From contig CANHNJ010000007.1 in NCBI GenBank assembly GCA_947462105.1, positions 19,638 through 83,637 on the forward strand: a stretch of 64,000 nucleotides of DNA, read 5' to 3'. Positions 1 through 64,000 of this stretch are shown one piece after another. The stretch's first letter is position 1. Each line of letters begins with the position of its first letter. This stretch comes from Alphaproteobacteria bacterium (GTDB lineage: Bacteria > Pseudomonadota > Alphaproteobacteria > Micropepsales > Micropepsaceae). The translations under genes were made by a program, and so were the position numbers. The notes under the pieces are model-generated. The model was not told the DNA's origin. It made no database searches and saw only the letters and a list, made by a program, of their open reading frames with translations.

Positions 1-525
1 GACCAGGCATCCGATTTCGACATCCAGCGATTGCAGATCCTGGAACAGTGGCGCGACAAGGCCATCTGGGAAGCGCAGCATTATTCCGACGGCACCGGCG
101 ACTTCAACGCGCTCAAGAGCACGCTGGAACAGCAGGGCCGCGCCGTGCCGGGCCATGCCCTGATCGGCAACTGACGTTGCCGCAACATGAAGATGGGCGG
201 CATGAACGCCTATATCGTCTATCAGTGGTTCGACTGCCGCATCGTGCCGATGAATGGCGGCCTGCTGCTGCAAAAGACCACTGGGTCCTTGCGCACGCAG
301 GGCTGGCTCTATCCCGAAAACGGCGCCTGGATTTACCTGGGTTCGCAGTCGGCGCGCGGCGAAAGGCTGGGCAACTATTCCGGGCGCACCCCCAGCGCCG
401 GCGCGCCCGCCACGCCCGACGACCAGATCGGCCTGCTCACCGGCATCGGCAACAACCGCCTGCGGCTGGAAATTCCCGGCCCGGTGGAAGAATCCACCTA
501 CGACATCATCGAGTTCGCACGCTAA
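1..525 (+). pseudogene. DUF4893-like protein, 5' partial, with in-frame TGA at 172-174
   Basis: Frame 1 is open from base 1 (DQASDFDIQRLQILEQWRDK...LIGN*RCRNMKMGG...YQWFDCRI...ESTYDIIEFAR). The TGA falls where the family motif G-x-W-x-C-R-x-x-K has Trp (family recognised from memory). Confidence 0.6.
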
Positions 526-547
526 GCGGCGTTGACACCCGCACAGC

Positions 548-579
548 AAAAAGCCCTCGCTCTGCGGCGAGGGCTTTTT
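548..579. terminator. Bidirectional rho-independent terminator
   Basis: AAAAAGCCCTCGC-TCTGCG-GCGAGGGCTTTTT between convergent genes. Confidence 0.85.
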
Positions 580-591
580 ATTTGCGTCCTT

Positions 592-617
592 GTCATGCCC
601 ACTTGCGCGGGCATGAT
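592..617. repeat. REP-like palindrome (GTCAT family)
   Basis: GTCATGCCC-ACTTGCGC-GGGCATGAT; same start motif as palindromes at 7386, 7442, 22967, 23020 and 55048. Confidence 0.5.
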
Positions 618-624
618 AATGCAA

Positions 625-1797
625 TCAGGTGCGCTTGGCTTTTGCCGCCGCCGCAAAGCGCTCGAACAGATAGTGCGAATCCATCGGTCCGGGTGACGCC
701 TCGGGATGGTACTGCACGCTGAAGACATCCTTGCCGTCCAGCGCGATGCCGCAATTGGTGCCGTCGAACAGCGAGACATGCGTCTGCTTCACATTGGCCG
801 GCAGCGTGTCGGGATCCACCGTGAAGCCGTGGTTCATCGAGACGATCTCGACCTTGCCGGTGGTGACGTCCTTCACCGGATGGTTGGCGCCGTGATGGCC
901 CTGCGCCATCTTCTTGGTCTTTCCACCCAATGCGAGTCCCAGCATCTGGTGGCCCAGGCAGATGCCGAAAACCGGCGTGCCGGTGGCGATCACGCCCTGG
1001 ATGGTGGGAATGGCATAGACGCCCGTCGCCGCCGGATCACCGGGGCCGTTCGACAGCAGCACGCCGTCGGGCTTGTGGCGCATCACCTCTTCGGTGCTGG
1101 CGCTGGCCGGCACCACGGTGATGTCCGCGCCCATGCTGGCGAGAATACGCAGGATGTTGCGCTTGACGCCGTAATCGATGACCACGGCCTTCCAGCTCGG
1201 CGTGGGCAACGCGCCATAGCCCTTGTCCCAGACCCACTTCGTCTCGTTCCACTTGTAGGTCTGGCGCGAGGTCACGTCCTTGGCGAGGTCGAGGCCTTCC
1301 AGGCCGGGAAAGCCCTGGGCCGCCTTCAGCAGCGCGTCATTGTCGGGCGCGCCATTGACGATGGCGCCATGCGGCATGCCCTTTTCGCGGATCAGGCTGG
1401 TGAGGGCGCGGGTATCGACACCGGCGATGGCGGGAATGTTGTGCTTCTTCAGCCAGCGGTCGAGCGTGGCGATGGCGCGGTAGTTCGACGGATGCTCGGC
1501 ATCCGCACGCACGATCAGGCTGCGCACCACCGGCGTCAGGGTCTCGATATCCTCGTCATTGGTGCCGACAATGCCGATATGCGGGAAGGTGAAGGCCACA
1601 ATCTGCCCGGCATAGCTGGGATCGCTCAGGATCTCCTGGTAGCCGGTCATGGCGGTGTTGAAGCAGACCTCGCCCACCGCGATGCCTTCCGCGCCGAAGC
1701 CGGTGCCGTCAAAGAAGGTGCCGTCCGCCAGCATCAAACCACCGTGCGCAAATGACGCCTCCGCGACGGCGGAGGGGGCGGAAGTTTTGTCGGTCAT
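625..1797 (-). CDS. carA: Carbamoyl-phosphate synthase small subunit
   Basis: GEVCFNTAMTGYQEILSDPSY, SNGPGDP, GICLGHQ, SVQYHPEASPGP motifs. Confidence 0.98.
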   Translation of the reverse strand: MTDKTSAPSAVAEASFAHGGLMLADGTFFDGTGFGAEGIAVGEVCFNTAMTGYQEILSDPSYAGQIVAFTFPHIGIVGTNDEDIETLTPVVRSLIVRADAEHPSNYRAIATLDRWLKKHNIPAIAGVDTRALTSLIREKGMPHGAIVNGAPDNDALLKAAQGFPGLEGLDLAKDVTSRQTYKWNETKWVWDKGYGALPTPSWKAVVIDYGVKRNILRILASMGADITVVPASASTEEVMRHKPDGVLLSNGPGDPAATGVYAIPTIQGVIATGTPVFGICLGHQMLGLALGGKTKKMAQGHHGANHPVKDVTTGKVEIVSMNHGFTVDPDTLPANVKQTHVSLFDGTNCGIALDGKDVFSVQYHPEASPGPMDSHYLFERFAAAAKAKRT

Positions 1798-1881
1798 GGG
1801 AAGCCTCGAATTTGCGCGAAAATAGGGATGTGACAGCAGCGCGTCAACCTGAACTAATCGAGCAAAATCAAGTCGTTGGAA

Positions 1882-1890
1882 TTATCCACG
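1882..1890 (+). promoter_or_regulatory. Possible DnaA box
   Basis: TTATCCACG, an 8/9 match to TTATCCACA, in the carA/yqeY divergent intergenic region. Confidence 0.3.
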
Positions 1891-1932
1891 GTTTCCCGGT
1901 AACGTCCGCGCGCATTTCCAAGCGAGTCTCTT

Positions 1933-2397
1933 ATGTCCCTGCGCCAGACCCTGACCGACGCCATGAAGGACGCGATGAAGGCCAAGCAGCCCGCGCGCCT
2001 CGCCACTATCCGCATGATTCTGGCGGCACTGAAGGACCGCGACATCGCCGCCCGTAGCGAAGACAATCGCGACCTGGTGCCGGATGACGACATCCTCACC
2101 CTCCTGGCCAAGATGGTGAAGCAGCGCGAGGAATCCGCCGCCGTCTATGTCCAGGGCGGCCGCCCCGAACTGGCCCAGAACGAACAGGACGAGATCGCCA
2201 TCATCCGGGACTTCATGCCCAAGCAGATGGAAGAGGCCGAGGCCCGCGCCGCCATCGCCGCCGTGGTCACGGAACTGGGCGCGACCAGCGTCAAGGACAT
2301 GGGCAAGGTGATGGCCGCGCTGAAAGAGCGCTTCGCCGGCCAGATGGATTTCGGCAAGGCCTCCGGTCAGGTGAAAGAAGCCCTGACGCCGAAATAG
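1933..2397 (+). CDS. yqeY: GatB/YqeY domain protein
   Basis: MKDAMKAK...KMVKQREES...KDMGKVM; usual position before dnaG. Confidence 0.92.
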   Translation: MSLRQTLTDAMKDAMKAKQPARLATIRMILAALKDRDIAARSEDNRDLVPDDDILTLLAKMVKQREESAAVYVQGGRPELAQNEQDEIAIIRDFMPKQMEEAEARAAIAAVVTELGATSVKDMGKVMAALKERFAGQMDFGKASGQVKEALTPK

Positions 2398-2542
2398 GCG
2401 CGGTTCTTTTGCGCCGCGGCTTCGCCGAACAGGCTCGCCTCAGGCCATTTTCCAGGAAAAGACTGGATTTTCTGGCTTCATGCACAGGGGAATAGCCAAG
2501 AAACCGCCCCCCGGGCGCTGATTTCAGCGTAGGGTCCGGGCC

Positions 2543-4372
2543 ATGCGCTATGGCGAAGGATTGCTGGAGGAAGTCCGGCGGCGGACCGATCTGGTCGCGC
2601 TGTTAGGCCGCCGCGTCAAGCTGGTGCGCAAGGGCCGGGTGATGTGGGGCTGCTGCCCTTTCCATCCGGAAAAATCGCCCAGCTTCAAGGTCGAGAATGA
2701 GCGCCGCCTCTACAAATGCTTTGGCTGCGGCCAGGGCGGCGACTGCTTCAAGTGGCTGATGGAAACCGAAGGCATGGCCTTCCCCGAAGCGGTGGAAAAG
2801 CTGGCGGCGGAAGCGGGCGTCGAACTGCCGAAATGGTCGCCGGAAGACGAGGCGCGCGAAAGCCGCAAGAAGTCGCTCTACGAGATCATCGAGCTGGCGG
2901 CGCAATTCTATCACGACCAGCTCTTCGCCGATGGTGGGCGGCCTGCGCGCGATTACCTGAAGGGGCGCGGTCTGGATGGCACGGCGGCGAAACAGTTTCG
3001 CCTCGGCTATGCGCCGCCTGGTAACAACGCGCTGATCGATCATCTCACCGCGCACAACATCACCCAGGACGACATGATCGAGGCGGGCCTGGCGCGGCCC
3101 GCACAGGATGGCCGCCCGATGCGCGACTTCTTCTTCGACCGCATCATGTTTCCCATCACCGACGGGCGTGGCCGCACCATTGCCTTTGGCGGCCGCGGCA
3201 TGGCCCCCGATGCCAAGCCCAAATACATCAACACGGGCGAAACACCCTTATTTTCCAAGGGTTCCCAGCTCTACAATTTCCAGACGGCGCGCGCCGCCGC
3301 GATCAAGGCCGGCACCATCATCCTGGCCGAAGGCTATATGGATGTGATCGCACTGGTGCGCGCGGGCTTCGCCCATGCCGTCGCGCCGCTGGGCACCGCC
3401 TTCACCGAAGACCAGTTGCAGATGCTGTGGCGCAGCGCGCCCGAACCGGTGCTGGCCTTTGATGGCGACGATGCGGGCCGCAAGGCGGCGCTGCGGGCGG
3501 CACACATGGCGCTGCCGCATCTCAAGGCCGGACACAGCCTGCGCTTCGCCTTCCTGCCGCAGGGCGAAGACCCCGATACGCTGATCGCGCATCAGGGTGC
3601 GGGCGCGATGGCGGGGCTGATCGACCTGGCGATGCCGTTGTCCGAGCTGCTGTGGCGCAACGAGACCGAGGGCAAGGATTTCTCCACCCCCGAACGCCTG
3701 GCCGGGCTGGAACATGCGCTGCGCGAGATCGCGCAACAGGTTGGTGATCCGCAGATCGGCGCCTATTACCGCGACGCCTTCAAGGAGAAGGTCTTTGCCA
3801 CCTACAAGCGCCGCGCCGCGCCGGTGCCGGGCCGCAGCCCCCGGGGCGAACCCAGCCGGGGTGGCTATGGCCGCACCCGGTTTACACCCCGCCCCCTGCC
3901 GGGGACGCCCGAAGCCCTCTCTGCGGCCGTGCGCCAGTCCCGCCTGGTCCAGGCCGGGGGGGCCGCTGCCCGCCAGGTCAAGGAGGCGGAACTGGCCGGT
4001 TTGCTGTGGGAAGACCCCCAGATCGCCCTGAATCACGCCGAAATGCTGGCCGAGCTGCCTGTCGCCGACCCATCGCTTGACAGGCTGCGCGCCGAACTTC
4101 TAAACCTCGCCGCCTCCGGCTCCAGCCTTGAAAAAGCTGGGGTTCATACCCATTTCGCCCGTCTGGGACTGGCTGAATTCGTGGCGCGCCTTGCGCCCCG
4201 AACCCACCTCCCGGACGGCGGACCGCAAGAGGCTGGTACCGCCGAGGATGATCCTGAAGCCCGGTTCCTGCGCGCCGCACAAGACTTGCGCGAACTGGCG
4301 GATGGACCATCCGAACATAATCGCCTGCTCGGCAGCCGCAAGGCGCGCCATGACGGCGATCTTCGGCGTTGA
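2543..4372 (+). CDS. dnaG: DNA primase
   Basis: CPFHPEKSPSF zinc finger, KYINTGET, AEGYMDV and FDGDDAG TOPRIM motifs. Confidence 0.97.
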   Translation: MRYGEGLLEEVRRRTDLVALLGRRVKLVRKGRVMWGCCPFHPEKSPSFKVENERRLYKCFGCGQGGDCFKWLMETEGMAFPEAVEKLAAEAGVELPKWSPEDEARESRKKSLYEIIELAAQFYHDQLFADGGRPARDYLKGRGLDGTAAKQFRLGYAPPGNNALIDHLTAHNITQDDMIEAGLARPAQDGRPMRDFFFDRIMFPITDGRGRTIAFGGRGMAPDAKPKYINTGETPLFSKGSQLYNFQTARAAAIKAGTIILAEGYMDVIALVRAGFAHAVAPLGTAFTEDQLQMLWRSAPEPVLAFDGDDAGRKAALRAAHMALPHLKAGHSLRFAFLPQGEDPDTLIAHQGAGAMAGLIDLAMPLSELLWRNETEGKDFSTPERLAGLEHALREIAQQVGDPQIGAYYRDAFKEKVFATYKRRAAPVPGRSPRGEPSRGGYGRTRFTPRPLPGTPEALSAAVRQSRLVQAGGAAARQVKEAELAGLLWEDPQIALNHAEMLAELPVADPSLDRLRAELLNLAASGSSLEKAGVHTHFARLGLAEFVARLAPRTHLPDGGPQEAGTAEDDPEARFLRAAQDLRELADGPSEHNRLLGSRKARHDGDLRR

Positions 4373-4418
4373 ACGTAATGACTGGGCCGCCCTTGGGCAG
4401 CCGCATGGGATTTGAGTA

Positions 4419-6845
<2,427 letters not shown>

Positions 6846-6883
6846 TCCACCACGACACCCAAGAAGACGAACCTAGAAGACCC

Positions 6884-7273
6884 ATGGCCCAACGCGACGA
6901 CTCGAAATATTCCAACCGTCTTGAAGATGCCCAGAAGGCGCGTGCCGCCATGCTGGAAAAGGCCAAGCTCCGCGCCGAAGAAGCCCGCAAGAAGCTGCAG
7001 GATACCGCCGGCGAGCGCGCCGCCATCGCCGCCGCCCGCGACGAGCGCCAGAAGCAGAAGGCCGAGGAAAAGCGCCTCGCCGCCGAACGCGCCATCGCCG
7101 ACGCTAAGGCCGCCGAGGAAGCACGCATCAAGGCCGAGGAAGAGGCCAAGATCGAAGCCGAGCGCAAGAAAGAGCAGGATCTGCTCGATCACATGGCGCG
7201 CGAGGCCGAGCAGAAGGCGGCGCGCGATGCTCGCTATGCTGCCCGCAAAGAGCGCGGCAAGAAGAAGCGCTGA
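6884..7273 (+). CDS. Charged coiled-coil protein (DUF6481-like)
   Basis: Strong host codon usage; C-terminal KAARDARYAARKER motif. Confidence 0.75.
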   Translation: MAQRDDSKYSNRLEDAQKARAAMLEKAKLRAEEARKKLQDTAGERAAIAAARDERQKQKAEEKRLAAERAIADAKAAEEARIKAEEEAKIEAERKKEQDLLDHMAREAEQKAARDARYAARKERGKKKR

Positions 7274-7385
7274 TCTTTCCTCCCCCGTTTAAGGGGGAGG
7301 GGGCCCTCTTCGCCTCACTTCGCTCATAAGAAAAGCCAGGCGTGCTCACGCCAAAAAATCTCTAGCGCTTCACAACAGCCCCGGT

Positions 7386-7414
7386 GTCACGGCCCGCTTC
7401 GCGTGGGCCATCCA
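7386..7414. repeat. REP-like palindrome
   Basis: GTCACGGCCCGCTTCGCGTGGGCCATCCA. Confidence 0.6.
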
Positions 7415-7441
7415 GGGTCACAAGCACCGGCTCATCCACCT

Positions 7442-7467
7442 GTCATTCCCGCGCAAGCGGGAATCCA
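7442..7467. repeat. REP-like palindrome
   Basis: GTCATTCCCGCGCAAGCGGGAATCCA. Confidence 0.75.
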
Positions 7468-7959
7468 GCAACACAAGCCATTAAAGTGTTGGTTGGCCCT
7501 ATCCCCACTCCCTATGCACACCAGACCGCACCACATTCATCCCCGCAACGATGGTGGAAGCGGAAAGTGGGTAGGCGCGATGGCAGGGGGAGGGGTGGCG
7601 CGAAAAACGCAAAACAAAGATCAAGCGCTGGCGCTTTCGCGCCTGTCACCGGGCCGCATCTTGTGATGTTCCGCCGGGCGTGGAGGCCGCGCTGGTGGAT
7701 AGGCTAGGAGACGGTCTGCGCGATGATCGACGCCAGCCCCGCGTCATCGCAACGAAATACAACGGGTGCGCTGGGAAAAAGTTCCATACCCAGGATTAGC
7801 CGGTATTCCTCAAATAGATAGCCGTTTTTGCTTCCCCCCGCCGTGGCGCTTGTCTAGGGTCGCCCGCGAAGGTCGAGCGGGGAACGCTCCCTTCCCTGAC
7901 GCGGTGGCCGTCCCGGGTGCCCCAGGTCATTGCCCAACTCATTCCCAAGGAACAGCCGC

Positions 7960-8175
7960 ATGGCCATCGTGGAAGACCGCGCTTTCAAATATCCCGCCGA
8001 GGAAGAGTGCCTCGTGCGCCGCCTGGGCTCCGGCGTCATCGCCGCCTGGGCGTCACTGCCGGAAGAAGCGCGTGACCGCATCCTGGCCGAGGCGCGCGCT
8101 GCCTGGGACCGCGAATTCCATGTGCCGCGCCTGAATGACCGGCTGGAAGCGATCATCCGCCGCCGCAAGATTTAA
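7960..8175 (+). CDS. Small hypothetical protein (71 aa, MAIVEDRAFKY...)
   Basis: AAGGA RBS before the ATG at 7960; host codon usage. Confidence 0.7.
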   Translation: MAIVEDRAFKYPAEEECLVRRLGSGVIAAWASLPEEARDRILAEARAAWDREFHVPRLNDRLEAIIRRRKI

Positions 8176-8184
8176 GGACCAAGA

Positions 8185-8979
8185 TCAGGGCGAAGGCTGG
8201 ATGATGGCGCGGCGATAGGTCGGCTGGGAATCCCAGGACAGCGCCTTTTCCGTGCCGTCGAACAGCGACGCGAACTTGCCACCGCCCACCTTGAAACTGA
8301 ATTCGCTCACCCGGTCCGGCGGCGTGGTGGTGACGTTGCGGGCAATGTCGGTTTCCTGCTCGGTGCGGGCGACCACCAGCTGCGCCGGATTGGTGGGATT
8401 GTAGAAGCGCACTTCGGACGCGGCGCGGTTGGCGGGGCCGCGCACATACTTCACATGCAGCGTGGCGCTTTCGCCGCCAGTGCCGGTCAGCGACCAATCC
8501 TCGGTCACGGTGGTGCTGCCATTGGCGGTGGCGATGCTGCGGCTGGCGGCGCTGCGCGTCGCCTTGACCAGCGTGCCGAAGGTGGCGGCAGTGGCGCTGT
8601 TGTTCTCGCTGATGCCGGCGATCACCATGCGTCCGGTGGCGGTGCCGCCGGTCTGGCGCACCGGCGCCTCCAGATAGACGGCGATATCCTTGCCCGGCGG
8701 CAGCACGCGGGCCGCACCATCCAGCAGGTTAATGCGGTCAATGAAGATCATGCGCAGGTTGCAGTCCTTGGCCGGACCCTGCGCCGCAACGGCAGGCTCC
8801 CATCCGGCGGGCAGCAGTTTCGCCAGCGCCTGTGCATTCACGGCTACGTCAAGCTGGAAGCGATACTCGTTGGACTGTTCCAGCACCGTGCCGGTGACGG
8901 GCGCGGGTGCAGGTGGCGGCGTCTGCGCCTGCGCGGTGGTGGTGAGCAAAAGCGCCGTCAGCAAAGCCAGTTTCTTCAT
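8185..8979 (-). CDS. Secreted hypothetical protein (signal peptide MKKLALL...AQA)
   Basis: GGGGA RBS, Sec signal peptide followed by a Pro-rich linker; downstream of the amidohydrolase on the same strand. Confidence 0.8.
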   Translation of the reverse strand: MKKLALLTALLLTTTAQAQTPPPAPAPVTGTVLEQSNEYRFQLDVAVNAQALAKLLPAGWEPAVAAQGPAKDCNLRMIFIDRINLLDGAARVLPPGKDIAVYLEAPVRQTGGTATGRMVIAGISENNSATAATFGTLVKATRSAASRSIATANGSTTVTEDWSLTGTGGESATLHVKYVRGPANRAASEVRFYNPTNPAQLVVARTEQETDIARNVTTTPPDRVSEFSFKVGGGKFASLFDGTEKALSWDSQPTYRRAIIQPSP

Positions 8980-8997
8980 GATGTCCCCCAATTGCGC

Positions 8998-9942
8998 TCA
9001 GCCTTTCAGGCCGAGCAGATTGTGTGTGTTGGTCCAGGCGATCTTGCGGAAGACCGCCGGCGTGGCAGCCCCCGCCAGCACGGTCAGCGTCTCGCGCGCC
9101 ACGCATTTGCCGCGAATGCGCGGCGCGACGGTGGGATTATCCCGGCCCGCGCCACGTCCGTCGGCGCAACTGCAATCACTGCCAAAATGCAACTTGTCCT
9201 GGTACTTGATCAGGAATTCCCTGGTGAAGGCGGCATTGCGCGACAGGGCATTGTTGCCCGAATTGGCGGACAGGTCGGCATGCATGTTGGGATAATCCGA
9301 CAGCAGCTTCAGGATCACGCCGCCTGGCGCGATCGGACCTTCGGGATAGACATCCTTTTCCGCATAGTCGCCGCTGATATTGGCCCAGAAGGCGTCGCCA
9401 TGGCCGATGAATTTGGTGCGCGGGAAGGCCTTCAGCATGCCTTCGAAGCGCTTGACGCCCATATTGTAGCCGCCGGGCGCGGCGGGCTGGCCGATCTCCT
9501 GGAAATGCAGCAGCACCGGCACATCCAGTTCGGCGGCGACAGCATAGACGCGGCGCATTTCCGGCCCGCCGGCTTCCACCTGGTATTTGAGCTCACCAAA
9601 GCCCCTGGCGCCGGCTTTTGCCGCGTCGGTCAGGCGCTTCTCGATGTCGGGTGCGGCGACATTATACGCGCCGAACCAGCTGGGGAACATGGCTGGGTTG
9701 CTGGCCTGTACCGCTGCGGTCTGGGCAACGCCATCGGCGCGGGTCAGAAGGTTGGCGGCGGTGATGCCCGCGCCCACCTGGTGCGCGATGCTTTGTTCCG
9801 GTGAGCGCATGTGGAAATGCAGATCGATGACGGGCGAGGGCCAGTGCGGCGCATCTGCAGACGAAGAAACCTGCGCCTGTGCAGACAACAGGCCCGTCGC
9901 TGGAATCGCGCCAAGGCCCGCCAGTACGGAACGCCTGTCCAT
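8998..9942 (-). CDS. Amidohydrolase_2 family metallohydrolase with Tat signal
   Basis: MDRRSVL twin-arginine leader; VIDLHFH, VLLHF, FIGHG, LHFGSD metal motifs. Confidence 0.85.
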   Translation of the reverse strand: MDRRSVLAGLGAIPATGLLSAQAQVSSSADAPHWPSPVIDLHFHMRSPEQSIAHQVGAGITAANLLTRADGVAQTAAVQASNPAMFPSWFGAYNVAAPDIEKRLTDAAKAGARGFGELKYQVEAGGPEMRRVYAVAAELDVPVLLHFQEIGQPAAPGGYNMGVKRFEGMLKAFPRTKFIGHGDAFWANISGDYAEKDVYPEGPIAPGGVILKLLSDYPNMHADLSANSGNNALSRNAAFTREFLIKYQDKLHFGSDCSCADGRGAGRDNPTVAPRIRGKCVARETLTVLAGAATPAVFRKIAWTNTHNLLGLKG

Positions 9943-9990
9943 CGCCGTTGCCCCCGCAGATATTATTGTTGGAAGAAGCCTAGCGCCTCG

Positions 9991-10599
9991 TCAGTCCAGG
10001 CGAAAGTTAAAGCTTACGCTGATCCGCCGGCCCCGGGCCCGATTGGGCTGCACGCCGTGGCGCAGCCAGCTTTCCCACAGCAGCAGCAGGCCCGGCCTGG
10101 GCTGCACATCGACAAAGCTGCGGTTTTCCAGCCGCGCCGTCGGCTTGCGTGGTGGCGCCGACATCATCAGGCCAAGGCGCGGGTCTTCGAAGCGGATCGC
10201 GCCGCTGCCCGGCGGCGCCGTCACATAATAGGTGCCGCTGATGACGGAATGCGGATGGATGTGCGGGGCGTGGATGGCATCCTTTTCCATCACGTTCACC
10301 CAGAGCGAATCCAGTTTCAGTTTGCGCCGCCCCAGCTCGAATTGCGCCTTGCGCGCGAACAGCTGCACTTCGCGGTCGATACGCTGGGCCAGGTCGGCGA
10401 AAGGCGGCGCGCGCCGGGTCAGGTCGTCGAGCGAGGCATAGGACGTGTAGCCCTTGTAGCCATGTGCTTTCGACCAGCGCTGGCCCGCCCGGTCTTCCGC
10501 CGCGATCAGCAGGGCGGCAGCCTCCAGCTCGGGATTGCGCCCGGTTCCAAGGTTGGCGCCCAGCAGCGGCGTGGCGAAAAGCGTGTCGAAAGCGGCCAT
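9991..10599 (-). CDS. TIGR02466-family putative 2OG-Fe(II) oxygenase
   Basis: HAPHIHPHSVISGTYYV, WESWLRHGV, RISVSFN. Confidence 0.85.
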   Translation of the reverse strand: MAAFDTLFATPLLGANLGTGRNPELEAAALLIAAEDRAGQRWSKAHGYKGYTSYASLDDLTRRAPPFADLAQRIDREVQLFARKAQFELGRRKLKLDSLWVNVMEKDAIHAPHIHPHSVISGTYYVTAPPGSGAIRFEDPRLGLMMSAPPRKPTARLENRSFVDVQPRPGLLLLWESWLRHGVQPNRARGRRISVSFNFRLD

Positions 10600-10691
10600 T
10601 TCCGGGGTTTCCGAGTCGGTCTGTCGGAGAAGTTAGTGGTTATTTGACCATTTGCGTAGGAAGATAGTGCTGCCTTCGAAGGGTCCCGCCC

Positions 10692-10871
10692 ATGCGTCTT
10701 ACCGCCGCCGCCGTCATTGCTGTCGCCGCTTTCACCCTGTCGGGCTGCATCGCCTATGACGTTGCGTCCACCGCCGTGGGCGTGGCCACCACCGTGGTCA
10801 GCACAGGCGTCAGTGTTGCCGGTGGCGCGATCTGTAGCGTCGCCTGCTCGTCGGACGACGACAAGAAGTAA
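10692..10871 (+). CDS. Small lipoprotein (59 aa; missed by ORF track)
   Basis: MRLTAAAVIAVAAFTLSGC lipobox, then IAYDVASTAVGVATTVVSTGVSVAGGAICSVACSSDDDKK. Confidence 0.75.
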   Translation: MRLTAAAVIAVAAFTLSGCIAYDVASTAVGVATTVVSTGVSVAGGAICSVACSSDDDKK

Positions 10872-10906
10872 TCAGTGGCGCGTCGCTACGCTGCTGCGAG
10901 CGACCA

Positions 10907-11638
10907 TCAAAAAACATCTTTCCGACTGCGGATTTCGGCGAAGACGCTGACATCGTCTGCCGTCTCCATGCCCAGCGTCTTGCGAATCTCGCGTGAACCC
11001 GTGCGCAGGAAGGGGTTGGTCGCTTTCTCTTCCGCAAGCGTCGATGGCACGCTGGGCGTCTGCAGGTTTTTCACCCGCGCCTGCAGTGCCGGATTGCCTG
11101 GCTCCAACGTAAGCGCGAAGCGGCTATTGCTGGCGGCATATTCATGGCCGCACCAGATCTTCGTGTCATCCGGCAGCGCCTTCAGCTTAGCCAGGCTGGC
11201 CGACATCATCGCCGCATCGCCTTCGAACAGGCGGCCACAGCCCAGCACGAACAGCGTGTCGCCGGTGAAGGCGTTGCCGTCGATCACGAAGGTGATGGCG
11301 CCGCGCGTGTGCGCCGGAACTTCCAGCACCTGCACCTTGTGACCGGCAAATTCCCAGCCATCCTTTTCGGTGACGCCGATATCCAGACCAGGAATGCGGT
11401 GGCGGTCATTTTCCGGTCCCACCACCAGCGCGCCGGTGGCCGCCTGCAACGCCAGATTGCCGCCGGTATGGTCGCCATGATGATGGGTGTTGAGGATGTG
11501 GGTCAGGCGCAAGCCTTCGCGGCTCAGCGCCGCCAGCACCGGTTCCGGCTCCGACGGGTCCACCACGGCGCAGGAATCCCCCGTGGCGATAAAATAGGCG
11601 TAATTGTCCTTCAGGCAGGGCACGGTCATAATGCGCAT
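10907..11638 (-). CDS. gloB: Hydroxyacylglutathione hydrolase (glyoxalase II)
   Basis: THHHGDHTGG, GDTLF, CGHEY, EEKATNPFLR. Confidence 0.95.
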   Translation of the reverse strand: MRIMTVPCLKDNYAYFIATGDSCAVVDPSEPEPVLAALSREGLRLTHILNTHHHGDHTGGNLALQAATGALVVGPENDRHRIPGLDIGVTEKDGWEFAGHKVQVLEVPAHTRGAITFVIDGNAFTGDTLFVLGCGRLFEGDAAMMSASLAKLKALPDDTKIWCGHEYAASNSRFALTLEPGNPALQARVKNLQTPSVPSTLAEEKATNPFLRTGSREIRKTLGMETADDVSVFAEIRSRKDVF

Positions 11639-11667
11639 GGCCTCATCCTAACAGCAGAGCATGGCCC

Positions 11668-12390
11668 GTGTTAGAGCGTCGTGTGCAGGAGCCGGACGCG
11701 CCGCTGGTCGCCGATTTCTATGGCACCCGCGCCGGCATGATCGCGCGCCGTGCCATTCTCGCCCGGCTGAAGGCGATGTGGCCGGGCCTGTTCGGCTATC
11801 GCCTGCTGGGCTTCGGCTTCACCACGCCCTATCTCACCGCCTTCGGAGCCGAGCGCGCCATCGCCGCCGGTCCCGTCTCGCTGGGCGGGGCGCACCTGAT
11901 CTGCGAGGAAGAGTCGCTGCCTTTCGCCGACGCGCTGTTCGACCGGGTGCTGCTGGTGCATGCGCTGGAGCATGCCGAGAGCCTGCGCCCGCTGCTGCGC
12001 CAGTTGTGGCGGGTGCTGGCACCGGAAGGCAGGCTGCTGGTGGTGGCGCCCAATCGCGCCAGCCTGTGGGCGCAGATCGATCGCATCCCCTTCGGCCAGG
12101 GCCGTCCTTTCTCGCGCCCGGAACTGGACCGCATTCTGCGTGAGGCCTTGTTCGAACCGGAACGCTGGGAGCGGGCGCTCTATGCGCCGCCGCTGGGCAC
12201 GCGCTTCCTGGCGAATAACGGCGTGGGCTGGGAAAAGGCGGGGGCGCTGCTATTTCCGGCGCTGGGCGGCGTTCATCTTGTGGAAGCAAGGAAATCGATC
12301 TACGCGATGACACCGCTGCCGGTGGAAACGGCTTCGGTGACGCCGCTGCTGCAGCCGGATTTCTCTAGCTCTTCTTCAGCAAGAAAATAG
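11668..12390 (+). CDS. Class I SAM-dependent methyltransferase (YafS-like)
   Basis: LLGFGF, LPFADALFDRVLLVHALE, RVLAPEGRL; divergent from gloB as usual. Confidence 0.85.
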   Translation: MLERRVQEPDAPLVADFYGTRAGMIARRAILARLKAMWPGLFGYRLLGFGFTTPYLTAFGAERAIAAGPVSLGGAHLICEEESLPFADALFDRVLLVHALEHAESLRPLLRQLWRVLAPEGRLLVVAPNRASLWAQIDRIPFGQGRPFSRPELDRILREALFEPERWERALYAPPLGTRFLANNGVGWEKAGALLFPALGGVHLVEARKSIYAMTPLPVETASVTPLLQPDFSSSSSARK

Positions 12391-12985
12391 CACCCGGGGC
12401 CCACAGGTTGGGGCCGAGATAGCCGCGATTGACCGCATCCGGCCGCATGCGGCGGGTGTTGCCATTGGCGTCGAGCGCATGCGCCTCGACGATGGTCGCC
12501 CCAACCGTCTGGGTCAGGTCGACGAAATCGGCCAGGCTGCAAAGATGGATGTTGGGCGTGTCGTACCAGTTGTAATCCAGCGTGCGGGTGCGCGGCATCT
12601 TGCCGAACGCGACGAGCGAGGCACGCACTTTCCAGTAGCCAAAATTGGGCAACGACACCGCCACGCGCCGCCCGATGCGCAGCATGTCGGTGAGAACCTT
12701 GGCGGGCTTTTCCGTCGCCTGGATGGTCTGGGACAGGATCACCGCATCGAAGACGCCACCGGGATATTCGGCCAGGTCGGTATCGGCATCGCCTTGCACC
12801 ACCGACAGGCCGCGCGCGACGCAGGCATTGACGTTCTGCTGCGAGATCTCGATGCCGCGCCCATCGACGCACTTGGCGCGCACCAGATGGTCGAGCAGTT
12901 CGCCGTCGCCGCAGCCAACATCCAGCACCCGCGTGCCGGGGCGGATCATGTCGGCGATGGCGGCCAGTTCGGGGCGCAGGCTCAT
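12365..12985 (-). CDS. metW: Methionine biosynthesis protein MetW
   Basis: [30 protein letters not shown]; overlaps metX. Confidence 0.95.
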
Positions 12986-14145
12986 GCGATGCCGACCTCG
13001 CGCGCCACGGCGTCAACGAAGCCGTCCACGGCCGCATACATTTCCGGTTCGTCCAGCAGGAAGGCGTCATGGCCCTTGTCGCTGTCGATCACGACGAAGG
13101 AGACATTGCCCGCCACGGCATTCAGCGCATGCGCCACATGCTTGTTCTCGGCGGGCGGGAACAGCCAGTCGCTGGTAAAGGCGATGATGCAAAAGCGGGT
13201 GGGCGAATTGCGAAACACTTCTGCCAGCTTGCCGCCATGCTCCTCGGCCATGTCGAAATAGTCCATGGCGCGGGTGATGTAGAGATAGGAGTTGGCGTCG
13301 AAGCGATCCACGAAGGCCGCGCCCTGATAGTGCAGGTAGCTTTCGATCTGGAAGTCTGGCGCGAACTGAAACGAAAGGCTGGCGCGGTTCTGCAGGTTGC
13401 GGCCAAACTTGCGCTGCAGTGCCGCCTCCGACAGGTAGGTGATGTGCGCGGCCATGCGCGCCACCGCCAGGCCCTTGGAGGGGAAGGTGCCGGCAATGGC
13501 GTATTCGCCATTCTTCCATTCGGGATCGGCCATGATCGCCTGGCGTCCCACTTCATGCAGGGCGATGTTCTGCGCCGAATGGCGCGCGGCGCAGGCGATG
13601 GGAATGCAGGCGCGCACGCTGTCGGGATAGGACGCGGCCCATTGCAGCACCTGCATGCCGCCCATCGAGCCGCCGATCACGGCGAAGAGTTTCTCGATCC
13701 CCAGCGCATCGACCAGCATCTTCTGCGACCGCACCATGTCGCGGATGGTGATGAGCGGAAAGGTGAGGCCATAGGGCTTGCCCGTCGCCAGATCGATGTC
13801 GGCCGGGCCGGTGGACCCCATGCAGCCGCCGATCACGTTGGCGCAGATGACAAAGAAACGGTCGGTGTCGATGGGCTTGCCCGGACCTACAAGCGAAATC
13901 CACCAGCCCGGCTTGCCGGTGACGGGATTGTTGGAGGCGACGAACTGGTCGCCGGTCAGGGCGTGGCAGATCAGGATGGCGTTGCTCTTGTCGGCGTTGA
14001 GCGTGCCGTGGCTAATATAGGCGACCGTGACAGGCGACAGGCTGCGGCCGCAATCCAGCGGCAGGGGCTGATCAAAGGTGATCGCCTGGCCCTTGTCGGC
14101 TTCATGCGCCGTTATGGGGCGCGTAAAACGGGGGTGTTCTGCCAT
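12982..14145 (-). CDS. metX: Homoserine O-acetyltransferase
   Basis: [15 protein letters not shown] nucleophile elbow, KGHDAFL. Confidence 0.96.
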
Positions 14146-14153
14146 GGTAGCGT

Positions 14154-14182
14154 TAGCTAAGACCCCCTTGCCCCCCTGTCAA
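14154..14182 (-). promoter_or_regulatory. Sigma70-type promoter of metX (probably leaderless mRNA)
   Basis: Minus strand TTGACA-N17-TAGCTA, ending 8 nt before the metX ATG; no SD. Confidence 0.6.
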
Positions 14183-14256
14183 CGAAGAGCAGCCCTGCTT
14201 TGCTTTTGCGGGGGGCTGCCACTATCAATACCGCCGTTTTCGAGCCTGACCGCCAC

Positions 14257-15360
14257 ATGACAGAACCCACGCCCAAGCCCGGCATCCTGGACATCGAACT
14301 CTATGTCGGTGGCCGCTCCACCGTGCCCGGCGTCGAGAAGATCACCAAACTCTCCTCCAACGAGAGCCCGCTGGGCCCGTCGCCGGCCGCCGTCGCGGCG
14401 CTGGCCGCCGCCGCCCGGGAACTGCAGCTTTATCCCGATGGCTCCTCGCGCCTGCTGCGGGAGGCCATCGCCAGGGCCGAAGGCATCGACCCGGCGCGCA
14501 TCGTGGCGGGCGGCGAAGGCTCCGGCCCGCTCCTCACCCTGATCGCCAATGCTTATTTGCAGCCGGGCGACGAGGTCATCTTCAGCCGCCACGCCTTCCT
14601 GATCTACGAGATCGCCACCCGCGCCAACAGCGCCCGGCCGGTGATCGTGGACGAGAAGACCACCAATGGCGGCATCAAGATCGATGTGACGGCGATGCTG
14701 GCGGCGGTGACGGACAAGACCCGCATTGTCTACATCGCCAATCCCAACAATCCGACGGGATCGTATCTCACCCGCGACGAGATGAAGGCGCTGCATGCGG
14801 GGTTGCCCCCGAACGTGCTGCTGGTGATCGACGCCGCCTATGGCGAGTTCGTCGATGCGCCCGATTACGATATCGGGCTGGAACTGGCGCAGACGCATGG
14901 CAACGTCGTGATGACCCGTACCTTCTCCAAGATTCACGGGCTGGCGGCGCTGCGGCTGGGCTGGGCCTATGTGCCGCAAGCGGTGGCCGATGTGCTCAAC
15001 CGCATTCGCGGGCCGTTCCCGACCTCGCCGCTGCAGCAGCAGGCAGGCGCCGCCGCCATTGCCGATATGGCGCATCTTGAAAAGGCGGCGGCCCATAACG
15101 CCAGGTGGCGCAGCTGGCTGACGGCTGAGATTCGGGCCACCGGCCTGAAGGTGGATGATAGCGCGGCGAACTTTGTGCTGATCCATTTTCCGCCCGGCCC
15201 CAAGGACGCGAAAGCAGCCGATGCCTTCCTGCTGGCGCGCGGCATCATCCTGCGCGGTGTCGGCGCCTATGGCCTGCCCGATTGCCTGCGCCTGACGGTG
15301 GGCACGGAAGAGGCCAACCGCCTGGTGGCGGCGGCGCTGCGCGATTTCGTGCAAAGCTAG
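14257..15360 (+). CDS. hisC: Histidinol-phosphate aminotransferase
   Basis: [43 protein letters not shown]. Confidence 0.93.
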
Positions 15361-16151
15361 TAAAGCGCTTCCATCAGCGCGACGATGGCGCCCGCCTGCT
15401 CTGGCCGCATGCCATTTTCCACGCCATTGAGCTCGGTGCGGGTGACATTGGCGGCGCCGCCGGCATCATGCCAGGCCGCATGTGCCGCAGCGGGCGCGAT
15501 TTCGCCCTTCAGCAGTGCGGCATAGGCCTTGGCGCGCACGACGGTGTTGTAGACGCCCAGCGTCTTTACGCTCTGGCCGAACGGGCCCAGCGCGCCTTTG
15601 ACGCCGTCAGCCGCCGCCACCATGTCGATGCCGTCATTGTCGCCGCGGCGCAGATGAAACTGCACGCGCGCGGCATTGAGGGTTGCCGAGGTGAACTGCG
15701 CGATGTCGATATCCAGCCGCGCCACGCCGGCCGCGTCGCGGATCACGCTGGCATGCAGCGCACCGGGCAGGAAGCTGGCACTGTGTGGGCGATCCGCCGC
15801 ATCCACCCAGGCGAGCTTCTGCTGGCCTGCCGCTTCGAACACGATGCGGGTGTCCAGATATGTCAGGCGATGCAGGGCGAAGTTCGGGCTCTCCCAGCGG
15901 AAAGGCCCGTGCGGGCCCTGGCCATGCGCCACCAGATTTTCGAATACCGCATCGATGCGGAAGGGAAAGCCCGCCATTTCGACCTTCGACCAGTCCAGCG
16001 TCACGCCGGGCACGGCCTCGCGGCCCTTGATGGTCGCCAGCTTCTGTTCGAACGCGCTGGTCGCATGCCACCAGAACAGGGTGACGCCCAGTGCCAGGGC
16101 CAGGAACAGGACGATGGGGGCGTAGAGGAAGAAGCGGCTGGAGTATTTCAT
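15357..16151 (-). CDS. DUF2125-like membrane-anchored protein
   Basis: N-terminal TM helix and GFPFRI motif. Confidence 0.7.
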
Positions 16152-16211
16152 CAGGAGTGTCGGCCCAGCATAGCGAAGCGCAGCGTCAGGCCGCGCGACC
16201 AAAAGACAAAG

Positions 16212-18554
16212 CTAGTTACACTTCGAATGGCCGCAGGACAAACAGGAATCGCAGCCTTCCCGCGCCACAAAGGCGGCATCGCCGCAACGCGGGCAGAACC
16301 GCGTCCGTGCGCCTTCCTGGGGCAGGGAATGGGCCTGTGACAGGCCGTGGGCGAGCGGCTGCACGCCGGACAAGCTGCGGTTGCGCTGGCCCATGAAGCC
16401 GATCTCGATCATGTGACGTTCGATCACCTCGCCGATGGCTGCCAGCAGGGATGGAACATAGCGCCCACCCATCCACTGGCCGCCGCGCGGGTCGAAGATC
16501 GCCTTCAGCTCGTCCACCACGAAGGCGACGTCGCCGCCGCGCCGGAACACCGCCGAGATCATGCGGGTGAGCGCCAGCGCCCAGGCATAGGCTTCCATGT
16601 TCTTGGAATTGATGAAGACCTCGAAGGGCCGCCGCCGCCCATCGCGCTCCAGGTCGTTGATGGTGATGTAGAAGGCGTGGTCGCTTTCGCCCCACTTGAT
16701 CTTGTAGGTGCGGCCGACCAGCTCTTCCGGCCGGTCCAGCGGACGGGTCATGTAGACGACGCTGTTGCGCGGCTCCGGTTCGGGCAGCGGCAGTTCGGGT
16801 TCGCCGCTTCTCTCCTTCAGGTCGCGCGCGATGATGCTCTCGGCGGGAATGGCATCGGCCGGCTCCTCGAACGACAGGACCGAACCCGTCACGTCATTGG
16901 GGCGATAGGTGGTGCAGCCCTTGCAGCCCTGCTCGTAGCCCGACAGGTAAACCTCGGCGAAATCGTCAAAGGCGATGCCGCGCGGCACGTTGATGGTCTT
17001 GGAAATGGCGCTGTCGATGAAGGGCTGCGCCGCCGCCTGCACCGCCAGGTGATCGGCGGGCGCGAGGGTCTGGGCGCTGACGAAATAGTCGGGCAGCGGC
17101 GCATCCGCGCCATGCTTCGCCCGGAAGGCGCGCACGGCGTAGTCCTCGACCTTCTCCTGGGTACGTGTGCCGTCGGGCTGCAGCACCTTGCGGGTGTAGT
17201 CGAACGCAAAGACCGGCTCGATGCCGCTGGAGACATTGTCGGCGAAGAGCGATATCGTGCCGGTGGGCGCGATCGATGTGAGCAAGGCGTTGCGGATGCC
17301 ATGCGCCGCGATGGCGTTGTAGATGTCGGGCGGCAACCCCTGGATATGCGGGCGCGCCAGATAGGCATTGGCATCGTAAAGCGGGAAGGTGCCCTTTTCC
17401 CGGGCCAGTTCGACGGAAGCGCGATAGGCGGCGTTGGACAGCGTCGCCAACCAGGTCTTGATCAGGATCAGGCTGTCCAGCGAACCATACTTGACCTTGC
17501 AGAAGATCAGGGCGTCGGCGAGCCCGGTTACGCCCAGCCCGATGCGGCGCTTGGCGGCGGCCTCGCGCGCCTGCGCTTCCAGCGGGAAGCGCGACACATC
17601 GATGGCGTTGTCCAGCAAGCGCACCGCAGTGGCGGTGAGCTTCTCCAGCGCTTCAAGATCCAGCTGCGCGCCGTCTTCGAACGGGTTCTTCACCAATTTT
17701 GCCAGGTTGATCGAACCCAGCAGGCAGGCCCCATAGGGCGGCAGGGGCTGCTCGCCGCAGGGGTTGGTGGCGGCGATGGTCTCGGCATAGGCCAGGTTGT
17801 TCAGCGCATTGATGCGGTCGATGAAGATCACGCCCGGCTCGGCATAGTCGTAGGTCGAGCGCATGATGCGCGCCCACAGGTCCCGCGCCTTCACCGTGCG
17901 CGCGATCTCGCCGCCGAACGCCAGCGGCCAGTCGGCATCGGCCTTCACCGCCGCCATGAAGGCATCGGTCACCAGCACCGACAGGTTGAAGTTGGAAAGA
18001 CGCCCTGGCGTGCGCTTGGCGTCAATGAAATCCTCGATGTCGGGATGATCGACCCGCAGCGTCGCCATCATGGCGCCGCGCCGCGAACCGGCGCTCATGA
18101 TGGTGCGGCACATCGAATCCCACACCTCCATGAAGGAGACGGGGCCGGAGGCATCCGCCCCCACACCCTTTACGCCCGCACCCTTGGGCCGCAGGGTGGA
18201 GAAGTCGTAGCCGATGCCGCCGCCCTGCTGCAGCGTCAGCGCCGCTTCGCGCAGGGCGCAGAAGATGCCGTCCATCGAATCCTCGATGGTGCCCATCACG
18301 AAACAGTTGAACAGCGTCACACTGCGGCCGGTGCCGGCCCCGGCCAGAATGCGCCCGGCCGGCAGGAATTTGTGCCCGGCCAGAGCCGTGCCGAATTCCT
18401 GCGCCCGCGCGCTCTTTGTCTCAGGCTTCTCGGCCTGCGCCAGGGCCAGCGCGACGCGGGCCCAGCTTTCCGCCATGTCGCCATCCACGGGGGTGCCGTC
18501 CGGCTGCTTGAAGCGGTACTTCATGTCCCAGATCTGGCGGGAGATAGGGGTCAT
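16212..18554 (-). CDS. nrdJ: Adenosylcobalamin-dependent (class II) ribonucleotide reductase with C-terminal TSCPD and Zn ribbon
   Basis: FLPAGRI, FNCFV, ATNPCGEQPL, IAPTGTIS, CKGCTTYR, terminal CPRC..CLSC. Start 18554 is preferred over 18569. Confidence 0.93.
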   Translation of the reverse strand: MTPISRQIWDMKYRFKQPDGTPVDGDMAESWARVALALAQAEKPETKSARAQEFGTALAGHKFLPAGRILAGAGTGRSVTLFNCFVMGTIEDSMDGIFCALREAALTLQQGGGIGYDFSTLRPKGAGVKGVGADASGPVSFMEVWDSMCRTIMSAGSRRGAMMATLRVDHPDIEDFIDAKRTPGRLSNFNLSVLVTDAFMAAVKADADWPLAFGGEIARTVKARDLWARIMRSTYDYAEPGVIFIDRINALNNLAYAETIAATNPCGEQPLPPYGACLLGSINLAKLVKNPFEDGAQLDLEALEKLTATAVRLLDNAIDVSRFPLEAQAREAAAKRRIGLGVTGLADALIFCKVKYGSLDSLILIKTWLATLSNAAYRASVELAREKGTFPLYDANAYLARPHIQGLPPDIYNAIAAHGIRNALLTSIAPTGTISLFADNVSSGIEPVFAFDYTRKVLQPDGTRTQEKVEDYAVRAFRAKHGADAPLPDYFVSAQTLAPADHLAVQAAAQPFIDSAISKTINVPRGIAFDDFAEVYLSGYEQGCKGCTTYRPNDVTGSVLSFEEPADAIPAESIIARDLKERSGEPELPLPEPEPRNSVVYMTRPLDRPEELVGRTYKIKWGESDHAFYITINDLERDGRRRPFEVFINSKNMEAYAWALALTRMISAVFRRGGDVAFVVDELKAIFDPRGGQWMGGRYVPSLLAAIGEVIERHMIEIGFMGQRNRSLSGVQPLAHGLSQAHSLPQEGARTRFCPRCGDAAFVAREGCDSCLSCGHSKCN

Positions 18555-18626
18555 ACGGGTACCAATCACAAAGGCGGCGGGGCTTCCACCGCAGTCCGCG
18601 TGTTCACTTAACGTTCTGCGGCAGGT

Positions 18627-19319
18627 TTAGCCCAAAAGCGCCCGGGTGGCACTCTCGATCCGCTCTTCCAAGATGGGCATGAAAGCGGCCCTTTTCAGCC
18701 CCGGCGGGATGGGTTCCAGGAAGGCCAGGGTTATCGTCCCGGGCCGCTTCCAGAAGCCCTGCCAGTGGGCGCCCGAATTGTGGGCCACCGGCACGCACGC
18801 CACGCCCAGCTGGCCATAAAGGCCGGCCACGCCCGGCTTGTAGGCGGGCGGTGCCCCCGGTTTCTGGCGGGTGCCTTCCGGAAAGATCACCACCGGGCGG
18901 CCTTGCGCCAGCACCTGTTCTGCGGCCTTGGCCATGAAGCGCAGGGCCGAGGCCCCGGCGGCGCGGTCGATGGGAATGGCGGCGGTCTTGCCGACAAACC
19001 AGCCGAAGAATGGGATCAGCAGCAGCGAACGCTTCAGCACGATGGCCGGATCGCCCAGCACGAGATAGATCGCCAGCGTGTCCCAGGTGCTCATGTGCTT
19101 GGACGCGACCAGGAATGGGCCCTTGGGTACCGGGCCGGTGACGCGCATGTCGATGCCGGCAAACAGCTTCAGCCCCCACAGCACGATGCGCGCCCACAGG
19201 CCGGAAAAGGCCGCCGCCAGCTTGCGCGGGCCCACTAGCAGCGGCAACGCGATCACACCCATCGCCAGCGTGACGGCGGCGAACCACAGCGTGAAGAGAA
19301 CAGAACGCAGGAATAGCAT
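18627..19319 (-). CDS. plsC: 1-acyl-sn-glycerol-3-phosphate acyltransferase family
   Basis: KHMSTWD (HX4D) and FPEGTR motifs. Confidence 0.85.
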   Translation of the reverse strand: MLFLRSVLFTLWFAAVTLAMGVIALPLLVGPRKLAAAFSGLWARIVLWGLKLFAGIDMRVTGPVPKGPFLVASKHMSTWDTLAIYLVLGDPAIVLKRSLLLIPFFGWFVGKTAAIPIDRAAGASALRFMAKAAEQVLAQGRPVVIFPEGTRQKPGAPPAYKPGVAGLYGQLGVACVPVAHNSGAHWQGFWKRPGTITLAFLEPIPPGLKRAAFMPILEERIESATRALLG

Positions 19320-19879
19320 CAGCTGATCGCAGTCATCGCCAGGCTGCCCAGATACTTGATGTATTCGCGTTGCAGCAGCACGGCGGTATCACGATGCTTC
19401 CACCAGCTGGCCATGTCGACGCTGCCATTCTCCACCGGATAGGCGGTGAAGACGATGCCGGGCATCACCTCTGCGAATTCGCGCAGCGCGCGCGGCATGT
19501 GATAGCGCGCGGTGACGATGATCAGGCTTTTGAAATTGTGCGCGTGCGCCCAGTCGGCGGTTTCCTCGGCATTGCCATGCGTGTCTTCCGCCACATAGCC
19601 GACATCGGCGCAGCAGGCGAAGCGCGGCCCGCCTTCGGCGATGCGGCCCAGCGTTTCCTTTTCCGTTTCCATGTCCACGCCGCTGATCAGCAGGCGCTGC
19701 CCCGCGCCCCGTTCCAGCAGTGCCACGGCGGTATCGAGCCGCGCATGGCCGCCGGTCAGCGCCACGATGGCATCGGCATGCGGGTTGGCAGGCTGGACCG
19801 GCATCCGCGCCAGGAAAATGAGGAAGCCCGCCAGATAGACGAGGAGGGCTCCCAGGATGACGCCAAAAAAAGTGCGCAT
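19319..19879 (-). CDS. YdcF/DUF218 family protein
   Basis: IVALTGG, LLISG, THGNAEE, VTARYHMPRA. Confidence 0.88.
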   Translation of the reverse strand: MRTFFGVILGALLVYLAGFLIFLARMPVQPANPHADAIVALTGGHARLDTAVALLERGAGQRLLISGVDMETEKETLGRIAEGGPRFACCADVGYVAEDTHGNAEETADWAHAHNFKSLIIVTARYHMPRALREFAEVMPGIVFTAYPVENGSVDMASWWKHRDTAVLLQREYIKYLGSLAMTAIS

Positions 19880-19930
19880 GGTGTGCAGGATAGCAGTCGT
19901 GCGCGAGGATGCTCAAGCGCAGCGGAAAGC

Positions 19931-20848
19931 CTAGTAAATCGCGCGCACCACGGACAGGACCGACAATCTTGCCGTGGTCCAGGCAATGCCCGCGATCACC
20001 GCCGGCACGGCGGCAAGCCAGGCCAGCTCTGAAAGCGTCAGCGACAAGGGCGGCAGGAACGGCACGGCATCGACGCCGACGATCGCAAGACTGCCGATTC
20101 CCGTGAACAGAAGGGCCGCCGCGACCGTGCCTGCCAGCGACGCCAGCAGGGCTGAGCTGAAATAATGCCATTCGATGTTGCGGGCGATGAAGCCGGCGCG
20201 TGCGCCCATCTGGTGCAGCAGCGCCACCATGTCGTGATGCGCATCAAGGCCGGCACGCGTCGACAGCATCACCACCGCCGCCGTGGCGCCCGCGATCAGC
20301 AGCAGGATGCCATAGGCGGCATAGCGCACCGTGTCGGCCAGGCCCTGCAGCCGCGACATCCAGCGGCGGTGATCGTCCACCACCGCATGCGGCGCGGCAG
20401 CTTCGAGCCGCGCCTGCAGCGCGGCAGTATCCATGGCCTCGCCGGGCGCCAGGGTGGCGTCGATCAGTCGCGGCAGGGGAATGCCCGCCACCACGCCGGA
20501 TTTGCCAATCCAGGGTTCGACCAGCGCAGCGATCTCGCCATCGGACAGCACGCGCACCTGTGCCACGCCCGGCGTGGCGTGCAGCACGGACAGCGCGCTG
20601 CGCACTTCCGCATCCAGACCGGCCTGCACATCGCCGGTCTCCGGTGGCAGCACCTGCACCGTGACGCGGCCGGACAGGCCCGACTGCCAGCCTTCGGCGG
20701 CGCGCGATGCGATCATCGACGAACCCAGCGCCAGTGCCGCCAGCAGCGCCATCACGGCGATGACGAAATCCAGCGGTGCCGCGCCCTTGTCGCGCGGCAT
20801 GATGGTGCGGGCCGCGATCATTCCCGTTTTCTTGCCGGTGTCACTCAT
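19931..20848 (-). CDS. ftsX: Cell division permease
   Basis: Four TM segments; overlaps ftsE. Confidence 0.88.
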   Translation of the reverse strand: MSDTGKKTGMIAARTIMPRDKGAAPLDFVIAVMALLAALALGSSMIASRAAEGWQSGLSGRVTVQVLPPETGDVQAGLDAEVRSALSVLHATPGVAQVRVLSDGEIAALVEPWIGKSGVVAGIPLPRLIDATLAPGEAMDTAALQARLEAAAPHAVVDDHRRWMSRLQGLADTVRYAAYGILLLIAGATAAVVMLSTRAGLDAHHDMVALLHQMGARAGFIARNIEWHYFSSALLASLAGTVAAALLFTGIGSLAIVGVDAVPFLPPLSLTLSELAWLAAVPAVIAGIAWTTARLSVLSVVRAIY

Positions 20849-21525
20849 GCGCTGCGCGCCGCAGTCTGGCGCATTTCCATCACCTGGCCTTCCACCAGCC
20901 GGATCTCGCGGCCGCGCGTTTCCTCGACCAGCATGCGGTCATGGGTGGCGATCAGCACCGTGGTGCCCAGGCGGTTCAGTTCGGCGAAAAGGCGGATCAG
21001 CTTGGCGCCCATTTCCGGATCGACATTGCCGGTGGGCTCGTCGGCGATCAGCAGGTCGGGCCGCGCCACCACGGCGCGCGCGATGGCGACACGCTGCTGT
21101 TCGCCGCCCGACAGGGTGGCAGGCTTGGACGTCATGCGGTCGCCCAGACCGACCCAGGAAAGCAACTCGCGGACGTCGCGGTGGTAATCGGCTTCGCGCT
21201 TGCCCGCCAGCCGCAGCGGCAAGGCGACATTGTCATAGGCCGACAGGTGCGAGAGCAGGGGAAAATCCTGGAACACGACGCCGATGCGGCGGCGCAAGGC
21301 GGGCAGCTCGCCGCGCCGCGCCGTCGCCAGTTCTTCGCCGAACAGGGTAATGAGACCCCGGGACGGCGGTTCGGCGAGGCAAATCAGCTTCAGCAGCGTG
21401 GTCTTGCCCGCACCAGACAGGCCGGTGAGGAAGGTGAACGAGCCCTGCGCCAGCAGGAAGCTGACATCACGCAGCACTTCGGGACCGCTGCCATAGCGCA
21501 TACCCACATTTTCGAACCGGACCAT
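20845..21525 (-). CDS. ftsE: Cell division ATP-binding protein
   Basis: GLSGAGKTT, VFQDF, LSGGEQQR, ADEPTGNVD. Confidence 0.95.
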   Translation of the reverse strand: MVRFENVGMRYGSGPEVLRDVSFLLAQGSFTFLTGLSGAGKTTLLKLICLAEPPSRGLITLFGEELATARRGELPALRRRIGVVFQDFPLLSHLSAYDNVALPLRLAGKREADYHRDVRELLSWVGLGDRMTSKPATLSGGEQQRVAIARAVVARPDLLIADEPTGNVDPEMGAKLIRLFAELNRLGTTVLIATHDRMLVEETRGREIRLVEGQVMEMRQTAARSA

Positions 21526-21603
21526 ATCTGAACTTACCCGGACCTCGCCTTGCGGTCATAGGGCTTTCGCCCCTATTTTCGCCGCCAACCTGCGGCTGTC
21601 CTG

Positions 21604-22353
21604 ATGATTCTGACCTGCCCCTCCTGCGCCACCCGCTATACGGTCGATGCGGCGAAATTCCCGGCCGCAGGCCGCACGGTGCGCTGCGCCAAATGTGCCC
21701 ATAGCTGGCACCAGCCCGGCCCTGAGCCGGAGTTGGAGTCCGGGCCAGATCCGCTGGGCATCTTGGCCGAAGCGGTGCCCGCAACCGAGGCGGCGCCCAC
21801 CCCGTCTGCCAACGCCGCCATGCCGGTGCCGGAAGGCCCTGCCGCCCCGGCAGTAGGCACACGCGCCTATGCGCCACAAGCGCAAATGCCGCCGGATCGT
21901 CCGCGTGGCCAGGGCTTGCAGACGGCAGCGGTGGCGGCGGGCTGGATCGGCCTGATCGCCGTGGTGCTGTTGATCGGCTATTCGGCGGTGCGCTATCGCC
22001 AGGACATCGCGACCATCTGGCCGCAATCGGCGGGCGTCTATTCGGGCCTGGGCCTGGCCGTGAATGCCAGCGGCATCGATTTCCGCGATGTCGCCTATCG
22101 CCGCGAGGCCGAAGACGGCCAGTCGGTGCTGGTGGTCACGGGCCGCATCGTCAACACCGGCCAGCGCGAATTGCCGGTGCCGCAGACGGTGCGCGTCGGC
22201 CTCAACGACTCTGACAATCGCGAGCTCTATCACTGGACCTTCAAGCCCGACGCCATCGTGCTGAAGCCGGGAGCCGAACTGCCTTTCCGCACCCGGCTGT
22301 CCAGCCCGCCCGCCGCCGCGCGTTTCGCGGTGGTGACTTTCGCCAAGGAATGA
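21604..22353 (+). CDS. zitP: MJ0042-type zinc-ribbon / TM / DUF3426 protein (ZitP-like)
   Basis: MILTCPSC..VRCAKC zinc finger, Pro-rich linker, TM helix, C-terminal domain; divergent from ftsE as recalled for Caulobacter zitP. Confidence 0.7.
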   Translation: MILTCPSCATRYTVDAAKFPAAGRTVRCAKCAHSWHQPGPEPELESGPDPLGILAEAVPATEAAPTPSANAAMPVPEGPAAPAVGTRAYAPQAQMPPDRPRGQGLQTAAVAAGWIGLIAVVLLIGYSAVRYRQDIATIWPQSAGVYSGLGLAVNASGIDFRDVAYRREAEDGQSVLVVTGRIVNTGQRELPVPQTVRVGLNDSDNRELYHWTFKPDAIVLKPGAELPFRTRLSSPPAAARFAVVTFAKE

Positions 22354-22355
22354 CC

Positions 22356-22877
22356 ATGAGTGACCTGCCCACCGTTCTTTATTCTGCCGACGACATCGCC
22401 CAGAAGGTGGCGCAACTGGTGAAGACGCTGGCGGCATTGCCCGACAAGCCGCAGGTCGCCGCCCCGGTGCTGGTGGGCGCCTTTGTCTTCGCCGCGGACC
22501 TGGTGCGGGCGATGGCGCGTGAAGGCGTGCATCTGGGCACCGAGATGATCTGGCTGCGCTCATACGGCAACGAACGCACCGGCAGCGCCATGTCGGTGCT
22601 GGCGGCGCCGTCCGATCATGTGAAGGGCAAGCATGTGCTCCTGATTGACGGCGTACTCGACAAGGGCCACACCGTGGTGCGCGCCACCAAGCTCTTGATG
22701 GATGCGGGCGCGGCCTCGGTGAAGACGGTGGTGGCGATCGACAAGTTGCATGACGACGCCGTCGCCAAGGCCGACTACGCGCTCTACACCGGCGTGAAGG
22801 ATTTCATTGTCGGCTACGGCATGGATGACGCGGGTAAATATCGGGCGCTTCCCTATATCGGCAAGGTCACGATTTAA
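22356..22877 (+). CDS. hpt: Hypoxanthine phosphoribosyltransferase-like protein
   Basis: GAFVFAADLVR, FIVGYGMD, YRALPYIG; PRPP loop is atypical (LIDGVLDKGHT). Confidence 0.8.
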   Translation: MSDLPTVLYSADDIAQKVAQLVKTLAALPDKPQVAAPVLVGAFVFAADLVRAMAREGVHLGTEMIWLRSYGNERTGSAMSVLAAPSDHVKGKHVLLIDGVLDKGHTVVRATKLLMDAGAASVKTVVAIDKLHDDAVAKADYALYTGVKDFIVGYGMDDAGKYRALPYIGKVTI

Positions 22878-22923
22878 TTCTGCACCGCGCTCGATTTATT
22901 TAATGGGCGCGCTGTGCGCGCCG

Positions 22924-22958
22924 GGGCGCTGCCGTATATCGGCAAGGGCATGACCTAG
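22924..22958 (+). repeat. Diverged duplicate of the hpt 3' end
   Basis: 22924-22947 matches 22843-22866 at 22/24 nt; reads GALPYIGKGMT* versus RALPYIGKVTI*. Confidence 0.75.
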
Positions 22959-22966
22959 CCTTACTT

Positions 22967-23048
22967 GTCATTCTCGCAAAAGCGGGAATCTAGAGATCGT
23001 AGAGCCGTACTGGTTGCTCTGGATGGCCCGGTCAAGCCGGGCCATGAC
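22967..23048. repeat. Inverted pair of REP-like palindromes
   Basis: GTCATTCTCGCAAAAGCGGGAATCTA (22967-22992) facing the reverse complement of GTCATGGCCCGGCTTGACCGGGCCATCCA (23020-23048). Confidence 0.75.
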
Positions 23049-23061
23049 ATCTGGGATTATA

Positions 23062-25428
23062 TCAGAACGACTTCAACAACCGATCAATATAGTCCCGCTC
23101 TTCCTGCGGCCGGCCCATCTGGCCGGCGCGGCGGCGCAGTTCTTCCAGGATCGCGCGGGCCCGCGCCAGTGCCGAGGCATCGGGAATCTTCACCTGGTTG
23201 CCGCTCTCGGCGCTGCGGCCAAGCGGATCATTGCGATCTGCCGAGGGCCGGCCCTCCTCGCGCCGCGCCTGCTCCGCCAGTTGCTGCTGCGCCTGGCTCA
23301 TCGCCTGCAGCGCCTGCTGCTGCGCCGCCTTGGCACCTTCCATGTCACCCTTCTGAAGTGCGTCGCGCGACTGCTGCATGGCGCGGGCCGCCTCGTTCAT
23401 CTTGCCGGTCAGCTTGGGATCGACGCCTTTTTGCGCGTCATTCAGTTGCTGCTGCAGCTTCTGCTGCTGCATGCGCAGGCCTTTCGCCCCGCCGTCCTTC
23501 GGATCGCCCTGGCCCTGGCCCTGGCGGAAGGTCTTGTCCAGCAGGCCGCGCTGCTGGCCCATCGTCTCGCCCAGCTTGTTCATGGAATCGTTGAGCGCCT
23601 TGTTGCCCTGCTGGCCCTGGCCCTTGCCGCCCTGGCCCTGCGTCATGCGCATGTTTTCCAGCATGTTCTGCAGCATGGCCAGCATCTGCGCCGCTTGCTC
23701 GCGCTGGCCGGCTTCCGAAAGCTGCTTGATCATGTCCATCATCTTCTGGATGTCGTCCTGGCCCACAGTGACGGAATTCTCACCTGCCTGCGGTTCGCTG
23801 CCCGGCGGCGGCGGGTTGGCGGCCAGCGCTTCCATGTAGCGCCTCATGGCCTGGTCGTAGCGTTGCAGCAGCTGGTCGATCTGGTCCTGCGGCGCGCCAT
23901 TGGCCATCGCCTGGTTCAGCAGCGCCTGCAGGCGGCGCAGTTCTTCCGCCGCATTCAGCAGCCCGCCGCGTTCCAGTGCGATAGCGGTATCCCACAACAG
24001 GTCGGAGACATGGTTGAGATCGCCCTGTGTTCGCGCGCCCAGGATGCCCCAGCGCGCCGAACGGATCGCCATGTAGGCGCTGCGCTTGCCCTCGAAGAAT
24101 TTCTCCGGCGCGATTGTGAAGGCGGCCAGCATGTCTGCCACGGCGGCGCGCCCCTTGGCATCGGATACGGCGGCCAGATTCTGGCGTTGTTCCACCAGCG
24201 CCCGCGCCAGCGGATCAGTGAAGACGCGCGCGGGCAGGGTGAAGCTGATCGGCGCGCTCAGGGTGCGGTTGCCCGCGCCGTCGCGCGCTTCCATCCAGGC
24301 GTTGACCGCAATGCCGGCATAGGCGTTGGCGGTGAGGTCGGCAAAGCTGGTCTGCTCAAAAGCCTTGCCGCCGCCATCCAGCGGCACGCGGATCGCACGC
24401 GCGCCGGGACGGTTCTTCGGCGCCACCACCACCGCGACCTGCGTCACGCCGTAATCGTCTGACGCCTTGTAATGGAAGGCCAGCGCCAGCTGCTCGGTCC
24501 GCTTGGGCACGCCGACAAAGGCGATCTGCGGCACCGCGTCAGGGATCACCTTGACGCGCCAGTCGGCCAGCACATGGCCCGCCACGCGGATGCGCAGGCG
24601 GCCATCATGCTGGATGACGGCGGTGGAGGCATAGTCGCCATCGCTGCCGGTGAAAGGCCTGGCGCGGTTTGCCCCCGCCGTGAAGCCCGGCGCATGCGGC
24701 GCGCCATGCACGCGCAGGTTCAGCACCGCGCCCACGGGAATGGCAACGGTGCCATCGCCCGCCGCCAGTGGCGCCAGCGGCAACCCGGTATAGGCGGGCG
24801 GATCGATCCAGGCATCGATGCCGGCAGCGCTCTGGCTGACAAAGGCGCTGGTCAGGCGGTCGGCAAAATCGTTGCGCGCCATGAAAATGCCGACGGCCAG
24901 CAGGATCACCAGATACCAGCGCAGGCCATGCCGGTCCTTGGCCGCAAGATCGGCCTGCGGGATCGCCAGCCTGAGCGCGCCCAGGTTCGCCATGCGGGCG
25001 CGGTGCGCGGCCCACAGCGCGGCGGTGACCGGATCGCTGCCAGCCGGCAGCACATCGTCACGTTCGGAGATGGGACGATGGATCAGCCCGCTGTCACGCT
25101 CCAGCCGCCGCGCGCCTTCGAACGCACTCGCCCAGGCAAAGCTTGCCAGGCCCTGCCACAGTGCCAGCGCGGCGGCGGTGACGGCACCCGCCAGCAGCAG
25201 CGACTGTGCTTCCCACGGGATATAGAGGAACAGGCCCGACAGGGCAGCGGCGAGATAAAGACCGGCGAAACCAATGGCGGGCCACAGGGCCGGCAACAGC
25301 CGCTCGATGCCGACGCTAAGCCGCGCCAGCGCGATGCGGCGATCCAGCGGATCGTCGCGCCAAAGGCGCGCTAACGAATTACTTCGAAAGCCAGCCGGGA
25401 AGTTTATCCTGCGCGATAAGATCGTCAT
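23062..25428 (-). CDS. TIGR02302/DUF4175 family membrane protein
   Basis: ERLLPALWP, DAWIDPPAYTG, DDYGV, FTDPLARALVEQR, ERDYIDRLL; downstream of lysA. Start uncertain: the nearest in-frame ATG (25428) overlaps lysA by ~50 nt. Confidence 0.85.
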   Translation of the reverse strand: MTILSRRINFPAGFRSNSLARLWRDDPLDRRIALARLSVGIERLLPALWPAIGFAGLYLAAALSGLFLYIPWEAQSLLLAGAVTAAALALWQGLASFAWASAFEGARRLERDSGLIHRPISERDDVLPAGSDPVTAALWAAHRARMANLGALRLAIPQADLAAKDRHGLRWYLVILLAVGIFMARNDFADRLTSAFVSQSAAGIDAWIDPPAYTGLPLAPLAAGDGTVAIPVGAVLNLRVHGAPHAPGFTAGANRARPFTGSDGDYASTAVIQHDGRLRIRVAGHVLADWRVKVIPDAVPQIAFVGVPKRTEQLALAFHYKASDDYGVTQVAVVVAPKNRPGARAIRVPLDGGGKAFEQTSFADLTANAYAGIAVNAWMEARDGAGNRTLSAPISFTLPARVFTDPLARALVEQRQNLAAVSDAKGRAAVADMLAAFTIAPEKFFEGKRSAYMAIRSARWGILGARTQGDLNHVSDLLWDTAIALERGGLLNAAEELRRLQALLNQAMANGAPQDQIDQLLQRYDQAMRRYMEALAANPPPPGSEPQAGENSVTVGQDDIQKMMDMIKQLSEAGQREQAAQMLAMLQNMLENMRMTQGQGGKGQGQQGNKALNDSMNKLGETMGQQRGLLDKTFRQGQGQGDPKDGGAKGLRMQQQKLQQQLNDAQKGVDPKLTGKMNEAARAMQQSRDALQKGDMEGAKAAQQQALQAMSQAQQQLAEQARREEGRPSADRNDPLGRSAESGNQVKIPDASALARARAILEELRRRAGQMGRPQEERDYIDRLLKSF

Positions 25429-26647
25429 GGCGGAGCCTAGGCCGTACAATGGCCCATTCGGCGCCCGAGACCAACACTTCCGGTGCGGGCGGACGGGCAT
25501 TGTAGGTGCTGGACATGGTCGCGCCATAGGCACCTGCCGACAGGATCGCCACCAAATCGCCCGATTTCAGTTCCGGCAGGGCCCGCGCTGCGGCGAAAAG
25601 ATCGGAAGTCTCGCAGACCGGCCCCACCACGTCATAGGTGACGCGCTCCACGCCGGGCACAGGTTCCGTCACCGCCACGATCTCGTGATGGGCTTCATAC
25701 ATGGCCGGGCGGATCAGGTCGTTCATGCCCGCATCCAGGATCAGGAAGGTCTTGGCGTCGCCGCGCTTTACGTACAGCACCTTGGACACCAGCACGCCCG
25801 CGTTGGCGGCGATCAGGCGGCCCGGCTCGAAGACCAGGCGGCAGCCCAAACCTTCGGTGGCGCGCGCCACCACCTTGCCATAGGCCACCGGATCGGGCGG
25901 CGGCATGTTGTTGTTCTCATACGGCACGCCCAGCCCGCCGCCCAGATCCAGGCGGGTGATGCTGTGACCGTCCAGGCGCAGGGTCCTGGCCAGTTCGGCC
26001 ACCTTGGTGAAGGCGGCCTCGAACGGCTCCAGTTCGGTGAGCTGGCTGCCGATATGCACATCGATGCCGACGATCTCGACATTGCGCAGCGCAGCGGCCT
26101 GGACATAGGCGGCGCGCGCATGGGCAAAGGGAATGCCGAACTTGGTTTCTGCCGTGCCGGTGGTGATCTTGGCGTGGGTCTTGGCGTCGACGTCCGGGTT
26201 GATGCGCAGCGTGATCGGCGCGCGCTTGTTCAGCTCGCGCGCCACTTCATCCAGCGCCAGCAGTTCCTGCTCGCTCTCGACATTGAACTGATAGATGCCG
26301 GCGGTGAGCGCCTGGTGCATCTCTTCCCGGGTCTTGCCGACGCCGGAAAACACGATCTTGGCGGCGGGAATGCCTGCCGCCAGCGCCTTGGCCAGCTCGC
26401 CGCCGGAAACGACATCGGCGCCCGCGCCCAGCAGTGCCAGCGTTTTCAGGACGGCGAGGTTGCCATTGGCCTTCACGGAGAATGCGACCAGCGAATCCTT
26501 GGGCAGCGCGCCGGCAAAGACCTTGTAGTGCCGCTCAAGCGTGGCGCGGGAATAGCAATAAAAGGGCGTGCCGACCCGCTCTGCCAGCGTGGCCAGGCTG
26601 ACATCCTCGGCGCTAAGCGTGCCGTCCTGATAGCCGAAGTGATTCAT
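25379..26647 (-). CDS. lysA: Diaminopimelate decarboxylase
   Basis: FSVKANGN, HIGSQ, EPGR, VVGPVCETSD, GAYG. Confidence 0.97.
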   Translation of the reverse strand: MNHFGYQDGTLSAEDVSLATLAERVGTPFYCYSRATLERHYKVFAGALPKDSLVAFSVKANGNLAVLKTLALLGAGADVVSGGELAKALAAGIPAAKIVFSGVGKTREEMHQALTAGIYQFNVESEQELLALDEVARELNKRAPITLRINPDVDAKTHAKITTGTAETKFGIPFAHARAAYVQAAALRNVEIVGIDVHIGSQLTELEPFEAAFTKVAELARTLRLDGHSITRLDLGGGLGVPYENNNMPPPDPVAYGKVVARATEGLGCRLVFEPGRLIAANAGVLVSKVLYVKRGDAKTFLILDAGMNDLIRPAMYEAHHEIVAVTEPVPGVERVTYDVVGPVCETSDLFAAARALPELKSGDLVAILSAGAYGATMSSTYNARPPAPEVLVSGAEWAIVRPRLRHDDLIAQDKLPGWLSK

Positions 26648-26788
26648 CTAGCGGCCCGTCTGGCTGGGCGGCAGCGAGGGATCGCGCGCGGTCTTGGCGT
26701 CGGGCTGGCCGTTGGGCTTGACCAAATTGTTCTTCACGCCGCAGGCGGCGAGAGACGCGACAAGCGCGAGCAGGAGAATTTTTCTCAC
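26648..26788 (-). CDS. Small lipoprotein, LptM/YifL-like (46 aa; missed by ORF track)
   Basis: GTG start overlaps the argH stop; [22 protein letters not shown] lipobox; lies between argH and lysA. Confidence 0.8.
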
Positions 26789-28167
26789 CGGAGCTTGTCC
26801 CGCCACTGGAAGAGCTGTTCGGCGACACGCGCCGGGGCGGTGCCGCCCAGGCTCATGCGCGAATTGACGGACGATTCCAGCGACAGCACCTTGAAGACAT
26901 CCTCGGTGATGGCGGCATCGACGCCCTGCATGTCGGCCAGCGACAACTGGTCGAGGCGCACATTCTTGTCTTCCGCCAGCTTGACGATGGAACCGGCGAT
27001 GTGATGTGCCTCGCGGAAGGGCTTCTTCAGCACCCGCACCACCCAGTCGGCCAGGTCGGTGGCGGTGGGGAAGCCCGCCTCACAGGCCTCGCGCATCCGC
27101 GCGGGCTGCGCCGTCAGGTCGGCGATCATCGCCGCCATCGCCGCCAGCGACAATTCCAGCGTGTCGGCGGCGTCGAAGACGCGTTCCTTGTCTTCCTGCA
27201 GGTCGGTGCCATAGGTCAGCACCAGGCCCTTGACCACGGTGGCCAGCGCCACGAAGTCGCCCAGCACGCGGCCGGTCTTGCCCCGGATCAGCTCGGCGGC
27301 ATCGGGATTGCGCTTCTGCGGCATGATGGAAGAGCCGGTGGTGAAGGCGTCCGACAGTTTCACGAAGCCGAAGGCGGGTGTCGACCATTGTACCAGCTCG
27401 CCTGCGATCCGCGACAGGTGCACGGCACAGATAGTGCAGGCCGCCAGATACTCCAGCGCGAAGTCGCGGGCGCTGATCGCGTCCATCGAGTTGCGCATCG
27501 GCCGGGTGAAGCCCAGACCATGCGCGGTGGCGTCGCGGTCGATCGGGAACGATGTGCCCGCCAGCGCCGCCGCGCCCAGCGGACATTCGTTGAGGCGCTT
27601 GCGCGTATCCTCGAACCGGCCACGGTCGCGGTTGAACATCTCGACATAGGCCAGCATGTGATGGCCGAAGGTCACGGGCTGCGCCACCTGCATGTGGGTG
27701 AAGCCGGGCATGATGGTGGCGGCGTGCTGCTCGGCCTGTGCGAACAGCGCCTTCTGCAGCGCCAGCAGGCCGGCATCGGCGCGCTCGCAGGCAGCGCGCA
27801 CCCACAGGCGGAAATCGGTCACGACCTGGTCGTTGCGCGAGCGTGCGGTGTGCAGACGCCCGGCGGCGGGGCCGATGATCTCGGCCAGCCGCGCCTCGAT
27901 ATTGAGATGGATGTCCTCCAGCTCACGCTTGAAGACGAAGGTGCCGTCCTTGATTTCCGTCTCGATCTGCTCGAGCCCCAGCAGGATGGCGCTGGCGTCT
28001 TCCTTGGGAATGATGGCTTCGCCGCTCAGCATGCGGACATGGGCCTTCGAGCCGGCCAGGTCTTCCCGGGCCATGCGCTTGTCGAAATCGATGGACGGGG
28101 TAATCTCCCGCATGATTTCGGCAGGTCCGGCGGCAAACCGGCCGCCCCACATCTTGTTGCTGCTCAT
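26785..28167 (-). CDS. argH: Argininosuccinate lyase
   Basis: [28 protein letters not shown]. Confidence 0.98.
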
Positions 28168-28191
28168 CGTATGAATGCCCGGGAAAATGCC

Positions 28192-28722
28192 ATGACCAAG
28201 CTCAAAGCCGTGCTGCTCAGTCTGGCCGTTCTATACGGTGCCGGGACCGCGCCTGTCCACGCAGCCCCAGCCATGCCCAAGCCGCTGGCGGCGGAAAAAC
28301 CCGCCAAAGCTGCGCCCGCCGTGTCCTTTACCGACGGCAAGGGCGCCAAGCACAGCCTGAAGGAATATCAGGGCAAGTATGTGCTGGTGAACATGTGGGC
28401 GACCTGGTGCGCCCCCTGCGTGGCCGAGCTGCCGGCCCTGGCCAAGCTCAAGGCGGCGTTGCCCAACATGCATGTGCTGGCGGTGGACCTGACCGGCAAG
28501 ACCCAGACCCCGGCCAAGTCGCTGGCCTTCCTCAAGGAGCACAAGGCGGATTCACTGGGCGCCTATGTCGATACCGAGCGCATGTTCATGCGCGGCTTCG
28601 TGGCGGCGGTGATGCCGACCACGGTGCTGATCGATCCCGCCGGCAAGGTGGTGGCGCGCGCCGAGGGGCCCGCCGAGTGGGCCTCGCCGGCGTTCATCGC
28701 TTACTTCAAGAGTCTGAAGTAA
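28192..28722 (+). CDS. tlpA: TlpA-family thiol:disulfide oxidoreductase
   Basis: Signal peptide, [18 protein letters not shown]; divergent from argH. Confidence 0.88.
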
Positions 28723-28727
28723 CGGCT

Positions 28728-29603
28728 CTAGCGAGTCGGCACGGGGTGCTCGCCCCTATAATCGTAGAAGCCGCGTCCCGTCTTGCGGCCCAGCCAGCCC
28801 GCCTCGACATACTTCACCAGCAGCGGGCAGGGGCGATACTTGGAATCCGCCAGCCCTTCATAGAGCACCTGCATCACCGACAGGCAGGTATCGAGGCCGA
28901 TGAAGTCGGCGAGCTGCAGCGGGCCCATGGGATGGTTGGCGCCCAGCCGCATGGCGGTGTCGATGGCATCGACGTTGCCGACGCCTTCATACAGCGTGTA
29001 GATCGCCTCGTTGATCATCGGCAGCAGGATGCGGTTGACGATGAAGGCGGGGAAATCCTCGGCATAGGCGGCGGTCTTGCCGACCTTCTTCACGATCTCC
29101 AGCGCCGCCTGAAAGGTGGCGTCGTTGGTGGCGATGCCCCGGATCACTTCCACCAGTTGCATCAGCGGCACCGGATTCATGAAGTGCAGGCCGATGAACT
29201 GTTCCGGCCGGTCGGTGGCCGAGGCCAGGCGCGTCACCGAAATGGATGAGGTGTTGGTGGCCAGGATGGTGCGATCCGAGACGCGGGTGCACAGATCCTT
29301 GAAGATCAGCTTCTTGATGGCCTCATCCTCGGTCGCCGCTTCGATCACCAGGTCCAGGTCCTTGAGGTCGTCCAGGCTCTGGGTGGTGCGGATGCGCTTC
29401 AGCGCGGCGGGAATGACATCGGTGGTGATGGCGCCCTTGGCGGCCTGGCGCTGCATGTTCTTTTCGATGCGTTCCAGCGCCTTGCCCAGCGAGTCCTTGT
29501 TGATGTCGTCCAGCGTGACGTCATAGCCCGCCAGTGCCAGGACATGCGCGATGCCGGTGCCCATCTGTCCAGCGCCGATGACGCCGATTTTTTCCACTGC
29601 CAT
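28728..29603 (-). CDS. hbd: 3-hydroxybutyryl-CoA dehydrogenase
   Basis: [26 protein letters not shown]. Confidence 0.93.
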
Positions 29604-29609
29604 GAGTTC

Positions 29610-30563
29610 CTACGCCTTCTGTCCTATGCCGCGCTTGGCAAGTTCGTCGTTGAGTTCGGGGATCGCCTTGAACAGATCTTCCACCAGGCCGAAATCGGCC
29701 AGTTGGAAGATCGGCGCTGCTGCGTCCTTGTTGATGGCGGCGATCACCCGCGAATCCTTCATGCCCGCCAGATGCTGGATGGCGCCGGAAATGCCGATGG
29801 CCAGGTATAGCTCGGGCGCCACGGCCTTGCCGGTCTGGCCGACCTGGAAATCGTTGGGCACATAGCCCGCATCCACCGCCGCGCGCGAGGCGCCAACCGC
29901 CGCGCCCAGGCGATCGGCGATTGTGTCCAGCAGCTTGAAATTCTCGGCGCTGCCCAGGCCGCGTCCGCCGGAGATCACGATCTTCGCCGAGGTGAGCTCG
30001 GGCCGCGCCGACATGGAGAGGTTTTCTTCCACGAAGCTGGAAAGGCCGGGATCGGCGGCGGCGGCGATCTTCTCGACCGTGGCGGTGCCACCGCTGCCTG
30101 CGGCGGCGAATGTCGTGGTGCGCACGGTGACGATCTTCTTGCCTGCAGGCGCCTGCAGCGTCTCGACGGCGTTGCCGGCAAAGATGGGGCGCTCGAACGT
30201 GTCGGGCGCGAGCACGGCGATGATTTCGGAAATCTGCGGCGTATCCAGCTTCGCCGCCACGCGCGGCAGGTAGTTCTTGCCCGTGGTGGTGGCGGGGGCG
30301 AGGATGGCTTCATAGGGCTCTGCGACGGAGAGGATCAGCGTCTCCATCGTCTCGGCCAGCATCCGCGCATAGCGCGCATCGTCGGCCAGCAAGACCTTCT
30401 CCACGCCTGCGATCCCGGCGGCCGCTTGCGCCACCGCCGCGCAATCGCTGCCCGCCACCAGGATGTGCACGGGGCTGGAGACCTTTGCCGCCGCCGTCAC
30501 CGTCTTGGCGGTGGCATCGTTCAGGGTCTTGTTGTCGTGTTCGGCGATGACGAGCGCGGTCAT
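29610..30563 (-). CDS. etfA: Electron transfer flavoprotein alpha subunit
   Basis: [23 protein letters not shown]. Confidence 0.96.
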
Positions 30564-31309
30564 GACAGCACGCCCGCCTCGGCCAGCTTGTCCACCAGTT
30601 CGGCCACGGTCTTCACCTTCACGCCGGCGGCACGCCGGGCGGGCTCGGACACCTTCAGCACCTTGCAGCGGGGCGTTACATCCACGCCCAGCTCGGCGGG
30701 CGATTTCTCGGCGATGGGCTTCTTTTTCGCCTTCATGATGTTGGGCAGCGAGGCATAGCGCGGCTGGTTGAGACGCAGGTCGGTGGTCACCACGGCGGGC
30801 AATCTGAGCGACACGGTCTGCAGGCCGCCGTCAATTTCGCGGGCCACTTTTACATCGCTGCCGGAAAGTTCGAGGCTGTGCGCGAAGGTGCCTTGGCCCC
30901 AGCCCAGCAGCGCGGCCAGCATCTGGCCGGTCTGGTTGGCGTCGCTGTCGATCGCCTGCTTGCCGGTCAGGACCAGGCCGGGCTTTTCCGCGTCGCAGAT
31001 CGCCTTCAGCAGCTTGGCCACCGCCAGCGGTTCGACCGGTCCGTCCGTCTTCACGAGAATGCCGCGGTCACCGCCCATGGCCAGCGCGGTGCGGATGGTG
31101 TCCTGCGCCTGGCTCGGCCCGATGGAAACGATCACCACTTCGGTGACCTTGCCCTTCTCCTTCAGGCGAATGGCTTCCTCGACCGCGATCTCGTCGAAAG
31201 GGTTCATGGACATTTTGACATTGGCGAGGTCCACCCCGCTCTGGTCCGCCTTCACGCGCACCTTCACGTTAAAGTCGATTACCCGCTTTACGGGCACCAA
31301 GACCTTCAT
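30560..31309 (-). CDS. etfB: Electron transfer flavoprotein beta subunit
   Basis: [43 protein letters not shown]. Confidence 0.97.
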
Positions 31310-31529
31310 GACGCTGCCAATTCCCCGTACTCCGGCCGGATATTGTTAAAGCCGGTGTTTTTGTGCGGCGCAAAACTAGGCTTTGGCCAAGCAGCCGTCA
31401 ACGAAACGCCATGAAGCTTCTTCGCAGTTGCAGCACAGAATGAGAGTGCGTCAAACCGCCGCTACCATGCGAAACTAGGGGCCTTCAAGGAATACCCTTA
31501 TTCCGAGCACTGCTTACTTTCTGCAGCCA

Positions 31530-32279
31530 GTGGGCGTGGTTAACATTCTGCAAGAATTGGGTGTGCTGTTGCTTACCGATACTGGCTACGCCTTGGTTGC
31601 GCATCTCGAGCGGCAGGACAGCGGTCCGGCCCTGCTCGCGTCCTTCCAGCGCCTGATCCTCGCCTTCGGCATGGACCATTTCTGGATCGGCGACGTCTCC
31701 AATCCCGATACGCCGCGCGACAATCGCCGTTGGGGCGCCACGTTTCCCGTGGGCTGGTACTGGCGCTATGTCAGCCATAACCATTTTCCGCACGACCCCG
31801 TCGTGATGCGGATCGGCCAGACGACGCGACCTTTCCGCTGGTCGGACAGTTATGACCGCGCCGGGGCGCGGGGCCGGCGCGTGCTCGACGAGGCGGCACA
31901 ATTCGGCATCCGCGACGGCTATGCGATCCCCATCCGTGGCCGTGACGGCAGCCTGGCGATGGTCAGTATCGGCGCCCGGGACTATGCGCTCAGACGGCAG
32001 GACGAGATGGCGCTGCACATGGCCTCGCTCTATCTCCATGCTAGGCTGTCGAGCCTGCGTGGCCATGCCGGCATACGGCCTGCCCCCAAGCTGACACCGC
32101 GCGAACGCGAATGCCTGAAATGGGTGGCGGCGGGCAAGACCGACTAGGAGATTGCCCAGATCCTCGCCATCTCCGAGCAGACCGCGCATGGCTATGTGCA
32201 GAACGCGCTGGTCAAGCTGGGCGCGCGCACCCGTGCCCAGGCGGTGGCGCTGATGCTGACGTCGCAGCTGATGCAATGA
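31530..32279 (+). pseudogene. LuxR-family autoinducer-binding regulator interrupted by TAG (32145-32147) in the HTH domain
   Basis: The frame continues past the stop: GKTD*EIAQILAISEQTAHGYVQNALVKLGARTRAQAVA, ending at TGA 32277-32279. The neighbouring paralog has GKSDWEIG. Start uncertain. Confidence 0.85.
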
Positions 32280-32480
32280 GTGAAAAGCCGCGCAGGCTGG
32301 AAAACGCGAGACGCCGGTTCCCGCGCCCTTGTGGGAGGAACACAATGCCCCCTATTGTCCGATGCAAAGCCGGTGCGCCTTTCGCGCGCCAGGAAAAAGA
32401 AGAATAAGAGCGAAGGGGACAAGTCATTCCTGCCGGCTCCTGACCCGGTATCCGGGCCGGGCGCGCCCCGCCGTGCCGAT

Positions 32481-33191
32481 GTGGTGGAGTCGTTCTCGCG
32501 CAGCGCCCGGGCCGTGGAAGATCGCGACCAGCTTCGCCTGGCTTTCGCCGCCGCCGTGCTGGCGCTGGGCTTCGACCATTATGCCTTGCAGGGCGAGGGC
32601 GCGCGCCTGCTGCCCGCCAACTGGATCTTCCGGCCCGATCCGGCGCGGGACGTGATCTTCGCGGCGGCGGCGCGCTCGCTGTCGCCATTCCTGTGGTCCG
32701 ACATTCCCCGCTTCGTGACGCTCAGTCCTGCCGATGCGCGGGCGCTGGAAAGCGCGCCGCCGGGCCTGGCGGTGCCGATCCATGCCAGCCCCTTCAGCGC
32801 CGGCCTGCAATCGCCGCCCGGCCTGACTGAGCCCAGCGGCTTTGCCGGTTTCTGCTCCTTCCTGATGCGAAAGGGCAGCCCGCTGCCGGTCGAAAGCTTC
32901 GCCGCCGCGCACTATATCGCCACCCTGGCCTATGAGGCGGCGCGCCGGGTTGACCAGGCGCAGCCCGCCCGCCCGCGCCTGACGCCGCGCCAGCGTGACT
33001 GCATGGTGCTGGCGGCGCAGGGCAAGAGCGACTGGGAAATCGGCAAGCTGCTGGGGATCAGCGAATCCACAGTGCACAAGCACATTGAAGATGCGAAGCG
33101 CCGCTTCGGCGTCTCGACCCGGATTCAGCTGGTGGTGCGCGGGCTCGCGGAAGCCAGGCTCAGCTTCGCCGACATTCTTGGGAAAAATTAA
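32481..33191 (+). CDS. LuxR-family transcriptional regulator (divergent ligand-binding domain)
   Basis: LTPRQRDC, GKSDWEIGKLLGISESTVHKH HTH; start uncertain (ORF open from 32280). Confidence 0.88.
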   Translation: MVESFSRSARAVEDRDQLRLAFAAAVLALGFDHYALQGEGARLLPANWIFRPDPARDVIFAAAARSLSPFLWSDIPRFVTLSPADARALESAPPGLAVPIHASPFSAGLQSPPGLTEPSGFAGFCSFLMRKGSPLPVESFAAAHYIATLAYEAARRVDQAQPARPRLTPRQRDCMVLAAQGKSDWEIGKLLGISESTVHKHIEDAKRRFGVSTRIQLVVRGLAEARLSFADILGKN

Positions 33192-33196
33192 GCTCC

Positions 33197-33335
33197 AGCG
33201 CCGCAGCGAAGCTGCGGCGCGACCCCCAGCATCCGACGGCTTCCTTCCCACTTCGGCGCGAAGCTCCAGGAAGGGGGAAGGTGTCGCAACGAGGTGCCTG
33301 CCTCTTGGCAGGCCCGAGTTGCGACGGATGGGGGT
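33197..33335 (-). repeat. ~140-bp structured dispersed repeat, copy A
   Basis: Reverse complement aligns along its length with 42016-42158. Confidence 0.85.
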
Positions 33336-33352
33336 GCAATAAATAAGACGGT

Positions 33353-34552
33353 CTAAGCGTTCACCAGTTCCACCTGGACGACGTCGGTGCGCGCAACCTC
33401 AAACGCCGCCGCGCAAATGCCCAGATAGAATTCCCAGTTGCGCAGGAATTTTTCGTCATGGCCCAGCGCCCGGATGGCGGCTTCCTGGTTCTGCATCGCC
33501 ACGCCCCATTCGCGCAGGGTACGGGCATAGTCCTTGCCGAAGCCGAAGGCGCCGGCGAATTTCAGGCCGGCCTTTTCAGCTTCGCTGCGGAAACGCGCCA
33601 GCGACGGCAGCATGCCGCCCGGGAAGACATAGTGGCGGATAAAGTCGCTGCGGGTGCGATAGCCGTCGAACAATTCGTCCCGGATGGTGATGGTCTGGAT
33701 CACGGCGCGGCCGCCGCGCTTCAGCCTTTCGGCCACGGTCTGGAAATAGGCGGGCCAGTAATGTTCGCCCACCGCCTCGAACATCTCGATGGAGACGATG
33801 TTGTCGAACTGGCCGTCACATTTGCGATAATCCTGCAGCCGGATCTCTGCCGAGGAATTCTTCAAGCGCTCGGTGGCGAAGCCGTGCTGGGCCGGCGAGA
33901 TGGTCAGGCCGGTGACCTTGTGGCCGTCGGCACAGGCGCGTTCGGCGAAACCGCCCCAGCCGCAGCCGATCTCCAGAACGTCAGCCTTGTTCTTCGTGAA
34001 CTTGGAAAGGATGCGCTCATACTTGTTCTGCTGGGCGCGATAGAGGTCGCCGGCGTCCTTATAGAGCGCCGAGGAATAGGTCATGCTCTTGTCCAGCCAG
34101 AGCGAATAGAAGTCGTTGCCGACATCGTAATGCGCCTTGATGTTGCGGGCCGAGCCGGCAATGGAATTGCGCCGTACCAGCGCATTGTGGATGACGAAGC
34201 CGATGCGGTTGAAGATGTTTCCGTCGGAGAAATTGTCGAAGTGATCCAGGTTGAGCAGGAACAGGCTCGCCAGGTCCTCGACATTGTCCGTGCTCCAGCT
34301 GCCCGCGATATATTCCTCGCCCAGGCCGATATCGCCGCGCGCCATGATCCGGCGCAGCACATCCCAGTCCTGGATGGCAAAACGCGCCCGGGGGCCGGGA
34401 TTGGGGCCCTTGGCGATGGTGATCTCGCCGTTGGGGGCGACGAATTCGAGTGTGCCGGTCTTCAGGCGGCTGAGCGCCTGGCGCCAGCTTTTTTCCACGA
34501 ATGCTGCAGGGACAAGGGCCAAGGCATGGCTCCGAAAAGAAGATGGAAACAA
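33353..34552 (-). CDS. cfa: Cyclopropane-fatty-acyl-phospholipid synthase family methyltransferase
   Basis: NIKAHYDVGNDFY, MTYSSA, LEIGCGWG, SIEMFEAVG, YVFPGG. Confidence 0.9.
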   Translation of the reverse strand: MFPSSFRSHALALVPAAFVEKSWRQALSRLKTGTLEFVAPNGEITIAKGPNPGPRARFAIQDWDVLRRIMARGDIGLGEEYIAGSWSTDNVEDLASLFLLNLDHFDNFSDGNIFNRIGFVIHNALVRRNSIAGSARNIKAHYDVGNDFYSLWLDKSMTYSSALYKDAGDLYRAQQNKYERILSKFTKNKADVLEIGCGWGGFAERACADGHKVTGLTISPAQHGFATERLKNSSAEIRLQDYRKCDGQFDNIVSIEMFEAVGEHYWPAYFQTVAERLKRGGRAVIQTITIRDELFDGYRTRSDFIRHYVFPGGMLPSLARFRSEAEKAGLKFAGAFGFGKDYARTLREWGVAMQNQEAAIRALGHDEKFLRNWEFYLGICAAAFEVARTDVVQVELVNA

Positions 34553-34600
34553 AGTCTAGCGCGGGCGAAAGCCTGGCCTCAAGCGGAGTTCCAGGGCGGC

Positions 34601-35920
34601 TCAGGCAGGCTGCGGGACAAGGCGGCCGGGCAGGGGTTGGTGCAGCGGCCTGCCTTCCGGTTGCGGCAAGCGCCAGGGCGTCTCGATACCCAGGCCCTTG
34701 GCGACCGCAACCGCGCTGGCCAGCCCATCCTCGTGAAAGCCGTGACCCAGATGGGCGCCCGCGAACCAGGTGCGGTTCTGGCCCTGCAGGGCCTGCACCC
34801 GGGGCTGGGCCGCGATGGCGGCAGCGTCGAACATGGGGTGGTCGAACAGCGTCTCATCGAAAACCAGATGGGGCGGGATTTCGCGCTTGGGGTTGAGGCT
34901 GACAAAGAGCGGCCGGGCCGGATCGATGCCCTGCAGCCGGTTCATCCAGTAGGTCACGGTGATCTTGGGATGGAAGCCGCCATCGGATTCATAAACCCAG
35001 CTGGCCCAGCAGCGCTTGCGGCGCGGCATGAAGCTTTCATCCCGGTGCAGCACGGCGCGGTTCTTCTGGTACTGGAAGCAGGACAGCGCCGCGCGCTCCT
35101 CCGCGCTTGCACCGGCCAGCAGTGCCAGCGTCTCGTTGCCATGCGCGGCCATCACGACATCGTCATAGGTTTCGCAACCGCCCTTGGCGTCGCGCACGGT
35201 CACGCCGTTGGCGGTGCGCATGACCGAGACCGCGCCGCAATCGGTGCGGATGCGGCTTGCGAACGGCGCGGTCAGGCGGCGCACATATTCCTGCGCCCCG
35301 CCCGTCACGGTGTGCCATTGCGGCTGGCCGGACGCGGATAGCAGATTGTGGTTGGCGAAGAAGCGGATCAGGCTGCGCGCGGGAAAGCGCAGCATCTCGC
35401 CGGGCGGGCAGCTCCAAATCGCACCGGCCATGGGCAGCAGGTAATAGCGCCGGAACCAGTCACCTAGTCCCAGGTGCGAGATCAGGTCGTCCAGCGAAAA
35501 GCCGGGATGACGCTCCACCGCGCTTTGCGCGTCACGATTGAAGCGGGTGACATCGTTGATCAACGAGAGGAAGCGCGGGCGCAGGATATTGCGGCGCTGG
35601 GCGAACACCGTGTCGAGATTCTTGGCGCCCCATTCCAGCCAGCCGCCGCGAATGGTGGCCGAGAACGTCATGTCGCTGTGCTGGGTCGGCACGCCCAGAT
35701 GCCGGAACATCGCCGTCAGGTGTGGATAGTTCCTGGGGTTGAAGACGATGAAGCCGGTATCGACCGGCACCGGCACACCGTCATAATCGACCGTGACAGT
35801 GCGGCTATGGCCGCCGATGCGGGCCGCCTTCTCATAGACGGTGATCTCATGGTGCGGGTGAAGCAGGTATGCCGTCCCAAGGCCTGAAATTCCCGTCCCG
35901 ATGATTGCAATCCTGGCCAT
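34601..35920 (-). CDS. FAD-dependent oxidoreductase of cfa-associated operons
   Basis: IIGTGISGL, VDTGFIVFN..NYP, GFHEDGL. Confidence 0.9.
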   Translation of the reverse strand: MARIAIIGTGISGLGTAYLLHPHHEITVYEKAARIGGHSRTVTVDYDGVPVPVDTGFIVFNPRNYPHLTAMFRHLGVPTQHSDMTFSATIRGGWLEWGAKNLDTVFAQRRNILRPRFLSLINDVTRFNRDAQSAVERHPGFSLDDLISHLGLGDWFRRYYLLPMAGAIWSCPPGEMLRFPARSLIRFFANHNLLSASGQPQWHTVTGGAQEYVRRLTAPFASRIRTDCGAVSVMRTANGVTVRDAKGGCETYDDVVMAAHGNETLALLAGASAEERAALSCFQYQKNRAVLHRDESFMPRRKRCWASWVYESDGGFHPKITVTYWMNRLQGIDPARPLFVSLNPKREIPPHLVFDETLFDHPMFDAAAIAAQPRVQALQGQNRTWFAGAHLGHGFHEDGLASAVAVAKGLGIETPWRLPQPEGRPLHQPLPGRLVPQPA

Positions 35921-36012
35921 GCCGCCTCGCTTGTTGCTGCTATTACGGGCGACAATGGCAGGTGGATCAATCTGTTTGGGGGCCTGGTGCGTATAGGATA
36001 CGGGAGGACCAA

Positions 36013-36420
36013 ATGATACGCTATCTCGCTGCCTATGTGGCGGCCGCCCTGGTGATGGGCGGCCTGGATTATTTCTGGCTCACCAGCATGATGGGGCCGC
36101 TTTACCAGCGCGTGATGGGGCCGGTCATGGCGACGGCGCCTAACATGAAGGCGGCTATCGCCTTCTACCTTGTTTACCTGCTGGGCATTCTCTGGTTCGC
36201 AGTGCGCCCGGCCCTGGCGAGCGGTGAATGGACCACCGCCCTGCTCAATGGGGCGCTGTTCGGCTTCTTCGCCTATGCCACCTATGACCTGACCAACATG
36301 GCGACGCTGAAAGCGTGGTCGCTGCAGCTCACATTGGTGGACATTGCCTGGGGCACGGCGCTGACGGCTGCCGCTGCCACGGCGGGCGCCCTGGCGGCGC
36401 TGCAGCTTTCGAAGGTCTAG
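36013..36420 (+). CDS. DUF2177 membrane protein
   Basis: LDYFWL, YATYDLTNMATLKAW, DIAWG; GGAGG RBS. Confidence 0.9.
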   Translation: MIRYLAAYVAAALVMGGLDYFWLTSMMGPLYQRVMGPVMATAPNMKAAIAFYLVYLLGILWFAVRPALASGEWTTALLNGALFGFFAYATYDLTNMATLKAWSLQLTLVDIAWGTALTAAAATAGALAALQLSKV

Positions 36421-36481
36421 TTGCCGCAACGCGTCATCATTTACGCCAAACCCCGTGCCCGAGAGGGAACCTGACGAAACG

Positions 36482-36506
36482 GGAACCGGGTGCGATGATG
36501 GGTGTT
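36482..36506 (+). promoter_or_regulatory. EcfG/sigmaT-type promoter candidate
   Basis: GGAAC-N16-TGTT, 31 nt upstream of the DUF3309 ATG. Confidence 0.55.
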
Positions 36507-36537
36507 AGCTTGCATATAGGACGGAAGGATTTTTGCG

Positions 36538-36690
36538 ATGGGCACGCTACTGATTGTCCTACTGCTGGTCCTCTTGCTGGGCGCCTGGCCTGCCTGGCCG
36601 CACAGCCGCAACTGGGGTTACTACCCGTCCAGCACGCTGGGTCTGGTGCTGGTGATCGTGCTGGTGCTGGCCCTGGTTGGACGCATCTGA
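36538..36690 (+). CDS. DUF3309 small membrane protein (50 aa; missed by ORF track)
   Basis: MGTLLIVLLLVLLLGAWPAWPHSRNWGYYPSSTLG...; W-x-H-S-x-x-W-G-Y-x-P motif. Confidence 0.9.
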   Translation: MGTLLIVLLLVLLLGAWPAWPHSRNWGYYPSSTLGLVLVIVLVLALVGRI

Positions 36691-36699
36691 GGCCGCGTC

Positions 36700-36912
36700 A
36701 TGGCCAGGAAAAAACTGCTTGCCGACATTATCGACAACCCGGCGCGCTTCTATCGCGTCCCCGGCGATGTGCTGCGCGACCGCCGCTTTGACGATGGCGA
36801 GCGCCGGGAAATCCTGCAGGCCTGGGAAGGGGCGGACGATGCCCGCGCCGCCGAAGTGACCGTCACGCTGCGCGAATTGGAATACCGTGTTGTCAACCAC
36901 GCTGCGGAATGA
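36700..36912 (+). CDS. Small hypothetical protein (70 aa)
   Basis: Host codon usage; directly downstream of DUF3309. Confidence 0.7.
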   Translation: MARKKLLADIIDNPARFYRVPGDVLRDRRFDDGERREILQAWEGADDARAAEVTVTLRELEYRVVNHAAE

Positions 36913-36925
36913 CAGGAGACGTGCA

Positions 36926-37072
36926 ATGAATATTGACCAGCCGACCGGCATTTCCGCGCAGGACGCACGCCAGGGCAAGAAGCTGGGCGTGATGCGCTAT
37001 GTGCTGTCCATCAGCCTCGACATGGCCGTGATCGCGGGCGCCGTGATCTATTCCAGCTTTTCCGGCCGCTAG
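36926..37072 (+). CDS. Small membrane protein (48 aa, ARQG...RYVLSISL)
   Basis: AGGAG RBS; single C-terminal hydrophobic helix. Confidence 0.7.
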   Translation: MNIDQPTGISAQDARQGKKLGVMRYVLSISLDMAVIAGAVIYSSFSGR

Positions 37073-37194
37073 GCTTCAGGCCCGGCTGGTCAGGGCCGGC
37101 CGGGATGCCGTGACCGCCATAGGTGGTGGCGAACAGGTGCGGGATGTACTGCGGTTCCGCTTGACTGCGAGCCGGGCGCAGGACATGGAACTTT

Positions 37195-38277
37195 ATGACC
37201 GAACTGTCCGTCATCGTTCCCACCTACAAGGAACGCGGCAATGTCGCTGAAATGGTGCGCCGCCTGGACGCCGCCCTGCAGGGCATCGCCTGGGAAGCCA
37301 TTTATGTGGACGACAATTCCCCCGATGGTACCGCCGACGCGGTAAAGCAAATCGCCGCCCGCGATCCCCGCGTGCGCTGCCTGAAGCGGGTGGGGCGGCG
37401 CGGCCTTGCGGGCGCCTGCATCGAGGGCATGCTGTCCTCGGCTGCGCCCTTCGTGGCGGTGATCGACGCCGACCTGCAGCATGACGAGAAGGTGTTGCCG
37501 CAGATGCTGGCCCGCCTGCGCGGCGGCGAGGCCGACCTGGTGGCGGGCACGCGCTATGTCGAAGGCGGCAGCGCCGCCAGCTTCTCGCAAGCCCGCAGCA
37601 CCCTGTCCCGCCTGGCGACGCGGCTGACGCGGCTGCTGACCGGCACCGAGCTGACCGACCCCATGTCCGGCTTCTTCATGATGCGGCGGGACCGCTTCGA
37701 CGCCATCGCGCCGCGCCTGTCGCCGCAGGGCTTCAAGATCCTGCTCGACATCGCCGGATCGGAAAAACTGCGCATCGCCGAACAACCCTATATTTTTGGC
37801 GAACGCTTTGCCGGCGAATCCAAGTTCAACGCCCAGATCGGCCTGGAATTTCTTGGCCTGCTGGCGGCCAAGGCCACGGGCGACCTGCTGGACCCCCGCC
37901 TCGTCTATTTCGCGCTGGTCGGCAGCATCGGCGTGGTGGTGCATCTGGTGATGCTGTGGGCGGCGCTGACGTCCGAGATGAGCTTCCTGACCGCCCAGAT
38001 CGCCGCCACGCTGGTCGCCATGACCAGTAACTTCCTGCTCAACAACGAGATCACCTATCGCGATCGCCGCCTCAAGGGCGCGGGCGCGGTGAAGGGCTTC
38101 ATCCTGTTCGGGCTGTTCGCCTCGATCGGGGCCATCGCCAATGTGGACATTGCCGAGTGGCTCTATGACAGCCCCGCCACCGGCACCTTCTGGTGGGCGG
38201 CGGGGGCAGCCGGCGCAATTATGAGTGCCTTCTGGAATTACGCCATGTCCACGCTTTTTGTCTGGCGTGCCCGTTAA
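37195..38277 (+). CDS. GT2 polyprenol-phosphate glycosyltransferase fused to a GtrA domain
   Basis: VPTYKE, VDDNSPDGT, IDADLQH, DPMSGFF; C-terminal TM GtrA-like region. Confidence 0.9.
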   Translation: MTELSVIVPTYKERGNVAEMVRRLDAALQGIAWEAIYVDDNSPDGTADAVKQIAARDPRVRCLKRVGRRGLAGACIEGMLSSAAPFVAVIDADLQHDEKVLPQMLARLRGGEADLVAGTRYVEGGSAASFSQARSTLSRLATRLTRLLTGTELTDPMSGFFMMRRDRFDAIAPRLSPQGFKILLDIAGSEKLRIAEQPYIFGERFAGESKFNAQIGLEFLGLLAAKATGDLLDPRLVYFALVGSIGVVVHLVMLWAALTSEMSFLTAQIAATLVAMTSNFLLNNEITYRDRRLKGAGAVKGFILFGLFASIGAIANVDIAEWLYDSPATGTFWWAAGAAGAIMSAFWNYAMSTLFVWRAR

Positions 38278-38313
38278 AGGGCGCGTCGGGTCGTTTGGCG
38301 CGCTGAAAGAAAT

Positions 38314-39696
38314 ATGAACAAGCAAGCGGCGTTACTCATCATCACCGTCCTGATCGCCCTGCGCGCCGTGGCGGGCGCGGTCCTGCCGCTATCGGCGGAC
38401 GAGGCCTATTACCTGCTGTGGTCACAGCATCTGCAGCCTGGCTACTACGATCACCCGCCCGCCATCGCCTTCCTGATCCGTGCCGGCACGATGATCTTCG
38501 GGGAAACACCGCTGGGCGTGCGGGCTGCGGGCATCCTGCTCTCAGTGCCGGCCAGCTGGTTTGTCTGGAGCACGGCGTCCGCCATATTGAAGGATGCAAG
38601 AAAGGCAGCGCTCGCAGCGGTCTTCTTCAACCTGACCTTGATGACGGCGGTGGAGATGATGGCGGCGACGCCAGACATGCCCTCCATCGTCACGGCAGCC
38701 GCCTTCATCTGGGCCATCGCCCGGGCGCAGGCGACGCAGGATGGGCGCTGGTGGCTTGCAGCAGGTGTTGCTGCGGGGCTGTCACTGTTGTCGAAATATT
38801 CCGCCCTGTTCCTGGGGCTGGGCGTGCTGGTCTGGCTCCTGGCGGATGCACGGGCCCGCATCTGGCTCAAGACCATCTGGCCCTGGGCCGGTGGCGCGCT
38901 GGCGCTGCTGCTCTTCGCGCCGCACCTGCTGTGGCAGGCGCAGCATGACTGGATGACCTTTGCTTTCCAGTTCGGCCGGGTCGGCGGCGGCAATCCCACC
39001 GCGCGCTACCTGATTGAATTTTTCGGCGCGCAACTGGGCCTCGCCACGCCGTTCATCCTGGTGCTGGGCTTGATTGGCTTCTGGGCCGCGCGCCGGCGCG
39101 GCGATGACCGCTTCCTGCTGTTTGTGCCGCTGGCGGTATCGCTGCTCTATTTCCTGCAGCATGCATTGCATGACCGGGTGCAGGGCAACTGGCCCGGTTT
39201 TCTCTATCCGCTGCTGGCGATTCTGGCAGCGGACGCCATCGACAAGACAAGGCGCTGGCTGGTGCTGGCGGCGGCGCCCGTGGCGGCGCTGTTGCTGCTG
39301 GCAGTGTATGCGCAGGTGATCTTCGGTATGCCGCTGAAGAACGATCCCTCGGCGCGATTGCTGGCACGCGATTTTTCGGACGCGGCACAGGCCCTGGCGG
39401 CAAGCACCGCTACGGTGGTGACCAGTGACTACCAGACCACCGCGCTGCTCAGGTACTACCAGCCGAAATTGACCGTGATCCAGATCAACGATCCGCAGCG
39501 TTACTTGTGGGCGCGCGATTCCGGGCGGCTCCGTGGGCAGGTGGTCTATTTCGCGGAGAAACGCCGGGCCCGCCTCGATCTGGTGGAAGGCCGGGCGCAA
39601 CTGATCAGCAGCCCGATGGATTTTGGCGCCTCGGGAAATTACGCGGGTTATCTGTTGCACGCGCCGAAAGATTCTCTTTTCGGCAAAATCCCCTAA
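38314..39696 (+). CDS. GT39/ArnT-like (PMT_2) membrane glycosyltransferase
   Basis: DEAYY, YYDHPP, LSKY; multiple TM helices. Confidence 0.88.
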   Translation: MNKQAALLIITVLIALRAVAGAVLPLSADEAYYLLWSQHLQPGYYDHPPAIAFLIRAGTMIFGETPLGVRAAGILLSVPASWFVWSTASAILKDARKAALAAVFFNLTLMTAVEMMAATPDMPSIVTAAAFIWAIARAQATQDGRWWLAAGVAAGLSLLSKYSALFLGLGVLVWLLADARARIWLKTIWPWAGGALALLLFAPHLLWQAQHDWMTFAFQFGRVGGGNPTARYLIEFFGAQLGLATPFILVLGLIGFWAARRRGDDRFLLFVPLAVSLLYFLQHALHDRVQGNWPGFLYPLLAILAADAIDKTRRWLVLAAAPVAALLLLAVYAQVIFGMPLKNDPSARLLARDFSDAAQALAASTATVVTSDYQTTALLRYYQPKLTVIQINDPQRYLWARDSGRLRGQVVYFAEKRRARLDLVEGRAQLISSPMDFGASGNYAGYLLHAPKDSLFGKIP

Positions 39697-39717
39697 GCCC
39701 GAAGTTCCAGAAATCTC

Positions 39718-39783
39718 GAGCTGCGCAGCGAAGCCGCGCGACGGCCATCCGCTTGGGCGAAGGGCGGAGGGGATAGTTCAATA
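39718..39783 (-). repeat. Internally deleted third copy of the structured repeat
   Basis: Minus strand TTATTGAAC...CGGATG-GCCGTCGCGC-GGCTTCGCTGCG resembles both ends of copy A. Confidence 0.5.
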
Positions 39784-39886
39784 ACAAAAACCCCGCCCTT
39801 GTGGGCGGGGTTTTTAGGATTGAGCGGACACCCGAGGCGGGCTGTCGAAGGGGCTGGGGGCGTTCCGGATCAGACGTCCGCTCGCA
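39783..39886 (-). ncRNA. Candidate EcfG-dependent small RNA (~100 nt), GsrN-like
   Basis: Perfect GGAAC-N16-CGTT promoter, 8-bp closing stem GAGCGGAC/GTCCGCTC, C-rich internal segment, intrinsic terminator, no meaningful ORF. Confidence 0.55.
39786..39815. terminator. Bidirectional rho-independent terminator
   Basis: AAAAACCCCGCCC-TTGT-GGGCGGGGTTTTT. Confidence 0.9.
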
Positions 39887-39892
39887 GATAAA

Positions 39893-39917
39893 AACGATCC
39901 GCCAAAAAGATCGTTCC
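39893..39917 (-). promoter_or_regulatory. EcfG/sigmaT-type promoter
   Basis: Minus strand GGAAC-GATCTTTTTGGCGGAT-CGTT (exact consensus, 16-nt spacer). Confidence 0.75.
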
Positions 39918-39925
39918 GCGACCTC

Positions 39926-40075
39926 TTAATTATTTTCCGAAGCCGCGATCTGGGTTCCCACTGGCGCAGGCGGGGTGCCGTCGGCGGCAATGAAAAGCAG
40001 GCCCAGCAGCAGGACCGCTGCCATCACGCTTTCGGCAGGATGGTCGGCAAGGAAATTTGGAACCTTGAAGATCAT
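39926..40075 (-). CDS. Small membrane protein (49 aa; missed by ORF track)
   Basis: [49 protein letters not shown]; GAGGAG RBS and ATGA overlap with DUF1328. Confidence 0.7.
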
Positions 40076-40254
40076 GGCATCTCCTCAGGCGGGCGGCCGC
40101 GTAGCGCTCCGGAAAAGGCGCTGACGACCAGAAGAACGAGAAACACGACCAGTAAAAACTTGGCGATGATCGCGGCGGTCCCCGCCAGGCCATAAAAGCC
40201 CATATAGGCGGCGACCAGCGCCAGAACGAAAAAGGCGAAAGCCCAGCTCAGCAT
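40072..40254 (-). CDS. DUF1328 (UPF0391) small membrane protein
   Basis: [34 protein letters not shown]...RGRPP. Confidence 0.9.
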
Positions 40255-40284
40255 GACGTTCCTGCTCAATCCTTGCGGACACGG

Positions 40285-40309
40285 AACGTCATGCCTAGTT
40301 CCCGGTTCC
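40285..40309 (-). promoter_or_regulatory. EcfG/sigmaT-type promoter of DUF1328
   Basis: Minus strand GGAAC-CGGGAACTAGGCATGA-CGTT (exact consensus), 30 nt upstream of the ATG. Confidence 0.75.
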
Positions 40310-40323
40310 GGGAACTCTGTGGA

Positions 40324-40677
40324 TCAATTCGGATTTTTGGCGCGCTGGCGCTTCACGATCACATCGACCAGCTTGAGCAGGCCGGCGCTCGCCACGGCGG
40401 GCCAGGGCACGTCCCGGGCCAGGGCGCCCATCAGCAGGGCGAAGAAATTTTGCGGCGGCGGCGGCGGCGGGCGGCGGGGGCGGAAAATTGCCGACACGCC
40501 GAACCCGGCCAGCACCACCAGCAGCATGATGCCGCCGGTCAGGGCATAGGCGCCGGTGTTACCGAACTGGGCAACCAGCGCAGAGGCCAGCGCCAGGCCC
40601 AGCAGGCCGACACCGAAAAAGACCAGCGCCGCTGCTGCGACCAGAAGAAGGAATTTTGCACCAAGGCGCGCGAACAT
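40324..40677 (-). CDS. YqjE-like (holin-superfamily) small membrane protein
   Basis: Two TM helices plus Pro-rich tail; follows a DUF883 gene as in yqjDE. Confidence 0.65.
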   Translation of the reverse strand: MFARLGAKFLLLVAAAALVFFGVGLLGLALASALVAQFGNTGAYALTGGIMLLVVLAGFGVSAIFRPRRPPPPPPQNFFALLMGALARDVPWPAVASAGLLKLVDVIVKRQRAKNPN

Positions 40678-40794
40678 GCCCAAGACTCCAGATCTCTCTC
40701 CGTCAGACCGGGAGAGCATACCGGTTCCGGCTTATCAGACCTTTAGCAGACCCGCAAAACCCCTGCGGTGCGCCCCGCCGCAAGGCTTCAGGCT

Positions 40795-41160
40795 TCAGCG
40801 GCGCAGAAAAATCGCCCCGAGAAAGGCGCCGATGCCGCCCGCGATCAGCAGCGAGGTCAGCGGCTGGGCCCGGACTTGGGCACGCAGTTCGTCGGCATTG
40901 TCCTCGGCCCATTCCTGGGCATCGTCCTTGTATTCCACCGCCTTGAGCTTGGCTTCGCGGGCGGCTTCCTCGGCCAGCAGCATGGCGCGGTCCGCCACTT
41001 CCTCGGCGGCCTGCATCGCCGCCGTGGCACGGGCAGATGCGACTTCGCTGACATCGCCGTAAAGGCCCTTGAGATCGCCCTGCAGGGACGCGAAATCATC
41101 GCGCAAGGCCGCGAGCCGCGCTTCGATATTGCCCTGGGCCGTTTTTTTCTTCGCCGCCAT
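40795..41160 (-). CDS. DUF883/ElaB/YqjD family protein
   Basis: Helical body plus C-terminal VRAQPLTSLLIAGGIGAFLGAIFLRR anchor. Confidence 0.88.
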   Translation of the reverse strand: MAAKKKTAQGNIEARLAALRDDFASLQGDLKGLYGDVSEVASARATAAMQAAEEVADRAMLLAEEAAREAKLKAVEYKDDAQEWAEDNADELRAQVRAQPLTSLLIAGGIGAFLGAIFLRR

Positions 41161-41198
41161 GTCGAACGCTCCTGATACCTGAAACAATTATTGAGAGA

Positions 41199-41357
41199 TT
41201 AAGCCGCCTGTTTTGCGACAGGGTGGAAGAACAGCGCCTGGCCCACCGTCGCCTGCACCGTCTCGGGTAGGAAGGGCTTGGCGATGAGGTAGGTCGGCTC
41301 CGGACGCTCGCCGGTCAGCAGCTTTTCCGGATAGGCGGTGATGAAGATCACCGGGAT
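41199..41357 (-). pseudogene. phyR: phyR 3' remnant (last 52 codons of the receiver domain)
   Basis: IPVIFITAYPEKLLTGERPEPTYLIAKPF...QALFF, the characteristic PhyR C-terminus; cut exactly at the IS end. Confidence 0.9.
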
Positions 41358-41490
41358 TGATCGCCCCCCACTGGGTGGTCCGTTTTGATTGTTAGTGCAT
41401 TCCAGCCTCCAGCGCTATGGCCGGCCGTAGGTGGAGCGTAGCGGAACCGGAGGGCGGCCATAGCGGCGACGCGGTTTCGGGAGCCGGCGG
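41358..41490 (-). mobile_element. Right-end remnant of an IS3-family insertion sequence
   Basis: Minus strand encodes PPAPETASPLWPPSGSATLHLRPAIALEAGMH* (IS3-family OrfB-type tail after RPPAPE), then an IR-like ...GGACCACCCAGTGGGGGGCGATCA ending in CA. Confidence 0.75.
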
Positions 41491-42012
41491 CGCGTGAAGC
41501 ATTGATACAGGCCCAGACCCACATCAATGCCCTGGCACTGGTGCAACGCATCCTCAACGAGGCTGGAGAACCAGAGCACCCTCGACCTCAAGGACCTGCT
41601 GGGCGCGCTCTGCCGCCAGATCACCGAGGGCATGGGGGCGGAGAATGTCAGCATCGAGGTCGATGTGCCCAGCCGCGTCGTCACCGGCAGTATCGCGGTG
41701 GCGATTGCGCTGTTCACGGTGGAAGTCCTAACCAGTATCTTTAAGCATGCCTTCCCCGGCCAGCGGCATGGCGTGATCCGGGTGACGATGACCGAGACCG
41801 GCGACGGGAAATTGCGCCTGGGCATCGCCGATGACGGCAGCGGCTTCGAGGAGGGGCAGGCCACCAAGAGCGTCGGCTCCCGCCTGATCAAGATCTTCGG
41901 GCTACAGCTGGGCGGGGTTGCCCAGGTCCGCTCGGTGGCGGGCGAGGGGGCGGTGGTGGAATTGATTTTCCCCGATCCGGCCCTATCGCCGCCTGTTGCC
42001 GCGTCTGTTTGA
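41490..42012 (+). pseudogene. HisKA_2/HWE-type sensor histidine kinase 3' remnant, frameshifted at ~41562
   Basis: AREALIQAQTHINALALVQRILNE, +1 shift, then LENQSTLDL...KHAF...ADDGSGF...GSRLI HATPase; H-box and sensor domain absent. Confidence 0.85.
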
Positions 42013-42015
42013 TGA

Positions 42016-42158
42016 ACCCCCATCCATCGCAACTCGGGTCCGCTAAGTAGCGGACACCTTGTTGCGACACCTTCCCTCTTTCAGGCGCGCCGATGCGCGC
42101 AAAGGGGGAAGGAAGCTGGCGGATGCTGCCGGTCGCCCGGCAGCTGCGCTGCCTGGCT
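42016..42158 (+). repeat. ~140-bp structured dispersed repeat, copy B
   Basis: Aligns with the reverse complement of 33197-33335. Confidence 0.85.
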
Positions 42159-42256
42159 CGCGCATAACCGTAACTCGCATTTTTTCGCGCAAAGACGGTT
42201 TTTTCTGCGCCTTCCAGCCTCTATACCTGCTGCACGAAGCAGGCTGAGGACATGCT

Positions 42257-43657
42257 ATGGCGGATAATTTCGACGTGATCGTGATCGGCGGCGGGCCGGG
42301 CGGCTACAACACCGCCATCCGGGCCGGCCAATTGGGTCTTTCCGCCGCCTGCATCGACAAGCGGGGCCAGTTCGGTGGCACCTGCCTGAACATCGGCTGC
42401 ATCCCGTCCAAGGCGCTGCTGCACGCCTCCGAGCGTTTCCACGAAGCGACCCACGAATTCGCCGCGCTGGGCATCAAGGCGACAGTCGAACTCGACCTGC
42501 CCGCCATGATGGCGAAAAAGGACAAGGTGGTGGGCGAGCTCACCAAGGGCGTCGAATACCTGCTCAAAAAGAACAAGGCCGAGGCCATCACCGGCGAGGC
42601 GAAGATCGTTGCGCCCGGTACCGTGGAAGTGAAAACCAAGGACGGGGTGCGCACCCTGACGGCTAAGAACATCGTCATCGCCACCGGCTCGGATGTGGCG
42701 AAGCTGCAGGGCGTCACCATCGACGAGAAGCAGATTGTCTCGTCCACCGGTGCGCTGGCGCTCAAGGAAGTGCCCAAGCGCCTGCTGGTCGTGGGCGCAG
42801 GCGTGATTGGTCTGGAACTGGGTTCGGTGTGGAAGCGGCTGGGCGCTGACGTCACGGTGGTTGAATTTCTCGACCGCATCACGCCGGGGCTGGATGGCGA
42901 GATCGGCAAGACCTTTCAGCGCGTACTTTCCAAGCAGGGTTTTTCCTTCCAGCTTTCCACCAAGGTGGTGGGTGTTGAAAAGACCAAGAGCGGTCTGAAG
43001 GTCACGGTTGAACCGGCGGCGGGCGGCGAGAAGAGCGTCATCGAAACCGACATCATGCTGGTCGCCATCGGCCGCGCGCCCTACACGGCGAATCTGGGGC
43101 TTGAGGCGGTCGGCGTGGCGCTGGACAAGCGCAGCCGCATCGTCACCGACAATCACTATCGCACCAATGTGCCGGGCATCTATGCCATCGGCGATTGCCG
43201 CGAAGGTGCCATGCTGGCGCACAAGGCCGAGGACGAAGCCGTGGCGGTGGCCGAGATCATCGCGGGCAAGCCCGGTCATGTGAATTACGACACGATTCCG
43301 TCGGTGGTTTATACCTTCCCGGAAGTTGCTTCCGTCGGAAAGACCGAGGAAGAACTCAAGACGGCGGGCATCGCCTACAAGATCGGCAAGTTCCCCTTCA
43401 CCGCCAATGCCCGCGCCAAGACCATCGCTTCCACGGACGGCCTGGTGAAGATCATCGCCGACGCTGCCACCGACAAGGTGCTGGGCTGCCACATCGTCGG
43501 CCCCGAGGCCGGCAACCTGATCGCCGAAGTGGTGCTGGCGATGGAATTCGGCGCGTCGTCGGAAGACATCGCCCGCACCTGTCATCCGCATCCGACGCTG
43601 ACCGAGGCCGTGCGCCAGGCGGCGATGGGTGTGGAAAATTGGACGATGCAAATGTGA
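42257..43657 (+). CDS. lpdA: Dihydrolipoamide dehydrogenase
   Basis: GGTCLNIGCIPSK, GAGVIGLE, MLAHKA, HPHPT. Confidence 0.97.
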   Translation: MADNFDVIVIGGGPGGYNTAIRAGQLGLSAACIDKRGQFGGTCLNIGCIPSKALLHASERFHEATHEFAALGIKATVELDLPAMMAKKDKVVGELTKGVEYLLKKNKAEAITGEAKIVAPGTVEVKTKDGVRTLTAKNIVIATGSDVAKLQGVTIDEKQIVSSTGALALKEVPKRLLVVGAGVIGLELGSVWKRLGADVTVVEFLDRITPGLDGEIGKTFQRVLSKQGFSFQLSTKVVGVEKTKSGLKVTVEPAAGGEKSVIETDIMLVAIGRAPYTANLGLEAVGVALDKRSRIVTDNHYRTNVPGIYAIGDCREGAMLAHKAEDEAVAVAEIIAGKPGHVNYDTIPSVVYTFPEVASVGKTEEELKTAGIAYKIGKFPFTANARAKTIASTDGLVKIIADAATDKVLGCHIVGPEAGNLIAEVVLAMEFGASSEDIARTCHPHPTLTEAVRQAAMGVENWTMQM

Positions 43658-43666
43658 CATCGCGCT

Positions 43667-44864
43667 TTAGCGCGAATTTACATGCTCCGGCCTGACGCCC
43701 AGGCCGATGAAGCGCGCCGGGTATTTCCGCAAGAAGGCATGGCGGTCCAGCAGCCACAGCAGCAACGGCACTTTTGGTAGGCGCCAGGAAGCGGTTCTGG
43801 ATCGCTACCTGGAACATCTGCACCATGCGGGTGGGGAATTCGCGCCGCTTCTGCACCTTGTTCAGTTCACCCAGCCTGGGCACGCCCTTGCGCAGGATCG
43901 GCGCCAAGATGTTCGCCGCCGCCACCGCATCCTGTACCGCTAGGTTGATGCCTATACCGCCCATCGGCGACATGGCATGCGCGGCGTCGCCGATACAAAG
44001 CAGGCCCGGCCTCGTCCACTGCATCAGCCGGTTCACAGCCACCGTCAGCAGCTTCACCTGTACAAAGTCATGGATGGCGTCTTCGATGCTGCCATCCTCG
44101 AAGTCGGTGGCGACGCGCAGCCGCTGGCGGAAGGCGGTGATACCTTCGGCGCGGATGGCATCAAAACCACCCTTTGCGATCACCATCGCGCATTGCCAAT
44201 AATCGCCGCGCGGAATCATCACGAACATTTGGCCTGTCGCCAGTTTTCCCGCCACATCGTCCGGCTCGCCCGGCAAGCGCGGCAGGCGCAACCAGAGAAC
44301 GTCGAAAGGCGCGCCAAGCTCCTTCAGCTTCAGTCCCGACTTTGTGCGCAGTGCGGAATGACGGCCATCGGCGGCCACGGTCAGCCCGGCGCGGATCTGG
44401 ATGTTGCTGGACGCACTTTTGGCCAGCACACCGGCGATGCGCTCGCCGGTCTTGGGGTTGCTCTGGGCTAGCAGGTCTTTCGCCTCTGTCTCCATCAGCA
44501 GGCGGAATTTGGGATAGGCCCTGGCCTTGCGAACCAGGAAATCCCATTGCGGCATCATGGCGATGAAATTGCACGGCTCCGGCAGCCGTGACAGGTCGGC
44601 GAAAGCATAGTGCCGCGCGCCGATATCGATGCCGGCCTGGAAGACGCGGGCATGCGGCAGGGCGAGGAATTCCTCCAGCAACCCAAGTTCGTGCATGATC
44701 TGCAGCGTGGAGGGATGCACCGTGTCGCCGCGAAAATCGCGCAGGAAATCGCGATGCTTTTCCAGCACCGTCACGTCCACGCCGCCGCGCGCCAGCAACA
44801 GCCCCAGCATCATGCCGGCAGGGCCGCCGCCAGCGATGACGCAGGTGGTCGAAAGACTTTCCAT
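43667..44864 (-). pseudogene. UbiH-like FAD-dependent oxidoreductase with C-terminal frameshift (~43775)
   Basis: GGGPAG, DFRGDT, ADGRHS, GDAAHAMSPMGGIGINLA. The family-type tail KVPLLLWLLDRHAFLRKYPARFIGLGVRPEHVNSR* lies in another frame. Confidence 0.75.
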
Positions 44865-44892
44865 GTCGGATTGGGGCGGCTAGGTTGGACGC

Positions 44893-45645
44893 ATGCGTCC
44901 CAACAAGCTGAAACAAATCTGGGCTTCCGGCAAGGCATCCGTCGATTGCTGGCTGATGCTGCCCTCCGCCATCGCCGCTGAACAACTGGCCCATCAGGGC
45001 TGGGATAGCCTCACCATCGACCAGGAGCATGGCCAGGCCGATCATGCCGGCATGGTACAGATGCTGACCGCGATCTCGACCACCGATGCCGTGCCCATCG
45101 TCCGGGTAAAGTGGAACGATCCTGGCGACATCATGCGGGCGCTGGATTCGGGCGCCTATGGCGTGATCTGCCCCATGATTGAGACGCGCGAACAGTGCGA
45201 GGCTTTCGTTGGCGCCAGCCGATACGCCCCGATGGGTTACCGGTCCTTCGGGCCGCGCCGCGCCACCATCTATGGCGGCGACGATTATTCCGATCATGCC
45301 AACGATACTGTGCTGACCATCGCCCAGATCGAAACCGTCAAGGGTCTGAAGAACATCGATGCCATCGCATCGGTGCCGGGGCTGGACATGCTCTATCTCG
45401 GCCCCAATGACATGCGGCTGACCATGGGCATGAAGACCAGCCCCCGCATCACCGAGCCGGAAATCATCGCGGTGTGCGAACAGGTGGTGGCGGCGGCAAA
45501 GCGGGCGGGCATCCGGTCGGGCATGTTCTGCACCAATGTCGAGGACGCGCAGAAGATGATTGCCCTGGGCTTTGACCATGTCACCGCCATCCTGGACGAT
45601 GTGCTGCTGGCGGCGGGTGCCGGCATGCGCAAGCAGTTCGTATAA
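44893..45645 (+). CDS. HpcH/HpaI aldolase family protein
   Basis: IDQEHG, LDSGAYGVICPM, RSFGP, QIETVKG, YLGPND. Confidence 0.9.
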   Translation: MRPNKLKQIWASGKASVDCWLMLPSAIAAEQLAHQGWDSLTIDQEHGQADHAGMVQMLTAISTTDAVPIVRVKWNDPGDIMRALDSGAYGVICPMIETREQCEAFVGASRYAPMGYRSFGPRRATIYGGDDYSDHANDTVLTIAQIETVKGLKNIDAIASVPGLDMLYLGPNDMRLTMGMKTSPRITEPEIIAVCEQVVAAAKRAGIRSGMFCTNVEDAQKMIALGFDHVTAILDDVLLAAGAGMRKQFV

Positions 45646-45707
45646 GGAATATTTCAAACTCTTACGGCGCGCGCCGTGCTAGAAGCGTGACGGCAACAAC
45701 CATTTTG

Positions 45708-45723
45708 AAAGGAGGTGATCCAG
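45708..45723 (+). promoter_or_regulatory. Extended 16-nt Shine-Dalgarno sequence
   Basis: AAAGGAGGTGATCCAG is the exact reverse complement of the conserved 16S 3' end CTGGATCACCTCCTTT. Confidence 0.85.
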
Positions 45724-45785
45724 TGTCTCATTGTCATCTATTGGCCGCGAGCTGGATCCTCGTTTCGACCGGGGACCGCGACTGA
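45723..45785 (+). CDS. 20-aa sORF MSHCHLLAASWILVSTGDRD, rreB/rreR-like
   Basis: GTG start directly after the extended SD; followed by hairpins and a terminator. Confidence 0.55.
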   Translation: MSHCHLLAASWILVSTGDRD

Positions 45786-45829
45786 CCAGTTGACTGGTCT
45801 GGGCGCCTCGCGTTCCAGCGAAGACAATG

Positions 45830-45869
45830 GAAGGGCTGTTTCCCAGACGGGGAAACAGCCCTTCTTTGT
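45830..45869 (+). terminator. Rho-independent terminator
   Basis: GAAGGGCTGTTTCCC / GGGAAACAGCCCTTC 15-bp stem followed by TTTGT. Confidence 0.85.
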
Positions 45870-45955
45870 TGGTAGGCCCGGCCGGACTTGAACCGGCACA
45901 TCCTTGCGGACAACGGATTTTAAGTCCGGTGCGTCTACCATTCCGCCACGGGCCC
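45870..45955 (-). tRNA. trnL: tRNA-Leu (anticodon UAA), CCA encoded
   Basis: GGGCCCG acceptor, GGCGGAATGGTAGACGC D-arm, CT-TAA-AA loop, long variable arm, GGTTCAAGTCC T-arm, ...CCTA-CCA; C:U mismatch at the top of the anticodon stem. Confidence 0.95.
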
Positions 45956-46081
45956 ATAGCCAATCAGATACTTAAGACCCGGCGGTGGTGCAAACCGCCC
46001 GCCGCGCCCTTGCCCAGTTGCAGATGGTTCCCGGGGGCCTATGATGGGCCAAAAGCACAAGAACATGGGGGAGGGGTAGCC

Positions 46082-47014
46082 ATGCGATTTCCAATCGCGC
46101 CGTTGGCATTGCTGGTTCTGGCTGGCAGCGCCCTGGCGCAGACGCCGGCACCTGCGCCAGCCGCCGCGCCCCGCGTCCTCAAATATTCTCTGGCCCCGCG
46201 CCCTGATCCCCTGACGCCCTGGACGCTGCCCAACAAGCCGCACTGGCGGCTGGTCGAGCTCCTGGCCGCCCACAAGGGCGAGGCGCGCTGGTCGCAGACC
46301 CTGGTGCAGGACCGCACCTTCACGGGCCGCTACATCCAGATGGCGCCCGGCGAAAAGACCAAGCGGCTTTTCTATCCCGACAATGAGATTTTCTGGGTGG
46401 TGCAGTCCGGCCAGATGCGGGTGAGCATCGATGGGCTGGCGCCCTTCGTGGCGGGCAAGAGCGTGGTGGTGCAGGTGCCACAGCGCACCGCCTTCCATGT
46501 CGAGACGCTCGGCAACGAGCCGGTGCTGCGCTTCGAGGTCACCTATACGGGGATGCCGCCGGTCTATGCGGCGGAGGAAACGCCACCCAGCGAAGCGGGC
46601 GTTACATTTGTACGCATCGCCTATCCCGCAGGACCGGCAACAAAGCTCACCCCGGCGCAGGTCTATATCAACTACGACAAGGATGTGGTGCAGGGCGGCG
46701 GCCGTGGCGGCCGGTTCCTCAAGGCGGGCAGCTTCATTCGCGGCGCGTCCATTCCCACCCCGCCGCGCGATGATCTGGGCCATTTCCACGTCGAGACCAG
46801 CGAGTTCTGGTTCGTGATGGAAGGGCGGCTGGACTTCCAGCTTGAGGGCAACAAGCCGGTGATCGCCGAACAGGGCGACGTGGTCTTCGCGCCCTATGGC
46901 CGCTTCCATCGCAACAACTTCACCGGTGGCGGCATGGCCACCCGGCTGGCGATCTTCCCCACCGGCAACATCAACAATCTGGACGCGGAAAATCCGTCGA
47001 GGCAGTCGCCATGA
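46082..47014 (+). CDS. Secreted bicupin, paralog 1
   Basis: Signal peptide; N-terminal cupin without His ligands; C-terminal cupin GHFHVETSEFWFVMEG / GDVVFAPYGRFH. Confidence 0.85.
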   Translation: MRFPIAPLALLVLAGSALAQTPAPAPAAAPRVLKYSLAPRPDPLTPWTLPNKPHWRLVELLAAHKGEARWSQTLVQDRTFTGRYIQMAPGEKTKRLFYPDNEIFWVVQSGQMRVSIDGLAPFVAGKSVVVQVPQRTAFHVETLGNEPVLRFEVTYTGMPPVYAAEETPPSEAGVTFVRIAYPAGPATKLTPAQVYINYDKDVVQGGGRGGRFLKAGSFIRGASIPTPPRDDLGHFHVETSEFWFVMEGRLDFQLEGNKPVIAEQGDVVFAPYGRFHRNNFTGGGMATRLAIFPTGNINNLDAENPSRQSP

Positions 47015-47916
47015 AGCTCCGTGCCATCATCGCGCTGTCGCTGCTGGCCGCCGCGCCTGCGCTGGCGCAGGCCCCCGCCGCCAGCATGAATTATGGCTGG
47101 GCCCCCAAGCCCGTTTCTGCGCCCATTGTGGCGCCCAACCGCGCCCTCTGGCGTCTGGCCGACATACAAAAGGCACATGCAGGCCAGAAAAGCTGGTCGC
47201 AAATGGTGGTGCGTGATCCGCGCGGCCTGACCGGCACCTATATCCAGACCGCGCCGGGCGGCAAATCACCCAAGGCGATGTATTCCGACGCCACCACCTT
47301 CTTCGTGGTCCAGTCGGGCCAGTTGCGCGTCAGCATCGATGGCATCGAGCCCTTCACCGCCACCAAGGGCTTCCTGGTGCAGGTGCCATCGGCGCGCTTC
47401 GTGCAGGTCGAAGCTTTGGGCGACGCGCCGTCGCTGCGCTTTGAAGTCACCCAGACGATGGCGTTGCCGATCTATGCCGAAGGCGAGACGCCGCTCCCGA
47501 TCAAGGGCATGCGCTTTACCCGCACCGGCTATTACACCGCGCCCGTGGCTTATGGCGACCGCAAGCCCTTCATCGATTTTCAGAAGGAGATCGTGGCGGG
47601 CGGCGGCGCTGGCCGTGGCGCGGTGCAGGATGACGGCATCTCGGCCAACATCAACCGCGTCGCTTCGGTGCCGCGTCCGCCCGACAGCGACAAGGGCCAT
47701 TTTCACATCGGCACGTCGGAATTCTGGTTCATCCTGGAAGGCCAGGTGGATTACCTGATCGAAGGTGTGCCCTTCTTCACGGCGCAGCAGGGCGATGTCG
47801 TCTATGCCCCAGCGGGCCGCTGGCATCGTGCCACATCGGGCGGTACCGGTATGGCGACGCGCCTGTCCATCCATCCGGTGCCCAGCGCGCTGAATGCGAT
47901 GGAGCCTGCGCCCTAG
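47011..47916 (+). CDS. Secreted bicupin, paralog 2
   Basis: ATGA overlap; signal peptide; GHFHIGTSEFWFILEG / GDVVYAPAGRWH. Confidence 0.85.
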   Translation: MKLRAIIALSLLAAAPALAQAPAASMNYGWAPKPVSAPIVAPNRALWRLADIQKAHAGQKSWSQMVVRDPRGLTGTYIQTAPGGKSPKAMYSDATTFFVVQSGQLRVSIDGIEPFTATKGFLVQVPSARFVQVEALGDAPSLRFEVTQTMALPIYAEGETPLPIKGMRFTRTGYYTAPVAYGDRKPFIDFQKEIVAGGGAGRGAVQDDGISANINRVASVPRPPDSDKGHFHIGTSEFWFILEGQVDYLIEGVPFFTAQQGDVVYAPAGRWHRATSGGTGMATRLSIHPVPSALNAMEPAP

Positions 47917-47967
47917 AGCGGTCCCAGGAAAAGTGCCTAGCGGTTTACCGTCCGGAACCGCGACAAT
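47913..47967. repeat. Possible RIME-like intergenic element
   Basis: CTAGAGCGGTCCCAGGAAAAGTG...CGGTTTACCGTCCGGAACCGCGACAA resembles Rhizobiales intergenic mosaic repeats (from memory); single copy here. Confidence 0.35.
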
Positions 47968-47976
47968 AAAAAGAGC

Positions 47977-48930
47977 TTATTCTGCCCCGCCTGCGCCATC
48001 GGCCTGCAGCGAGTTCGCCGCCGTGGCGATGGGGTGGATCGAGACGCGCGTGGCGATGTCGCCGACATGGCCGGAACGGTGCCAGCGGCCCGCTGGGGCA
48101 TAGACGATGTCTCCCTGCGCGGCGCGCACCAGCGGCACGCCCTCGATCAGGAATTCGGCGTTGCCTTCCAGCATGAACCAGAACTCGCTGGTGCCGTCAT
48201 GGAAATGACCCCACTGGGTGGCTGGCGGCGTCGGCGCGCCGGGCGCGCGGTTGATGTTCGCGGCGGTTTCGCCATCGCGGATCGGCATCGCCCGGCCACC
48301 GCCTTCGATCACTTCCTTCTGGTAATCGATGAAGGGCTTGGTCGTGCCATAGGAACCGCCCGCGCCCTGCAGCGTCACTTTCTCATACGTGTAGCCCTTC
48401 ACCGGCGTCGGCGTTTCGCTGATGGGATAGAAGGGCTGGGCGCGGGTGTGCGTCACTTCAAAGCGCAGCACGGGGGCGTCGCCCACCGTTTCCATCGCGT
48501 ACTGCACCCGCGCCGGCACCTGCACCACGAAGCCCTTGCCGGCCACGAACGGCTCCTGGCCCTGGATGGTGACGCGCATCTGGCCCGCCTGCACGAACCA
48601 GAACATGGAGCTGTCGACAAAGAACTGGGTCTTGGTCTTCTCGCCCGGCGCCATCTGGATGTAACGCCCGGTCAGGCCGGTGGCGTCGCGCACCACCAGT
48701 TCGTTCCAGCTCTTGTCACGGGCGTGGCGGCGCTGCAGGTCCGCCACCTGCACCAGCGGCTTGTTGGGCGCCACGAACGGCGCCAGCACCGGCTTGGGCG
48801 CCCAGGCCAGCATCGGCGGTGCGGCGGGGCCGCGACCACCGCGGCCGACTGGCGCGGCGTCCTGTGCGAAGACGCTGACCGGCAGCGCCGTCAGCAGAAG
48901 CGCCAGAATCGTCTTGCGCGCGAATGTCAT
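47977..48930 (-). CDS. Secreted bicupin, paralog 3
   Basis: Signal peptide; GHFHDGTSEFWFMLEG / GDIVYAPAGRWH. Confidence 0.85.
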   Translation of the reverse strand: MTFARKTILALLLTALPVSVFAQDAAPVGRGGRGPAAPPMLAWAPKPVLAPFVAPNKPLVQVADLQRRHARDKSWNELVVRDATGLTGRYIQMAPGEKTKTQFFVDSSMFWFVQAGQMRVTIQGQEPFVAGKGFVVQVPARVQYAMETVGDAPVLRFEVTHTRAQPFYPISETPTPVKGYTYEKVTLQGAGGSYGTTKPFIDYQKEVIEGGGRAMPIRDGETAANINRAPGAPTPPATQWGHFHDGTSEFWFMLEGNAEFLIEGVPLVRAAQGDIVYAPAGRWHRSGHVGDIATRVSIHPIATAANSLQADGAGGAE

Positions 48931-49020
48931 GGCGTTCCCCTGGATGCGTGTTTTGCGGCAGCTTATGCGAGCGCATGGGCCCGCGCCAACCGGCGGCGGA
49001 TTACAGGAATGACAGGCAGT

Positions 49021-49614
49021 CTAGCGCGCCGGGGCGGTGGCGGGTGCCGTGACCGGCGCCTGGGCCGTGGTGGTAAGTGGCGCGGAATCGTCGACATAGA
49101 CCTGCATGGTCGGGCCGATGACGGCATCGGTGATATGGCCGGCATAGACCGTGCCGTTGCGATAGACCGCGACCGAGCCATGCACATGCACCGTCCGCAC
49201 GCCGGTGGTGGCGTTCTTCACGATGCTGCCGATGAAGGAGGTGACTTCCATCATCTCCTTCAGCCGGATCGTCTTGTAGATGCGCTTGTCGGCCTCGAAC
49301 CAGCTGATCGACGCCGATTGCAGCGCGCCGAAAGCGGTGAGATGCGCCAGGGTCAGGTTGTTCTTGTCGGCGAACTCCTTCAGGCCCTGGATCGCTTCAT
49401 CGCCCTTGGAGAAGACGACCTGAAAGCTTCGCTTGTCGGGATTGAGTTCGGTGACGCGCATGGTGGGCGCCTGGCCGGTTTGCGGCGGCGGCGGCGTGTT
49501 GAGATATTCGACGGGCAGGCCGCCTGCCGTTGTTTCTGGTTGTGCCGCCGTCTGGGCATGGGCCGCAGCCGTCAGCGCAGCCAGCATGACGCAGCCTGTT
49601 GCGAATTTCTTCAT
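49021..49614 (-). CDS. PPC/DUF296-domain protein with signal peptide
   Basis: MKKFATGCVMLAALTAAAHA leader; LTAFGAL, EVTSFIGSI, HVHGSV, AGHI. Confidence 0.8.
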   Translation of the reverse strand: MKKFATGCVMLAALTAAAHAQTAAQPETTAGGLPVEYLNTPPPPQTGQAPTMRVTELNPDKRSFQVVFSKGDEAIQGLKEFADKNNLTLAHLTAFGALQSASISWFEADKRIYKTIRLKEMMEVTSFIGSIVKNATTGVRTVHVHGSVAVYRNGTVYAGHITDAVIGPTMQVYVDDSAPLTTTAQAPVTAPATAPAR

Positions 49615-49816
49615 GGCATTCCCCCTGTGACAGCGGATTGGCTCCGCCATTCTTGTTCAGGCCGGTAATGCCGTGGGTGTTCGATGCGGCATGACCGGTC
49701 GACACGCGAATGGTATCACCAATCGCACGGGTCTGTCGCCATCACGGAACAGAACTGGATTTCATGCTGCGCGCGCTGTGTTCGCCTTCCGGCAACGTCA
49801 GCCTGCCACGAGGGTA

Positions 49817-49957
49817 TTAGCGCTTCTTGGCGATGCGGGGCTTGGGTGCGGGCGCCGGCTCGGCGGCCTTCAGCTTGGCCTTTTCCAGGGCGACGGCGGA
49901 ATTGGCGGCCCGGCGCTCCACGGCGGCGGCGGACATATCATCAGGGATCTTGGGCAT
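49817..49957 (-). CDS. Small basic protein (46 aa; missed by ORF track)
   Basis: MPKIPDDMSAAAVERRAANSAVALEKAKLKAAEPAPAPKPRIAKKR; GGAGAG RBS; strongly biased GCC/AAG codons. Confidence 0.7.
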   Translation of the reverse strand: MPKIPDDMSAAAVERRAANSAVALEKAKLKAAEPAPAPKPRIAKKR

Positions 49958-50209
49958 GGGCTCTCCGGGTCAGGCTGGAACCTAGTCTGCCCTCCTGCCG
50001 CCAGCAATCCCGCCCGCCCGCATAGCTGTATCCGTGCTTTGTGCGGGGGCGTGATGCTGCTTAAATTCATTTACTATCAGATGCTTATTCAGTGAAAACG
50101 CTATCGCCAGCGCCGCCATTCCGAGATGTTTTTTATATATACATTGCCCCCGGAACCAGATTCCCGCTACGCCCGTAAACATTGCGGGGACAGTGCGGGA
50201 GTGTGTTGC

Positions 50210-50431
50210 ATGGAAATCAATTGGACTACGCCCACCAAGCTGTTCATCGCCGACACCCGGACGCAGAAATTCCGGGAGAAGCCGGACCTGGAAGCCGATC
50301 TGCGCACCTGCGTTGACCTTGCCAGAGGGTGGGATGACGGCGTGAATTTCCAGCTGGACGTGGTCTCGCCGGTCCTGGGTAAAACCACCCTCCTGCGCCA
50401 GGACCTTGAACTTCTGCCCAGGACGGATTGA
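50210..50431 (+). CDS. Small hypothetical protein (73 aa, MEINWTTPTKL...)
   Basis: GGGAG RBS; host codon usage; AT-rich flanks. Confidence 0.65.
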   Translation: MEINWTTPTKLFIADTRTQKFREKPDLEADLRTCVDLARGWDDGVNFQLDVVSPVLGKTTLLRQDLELLPRTD

Positions 50432-50560
50432 GGCCGCCCATCTCGTGGCCGCTTGGCTATTGGTCAAACTGTACCAGTGCCCTTGTGCGCGGTGATTTCA
50501 ATGTAAGCCATTGAATTCAAATGCATTGAAAAGGCATGCTCAACTATGGGTTGTTGGTGT

Positions 50561-50588
50561 TTGACTCGGGCCAGCCGCCACGTATAAG
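50561..50588 (+). promoter_or_regulatory. Sigma70-type promoter of rpsD
   Basis: TTGACT-N16-TATAAG, 47 nt upstream of the ATG. Confidence 0.55.
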
Positions 50589-50635
50589 TGCGCCCCTTTC
50601 CGGCACCCTGCCGGTACGAAATACCTCGAGGACTG

Positions 50636-51250
50636 ATGAGCAAGCGCCAAAATTCCAAGTACAAGCTCGACCGTCGCGTCGGCGAAAATCTCTGGGGCCG
50701 TCCCAAGAGCCCCGTCAACAAGCGCTCCTATGGCCCCGGCCAGCATGGCCAGCGCCGCGCCAAGAAGCTGTCGGACTATGGCACGCAGCTGCAGGCCAAG
50801 CAGAAGCTCAAGGGCTATTACGGCAACATCACCGAGCGCCAGTTCCGCAAGTATTACACCGACGCGGTGCGCCGCCCCGGCGATACCGGCGAGAACATGA
50901 TCGGCCTGCTCGAGACCCGTCTCGACACCGTGGTGTATCGCTCCAAGTTCGTGCCCACGCCCTTCGCCGCCCGCCAGATCGTCAGCCACGGTCATGTGAA
51001 GGTGAACGGCCGCCGCGTCACCATCGCCTCCTATCACGTCAAGGAAGGCGATATTCTGGAGCTGTCGGACAAGGCCAAGGACATGGCGCTGGTGCTGGAA
51101 GCTTCCAAGAGCGCCGAGCGTGATACGCCCGACTATCTGGAAGTGAACGAAGGCAAGACCGCCAAGCTGCTGCGCACCCCCAAGCTGGCCGACGTTCCGT
51201 ACGCCGTCCAGATGGAGCCGCATCTGATCGTTGAATTTTACTCGCGCTGA
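50636..51250 (+). CDS. rpsD: 30S ribosomal protein S4
   Basis: [35 protein letters not shown]. Confidence 0.98.
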
Positions 51251-51271
51251 TCCTGCGCCGATCTCGAAAAG

Positions 51272-51302
51272 AAAAAGCCCGCTGGCGACAGCGGGCTTTT
51301 TT
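51272..51302. terminator. Bidirectional rho-independent terminator
   Basis: AAAAAGCCCGCTG-GCGA-CAGCGGGCTTTTTT. Confidence 0.9.
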
Positions 51303-51321
51303 ATTGTCCTGGCGGCTGGGA

Positions 51322-51654
51322 TCAGGCCGGCTGCAGCACGATACCCTTTTCCGTCAGGAACGCTTCCAGTTCGCCCGACTGGTACATTTCCTTCAGGATA
51401 TCGCAGCCGCCAACGAATTCGCCCTTCACATAGAGCTGGGGAATGGTGGGCCAGTTGGAGAAGGCCTTGATGCCGTCACGGATGGCGGGATCGGCCAGTA
51501 CATCGCGCGCCTCGAACTTGACGCCCAGATGGGTGAGGATCTGCACCGCCACCGAGGAAAAGCCGCATTGCGGGAAAACTGGCGTGCCCTTCATGTAGAG
51601 CAGCACCGGATTGTTCTTCACATCTTCGGCGATCTTGGCCTGCACGTCGGACAT
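51322..51654 (-). CDS. grxD: Monothiol glutaredoxin Grx4
   Basis: MKGTP..PQCGFS, WPTIPQLYVKGEFVGGCDI. Confidence 0.96.
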   Translation of the reverse strand: MSDVQAKIAEDVKNNPVLLYMKGTPVFPQCGFSSVAVQILTHLGVKFEARDVLADPAIRDGIKAFSNWPTIPQLYVKGEFVGGCDILKEMYQSGELEAFLTEKGIVLQPA

Positions 51655-51705
51655 GGTTTTACCCTTGGAAATTCCGCCCTGATCTAAGCACGGACCCCGG
51701 AGGGG

Positions 51706-51942
51706 TCAAGGCACCTTCGGTGCAGTCGTCAGTTGCAGGGCGTGCAGCACCCCGCCCATGTTCCCCTTCAGGGCGGCATAGACCATCTGGTGCTGCTGCA
51801 CGCGGGATTTGCCCTGGAAGGCGGCGGATTTGACGGTGGCGGCCCAGTGATTGTCGTCACCGGCCAGGTCTTTCATTTCGATCTCCGCGTCCGGGAAGGC
51901 TTCCCGGATCATGGCCTCGATATCAGAACCCTTCATGCCCAT
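51706..51942 (-). CDS. BolA/IbaG family protein
   Basis: DLAGDDNHW, SRVQQHQMVY, LHALQL; adjacent to grxD. Confidence 0.93.
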   Translation of the reverse strand: MGMKGSDIEAMIREAFPDAEIEMKDLAGDDNHWAATVKSAAFQGKSRVQQHQMVYAALKGNMGGVLHALQLTTAPKVP

Positions 51943-54131
51943 CAGAGTTCGGCCTTCATGAAATTGGGGAACCAGTCTTCATGGGCGGTGCGCAGCTTCG
52001 CGATGGCGATGCTGTCCTTGCCGTCGATGGAGAAGCTGTCGCCGCCGGTCTTGCCCAGTTCGGCCACGGTGATGGAGGCGGCGCGGGCTTCGGCCACGAT
52101 CTTCTCGGCTTGCGCAAACGGCACGGCGATCACGTAACGGGCCTGGTCCTCGCCGAACCAGAAGCCGATGGCGTCGGCGATGGACGCCTGGCCCACCTGC
52201 GCACCCAATCCGCGCGGCATCGCCATCTCGACAATGGCGACGGCAAGCCCGCCGTCGGAAACGTCATGACAGGTATCGACCCGGCCCTGCTCGATCAGGC
52301 GGCGCACGAAATCGCCATTCTTCTTCTCGACATCGAGCTCGACGCGCGGCGCGGCGCCTTCTTCCTTGCCTTCGATCTCGCGCAGATAGATGGACTGGCC
52401 CAGGTGACCGCGCGTCTCGCCGATCAGGATGACGACATCGCCGTCGCGCTTGAAGGCGATGGTCGCCATCTTCGACGCGTCTTTCAACAGACCAACGCCG
52501 CCTATGGCCGGGGTTGGGAAGATACCTTCGCCATTGGTCTCGTTGTAAAGCGAGCAATTGCCCGAGACGATGGGGAAATCCAGCGCGCGGCAGGCTTCAC
52601 CGATACCGTCGATGGCGGCGACGATCTCGCCCATGATGTCGGGCTTTTGCGGGTTGCCGAAATTCAGATTGTCGGTGGTGGCCAGCGGCGTCGCGCCCAC
52701 GGCCGTCAGGTTGCGCCAGCATTCCGCCACCGCCTGCATGCCGCCGCGACGGGGATCGGCCTTGCAATAGCGCGGCGTCACGTCGGTGCTGATCGCCAGC
52801 GCCTTCTTGGTGCCATGCACCCGCACCACGGCGGCGTCGCCACCCGGCGCCTGCTGGGTGTCGTTCATCACGCTGTGGTCATACTGTTCCCAGATCCAGC
52901 GGCGCGAAGCCATGTCGGCGCTGCCCAGGATTTTTTCCAGCGAGGCCAGCACGGGCCGCGCCTTGTCATAGGCGGGCGTGCCGCTGGCCGGTTCACGCAG
53001 CGTATAGGGCCGCTCATAGACCGGCGCTTCGTCCGACAGGGCGGTGATGGGCATGTCGGCTGCGACCACGCCCTTGTGCTTGATGACCAGCCGCTTGGTA
53101 TCGGTGGTGATGCCGATGACGGCGAAATCCAGTTCCCACTTCTTGAAGATGGCCTGCGCCTCGGCCTCGCGGCCCGGCTTCAGCACCGCCAGCATGCGTT
53201 CCTGGCTCTCCGACAGCAGCATTTCATAGGCGGTCATGTTGGCTTCGCGCTGCGGCACCATGTCGAGATTGAGTTCGATGCCGCTGCCGCCCTTGTCGCC
53301 CATCTCGGCCGATGACGATGTCAGGCCCGCCGCGCCCATATCCTGGATCGCGATGATGGCGTCGGTCGCCATCAGTTCCAGCGTTGCTTCCAGCAGCAGC
53401 TTCTCGGCGAAGGGATCGCCGACCTGCACCGTCGGGCGCTTTTCTTCTGAGGCGTCGTCGAACTCGGCGCTCGCCATGGTAGCGCCGTGGATGCCGTCGC
53501 GGCCGGTCTTGGAGCCGAAATAGACCACCGGATTGCCTGCGCCCTTGGCGGCGGACAGGAAGATGTTGTCGGTGCGGGCCAGCCCAACGCACATGGCGTT
53601 GACCAGGATGTTGCCGCTGTAGCTCGGGTGGAAATTGACTTCGCCGCCGACGGTCGGCACGCCCATGCAGTTGCCATAGCCGCCAATGCCGCTGACCACG
53701 CCCGCCACCAGGTGGCGGGTCTTGGGGTGGTCCGGCGCGCCGAAGCGCAGCGCGTTCATCATCGCGATCGGGCGTGCGCCCATGGTGAAGACGTCGCGCA
53801 TGATGCCGCCGACGCCGGTCGCCGCGCCCTGGTAAGGCTCGATGAAGCTGGGATGGTTGTGGCTCTCCATCTTGAAGATGCAGGCGTCGCCGTCACCGAT
53901 ATCGATCACGCCGGCATTTTCGCCCGGGCCCTGGATCACCTGCGGCCCCGTGGTGGGCAGCTTGCGCAGATGCGCGCGGGTGGACTTGTACGAGCAATGC
54001 TCCGACCACATCACGGAAAAGACGCCCAGCTCGACCATGTTGGGCGCGCGGCCCAAGAGGGTGTTGATGCGGGCATACTCGTCGGGCGACAGGCCGTGCT
54101 CGGCGACGATGGCGGGCGTGATCTCGGTCAT
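51942..54131 (-). CDS. purL: Phosphoribosylformylglycinamidine synthase subunit PurL
   Basis: [35 protein letters not shown]. Confidence 0.98.
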
Positions 54132-54793
54132 CAGGACAGGGTTTCAATCAGGCTTTTGAACAGGGCGCGGCCATCGGTGCCACCGGTGGCGCCATCCACG
54201 ACGCGCTCGGGATGGGGCATCATGCCCAGCACGTTGCGCTTCTCGGAAAGAATGCCGGCGATATCGCGGGCGCTGCCATTGGGATTGGCGGCATAGCGGA
54301 AAACGACGCGGCCTTCGCCTTCCAGCCGGTCCAGCGTCGCGTCATCGGCATAGTAATTGCCTTCGCCATGCGCGACGGGAAACACCACGCTCTGGCCGTT
54401 GTTGTAGCCACGGGTGAAGGCCGACTGGGTTTCTTCCACCTTCAGCGTCACCGGCTTGCAGACGAATTTCAGGCCCGCATTGCGCATCAGCGCGCCCGGC
54501 AAAAGATGGGATTCCGTCAGCACCTGGAAGCCATTGCAGATGCCCAGCACCGCGCCACCCTTTTCGGCATGCGCCTTGACTGACCGCATCACCGGCGATT
54601 GCGACGCCATGGCGCCGCAGCGCAAATAGTCACCATAGGAAAAGCCGCCCGGGATCACGACCAGATCAACGTCGGGCAGGTCACTGTCCTGGTGCCAGAC
54701 CATGGCCGGCGCTTTGCCCGTCATCTCGGTCAGCGCCACTTTGGCGTCGCGGTCGCAGTTGGAAGCCGGAAAGACGATGACGGCGGCTTTCAT
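54131..54793 (-). CDS. purQ: FGAM synthase glutaminase subunit
   Basis: [32 protein letters not shown]. Confidence 0.97.
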
Positions 54794-55032
54794 TACTTCA
54801 GCTCGATTTCGTATTTCTCGATCACGGTGTTGGCGAGCAGCTTCTCGCACATCGCCTTGATGTCCGCCCTGGCCTTGTCGGCGTCGCTGCCCGCGATTTC
54901 CAGTTCGATCAGCTTGCCCTGGCGGACCTCGCCCACCTGCGGGAAACCAAGGCCGTTGAGGGCATGGCCGATGGCCTTGCCCTGCGGGTCGAGAACACCA
55001 TTTTTCAGGGTAACGAAAACGCGCGCTTTCAT
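54793..55032 (-). CDS. purS: FGAM synthase subunit PurS
   Basis: [18 protein letters not shown]...LLANTVIE. Confidence 0.96.
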
Positions 55033-55047
55033 AGTCTTTATCTTTAC

Positions 55048-55073
55048 TGGATCCCCGCTTTCGCGGGGATGAC
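55048..55073. repeat. REP-like palindrome
   Basis: Reverse complement GTCATCCCCGCGAAAGCGGGGATCCA. Confidence 0.8.
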
Positions 55074-55085
55074 ACGCTGTGCGTG

Positions 55086-55850
55086 TCACTTTACGAGCAC
55101 GGGGCCCTTGTTCTCGCCTTGCACCGATTCGGGCATGATTCCCAGCCGTTTTGCGACTTCCGAATAGGCTTCGATCACGCCGCCCATGTCGCGGCGGAAA
55201 CGGTCCTTGTCCAGCTTGTCGCCGGTGGCGGCATCCCACAGGCGGCAATTGTCCGGGCTGATCTCGTCGGCCAGGACGATGCGCATATAGTCGTTTTCCC
55301 ACAGCCGGCCGAATTCCAGCTTGAAGTCCACCAGCTTGATGCCGGCGCCCAGGAACAGGCCCGACAGGAAGTCGTTGACCCGGATGGTGAGGTTGACGAT
55401 ATCGTCCAGGTCCTGCGGGCTTGCCCAGCCGAACGCCGTGATGTGCTCTTCGCTCACCCACGGATCCTGCAGCCCATCATTCTTGTAGTAATATTCGATG
55501 ATCGAGCGGGGCAGGGCGGTGCCTTCCTCGATGCCCAGGCGCTTGGACATGGAGCCGGCGGCGATATTGCGCACCACCACTTCCAGCGGGATGATCTCGA
55601 CTTCCTTGATCAACTGCTCGCGCATGTTGAGGCGGCGCACGAAATGGGTGGGCACGCCGATGCCGGCGAGCTGTGTCATCAGGTATTCGCTGATGCGGTT
55701 GTTGAGGACGCCCTTGCCTTCGATCGTGTCTTTCTTGGCGCCGTTGCCGGCGGTGGCATCATCCTTGAAATACTGGATCATGGTGCCGGGCTCGGTTCCT
55801 TCGTAAAGGATCTTGGCCTTGCCTTCGTAGATGACGCGGCGGCGTTTCAT
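55086..55850 (-). CDS. purC: SAICAR synthetase
   Basis: [38 protein letters not shown]. Confidence 0.97.
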
Positions 55851-56040
55851 GGTGTGTCCTCGCGAAAAGGGTGGGCGGCTAACGCCTTGCGGCCCGGTGG
55901 CAGCAAACTTACCGGATCGGCGCGGCCAGCGGCAATGTTGCGAAGTCGCATACCCACACCCCTATCGGGACATAACGCATTTCTGACATGATGGCGTGGC
56001 AGATTTCAGAATATCATTTGAATACAGGGAGTTGACGGAC

Positions 56041-56355
56041 ATGACCGGGATGGATGACCGCCGCAAGGGCTTCGAGGCGAAGTGGGCGCATGACGCCGAG
56101 ACCCGCTTCAAGGTGGAAGCGCGCCGGAACCGGGCGCTGGGCCTGTGGGCGGCGGGCGAAAAAGGCCTGACCGGACAGGCGGCGGAAGACTTCGCCGACA
56201 GCGTCATCGCCGCCGATTTTGAAGAAAAAGGCGACGAGGATGTCTTCCGCAAGCTGCGCAGCGAGCTGGATGCGGCCAAGTTCTCCGACGCCGCCATTCG
56301 CGCCAAGATGACCGAGGCGCTGGAAGCAGCCGTGACGGCCGTGACGAAGGGCTAG
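56041..56355 (+). CDS. DUF1476 family protein
   Basis: DDRRKGFEAKWAHD..FKVEARRN..LGLWAA; between purC and purB. Confidence 0.88.
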   Translation: MTGMDDRRKGFEAKWAHDAETRFKVEARRNRALGLWAAGEKGLTGQAAEDFADSVIAADFEEKGDEDVFRKLRSELDAAKFSDAAIRAKMTEALEAAVTAVTKG

Positions 56356-57656
56356 GCTCCGAAAACGCGGCTGAAGATCGTCTCGACGCGGCGCAGGTGA
56401 TAGCCGAGGTCGAACATGGCTTCGAGTTGCGCCGTGGTCAGCGCCTTGCTCACATCGGCATCAGCCTTGAGCAGGTCCAGCAAATTGCCTTCGCCATTCC
56501 AGGCACGCATGGCGTTGCGCTGAACCATGCGATAGCTGTCCTCGCGGCTGACCCCGGCCTGGGTCAACGCCAGCAGCACGCGCTGGCTGTGGACCAGGCC
56601 GTGGGTGGAATCCAGGTTCTTCTGCATGCGTTCCGGATAGACCACCAGCTTCTCGACCACGCCGGTCATGCGCGCCAGCGCAAAGTCCAGCGTGATGGTG
56701 GCGTCGGGGCCGATGTAACGCTCGACCGAGGAGTGCGAAATATCGCGCTCATGCCACAGCGCCACATTCTCCATCGCGGGCATGGCGTAACTGCGCACCA
56801 TGCGGGCCAGGCCGGTGACGTTCTCGGTCAGCACCGGGTTGCGCTTGTGCGGCATGGCCGACGAGCCCTTCTGGCCGGGCGAGAAATACTCCTCCGCTTC
56901 CAGCACTTCGGTGCGCTGCAGATGGCGGATTTCCACCGCCAGCCTTTCCAGCGATGACGCGACCACGCCCAGCGCCGCGAAATAGGCGGCATGGCGGTCG
57001 CGTGGAATCACCTGGGTCGAAACCGGCTCGGGCTTCAGACCCATTTTCGCCGCAACATGCTCTTCCACCTGCGGATCGATATTGGCGAAGCTGCCCACCG
57101 CGCCGGAAATGGCGCAGGTGGCGACTTCCTCGCGCGCCGTCACCAGGCGGGCACGGGCGCGGGTGAACTCGGCATAATAGGTCGCCAGCTTGACGCCAAA
57201 GGTGGTGGGCTCGGCATGGATGCCGTGGCTGCGCCCGATGGTGGGCGTCATCTTGTATTCCAGCGCCCGCTTCTTCAGCGCCGCCAGCAGTGCGTCGGTA
57301 TCGGCGATCAGGATATCGGCGGCGCGGACCAACTGCACATTCAGGCAGGTGTCCAGCACGTCGGACGATGTCATGCCCTGGTGCACGAAGCGGGCTTCCG
57401 GCCCGACGATCTCGGACAGGTGTGTCAGGAAGGCGATGACGTCATGCTTGACCTCGGCCTCGATGGCGTCGATCCGCGCCACGTCGAATTTCGCATCGCG
57501 GCCTTTTTCCCAGATCTTGGCGGCGGCTTCCTTCGGCACCACGCCCAGCTCGGCCAGCTTGTCGGTGGCATGGGCCTCGATCTCGAACCAGATGCGAAAC
57601 CGGGTTTCCGGCGACCAGATCGCGACCATCTGCGGGCGGGCGTAACGCGGAATCAT
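56352..57656 (-). CDS. purB: Adenylosuccinate lyase
   Basis: [26 protein letters not shown]. Confidence 0.97.
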
Positions 57657-57725
57657 GGAGCACTCGCAGCTTGTTGGTTCCGCAGCTTCTAGCCGCAAGC
57701 GAAGGGACGCGAAAGGGGCTGAAAT

Positions 57726-58472
57726 CTATAGCAAATTCAGTGACTTGAAACTGACATGGCCCTTGCGCCCGATCACCAGGTGATCATGCACGGTGATGTT
57801 CAGCGCGCCGGCGGCCGTCACGATCTCGCGCGTCATGTCGATATCGGCCTTGGATGGGGTGGGGTCGCCCGACGGGTGGTTGTGCACCAGGATGATGGCG
57901 GTGGCGCCCAGTTTCCGCGCCCGCTTGATGATCTCGCGCGGATAGACCGGCGTATGGTCCTTGGTGCCGCGCGACTGCACCTCGTCGGCGATCAGGATGT
58001 TCTTGCGGTCCAGGAAGAGGACGCGGAATTCCTCGCGCAGCCCACGCGCCATCGCCGCCATGCAGTAATCCAGCAGCGCCGCCCAGGATGACAAAGCGGG
58101 CCGCCCGATCACTTTCGTCTTGGCGAGGCGTTGCGCCGCCGCTTCCACGATCTTGAGCTGCGCCACCACGGCTTCGCCCGCGCCGGGGATTTCCAGCAGG
58201 CGTTCGCGCGGCGCGGCGATCACTTCGGCAAAGCTGCCGAAGCGCGCCAGCAACACCTTGGCCAGGGGCTTGGTATCGCGGCGCGGCAGGGCGGCGAACA
58301 AGGTCATTTCCAGCAGTTCATAATCGGGCATCGCATCGGCGCCACCCTTGAGGAAGCGCGCCTTGAGGCGTGTCCGGTGCCCGGCATGCGGCGAAGGCGC
58401 AGATTCGGGTGGGGCGAAGATCGCCCCGGCATCGGCAACGCCAGCAACACCGTCGGAAAGACCCTCAGACGT
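57726..58472 (-). CDS. radC: RadC/JAB-domain protein
   Basis: [35 protein letters not shown]; start codon unclear (ACG at 58470-58472 overlapping the map stop, or upstream 58523). Confidence 0.88.
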
Positions 58473-59298
58473 AGGGCGGCTTGTGCCAGCCCTTGGGCGA
58501 GAGGGTGAAGATCTCGACGCCATTTTCCGTCACACCAATCGAATGTTCGAACTGCGCCGACAGCGAGCGGTCGCGCGTCACCGCCGTCCAGCCGTCATTC
58601 AGCACCTTCACGCCATACCCGCCCAGATTGATCATGGGTTCGACGGTGAAGAACATGCCCGCCTTCAGGCCCATGCCGCCGCCCGGCTTGCCGTAATGGA
58701 CGATGTTGGGCAGCGAGTGGAATATCCGCCCCAGCCCGTGGCCGCAGAAATCGCGCACCACGGCGCATTTCTCTTCGCCCTCGGCGAAGGACTGGATGGC
58801 ATGGCCGATATCGCCAGTGGTGGCGCCGGGCTTCACCACGCCGATGCCGCGCATCATGGAATAATACGTGATCTCGATCAGGCGCTCGGCCTTCCGCTTG
58901 ATCTCGCCGACCGGGTACATGCGGCTGGTGTCGCCGTGCCAGCCGTCCAGGATCACGGTGACGTCGATGTTGACGATGTCGCCGTCGCGCAGCGCCTTGT
59001 CTTCGGGAATGCCGTGGCAGACGACATGGTTGATCGAGGTGCAGACGGTGTGGCGGTAGCCGCGATAGCCCAGGCAGGCCGGGATGGCGCCATGGGAAAC
59101 GACATAATCATAGGCCAGCTTGTCGAGATAAGCGGTGGTGACGCCGGGCTTCACCTCGGGCACCAGCAGGTCCAGCACCTCGGCGGCCAGCCGCCCGGCC
59201 CGGCGCATGCCGTCGAAATCCTCCGGACGGTGCAAGGTGACGGCGAAATGCGCCTGGCGCGCCGCCTCGAAGATTACGCTGTCGGGAATGACGGTCAT
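58465..59298 (-). CDS. map: Type I methionine aminopeptidase
   Basis: [40 protein letters not shown]. Confidence 0.96.
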
Positions 59299-59348
59299 CG
59301 GGAACCCATGTAGGCTGAAGGCCGCCCTTTTAACACCCCCGATATTGT

Positions 59349-60125
59349 ATGGACAAATCCGCCAAAAATTGGACTGCCGCCGTGCTGGTGATTGGCGACG
59401 AAATCCTGTCGGGCCGCACCCAGGACACCAATGTCAATTACATCGCCCGCTTCCTGGGCCTGCGAGGTATCGATCTGAAAGAGGCGCGCATGGTGGGCGA
59501 TGTGGAAAGCGAGATCGTCGCCGCCCTGAACGCCCTGCGCACCACCTATGATTTTGTCTTCACCACCGGCGGCATCGGTCCCACCCATGACGACATCACC
59601 GCCGACGCCATCGCGGCGGCCTTTGGCGTCGGCATCGGCTATCACCCGGAGGCCTATGCCCTGCTGGAGGCGCGCTATCCGCCCGGTGAGTTCAACGAGA
59701 TGCGCCAGCGCATGGCGCGGGTGCCCGACGGCGCTGGCCTGGTGAAGAACAGCATCTCCACCGCGCCCGGATTTCATATCGGTAATGTTTTCGTGCTGGC
59801 CGGCGTTCCGGCCATCGCCCGCGCCATGCTGGAGGCGCTCGATCCCCTGCTGCCGCGCGGGGCACAGGTGCATGCCATCACGGTGAGCGGCGAGATCGCG
59901 GAAGGCAAGGTGGCGCAAGGCCTGGCGGCAATTCAGAAGGCGCATCCGGATGTTGCCCTGGGCTCCTACCCCTATTACCGCGCCGATGGCGGCATGGGCG
60001 TGCAACTGGTGGCGCGCAGCCGCGATGCGGACGCGGTTGAGGCGGCGGCTCAGGCCGTCGAAAGCCTGTTGCGCGGGCTCGGTGCTGCGCCGCAGCGTAT
60101 GAATCCGTCTGTTCAGCGCGACTGA
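59349..60125 (+). CDS. Molybdopterin-binding / CinA N-terminal-like protein
   Basis: IGDEILSGRTQDTN, TTGGIGPTHDDIT, LAGVP. Confidence 0.9.
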   Translation: MDKSAKNWTAAVLVIGDEILSGRTQDTNVNYIARFLGLRGIDLKEARMVGDVESEIVAALNALRTTYDFVFTTGGIGPTHDDITADAIAAAFGVGIGYHPEAYALLEARYPPGEFNEMRQRMARVPDGAGLVKNSISTAPGFHIGNVFVLAGVPAIARAMLEALDPLLPRGAQVHAITVSGEIAEGKVAQGLAAIQKAHPDVALGSYPYYRADGGMGVQLVARSRDADAVEAAAQAVESLLRGLGAAPQRMNPSVQRD

Positions 60126-60172
60126 GCCGTGACAGGCTTGCCGCAGAAGAAATCAAAAACGGGGGAAACATC

Positions 60173-61330
60173 ATGGACTTCAGGAAGCGTGCATTTCTCA
60201 AGGGCGGCGCCCTGCTCGGCGCCGGTCTGACGGCCGTCGGCTTCAGCAAGGAAGAGGCGCTGGGGCAGGTGCCTGCCGGCGTCTACAAGGCCAAGGGCGG
60301 CAGCATGCTCGATGGCCCGAACTATATCGGCACCGCCAGCAAGGGTTACGGCTTCCGCGCCAACTGGGCCCGCAGCCTGCCGATGGTTCCCACGGTCGAT
60401 CCCGCCTACAAGCCGCGCCGCATCAACAAGGCGATCGAGCTGTGGGAAGACAACCAGGTCGTCGCCTATGCGGAATTCGGCGCTTCCGGTGCGCCCGATA
60501 CGTATGAAGAAGGCAAGCGCATGGCCAAGACCTGGTGCGATGCCATCAACTACGAGATGGAGAATGACAGCTTCAGCTTCGACGGCCTGCGCAACTTCAT
60601 GCAGGGCCTGGTCGATGGCGGCCCGACGCCGTCGGGCCATCGCACGCCGATGGTGTTCGTGACCATTCCCGCCTGGGGCTATGACGGCCCCTCGATGCGC
60701 GCCAATGTCTGGCAGGTGGCCCAGTCGCTGGCAGCGGGCGCGCATGGCGTGCTGATCTGCGAAACCGAGTCGGCGGAAGCGACCCAGATCGCGGTGGCGG
60801 GTGCGCGCTACAAGTGGACCTGGCCGGGCGTCAAGCAGTTGCCGCTCGAAGGTTGTCGCGGCGCTGGCAGCCAGGCCTTTGCGGCGCATATCTGGGGCAT
60901 CACCACCGCGGAATATAATCGCGTCGCCGATGTCTGGCCGCATAATCCCAAGGGTGAGATCACCATGGGCGTGAAGCTGGAGAACCGCCGCTCCGTGCAG
61001 GTCTGCGAGGAAGTGCTGTCGGTGCCGGGTCTGGCCTTTGCCGAACCGGGCCCCAGCGACAACATGCTGTCGCATCTGGGCTGGGACGCGGTGCGTCCCG
61101 ACATCACCCCGGCGCAGCGCCAGGCCCTGCCTGCCTACAAGCAGTACCAGGATAATTTGGAGCGCATCCGTCTCGCCGCCAAGGCCAATGGCGTGAAGTG
61201 GCTGGGCAACGGCCCTCCCGGCGCCACGCCGGAGCAGGAGATCGATCAGGGCCGCCGCATTGGCCCCGCCGGTCCCGAAGCGCGGGTGCAGGCTGATCGC
61301 CTCTATACCAAGCGCAAGATGCCCTACTAG
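60173..61330 (+). CDS. Tat-exported HpcH/HpaI-aldolase-like protein
   Basis: FRKRAFLKGG twin-arginine-type leader; LAAGAHGVL, CRGAG, VKLEN, EPGPSD resemble HpcH-family motifs. Confidence 0.7.
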   Translation: MDFRKRAFLKGGALLGAGLTAVGFSKEEALGQVPAGVYKAKGGSMLDGPNYIGTASKGYGFRANWARSLPMVPTVDPAYKPRRINKAIELWEDNQVVAYAEFGASGAPDTYEEGKRMAKTWCDAINYEMENDSFSFDGLRNFMQGLVDGGPTPSGHRTPMVFVTIPAWGYDGPSMRANVWQVAQSLAAGAHGVLICETESAEATQIAVAGARYKWTWPGVKQLPLEGCRGAGSQAFAAHIWGITTAEYNRVADVWPHNPKGEITMGVKLENRRSVQVCEEVLSVPGLAFAEPGPSDNMLSHLGWDAVRPDITPAQRQALPAYKQYQDNLERIRLAAKANGVKWLGNGPPGATPEQEIDQGRRIGPAGPEARVQADRLYTKRKMPY

Positions 61331-61334
61331 GACT

Positions 61335-61368
61335 GGAACCACCCGTCCGGAACATTGTTCCGGACGGG
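61335..61368 (+). promoter_or_regulatory. EcfG-like promoter candidate overlapping a 12-bp hairpin
   Basis: GGAAC-N16-TGTT (61335-61359) overlaps the hairpin CCCGTCCGGAAC-ATT-GTTCCGGACGGG (61342-61368). Confidence 0.35.
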
Positions 61369-61457
61369 GCCGGTCTTGAAAGCTTAACGCAGATAAACAT
61401 TGCCGTTTCGGCGGCAGACATGTCAGGCTTGGGCCGCGCCCAACCCCAAAGCCGCCC

Positions 61458-61733
61458 ATGAAATTCATTCGTCTCTGTCTTGGCTTGCTCGCCTTCGCCG
61501 CGCTTGCGGCGGCGGGCGTTGCGGTGGCGGCCAACATGACTTCCAGCCGCAACAGCGATTTCTATTCGCCGGGCAAGCACCAGTTCTATGTCTGGTGCGC
61601 CAGTGGCGAGAGCCGCACCGTCTATCAGGATGGTGCGACGGCCGACGATGCGCAGAACAAGCTCTACGCATCACAGAAAGCTTCCGGCAAATCGACCTGC
61701 TGGCCGATGTGGCAAGGCAAGGTTTCAAGCTAA
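61458..61733 (+). CDS. Small secreted protein (91 aa, two Cys in the mature part)
   Basis: Signal peptide MKFIRLCLGLLAFAALAAAGVAVA; mature region has WC...CW. Confidence 0.7.
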   Translation: MKFIRLCLGLLAFAALAAAGVAVAANMTSSRNSDFYSPGKHQFYVWCASGESRTVYQDGATADDAQNKLYASQKASGKSTCWPMWQGKVSS

Positions 61734-62626
61734 TCGAGCTTGAGTTCTTTCGCCTGCGCATCCAGCGCGGCTTCCACCGTGGCATCACTGCCGACACTCT
61801 TGCGCGCCGTGGCCAGCGCCGTCTTCGCCTTGTCGGTTTCACCCAGCACCGCATAAGCGCGGATCAGGCGCAGCCAGCCCTGCGCGTCGTTGGGCTCTTT
61901 CGCCAGACGTGTCGCCAGGTTCGTGACCATCGCATTGATATCGGGTGCACCGCCTGCACCCGCCACGCGCGCGGTCGGCGCGCCCAGCGATGCCAGGCGG
62001 TCCACCAGTTCGGAACGCAGCGGTGAATTGGCGGGAATGTCCGCCATCACCGACTGCCAGTAATTCTGCGCCGCCTTGATGTCGCCCGCCTGCTGCGCCG
62101 CGATGCCGAGATAGTAGCGCGCCGGGGCATTCTTCGGATCAAGCCGCAGCGCGTTGTTGAAGGCCTCGACGGCCTTGCCTTCGACGCGGTTGGCCGATGC
62201 CTGCACCAGCAACTCGCCATGCGCGGTATAGAGGTCGGCGGATTCCTGGCCGTGCTTCTTTCCCGCGCGGATGGCGTTGCCCAGCGCCCCTGCTGCCTGG
62301 CGGGCATCCCCAGCGGTGATGTAGATGCGGGTGAGATAGACCCAGGCCTGGCTGTCATCGGGATTTTCGCGCACGCGCTTGATCAGGATCGGCGTCAGCG
62401 CGCCCAGCTCCTTGCTGTCCAGGCCCTGCGCCTCGCGCAGCGCCAGTTGCGGCTCGCCCACCGTCCAATAGACGCCGATGCCGATGCCCAGCACGAACAG
62501 CGCCACTGCCCCGCCCAGCAGCAGCTTGGCTTTGCGGCTTTCGGCGGCGCGCCGCAGCGGCCAGGCCACGAAGGCCAGGGCCGCCAGCGCCACCAGGGCA
62601 AAGCCGATGTAAGGAACGAAGGTCAC
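61730..62626 (-). CDS. CcmI/CycH-like TPR membrane protein (short form)
   Basis: Two N-terminal TMs, VYWTVGEP, TPRs, INAMVTNLATRL..EPNDAQGWLRLIRAY; GTG start overlaps the trmJ stop. Confidence 0.7.
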   Translation of the reverse strand: MTFVPYIGFALVALAALAFVAWPLRRAAESRKAKLLLGGAVALFVLGIGIGVYWTVGEPQLALREAQGLDSKELGALTPILIKRVRENPDDSQAWVYLTRIYITAGDARQAAGALGNAIRAGKKHGQESADLYTAHGELLVQASANRVEGKAVEAFNNALRLDPKNAPARYYLGIAAQQAGDIKAAQNYWQSVMADIPANSPLRSELVDRLASLGAPTARVAGAGGAPDINAMVTNLATRLAKEPNDAQGWLRLIRAYAVLGETDKAKTALATARKSVGSDATVEAALDAQAKELKLD

Positions 62627-63399
62627 GCTTTTCCCCGATACTTGTTTTTTACCAGCGCCACGATCATGCCACGGATGGTGCGGGCCTGCTGATCGGTCAG
62701 GCCAGACCGCAATATCATGGCCCGCAGGTTGCGCACCATCGCTTCGCGCTTGATGGCGGGAAAGAAAAAGCCGCTCGCATCCAGTTCCGTCTCCAGATGG
62801 TCGAACAGGCCGATCAGTTCGGCCCGCGTCGCGGGCAGGGCGGGCGTCCGCTTGGTGCGGCTGGCGGGCGTGACATCGGCCGACTTCAACCACTCATACC
62901 CCAGCAGCAGCACCGCCTGCCCCAGGTTGAGCGAAGACGCCTTGATCTCGGTGTCCTTTACCTGCGGCAGCGGCGCGGTCGGGATGGTGATGAGGGCGTC
63001 GCAGAGCGAGATCTCGTCATTGTCCAGCCCGGCGCGCTCGCCCCCGAACAGGATGGCGGTGCGGGCGCCGCCACCCGCCGCCTGCCGCAGCCGCCCGGCC
63101 GCCGCTTCCGGCGTGAGGATATCGCGCAGCACATCGCGGCCCCTCGCCGTGGTCGCCAGAATAAGCTGGAAGCGACCCAGCGCAGTGGCGGCGTCGGGAT
63201 GGATCTGCGCCCGCTCCAGGATGTCGCCCGCCCCGCTGGCCAGGATCTGGGCGCGGTCGTTGGGCCATTCAAACTTGGGCGCGATCAGGTGCAGCTCCGA
63301 CAGGCCGAAATTCTTCATCGCCCGCGCCGTGGCGCCGACATTTTCGCCCATCTGGGGGTGGGACAGGATGATGGCCGGGGCGATGAGAGGAGCGGTCAT
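62623..63399 (-). CDS. trmJ: TrmJ/LasT-family SPOUT RNA methyltransferase
   Basis: PQMGENVGATARAM, FGGERAGL, SSLNLGQA. Confidence 0.9.
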   Translation of the reverse strand: MTAPLIAPAIILSHPQMGENVGATARAMKNFGLSELHLIAPKFEWPNDRAQILASGAGDILERAQIHPDAATALGRFQLILATTARGRDVLRDILTPEAAAGRLRQAAGGGARTAILFGGERAGLDNDEISLCDALITIPTAPLPQVKDTEIKASSLNLGQAVLLLGYEWLKSADVTPASRTKRTPALPATRAELIGLFDHLETELDASGFFFPAIKREAMVRNLRAMILRSGLTDQQARTIRGMIVALVKNKYRGKA

Positions 63400-63509
63400 A
63401 TCGGCTTTTTTGGGGTCGCTTTGACGAACGTTTGCGGGCGGGGTAATTGGGGCCTCGCTATATCCCCTTTCCCGGCAAAATCCGAGCCCACTTCAAAGAG
63501 AGAAGCCTC

Positions 63510-64000
63510 ATGGACAAGATCAAGGTCGCCAACCCGGTCGTCGAGCTGGATGGTGACGAGATGACCCGCATCATCTGGGACCTGATCAAGAAGAAGCTGA
63601 TCCTGCCCTATCTCGACATCGACCTGCATTATTACGACCTCTCGGTCGAGAACCGCGACGCCACCGACGACCAGGTCACGGTCGACAGCGCCCATGCGAT
63701 CCTCAAGCACGGCGTCGGCGTGAAGTGCGCCACCATCACCCCGGACGAAGCCCGCGTCGAGGAATTCAAGCTCAAGAAGATGTGGAAGTCGCCCAACGGC
63801 ACAATCCGCAACATCCTGGGTGGCGTGATCTTCCGCGAACCCATCATCTGCCAGAACGTGCCGCGTCTGGTGCCCGGCTGGACCCAGCCGATTGTCGTTG
63901 GCCGCCACGCCTTTGGCGACCAGTACCGCGCCACCGACTTCAAGTTCCCCGGCAAGGGCAAGCTCACCATCAAGTTCGTGGGCGAAGACGGCAAGACCAT
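63510..64000 (+). CDS. icd: NADP-dependent isocitrate dehydrogenase, 3' truncated by the window edge
   Basis: [47 protein letters not shown]. Confidence 0.97.

Follow-up and report, generated by a model that had tools for sequence, protein, structure and literature searches.

Within the 64-kb stretch of DNA analysed here (the window), a gene for a PMT_2/GT39-type glycosyltransferase on the plus strand (38314-39696) converges with a minus-strand operon (40309-39926) that has its own EcfG-type promoter (40309-40285) and comprises a DUF1328 gene (40269-40072) and a conserved 49-aa membrane-protein ORF (40075-39926, stop codon at 39928-39926). Downstream of this operon and on the same strand lies a further EcfG-type promoter, an exact GGAAC-N16-CGTT match (39917-39893) composed of a GGAAC −35 box (39917-39913), a 16-nt spacer and a CGTT −10 box (39896-39893). 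It heads a compact unit of ~103 nt (39885-39783, minus strand), whose candidate transcription start (39882-39885) would fall 8-11 nt past the −10 box, at the foot of a 5′ stem. A 62-nt 5′ domain, hereafter the core (GAGCGGACGUCUGAUCCGGAACGCCCCCAGCCCCUUCGACAGCCCGCCUCGGGUGUCCGCUC, 39883-39822), begins after a gap of 9 nt from CGTT and is built from a terminal stem of 9+4(+3) bp and an apical loop. The outer stem pairs GAGCGGAC (39883-39876) with GTCCGCTC (39829-39822) and encloses the C-rich CGCCCCCAGCCCC; the 24-nt C-rich apical loop itself, AACGCCCCCAGCCCCUUCGACAGC (39841-39864), is the presumed pairing, or seed, region. The segment that follows (39821-39781) contains an A/U-rich linker, AAUCCUAAAAA, an intrinsic terminator and a U-tract, with the terminator hairpin AAAAACCCCGCCC-ACAA-GGGCGGGGTTTTT (also given as CCCCGCCC-ACAA-GGGCGGGG) at 39815-39786 and a U-run extending to ~39783. 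This terminator is bidirectional, and transcripts of the convergent glycosyltransferase gene, as well as read-through out of the DUF1328/49-aa operon, are likely to end there too.

A preliminary description of this locus had reported the exact promoter, a stem enclosing C-rich tracts and a strong intrinsic terminator within an ORF-less stretch. All of these were present where it had placed them, the terminator with the refinement that it acts in both directions, and we found no credible ORF, the single overlapping frame being discounted below. The GGAAC-N16-CGTT motif occurs four times in the window against an expectation of 0.36, a count that none of 100 shuffles reached, and one of the three other exact copies is the promoter preceding the DUF1328 gene (40309-40285). 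The 105-nt RNA has a minimum free energy (MFE) of −50.6 kcal/mol, compared with −33.5 ± 3.3 for shuffled sequences (z = −5.2; 0 of 200 as good), and its MFE fold consists of a 14-bp stem plus 3 bp around the 24-nt loop, followed by the terminator. An Rfam search, which the preliminary description had put forward as a check on a resemblance to the Caulobacter sRNA GsrN, did not connect the element to any family: at the gathering thresholds of Rfam 15, tRNA alone passed in the window and the RNA region matched nothing. Look-alikes surfacing in a permissive scan (rnk leader, Leu leader, RNAI and others) were sub-threshold matches driven by the terminator hairpin, and we rejected them.

To follow the element in other genomes, we searched a collection of species-representative genomes with the convergent glycosyltransferase as anchor, which returned 80 loci, nearly all labelled Rhizomicrobium, Micropepsales or Micropepsaceae; the window is itself from a bacterium of the Rhizomicrobium/Micropepsales group. 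The RNA region was found in 64 of these 80 (nhmmer, E-values 5e-31 to 1e-7), so that, with the window counted in, 65 of 81 Micropepsales loci carry it. Its position was constant, past the 3′ end of the glycosyltransferase gene and on the opposite strand, with one copy per locus; this single copy in a constant slot rules out a repeat or mobile element. A covariance model of the core (R1) likewise found one copy in the entire window, at 94.3 bits, and had no match in the 16 anchored loci that lack the RNA. The element represents an RNA family with members across the order Micropepsales and no entry in Rfam.

Conservation was concentrated in the core, where mean pairwise identity across the 64 loci reached 94% and 37 columns were invariant, while the anchor protein was 46-83% identical between loci (typically ~50%) and the promoter spacer only 43%. 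The promoter boxes behaved differently from the spacer between them: the GGAAC −35 box was kept in 62 of 64 loci, the spacer measured 16 nt in 59 of 63-64, and the −10 box read NNTT, with the TT retained (CATT in 29, CGTT in 19, GGTT in 6, and others). Boxes and spacing that are kept while the spacer drifts are the signature of a used promoter, and these data show that the EcfG-type −35 and −10 boxes are under selection. The appearance of CATT rather than the textbook CGTT in 29 of the 64 loci is among the points that we weighed against our main reading of the element, given below. Conservation set in abruptly at GAGCGG, 9 nt from the −10 box in 53 of 63 loci; this onset coincides with where a transcript from such a promoter would be expected to start, and we place the predicted start there.

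Within the core, the loop was nearly invariant overall and identical in 42 of 64 loci, and it fell into two subtypes, GGAACGCCCCCAGCCCC and GGUACGCCCCAGCCCC, with several members of the GGUACGCCCCAGCCCC subtype carrying a second C-rich loop in the terminator hairpin. The terminator was the least conserved part of the element, variable in sequence and constant in position: a canonical hairpin stood 25-65 nt past the core in 44 of 64 loci, and in the remaining loci the 3′ end of the RNA overlaps the end of the glycosyltransferase gene. A single substitution, C to U opposite G, separates the window's own core from the family consensus, and it preserves the pair. These results agree with the expectation of the preliminary description, for which promoter, stem and C-rich loop should recur in related genomes.

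The alignment also bears on the fold. On the named structure 98.5% of pair cells were paired, compared with 25-48% when the partners were slid, and RNAalifold independently recovered a stem of 9+4+3 bp with an apical loop of 26 columns. AACGCCCCCAGCCCCUUCGACAGC was unpaired in both the MFE and the consensus fold. Double-sided changes occurred at three pairs (GC to AU, CG to UA, and AU to GC via GU), two of them traced to one divergent member, L078; because the sequence barely varies, support from covariation is modest. An alternative fold with a 9-bp stem and two mini-hairpins fitted the alignment equally well. The outer 9 bp of the stem are therefore firm, and the inner arrangement fits a 14+3-bp stem or two mini-hairpins alike.

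In relatives, the element sits at the general stress locus. The typical order is GT2 and GT39 on the plus strand, followed on the opposite strand by the sRNA, the 49-aa ORF (in some loci), DUF1328, a 131-aa membrane protein, an ElaB-like DUF883 protein and phyR, with nepR, ecfG, an HWE histidine kinase and lpd divergent from phyR. One relative's locus, L001, shows the complete module: phyR (8792-9607, minus strand), nepR (9771-9965), ecfG (9962-10591) and a kinase of 588 aa (10530-12296). The sRNA thus lies on the same strand as phyR and downstream of it, with zero to four stress genes between them, and in the locus L061 its promoter begins 57 nt past the phyR stop. Six loci (L039, L041, L044, L054, L073 and L074) have no stress genes or regulatory locus, and there the RNA and its promoter stand alone between GT39 and lpd. 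Across the relatives' loci, no protein gene other than those of the stress locus was consistently linked to the element.

The window itself carries a deleted form of this locus. Its alignment to L001 falls into two blocks, 39783-41357 (L001 7376-8950) and 41490-41981 (L001 11775-12265), between which 132 bp of unrelated filler (41358-41489) replace 2,824 bp of L001. Lost with this segment are the first ~220 codons of phyR, nepR, ecfG and ~400 codons of the kinase. What remains of phyR is its final 50 codons (minus strand, 41351-41199), and of the HWE kinase a C-terminal portion (plus strand, 41490-42012). The neighbouring DUF1328/ElaB stress genes and the phyR remnant noticed in the preliminary description are accordingly borne out, the remnant being what a 2.8-kb deletion spared. 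Contigs sharing 85-100% of the region's words place the deleted form in independent metagenomes of several studies, and the junction is itself spanned by such contigs (for example X40, at 41238-41894), which indicates a real lineage rather than an assembly artefact. Among 20 size-matched ORFs tested in the 64-kb window, none encoded a second EcfG or PhyR or another ECF sigma factor; that the adjacent ecfG is deleted and no driving sigma factor was found in 64 kb is a further point weighed against our main reading. The RNA gene and its perfect-consensus promoter are nevertheless intact despite loss of the module. Many Alphaproteobacteria carry several ecfG paralogues, and either the promoter is served by such a paralogue encoded at another place in the genome, or loss of the module is recent.

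GsrN is, to our knowledge, the only alphaproteobacterial general-stress sRNA to have been characterised in detail, and BLAST finds it in Caulobacteraceae alone. In Caulobacter crescentus, GsrN (CCNA_R0081) is a 106-nt RNA transcribed from a σT/EcfG promoter, with a mapped start at the foot of a stem, the same relative place as the start predicted here (Tien, Fiebig & Crosson 2018, PMC5869019). It acts through pairing of a C-tract, binding G-rich mRNA leaders such as that of katG, which it activates, and is processed endonucleolytically to a stable 5′ isoform and stabilised by Hfq (PMC5869019). We compared the window RNA with the gsrN sequence and promoter taken from the supplementary gene blocks of that study. 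Both have a GGAAC-N16-CGTT promoter; both are of similar size (106 nt versus ~103 nt); both have a long 5′ terminal stem with the start (predicted, in our case) at its foot, an exposed C-rich tract containing ACGCCCCC, and an intrinsic terminator at the end; and conservation peaks in the 5′ domain of each. They also share a genomic slot just downstream of phyR, on the same strand and beside nepR-ecfG, which in our case is seen in relatives.

The two RNAs differ in other respects. Beyond one 8-mer nothing is alignable: local alignment to GsrN returned ACGCCCCC only, at a score equalled by 577 of 2,000 shuffles. The C-tract of GsrN lies in an internal loop on the 5′ side and is followed by a GAAA mini-hairpin, whereas that of the new RNA lies in the 24-nt apical loop together with a second C-run, CCCCCAGCCCC; the linker before the terminator is also much shorter here, so that the second exposed region of GsrN has no counterpart. 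A GsrN model (10 sequences; A3, R2) scored 12.8 bits on the window RNA, compared with 12.9 bits for a match in a coding region, and its 22-23 bits on two Micropepsales members equal the level of an unrelated hairpin plus terminator. Conversely, the Micropepsales covariance model found nothing in the GsrN contigs.

A metagenome scan for an EcfG promoter followed after 8-38 nt by ACGCCCCC gave at least 120 matches, mostly due to chance, with a flat gap distribution; as the pattern requires the tract, the scan is no measure of how general the tract is. Among the matches listed, a peak at gaps of 20-21 nt corresponded to nine true GsrN homologues, and none of those with a gap of 29 belonged to the Micropepsales family. 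Six of the nine homologue contigs, from Caulobacterales, contained phyR, nepR and ecfG, with gsrN 37-766 nt past phyR on the same strand, and the GsrN 5′ domain was conserved among Caulobacterales to a degree similar to the Micropepsales core. The scan also revealed a third type, the metagenomic locus L154 (loop UUACGCCCCCUCCCCUGUA), convergent with a phyR only 48% identical to that of L001, which hints at a wider recurrence of the ACGCCCCC tract.

The preliminary description had proposed that the element is an analogue of GsrN or else a new family of EcfG-dependent sRNAs. The conserved gene, promoter, C-rich loop and position all uphold this proposal, while strict homology to GsrN was sought and went undetected, so that 'analogue or new family' is the correct wording and 'GsrN itself' is not. 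As sRNAs usually diverge past recognition between orders, common descent of the two RNAs is plausible, and we give it roughly an even chance. Occupancy of the same genomic slot as gsrN makes the RNA most likely the diverged positional counterpart of GsrN, and we regard it as a new GsrN-like family and possibly as a diverged positional orthologue.

Comparable arms of stress regulons are known elsewhere, among them the σE-dependent MicA, RybB and MicL and the σS-dependent SdsR of enterobacteria. Closer in phylogeny, putative GsrN-like RNAs beside the stress locus have been predicted in Rhizobiaceae, Brucella, Rhodopseudomonas and Bradyrhizobium from intergenic transcription, an EcfG site close to the consensus and a position near ecfG/phyR (PMC5869019, section 14). 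These too have an exposed C-rich 5′ loop, and the window RNA agrees with them in promoter, position and loop; they belong to other orders, Micropepsales lay outside that survey, and the likeness is one of description. RsaE, CyaR and RepG, cited in the same study, are C-rich-loop sRNAs aimed at G-rich sites (PMC5869019). With these and with the enterobacterial RNAs the likeness is functional only, in the logic of a stress-sigma sRNA that widens the regulon post-transcriptionally by means of an exposed C-rich seed, whereas sequence, structure and sigma factor are unrelated.

Expression was examined in assembled metatranscriptome contigs, which carry no information on strand or ends. Contigs from over 40 runs, covering soil, rhizosphere and lakes, contained the core, and one of them is 607 nt long at a depth of 42. 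Several of these contigs continue upstream through the promoter and join the upstream operon to the sRNA, which could reflect upstream read-through, DNA carry-over or both. In the best-matching metatranscriptome (X1), which represents a near-identical strain, depth was flat at ~5.8 over both convergent genes and the 3′ half of the RNA was uncovered. Because short structured RNAs are frequently lost from such libraries, this gap says little either way.

Several other accounts of the element were considered. That it encodes a small peptide has a negligible probability: a 58-aa ORF (39814-39990, minus strand) does cover part of the region, but it begins inside the upstream 49-aa gene in another frame, the core is 61, 62 or 63 nt long among relatives through 1-nt indels in the loop, which exclude a reading frame, and the relatives' alignment shows no third-position pattern of change across it. 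We also consider it very improbable that the region has no function of its own and instead supplies the DUF1328/49-aa operon with a 3′ UTR and a terminator that the glycosyltransferase gene also uses, the promoter motif being incidental. Such an arrangement would account for a bidirectional terminator that closes both convergent units and for RNA-run contigs that are continuous from the upstream operon, over the promoter, into the element. It would not lead one to expect 62 nt at 94% identity and a −35/−10 pair at fixed spacing across an order, in an element whose terminator is its least conserved part. Moreover, element and promoter survive in loci without the upstream operon, and L061 has them directly after phyR; this persistence without the upstream stress genes speaks against a mere 3′ UTR.

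Two further alternatives were weighed. The whole 62-nt domain of a transcribed, structured RNA might be a binding site for a conserved protein or another ligand, making the RNA a sponge, decoy or sensor rather than a seed-pairing regulator. Conservation of the whole domain, with both stem strands and 24 loop bases, extends beyond a short seed, and neither a duplex scan of the window nor 9-mer complements in all loci gave a convincing mRNA target. Against this, the 5′ domain of GsrN is similarly conserved in Caulobacterales yet pairs through its C-tract (PMC5869019), the second C-rich loops that recur in the terminator hairpins of one subtype fit a multi-seed pairing RNA, and the stress locus is the only protein-coding locus to which the element is consistently linked; we judge this reading unlikely. 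The other alternative concerns the window's lineage only, in which the gene could be a silent relic whose promoter has been unused since phyR-nepR-ecfG was lost. The exchange of 2,824 bp, from the phyR N-terminus through nepR and ecfG to the kinase N-terminus, for a 132-bp filler, the presence of this form in independent metagenomes of several studies, the failure to find an ECF sigma factor among the 20 size-matched window ORFs and the uncovered 3′ half of the RNA in the matching metatranscriptome all favour it. A relic, however, would not be expected to retain a perfect consensus promoter and a core with one pair-preserving change, or to be accompanied by three further exact EcfG-type motifs; in addition, ecfG paralogues are common in Alphaproteobacteria, and our view covers 64 kb of the genome. 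We regard a relic as improbable.

With its anatomy, its conservation, the selection on its promoter and its position at the stress locus of relatives established, we think it likely that 39885-39783 on the minus strand constitutes an independent gene, encoding a ~103-nt regulatory sRNA of the alphaproteobacterial general stress response. From the conserved promoter, RNA polymerase with an EcfG-type sigma factor would start ~9 nt past the −10 box, and from the conserved 3′ elements transcription would end at the intrinsic terminator. The 5′ two-thirds fold into a long, conserved stem that would keep the 24-nt C-rich loop open. By analogy with Caulobacter GsrN, the loop may pair with mRNA leaders or ribosome-binding regions at G-rich sites, probably with the assistance of Hfq, and such pairing would raise or lower the translation or stability of its targets and so form a post-transcriptional arm of the stress regulon. 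Target prediction over the window and the related loci was uninformative in this DNA of ~65% GC: a loop duplex scan of both window strands yielded 616 sites with energies of −20 kcal/mol or lower across the 64 kb, the best of them inside coding regions, and exact 9-mer complements in all loci gave 344 scattered matches with no recurrent homologous position. Recurrent matches to GGGGGCGTT were set aside as targets, being merely the −10 region of the nepR-ecfG promoter.

A bolder proposal, which we hold to be rather unlikely, is that the RNA does more than pair through a seed: its structure could bind a conserved protein or ligand of the stress circuit, and its transcription could depend on a second sigma factor instead of the local module. 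It is suggested by the freezing of the entire 62-nt domain across an order in which neighbouring proteins are ~50% identical, and by the fact that the RNA and its perfect promoter have outlasted the phyR-nepR-ecfG-kinase deletion. In a milder version, ACGCCCCC may be an ancient seed common to GsrN, the Micropepsales family and the L154 type; if true, these would be one pan-alphaproteobacterial RNA, always beside phyR.

Collectively, our results add to GsrN a second well-delimited family of general-stress sRNAs, represented by 64 sequences and described by a model, a consensus fold and a fixed slot. Its order, Micropepsales, is commonly met in soils, peat, rhizospheres and lakes. The RNA is a useful addition, moderately interesting and unsurprising in principle. 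It strengthens the idea that the alphaproteobacterial stress response includes, as standard, an EcfG-driven RNA with a C-rich loop beside phyR whose sequence turns over between orders, and the shared ACGCCCCC tract and position offer a handle on homology versus convergence among these RNAs. A widespread freshwater lineage that has lost the regulatory module yet kept the RNA and the regulon promoters represents a natural experiment on the rewiring of a regulon.

Comparison of window positions 41199-42012 with positions 8792-12296 of L001, a relative in which phyR and the nepR-ecfG-kinase genes are intact, revealed that the window lineage carries a 132-bp filler (41358-41489) in place of a 2,824-bp stretch. 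The missing DNA contained nepR and ecfG in full, most of phyR, and two-thirds of an HWE histidine kinase counted from its N-terminus; the scar retains the final 50 phyR codons and the ATPase domain of the kinase as remnants. The deletion junction is bridged by metagenome contigs obtained independently in several studies. In one lake metagenome (X31), read depth across 41375-41491 was 5-9 times that of the flanks (71-120x versus 10-15x), and one contig matched 41436-41491 alone and diverged beyond it. The filler, which also contains a terminator-like hairpin (41359-41380), probably represents part of a repeated or mobile element. The intergenic DNA that separates lpd from what remains of the kinase (42013-42141) shares 76% identity with L001 410-534; part of it, 42102-42141, recurs in other metagenome contigs with differing flanks and is a short dispersed repeat.

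Upstream of the GsrN-like sRNA gene, we identified a hydrophobic 49-aa ORF on the minus strand (39926-40075) that shares a 4-nt overlap with the stop of the DUF1328 gene. Pfam yielded no match for this ORF, but tblastn detected it in approximately 15 related loci (32-77% identity), and it probably encodes a genuine small membrane protein belonging to the stress regulon.

The sRNA promoter itself has been lost in L002, a close relative (GT39 identity 82%), where AT-rich sequence replaces the GGAAC promoter and both the RNA core and the terminator are retained (L002 7555-7660). Metatranscriptome contigs carrying the exact L002 variant (RNA runs X7 and X8) reach 34-89 nt past the upstream end of the core, which suggests a different promoter or read-through in this lineage.

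Examination of the RNA 3′ parts in nine loci (L039, L041, L044, L046, L054, L073, L074, L078 and L080) showed that the terminator hairpin of the GGUACGCCCCAG subtype has a C-rich loop of its own, for example GUGGUCCCCCCAG or CUCCCCCU, which is a possible second pairing site. The linker of the main subtype is likewise C/U-rich (CUCUUCCCCAAAA) in many members.

Elsewhere in the window, a second exact GGAAC-N16-CGTT motif (7761-7785, minus strand) is followed by approximately 450 nt, to about 7300, that lack a long ORF. At the start of this stretch is a hairpin with GGGGCUGG in its loop, to which 8 nt of the sRNA loop are complementary (a match within chance), and a C-rich tract, CCACCCCUCCCCCUGCC, lies farther along; the stretch could represent either a further non-coding RNA under stress control or a gene for a small protein. 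The fourth exact match (55352-55376, plus strand) lies inside, and antisense to, the SAICAR synthase gene (55086-55850, minus strand), and is either a chance match or an antisense promoter.

The same arrangement of an EcfG-type promoter, a hairpin in which ACGCCCCC is exposed, and a terminator was also found at other metagenomic loci, namely L154 (2443-2560, plus strand), L143 (3451-3560) and L133 (1259-1390). The candidate RNA of L154 is convergent to a phyR-nepR-ecfG locus, and its terminator presents a second C-rich loop. These three elements may represent further GsrN-like families in other orders.

Follow-up and report, generated by a model that had tools for sequence, protein, structure and literature searches.

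Null alleles of rpoS exist in natural and laboratory E. coli, and the general stress response (GSR) switch of the Alphaproteobacteria, PhyR-NepR-EcfG, has been studied by means of laboratory knockouts. Insertion sequences of the IS3 family are elements of ~1.2-1.3 kb that have TG...CA ends, carry orfA and orfB with a programmed -1 frameshift, and have a left inverted repeat and a target duplication of 3-4 bp. The PhyR-NepR-EcfG switch is broadly conserved in Alphaproteobacteria, and small RNAs of the GsrN-like type are found beside the GSR locus, behind a near-consensus EcfG promoter, with a 5′ stem-loop that exposes a C-rich loop (PMC5869019). Literature searches for natural phyR or ecfG (PhyR-NepR-EcfG) deletion alleles returned no earlier report. 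The 64-kb window described here, meaning the whole stretch of 64,000 nucleotides that was analysed, keeps both outer ends of a canonical GSR locus, phyR and a kinase gene, in their proper orientations. It differs from that locus in the deletion of the core between them, and the kinase of this clade differs from PhyK of Caulobacter in carrying a periplasmic dCache_1 sensor domain.

The left part of the locus (41199..41357, minus strand) is a remnant of phyR, consisting of codons 215-266 and the stop codon (41199-41201), with the translation IPVIFITAYPEKLLTGERPEPTYLIAKPFLPETVQATVGQALFFHPVAKQAA before the stop, and does not amount to a PhyR protein. A profile search matched this remnant to positions 211-256 of the 258-position NCBIfam PhyR model NF006623 with an E-value of 4.6e-21, and the next-best match, to a generic response-regulator model, reached only 0.16. 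Residue for residue, the 52 amino acids agree with positions 215-266 of the intact 266-aa PhyR encoded by L023 and sister contigs, and homology to the intact alleles stops precisely at 41357. Codons 1-214 are absent from the window, and the sigma-like domain, the receiver phospho-acceptor part and the promoter are gone. Located 38 bp downstream of phyR in the same orientation is the left anchor of the locus, a gene encoding a 121-aa DUF883/ElaB-like membrane protein (40795..41160, minus strand; weak Pfam DUF883_C match), whose product is identical beside intact phyR in L013, L016 and L023. A scan of the genome collection with this protein gave a best match of 89% among the matches listed. A sigma-70-like promoter able to drive the DUF883 gene was sought at the new junction and none was found.

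Adjoining the phyR breakpoint is a 133-bp right end of an IS3-family element (41358..41490, minus strand), identified by BLASTn to annotated IS3 family transposase records. It comprises the terminal inverted repeat and untranslated end (41358-41391, TGATCGCCCCCCACTGGGTGGTCC...), the OrfB stop (41392-41394) and the last 32 OrfB codons (41395-41490, including PPAPETASPLWPP and ending in MH before the stop). The BLASTn search with 41358-41490 returned 52 plasmid records, mainly from sphingomonads and Acidiphilium, in which the annotated overlaps are mostly IS3 family transposase; identity is 82-86% to the transposase 3′ ends and terminal inverted repeat of IS3-family elements on plasmids of Sphingobium, Rhizorhabdus and Acidiphilium. 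The match in L001 and L002 spans the last 100 nt of the transposase gene and the 34 nt to the end of the element, and a three-way alignment places the beginning of IS homology exactly at the TGA (41358) and its stop at 41490/41491. The reference IS is ~1,266 bp long with TGATC...GATCA ends, and its left repeat was found in the reference copies. As is characteristic of the IS3 family, a terminal inverted repeat starting 5′-TG adjoins the 3′ end of a DDE transposase gene (orfB). The remnant thus shares with this family its TGA start and its similarity to the 3′ end and 34-nt terminal repeat, and differs in that 133 of ~1,266 bp are left, with no transposase, left end or target duplication, making it an immobile fossil. 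Apart from this remnant, no further IS copies were found in the 64-kb window. The 133-bp piece was also considered as a mobile mini-element and rejected, its inner end being unlike TG/CA and sitting in a microhomology. In some lake metagenomes (runs X3, X7, X9 and X22) the 31-mers of the remnant occur at ~120-470x compared with 10-20x for the locus, and in the high-depth metagenomes the remnant sequence runs on into the full IS and other flanks; run X2 is unbranched. Run X22, which holds the intact allele only, also contains a 5.7-kb contig of the same depth that bears another right-end piece of ~104 nt; isolated short right ends of IS3 elements are apparently recurrent.

The right part of the locus (41491..42012, plus strand) is a phyK remnant that begins at ~codon 413 of the 587-aa call and extends to its stop codon, as assigned by model NF051872 and by alignment with P0002 of L023. 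The remnant matches positions 379-537 of the 537-position PhyK model (NF051872, E 1.3e-18) and HATPase_c, and is matched by HisKA_2 at the distal profile positions 31-74 only (E 0.092). What is left encodes the distal DHp helix together with the CA (ATPase) domain. Lost are the H-box, the transmembrane segments and the periplasmic dCache domain; the H-box EIHHRVKNNLQ of P0002 maps upstream of the breakpoint and is missing in the window. With 92% identity to the C-terminus of the full-length orthologue P0002 and the same place before lpdA, the remnant is clearly a predicted orthologue of the ecfG-adjacent, PhyK-type HWE/HisKA_2 kinase (families PF07568 and PF07536). The lpdA gene itself, encoding a 466-aa dihydrolipoyl dehydrogenase (42257..43657, plus strand; Pfam families), forms the right anchor and lies downstream of phyK in all relatives. 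Further lesions mark the remnant. An insertion of one G (41559..41561, plus strand) shifts the frame, and its removal restores NELENQ as in L023. The extra G is missing in the scarred contigs L004, L008, L015 and L021, which read through as a 168-aa ORF, and likewise in a contig from run X2; since scarred contigs are polymorphic for it, the frameshift is younger than the deletion. The N-box Asn is replaced by Ser (41734..41736, plus strand), changing TNIFKHAF to TSIFKHAF relative to P0002, P0003, P0004 and L025. With L025 as outgroup, 8 amino-acid changes in the remnant fall on the window branch, including the N-box substitution and a His>Gln in the conserved LVHRIL stretch, compared with 4 on the intact branch, and dN/dS is 0.29 compared with 0.20 between functional orthologues, a mild excess that is not significant. 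Together, the dN/dS and branch counts are suggestive of relaxed selection on the remnant, short of significance.

The original prediction had described three fragments fused base to base, namely the last 52 codons of phyR on the minus strand, a 133-bp IS3-type right end beginning at the phyR breakpoint, and the 3′ part of a kinase gene that lacks its H-box and carries a frameshift and an N-box Asn>Ser. Profile matches, BLASTn and alignment to the intact sisters bear out this description and both of its junctions; the first fragment is confirmed by the NF006623 match and its identity to the end of intact PhyR, the second by BLASTn homology from the TGA at 41358, and the third by NF051872 and the alignment to P0002. 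None of these matches is due to chance.

Sister contigs were found by exact-protein look-ups that included both flanking genes, and most of the contigs returned were scarred. The intact gene order is DUF883 and phyR on one strand, divergent from nepR, ecfG, phyK and lpdA on the other, as seen in L023 and L024 and, in the same gene order, in L013 and L016. The latter two, which are JGI lake contigs, encode a 266-aa PhyR, a 64-aa NepR, an EcfG of 207/208 aa, a dCache_1 kinase and LpdA, and the outer genes are also shared; the NepR (PF18557) and Sigma70_r2/r4 families were called on genes of the intact contigs. A homology search with the kinase of L013/L016 identified P0002, which is 98% identical, is itself full length, has HWE_HK/HisKA_2 domains, and sits on L023 (NCBI MAG GCA_947463245.1) and L024, where the locus is complete. 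The window is 98.7% identical to L013 across 10.6 kb on the left side and 99.2% identical to L023 up to 41357, where the alignment breaks off to resume from 41485. Lost relative to L023 are its positions 599-3430, a stretch of 2,832 bp that holds phyR codons 1-214, the divergent promoter region, nepR, ecfG and ~412 phyK codons including the H-box. The outer junction is the IS terminus at the phyR breakpoint, and the inner junction lies inside CGGCGGC, a 7-bp microhomology (41485..41491) common to the IS interior and phyK, as determined by comparing the window, L023 and L001/L002. Beyond the nearest sisters, the order lpdA, phyK, ecfG, nepR, then divergent phyR and DUF883, was present in 16 of 18 representatives of related species among the matches listed, these relatives being MAGs that bear the label Rhizomicrobium sp. 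or Alphaproteobacteria and originate from soils as well as from lakes and rivers. An ancestral locus with phyR divergent from nepR-ecfG and a kinase gene after them, as first proposed, is therefore what the sister genotypes and 16 of these 18 relatives contain, and nepR and ecfG do lie between phyR and the kinase gene. The proposal that the deletion took the sigma-like domain of phyR, nepR, ecfG and the 5′ end of the kinase gene agrees with the exact content of the missing 2,832 bp, which also include the greater part of the PhyR receiver.

The region is very likely a deletion scar created by IS insertion followed by a microhomology deletion, the order of these two steps being one that we infer from the junctions. 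Transposition fits because the phyR junction sits at the IS terminus, and a later illegitimate deletion fits because the IS interior joins phyK through the 7-bp microhomology; insertion into phyR and then deletion, the sequence of events in the original prediction, is supported on both counts. In the first step, an IS3-family element of ~1.27 kb would have inserted in phyR, separating codon 214 from codon 215, in the orientation that turns the right end of the element (OrfB 3′ end and inverted repeat) towards the 3′ part of phyR. Illegitimate recombination between CGGCGGC in orfB, 133 bp from the end of the IS, and the same heptamer in phyK at ~codon 412 would then have removed ~1.13 kb of the IS and the 2,832 bp of chromosome, ~4 kb in all. 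Subsequently the scarred allele would have spread through a freshwater lineage whose relatives include MAGs labelled Rhizomicrobium (Micropepsaceae), decaying further by the N-box Asn>Ser and, in some members of that lineage, by the +1 G frameshift; it would now coexist with intact genotypes. As a process, IS-driven gene loss with a microhomology deletion is ordinary genome decay; its target here is unusually important.

Directly to the right of the scar, from 41491 to ~44500, identity of the window to the intact alleles drops to 92-96%, compared with ~99-100% on either side. In this tract dS is 0.096 and dN/dS 0.15 for lpdA, and dS is 0.139 for the phyK tail. Relative to the outgroup L025 the divergence is symmetric, with 25 and 20 nt changes, and this symmetry argues for deeper coalescence, as in a recombination tract, and not for faster decay. 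The ~3-kb tract is probably a recombination tract, which could either be unrelated to the scar or be the mark of an import that made the inner junction. Its presence and symmetry are what recommend another path to the same end state, in which the IS first inserted elsewhere between phyR and phyK and an IS-mediated adjacent deletion extended to codon 214, or in which a diverged relative supplied DNA whose integration was homologous at one end and illegitimate at the other. Such a path is unlikely, however, as it requires one event more than insertion then deletion, and the left edge of the tract may fall anywhere in the deleted 2.8 kb and need not coincide with the scar.

The junctions were recovered repeatedly. 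At least 14 independently assembled scarred contigs have invariant junctions and differ from the window by up to 0.8% elsewhere; they come from different samples and assemblers, including MEGAHIT k141 contigs, NCBI MAGs and Logan contigs, and the MAGs that carry the scar include GCA_964860735.1, GCA_943322545.2, GCA_947465835.1, GCA_947476115.1 and GCA_947472195.1. Eight studies contributed the 20 public runs, from lakes and rivers, in which the 31-mers of the scar are present. A single unbranched Logan contig of run X2 crosses both junctions (40900-41591) with no mismatch, and in X3, X7, X8 and X9 both are covered by overlapping Logan contigs. Support for the junctions consists of contigs, not raw reads, and in this form both junctions of the original prediction were confirmed in independent assemblies and in Logan contigs of separate runs. 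An assembly chimera at a repeated IS might be suspected behind the three-way fusion, the 31-mers of the remnant reaching 230-470x in X7 and X9 compared with 14-20x for the locus, which marks the element as a repeat in those communities. Such an artefact is nevertheless extremely improbable, as it would have to produce the same junctions with different assemblers in different samples and studies, to pass through both of them in the unbranched X2 contig, and to endow scarred contigs with secondary mutations and a distinct right-hand tract in common.

The scar has intact counterparts in the same kind of habitat. The segment specific to the intact allele occurs in another set of freshwater runs, and X7, X9 and X20 are on both lists. 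Depth of the intact allele was measured on L055, a contig from the JGI collection of the same allele class as L023. Depths in X7 and X9 are 14-20x for the scar-specific part and, with some mismatches, ~3-9x for the intact-specific segment; the left flank in X20 and X22 continues into intact phyR, and the scar-specific part is at zero depth there. By these run depths, some waters contain both scarred and intact genotypes, and others only one of the two. An intermediate with a complete IS in phyR was not found among JGI contigs containing the 30-mer left of the breakpoint, 30 of 30 of which continue as intact phyR; the scar likewise occurs in 0 of these 30.

Given the content of the deletion, the locus is null for all four core switch components (phyR, nepR, ecfG and phyK), the sigma factor, the anti-sigma factor, the anti-anti-sigma factor and the phosphodonor all being lost from it. 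The cell would probably be without any general stress response, a real knockout in nature. No other homologue of phyR, nepR, ecfG or an HWE kinase was found in the 64-kb window, nor does a second copy lie within 10 kb of the locus in the 18 related species among the matches listed, and phyR is usually single-copy. All of this counts against the somewhat unlikely alternative that the scar removes one copy only, and that a paralogous phyR/nepR/ecfG set or a NepR-independent EcfG paralogue keeps the GSR running. That alternative draws on copy numbers reported in PMC4814048 and PMC3892343, where ecfG paralogues, and less often those of nepR and phyR, are common elsewhere in alphaproteobacterial genomes, about half of the genomes of the class having at least two ecfG genes and S. 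meliloti having two phyR and two nepR genes. It also draws on the EcfG-type promoters and an EcfG-dependent small RNA near the scar that are still intact; however, intact promoters are to be expected in any case, because the loss is recent (~1% flank divergence). A real knockout remains the favoured reading.

Two of these promoters lie to the left of the scar. A regular-expression scan found GGAAC-N16-CGTT at 40285..40309 (minus strand) before a DUF1328 gene (40072-40254), and this motif occupies the same place in most relatives. A second promoter of the same form (39917-39893) precedes a candidate small RNA of ~100 nt (39885-39785), the two together spanning 39785..39917 on the minus strand. 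In the candidate a long 5′ stem carries a C-rich loop of 24 nt and is accompanied by an intrinsic terminator, the sequence of which differs between the scarred and intact alleles. The candidate has a predicted fold of -50.6 kcal/mol (z -5.1), and its core is nearly invariant in seven related species, every time behind the same promoter type; in L013 and L016 the -35 of this promoter reads GGAGC. Four GGAAC-N16-CGTT motifs were found in the 64 kb compared with about one expected by chance. In an Rfam search of the window only a tRNA (45873-45955, minus strand) scored above the gathering threshold, leaving the small RNA without an Rfam family; sub-threshold Rfam matches at 39765-39910 were dismissed as terminator-driven. 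By the criteria of PMC5869019 the candidate is a putative GsrN-like RNA, likened to GsrN by its position and predicted features and differing from it in having no Rfam match, and it would be orphaned by the loss of ecfG. Both EcfG-type promoters are now without a sigma factor at the locus.

The scar is one of several lesions found at this locus. In a second allele, carried by L013 (6757-8088) and L016, phyK has lost 306 bp in frame, between copies of a 7-bp repeat, and with them the DHp/H-box domain, whereas phyR, nepR and ecfG are intact; Pfam calls on this kinase are dCache_1 and HATPase_c only. In Caulobacter PhyK the phospho-accepting His is required for the response and ATP binding is not (PMC5964349), and because this His is essential there, the H-box-deletion allele is probably signalling-dead too. 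A third lesion is present in a sister species, on L026 (MAG CH-Jul18-205, contig CANFDA010000012.1), which has ~87% nucleotide identity to the window and retains a full phyR without nepR, ecfG or phyK at the locus. The interval between its lpdA and phyR (8360-9170) holds nothing but a SET-domain ORF and, from an IS3-family element other than that of the window, a right end of 146 bp that stops ~26 bp upstream of phyR. Compared with the nearest intact relative, L025, ~4.1 kb is gone, and homology between the two also ends right after a 117-aa gene, the DUF1328 and small-RNA region being missing there. In L028 all genes of the locus are present but fragmented, probably through assembly errors. 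At least two independent IS3-linked deletions and one internal deletion have apparently arisen within one small clade, to judge from these alignments.

A tentative and still speculative reading of these lesions is that planktonic freshwater relatives of Rhizomicrobium keep losing the GSR, with selection or strong relaxation as the probable cause, one species-level population being in at least three states (intact, phyK without its H-box domain, and core deleted) and a sister species having an independent deletion. If true, stress-proof and stress-blind genotypes would share the same lakes, and the Alphaproteobacteria would have their own equivalent of the on/off polymorphism of rpoS. In both cases some members of a natural population have an inactivated master stress regulator, the functional allele coexists with the inactive one, and the lesions recur. 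They differ in that the present case concerns a partner switch of ECF sigma, anti-sigma and anti-anti-sigma factors in an uncultured freshwater organism known from sequence alone. The interest of the locus is increased by a loss that is apparently polymorphic in nature and recurrent. The deletion allele is natural and widespread, and near-isogenic intact genotypes inhabit the same waters; an intermediate allele is available as well, as is a sister species with a loss of its own. The locus opens to existing lake time series both the cost and benefit of the GSR in a dilute planktonic habitat and the fate of the orphaned regulon of EcfG promoters and the GsrN-like small RNA.

Several minor features were observed in the surroundings of the locus. 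A gene for an FAD-binding monooxygenase (43452-44864, minus strand) has a 20-bp deletion near 43775 relative to L013, where the protein is 412 aa long, and the resulting frameshift turns its last ~38 residues into a long tail that overlaps lpdA; an 87-bp intergenic deletion lies beside this gene, and in-frame indels occur around 44400-44530. An intergenic dispersed repeat of ~160 nt is present in inverted orientation at 42008-42167 and 33188-33343, the copies being 79-80% identical, and its core (42102-42141) recurs on many other lake-metagenome contigs with different flanks; it may be a REP- or MITE-like element. Two regulator genes lie further to the left. The first, encoding a LuxR-type regulator with an autoinducer-binding domain (31530-32276, plus strand), has a premature stop after residue 205 in the window and is 249 aa long in L013. 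The second, encoding a GerE-type regulator (32280-33191, plus strand), is a single 303-aa ORF in the window and is split into 211-aa and 62-aa ORFs in L013, and on these predicted reading frames each of the two lineages has broken a different regulator.

What the first reader, a model, noticed from the sequence alone, without database searches (positions are those of the whole stretch)
45690..45869. Small mRNA with a 16-nt perfect anti-16S Shine-Dalgarno, GTG start and self-sequestering structure (rreB/rreR-like)
Seen: AAAGGAGGTGATCCAG exactly complements the 16S 3' terminus and runs into a GTG opening a 20-codon ORF. The ORF contains CTGGATCCTCGTTTC (45752-45766), which can pair back onto the SD (7 bp, 2-nt bulge, 3 bp, mismatch, 4 bp). 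CATTGTC (45729-45735) can pair with GACAATG (45823-45829), and a 15-bp terminator closes the unit, convergent with tRNA-Leu. Known: rreB (Bradyrhizobiaceae) and rreR (Rhodobacter/Roseobacter) are sORF mRNAs with extended SDs, with weak GTG-initiated translation reported for rreB. SD sequestration is also typical of type I toxin mRNAs. Inference: a ribosome-binding regulatory RNA (30S sponge or sensor) or a type-I-toxin-like unit, with tRNA read-through as a possible antisense partner.
Basis: partly seen in the sequence, partly recalled or inferred. Interest (0 to 1): 0.72.

Follow-up and report, generated by a model that had tools for sequence, protein, structure and literature searches.

The report
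Small mRNA with giant ribosome-binding site
A stand-alone RNA of about 175 bases from an uncultured lake bacterium carries a 17-base perfect match to the tail of 16S ribosomal RNA directly in front of a 20-codon reading frame. It is a new, slightly divergent member of an already described family (rreB/rreR, Rfam CC2171) whose function is still unknown.

Summary
The complementarity is in fact 17 nt (45707-45723), as in rreB.

The unit (about 45691-45869, + strand) matches Rfam RF01867 "CC2171" over its full length. E is 9.5e-14, but the score of 67.6 bits is below the curated cut-off of 75. It has every sequence-level hallmark of the rre small mRNAs of Hahn et al. 2016.

- **Relatives:** exact-pattern scans hit their 120-locus limit in both genomes and metagenomes, including five distinct close relatives with the same 20-codon ORF.
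- **ORF:** frame and length are kept. The first frame-0 stop falls at codon 18-27 in 97% of 157 distinct sequences. Codon positions 1, 2 and 3 vary equally, so the peptide itself is weakly constrained.
- **Structure:** the CAUUGUC/GACAAUG helix is real and covaries. The two folds are near-isoenergetic.
- **Strain allele:** G45711C perfects the sequestering helix and weakens 16S pairing.
- **Rejected:** the type I toxin and tRNA-antisense ideas are not supported.

Verdict: a new member of a known, functionally unexplained kind.

The parts
45662..45685 (+). Promoter-like motif TTACGG-N10-GCTAGAAG. The putative transcription start is near 45691.
   Evidence: The same motif, TTAC(A/G)G-N10-GCTA(C/T/G)A(A/G)(G/A), lies at the same distance in five distinct close relatives. 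-35/-10-like boxes occur at equivalent positions across the family. It resembles the Caulobacter housekeeping consensus TTGACGS-N10-14-GCTANAWC (own knowledge). The E. coli-type promoter scan found nothing on the + strand. The transcription start was not mapped.
45691..45706 (+). Short A/C-rich 5' leader containing CAACAAC (45694-45700)
   Evidence: A CAACAAC-like motif precedes the SD in most relatives of all three subtypes. The Rfam match starts at 45697.
45707..45723 (+). 17-nt hyper-Shine-Dalgarno GAAAGGAGGTGATCCAG, complementary to the 16S rRNA 3' tail. Its last G is the first base of the start codon.
   Evidence: The predicted duplex with CUGGAUCACCUCCUUUCU is -32.8 kcal/mol, against -12.1 for a canonical GGAGG SD. 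The 17-nt region is defined as for rreB in PMC5711450.
45723..45785 (+). sORF: GTG start, 20 codons (MSHCHLLAASWILVSTGDRD), TGA stop
   Evidence: The same 20-codon frame occurs in five distinct relatives, with TAA or TGA stops. Family-wide, frame 0 is open to codon 18-27 in 97% of 157 distinct sequences, against 9-11% in the other frames.
45729..45751 (+). 5' strand of the long-range helix P1 (P1a 45729-45735, P1b 45746-45751, plus short intervening pairs)
   Evidence: It is the Rfam closing helix. In alignment A1, P1 is 83.4% paired against 28-55% when the partner is slid. There are 44 double-change cells against 16.8 +/- 3.4 in shuffles, 0 of 500 reaching the observed value. P1a is 98.3% paired in 76 metagenome sequences.
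45752..45766 (+). Internal mimic of the 16S tail (anti-SD box CUGGAUCCUCGUUUC), encoding (S)WILVS
   Evidence: It pairs with the SD in the minimum-free-energy fold, with a predicted duplex of -23.0 kcal/mol. In the family this helix is 84.8% paired against 18-56% when slid, and changes at columns 74 and 78 are wobble-compatible only. All synonymous sites are invariant in the five distinct close relatives, while flanking codons vary.
45770..45777 (+). SD-like segment CGGGGACC, which pairs with the anti-SD box in the alternative (open) fold (hairpin P2)
   Evidence: The equivalent GAGGUCC segment forms this hairpin in most relatives. In alignment A2 it is 83% paired against 30-56% when slid, but covariation does not exceed the shuffles.
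45778..45806 (+). Hairpin P3, which contains the stop codon UGA (45783-45785)
   Evidence: It is variable or absent in close relatives, while the stop keeps its place.
45807..45829 (+). 3' strand of P1 (P1b 45807-45812, P1a 45823-45829)
   Evidence: CUCGCGUUCCAGCGAAGACAAUGG is near-invariant in the close relatives.
45829..45869 (+). Intrinsic terminator: 16-pair G+C-rich hairpin plus T-run. It also scores as terminator-like on the minus strand, directly after the tRNA 3' end.
   Evidence: A terminator in the same position was found in nearly all relatives.
45870..45955 (-). Neighbouring convergent tRNA-Leu(UAA). This is context, not part of the unit.
   Evidence: It is adjacent in the window's clade (L146, L186) but not in the wider MSHC-type family.

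Best explanation
**Identity (confidence about 0.9).** This is an autonomous small gene of the rre/CC2171 family. It has its own promoter, a transcript of about 175 nt, a 17-nt hyper-SD that runs into a GTG, a 20-codon sORF and an intrinsic terminator.

**Mechanism (confidence about 0.45; inferred from anatomy plus published rreB data).** The RNA has two competing folds.
- *Closed fold.* The SD is paired with a copy of the 16S tail that lies inside the ORF (45752-45766).
- *Open fold.* A long-range helix P1 joins codons 3-10 to the region just before the terminator. The anti-SD box pairs with a downstream SD-like segment instead, which leaves the SD single-stranded.

Free 30S subunits capture the open form through a duplex of about -33 kcal/mol with the 16S tail. 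The duplex includes the spacer and the first base of the start codon, and P1 begins only 6 nt after that base. The start codon is therefore poorly accommodated and translation is weak.

When a ribosome does translate, it unzips P1 and P2 and stops at a fixed place. That remodels the RNA and exposes it to decay.

The conserved quantities are the RNA pairings and the frame and length of the ORF, not the peptide sequence. The act of translation, rather than the peptide, is therefore the likelier functional event. The physiological output is unknown.
For: **Identity**
- Full-length RF01867 match, E 9.5e-14.
- Architecture identical to rre genes.
- Promoter, ORF and terminator are conserved in five distinct close relatives.
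- The element is present in three lake metatranscriptome assemblies.
- Across strains that differ by about 1.4% in flanking DNA, the 361 nt around it carry 0-1 change.

**Two folds**
- Window: -80.3 kcal/mol (closed) against -79.6 (P1 enforced).
- Family of 124: the median difference is +2.2 kcal/mol, and 54 members lie within +/-3.
- P1 covaries.
- The anti-SD box is conserved, including wobble and synonymous positions.
- The family SD:anti-SD duplex has a median of -19.7 kcal/mol.
- RNAalifold on 76 metagenome sequences gives the SD:anti-SD helix as the consensus.
- The natural allele G45711C turns the single G.G mismatch of the closed helix into a C-G pair. The internal duplex goes from -23.0 to -26.2 kcal/mol, and the 16S duplex from -32.8 to -26.2.

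**ORF kept, peptide not**
- The TGG of the box is in frame in 52 of 55 genome loci and in 110 of 120 metagenome loci. In-frame spacings run from 27 to 48 nt.
- Stops are frame-specific.
- Entropy of codon position 1 is roughly equal to positions 2 and 3 in six length groups.
- In the close relatives, almost all ORF changes are non-synonymous and fall in unpaired segments.

Against: - No experiment exists for this RNA. The transcript ends are unmapped, and the metatranscriptome contigs are shallow, unstranded and could include DNA.
- The organism's own 16S gene is not in the window.
- The closed helix cannot show covariation, because the SD is fixed. Part of the anti-SD box (UGG) may be conserved as a Trp codon.
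- P2 covariation does not exceed shuffles. P1b and P2 registers differ between subgroups.
- Energies are nearest-neighbour predictions without pseudoknots.
- The relatives were found with exact-match patterns, so SD invariance among them is by construction.
- Overproduction of rreB RNA gave no phenotype, so the output of the mechanism is unknown.
Confidence: 0.6

Rival explanations
1. It is an ordinary small-protein gene. The 20-aa peptide (MSHC...W...) is the functional product, and the hyper-SD, GTG start and RNA structure only keep its synthesis low or conditional.
For: - ORF frame and length are strongly conserved.
- MSHC and Trp are near-invariant.
- Hahn et al. regard the Rre peptides as conserved small proteins.
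Against: - There is no codon periodicity in substitutions: positions 1, 2 and 3 are about equally variable.
- The conserved residues coincide exactly with RNA helices (P1a, anti-SD box).
- P1a changes are compensated at the RNA level while altering the peptide, for example CATAGTT/GACTATG in L106.
- Unpaired codons vary non-synonymously among close relatives.
- RreB, RreR and MSHC-type peptides share no similarity, although the RNAs share the SD design.
- There is no Pfam or NCBIfam match.
Confidence: 0.2
2. It is a purely non-coding, trans-acting sRNA, as Rfam labels CC2171. It would use its C-rich anti-SD-like box to pair with ribosome-binding sites of target mRNAs, and the sORF would be incidental.
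For: - Rfam files the family as Gene; sRNA.
- In many relatives a CCUC(C) motif sits in the loop of hairpin P2, as in seed regions of anti-SD sRNAs.
Against: - The frame-0-specific ORF has a stop at a fixed distance in 97% of 157 distinct sequences.
- Indels occur in multiples of three.
- rreB is translated weakly, and its stability depends on its start codon.
- In the window itself the CCUC lies in a stem, not a loop.
Confidence: 0.1
3. It is a type I toxin-antitoxin-like unit. The SD-sequestered mRNA would encode a toxic peptide, and read-through from the convergent tRNA-Leu gene would supply the antisense RNA.
For: - SD sequestration and a small ORF are present.
- The shared hairpin is terminator-like on both strands.
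- One RNA-library contig spans 45713-45944.
- tRNA-Leu(UAA) is adjacent in L146 and L186 as well as the window, three of the six distinct members of the clade.
Against: - The longest hydrophobic run is 9 residues (LLAASWILV).
- Family peptides are rich in Pro, Arg and Ser.
- 51 of 56 MSHC-type loci have no tRNA within the 8-kb locus, and none has one adjacent.
- A construct expected to overproduce RreB gave no growth defect.
- The contig has no strand information and may be DNA.
Confidence: 0.03
4. It is a chance match, a fragment of an antisense 16S gene, or an assembly or primer artefact.
For: AAGGAGGTGATCCAG is also the first 15 bases of the universal 16S reverse primer and of the antisense strand of the 16S 3' end (own knowledge).
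Against: - The sequence diverges from antisense 16S right after CCAG (TG instead of CC).
- The same locus is assembled independently in many shotgun metagenomes.
- There are at least 120 loci in genomes, against about 17 expected by chance for the 18-mer (own arithmetic).
- The flanking structure is conserved.
Confidence: 0.01

Closest known systems
rreB of Bradyrhizobiaceae (Hahn et al. 2016, PMC5711450)
   Same: - A 17-nt perfect complement to the 16S tail that ends in the G of a GTG start.
- Ser as codon 2.
- An A/C-rich CAAC leader.
- A small stand-alone transcript with a terminator.
- 16S-tail-like boxes inside the ORF.
- SD partly buried in a hairpin.

Sources.
   Different: - The peptide is unrelated (14 aa, MSFTKRCHLAGIAR type, against 20 aa, MSHC...W).
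- rreB does not score in RF01867 at the gathering threshold.
- rreB lies next to tRNA-Gly.
- Only rreB has experimental data.
rreR of Rhodobacterales (same paper)
   Same: The same SD + GTG design and small-ORF transcript.
   Different: It has an 18-codon ORF of the MSR(V/K)(I/V)LERGVGT type, no similarity after codon 2, and no RF01867 hit.
Caulobacter sRNA CC2171, Rfam RF01867
   Same: - Homologous over the whole 159-position model.
- Identical 30-nt core GAAAGGAGGUGAUCCAGUGUCUCAUUGUC.
- The same closing helix and terminator.
- Expression of family members was shown by Northern blot in M. extorquens.
   Different: - The window scores 67.6 bits, below the cut-off of 75.
- It lacks the roughly 12-nt hairpin between P1b and the anti-SD box.
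- It has the shortest ORF among the 57 MSHC-type genome loci.
- Rfam treats the family as non-coding. Neither the M. extorquens preprint nor Hahn et al. links CC2171 to rre.
Type I toxin mRNAs with sequestered SD (hok, tisB type; own knowledge)
   Same: A small ORF whose SD is occluded by a complementary segment within the mRNA, with alternative long-range 5'-3' pairing.
   Different: There is no hydrophobic toxin, no conserved antisense RNA, and an SD far longer than any needed for translation.

Membership tests
rre small mRNAs (Hahn et al. 2016) | At least 16-17 nt of contiguous complementarity to the alphaproteobacterial 16S 3' end, spanning the canonical SD | tested here: met
   GAAAGGAGGTGATCCAG at 45707-45723. 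The predicted duplex is 17 bp, -32.8 kcal/mol.
rre small mRNAs (Hahn et al. 2016) | Complementarity to the organism's own 16S rRNA 3' end | not testable with these tools
   The window has no rRNA gene. The organism is an uncultured lake bacterium known only from metagenome contigs and a MAG.
rre small mRNAs (Hahn et al. 2016) | The last base of the complementary region is the first base of a GTG start codon of a short ORF | tested here: met
   GTG at 45723-45725, 20 codons.
rre small mRNAs (Hahn et al. 2016) | The sORF is conserved within the clade | tested here: met
   Five distinct relatives have the same 20-codon frame. Frame and length are conserved family-wide. The peptide sequence itself is weakly constrained.
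rre small mRNAs (Hahn et al. 2016) | Independent small transcript (about 165 nt) with its own promoter and terminator | tested here: inconclusive
   There is a conserved promoter-like motif and a terminator. The element is covered by contigs of three metatranscriptomes, but these lack strand and end information.
rre small mRNAs (Hahn et al. 2016) | Strong binding to 30S subunits, weak translation, start-codon-dependent turnover | not testable with these tools
   These are experimental properties, shown only for rreB.
Rfam RF01867 CC2171 | Covariance-model score at or above the curated gathering score (75 bits) | tested here: not met
   The score is 67.6 bits, E 9.5e-14, model positions 1-159 of 159, with no hit at the gathering threshold. 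I therefore file it as a divergent homologue that Rfam's own threshold would not annotate. L100, L028 and L055 behave the same way.
Rfam RF01867 CC2171 | Closing helix CAUUGUC/GACAAUG and a 3' terminator hairpin around a variable core | tested here: met
   Seven Watson-Crick pairs, 45729-35 with 45823-29, and the terminator at 45829-65. The helix covaries in the family.
Type I toxin-antitoxin | Small hydrophobic, membrane-active toxin peptide | tested here: not met
   In MSHCHLLAASWILVSTGDRD the longest hydrophobic run is 9 aa. Family peptides are polar and Pro/Arg-rich.
Type I toxin-antitoxin | Conserved antisense RNA partner overlapping the toxin mRNA | tested here: not met
   The only candidate is read-through of the convergent tRNA-Leu. 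tRNA adjacency is absent from the wider MSHC-type family and present only in part of the window's clade.

The most novel reading that the evidence does not exclude
The rre/CC2171 RNAs would be bistable sensors of free 30S subunits. An intramolecular copy of the 16S tail competes with the real tail for a 17-nt SD. Capture by a 30S subunit, followed by occasional translation of a frame-conserved but sequence-free ORF, would set the RNA's lifetime and hence an unknown downstream output.

The design would not be confined to Alphaproteobacteria. Units with the same architecture and the same 18-mer, a 9-26-codon ORF and a terminator occur in Burkholderiales and Planctomycetota MAGs. That would imply either an old or a repeatedly invented ribosome-sensing riboregulator.
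Probability: 0.15. Interest if true: 0.8.

Novelty: new member of a known kind. Interest (0 to 1): 0.42.

Why it matters
The family is one of the strangest translation-initiation signals known: an SD three times the normal length, conserved across orders. It still has no function ten years after its description.

This locus adds no new kind, but the comparative work around it sharpens the question in five ways.
1. It ties the Rfam "non-coding sRNA" CC2171 to the rre small mRNAs. None of the papers read here makes that link.
2. It shows that selection keeps the ORF's frame and end but not the peptide.
3. It shows two mutually exclusive, near-isoenergetic folds built around an internal mimic of the 16S tail.
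4. It supplies a natural allele that shifts the balance between the folds.
5. It points to analogous units in other phyla.

Each point is directly testable in culturable hosts (Caulobacter, Methylobacterium, Brevundimonas).

Tried and rejected
- **RNAalifold on A1.** On the 54-sequence MAFFT alignment it returned almost nothing, because the variable core is misaligned. I tested named helices instead.
- **P2 covariation.** In a 20-sequence subset it does not exceed shuffles.
- **P1b and P2 in the metagenome set.** Mapping them by window coordinates onto a 76-sequence metagenome alignment gave only 54-57% pairing, because the registers differ between subgroups. I make no claim from that.
- **Promoter scan.** The E. 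coli-type scan found no + strand promoter. The promoter call rests on conservation in relatives.
- **Peptide families.** The peptides have no Pfam or NCBIfam family.
- **tRNA adjacency.** Tested as a family trait and rejected.
- **Literature.** Landt et al. 2008, the original CC2171 paper, is not held. Searches found no functional follow-up of rre.
- **Taxonomy and 16S.** The organism's taxon and its 16S could not be obtained.
- **Antisense 16S fragment or primer artefact.** Rejected, because the sequence diverges immediately after CCAG and the locus recurs in independent assemblies.
- **Caveat on the scans.** Counts are therefore lower bounds, and SD invariance among the hits is by construction.

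Full report
**1. Observation**

The region reads ...caacaaccattttGAAAGGAGGTGATCCAGTGTCTCATTGTCATC....
- The 16-mer AAAGGAGGTGATCCAG is at 45708-45723 and is unique in the window. By my own arithmetic an exact 16-mer is expected about 3e-5 times in 128 kb.
- G45707 extends the complementarity to 17 nt (GAAAGGAGGUGAUCCAG against CUGGAUCACCUCCUUUC). This is the same "17c region" described for rreB, whose last base is the G of the GTG.
- GTG at 45723 opens 20 codons, VSHCHLLAASWILVSTGDRD*, ending with TGA at 45783-85.
- CTGGATCCTCGTTTC is at 45752-45766 and is unique.
- CATTGTC (45729-35) and GACAATG (45823-29) are present.
- A 16-pair terminator lies at 45829-65.
- A convergent tRNA-Leu(UAA) lies at 45870-45955.
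- The 180-nt stretch folds to -80.3 kcal/mol, z = -4.4, with the SD paired to the internal box.

**2. What it is**

At Rfam's gathering thresholds only the tRNA is found. A permissive scan gives a full-length match (model positions 1-159 of 159) to RF01867, "Caulobacter sRNA CC2171". The score is 67.6 bits against a cut-off of 75, with E 9.5e-14.

Hahn et al. 2016 (PMC5711450) described rreB. It is a 165-nt mRNA with a 17-nt SD, a GTG start and a 14-codon ORF. It co-sediments with 30S and is translated weakly, and it becomes more stable when its start codon is replaced by a stop. Its function is unknown. They reported analogous genes in Caulobacterales, Rhizobiales, Rhodobacterales (rreR) and Rhodospirillales.

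Hahn et al. do not mention CC2171 or Rfam. The M. extorquens preprint that validated CC2171 by Northern blot mentions neither rre nor the SD. The two strands of literature appear unconnected.

**3. Relatives**

About 17 are expected by chance for an 18-mer in 596 Gb (my arithmetic). Three alphaproteobacterial subtypes appear:
- the MSHC type (GTGTCTCATTGTC...; 57 loci) in Caulobacteraceae, Methylobacterium, Bosea, Xanthobacteraceae, Acetobacteraceae, Rhizomicrobium and others;
- the Bradyrhizobium rreB type;
- the Rhodobacterales rreR type.

At Rfam's gathering score, RF01867 recognises Methylobacterium, Brevundimonas, Caulobacteraceae, Bosea and Falsiroseomonas members. It does not recognise rreB or rreR, nor several MSHC-type loci. 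The window belongs to that sub-threshold fringe.

It recovered the window's own locus (L207) and five distinct close relatives with the same 20-codon ORF, MSHCH[LR][LVTM]AASWILVS[TS]G...

*Source organism.* It is an uncultured lake bacterium. The flanking aldolase and the whole locus recur in JGI and ENA lake metagenomes and in one MAG. No gene is called in the intergenic region.

**4. Coding or structure?**

*The ORF is maintained.*
- The TGG inside the anti-SD box is in frame with the GTG in 52 of 55 genome loci, at spacings of 30-48 nt that are all multiples of three.
- Stop codons are TGA (29), TAA (14) and TAG (14).
- In the metagenome set, 110 of 120 are in frame.
- Across 157 distinct sequences, the first frame-0 stop lies at codon 18-27 in 97%. 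The figure is 9% and 11% in the other frames, which often close earlier or not at all.

*The peptide is not under ordinary purifying selection.*
- Entropy at codon positions 1, 2 and 3 is about equal in six length groups, for example 1.07/1.16/1.31 and 0.90/1.03/0.95.
- Among the five distinct close relatives, nearly all ORF substitutions are non-synonymous and fall where the RNA is unpaired (codons 6-7 and 16-20).
- All synonymous sites of ATC CTC GTT TCG, the anti-SD box, are invariant.
- The conserved residues (S-H-C and W) coincide with RNA helices.
- No Pfam or NCBIfam model matches.

**5. RNA structure**

*Helix P1.* On the 54-sequence alignment A1, the long-range helix P1 is 83.4% paired, against 28-55% when the 3' partner is slid. 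P1 consists of P1a (45729-35 with 45823-29) and P1b (window 45746-51 with 45807-12). Ten of its 15 pairs show double changes. There are 44 double-change cells against 16.8 +/- 3.4 in shuffles, with 0 of 500 shuffles reaching the observed value. P1a is 98.3% paired in 76 metagenome sequences.

*SD:anti-SD helix.* It is 84.8% paired against 18-56% when slid. Its variable positions change only to wobble-compatible bases: column 78 is A or G, and column 74 is C or U, with no unpaired cell. The SD is also fixed by my search patterns.

*Hairpin P2.* The box forms an alternative hairpin (P2) with a downstream SD-like segment, GAGGUCC in most relatives and CGGGGACC in the window. Its pairing potential is conserved (83% against 30-56%), but covariation does not exceed shuffles.

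*Two exclusive folds.* The SD helix (45705-23 with 45752-68) and P1 (45729-51 with 45807-29) cross each other. With only 5 nt between them, a pseudoknot looks unlikely (inference), so they are alternative folds.
- Window: closed -80.3 against P1-enforced -79.6 kcal/mol, and -74.4 with the SD and start held single-stranded.
- In 124 family members, the median difference (closed minus open) is +2.2 kcal/mol. 54 lie within +/-3, and 36 favour the closed fold.
- The window's clade slightly favours the closed fold.
- The ensemble calculations and the alifold consensus agree with this split.

**6. A natural allele**

Strains L121 and L124 are about 97.6% identical to the window over 5 kb. They carry G45711C as their only difference in the 361 nt around the sRNA and tRNA. 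A third equally divergent strain, L123, has none. The allele also appears in an RNA run and one other run.

G45711 is the single G.G mismatch of the closed helix. With C, GAAACGAGG pairs perfectly with CCUCGUUUC. The internal duplex goes from -23.0 to -26.2 kcal/mol, while the 16S duplex drops from -32.8 to -26.2. This is what a competition between the two partners would permit. It may equally be a mildly deleterious polymorphism.

**7. Expression and context**

Contigs from three lake metatranscriptomes cover the element. They are shallow and unstranded. Part of the depth over 45707-45737 comes from other species' homologues, which share the 30-nt core. That at least shows such RNAs are present in RNA libraries.

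A promoter-like TTACGG-N10-GCTAGAAG (45662-85) is conserved in the close relatives and resembles the family-wide upstream boxes.

The neighbouring genes are catabolic (HpcH/HpaI aldolase, FAD monooxygenase, cupins) and unrelated to translation.

tRNA-Leu(UAA) is convergent and adjacent in L146 and L186 as well as the window, three of the six distinct members of the window's clade. No tRNA is adjacent in the 56 other MSHC-type loci examined. The rreB-type loci sit next to tRNA-Gly, as published.

**8. Mechanism (inferred)**

The open fold presents a single-stranded SD next to a stable helix that begins 6 nt after the start of the start codon. A 30S subunit can dock by a duplex of about -33 kcal/mol, but it cannot easily place the start codon. 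This matches the strong 30S binding and weak translation measured for rreB.

The closed fold hides the SD behind a mimic of the 16S tail.

Occasional translation must unzip P1 and P2 and ends at a fixed stop. This fits the start-codon-dependent instability of rreB.

The output remains unknown. A plain 30S sponge is unlikely, because overproduction had no growth effect and ribosomes are in vast excess.

**9. Verdict**

This is a new, somewhat divergent member of a known but unexplained family. The toxin and tRNA-antisense ideas do not.

Noticed in passing
L029, L039, L116 (Burkholderiales MAGs); L014, L045, L115, L027, L030, L033, L104 (Planctomycetota MAGs); L044, L089, L091: Units with the same 18-mer SD + GTG occur outside Alphaproteobacteria. 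Their downstream sequences are unrelated to the alphaproteobacterial types. Each has a 9-26-codon ORF and an intrinsic terminator about 150-190 nt downstream. The Burkholderiales ones carry an in-frame GGAUCA box and a TGCTACACT promoter-like motif. Hahn et al. reported alphaproteobacteria only. None of the four loci tested hits Rfam at the gathering threshold. MAG taxonomy labels may be wrong.
   Followed up: partly
window 45711 (also L121, L124, runs X26 and X31): Strain polymorphism G>C inside the otherwise hyper-conserved SD. It falls at the one mismatched position of the SD:anti-SD helix.
   Followed up: yes
Rfam RF01867 versus PMC5711450: The Rfam family CC2171, labelled a non-coding sRNA, is the MSHC-type branch of the rre small mRNAs and contains a frame-conserved 19-27-codon ORF. 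Neither paper read here makes the link.
   Followed up: yes
L052, about 100-250 nt after the SD: One family member carries a large insertion between the ORF and the 3' strand of P1. The insertion includes a perfect 14-bp palindromic hairpin (TGGATCCCAAAAGT...ACTTTTGGGATCCA). The closing GACAATGG and the terminator are intact further downstream.
   Followed up: no
window 45829-45869 with 45870-45955; L146, L186: The terminator hairpin abuts the encoded CCA end of the convergent tRNA-Leu(UAA) and scores as terminator-like on both strands. It is probably a shared bidirectional terminator. The arrangement recurs in L146 and L186, three of the six distinct members of the clade counting the window.
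   Followed up: partly
L101 (labelled Hydrogenophaga), L108 (labelled Parcubacteria), L010 (labelled Cytophagales): These MAGs carry typical alphaproteobacterial MSHC-type or rreR-type units. The contigs are probably mis-binned.
   Followed up: no
many MSHC-type relatives, hairpin P2 loop (e.g. L026, L093, L110): A conserved CCUC(C) motif sits in the loop of hairpin P2 in the open fold, like the seed of an anti-SD sRNA. It could act in trans on other mRNAs' ribosome-binding sites. In the window the motif is in the stem.
   Followed up: no
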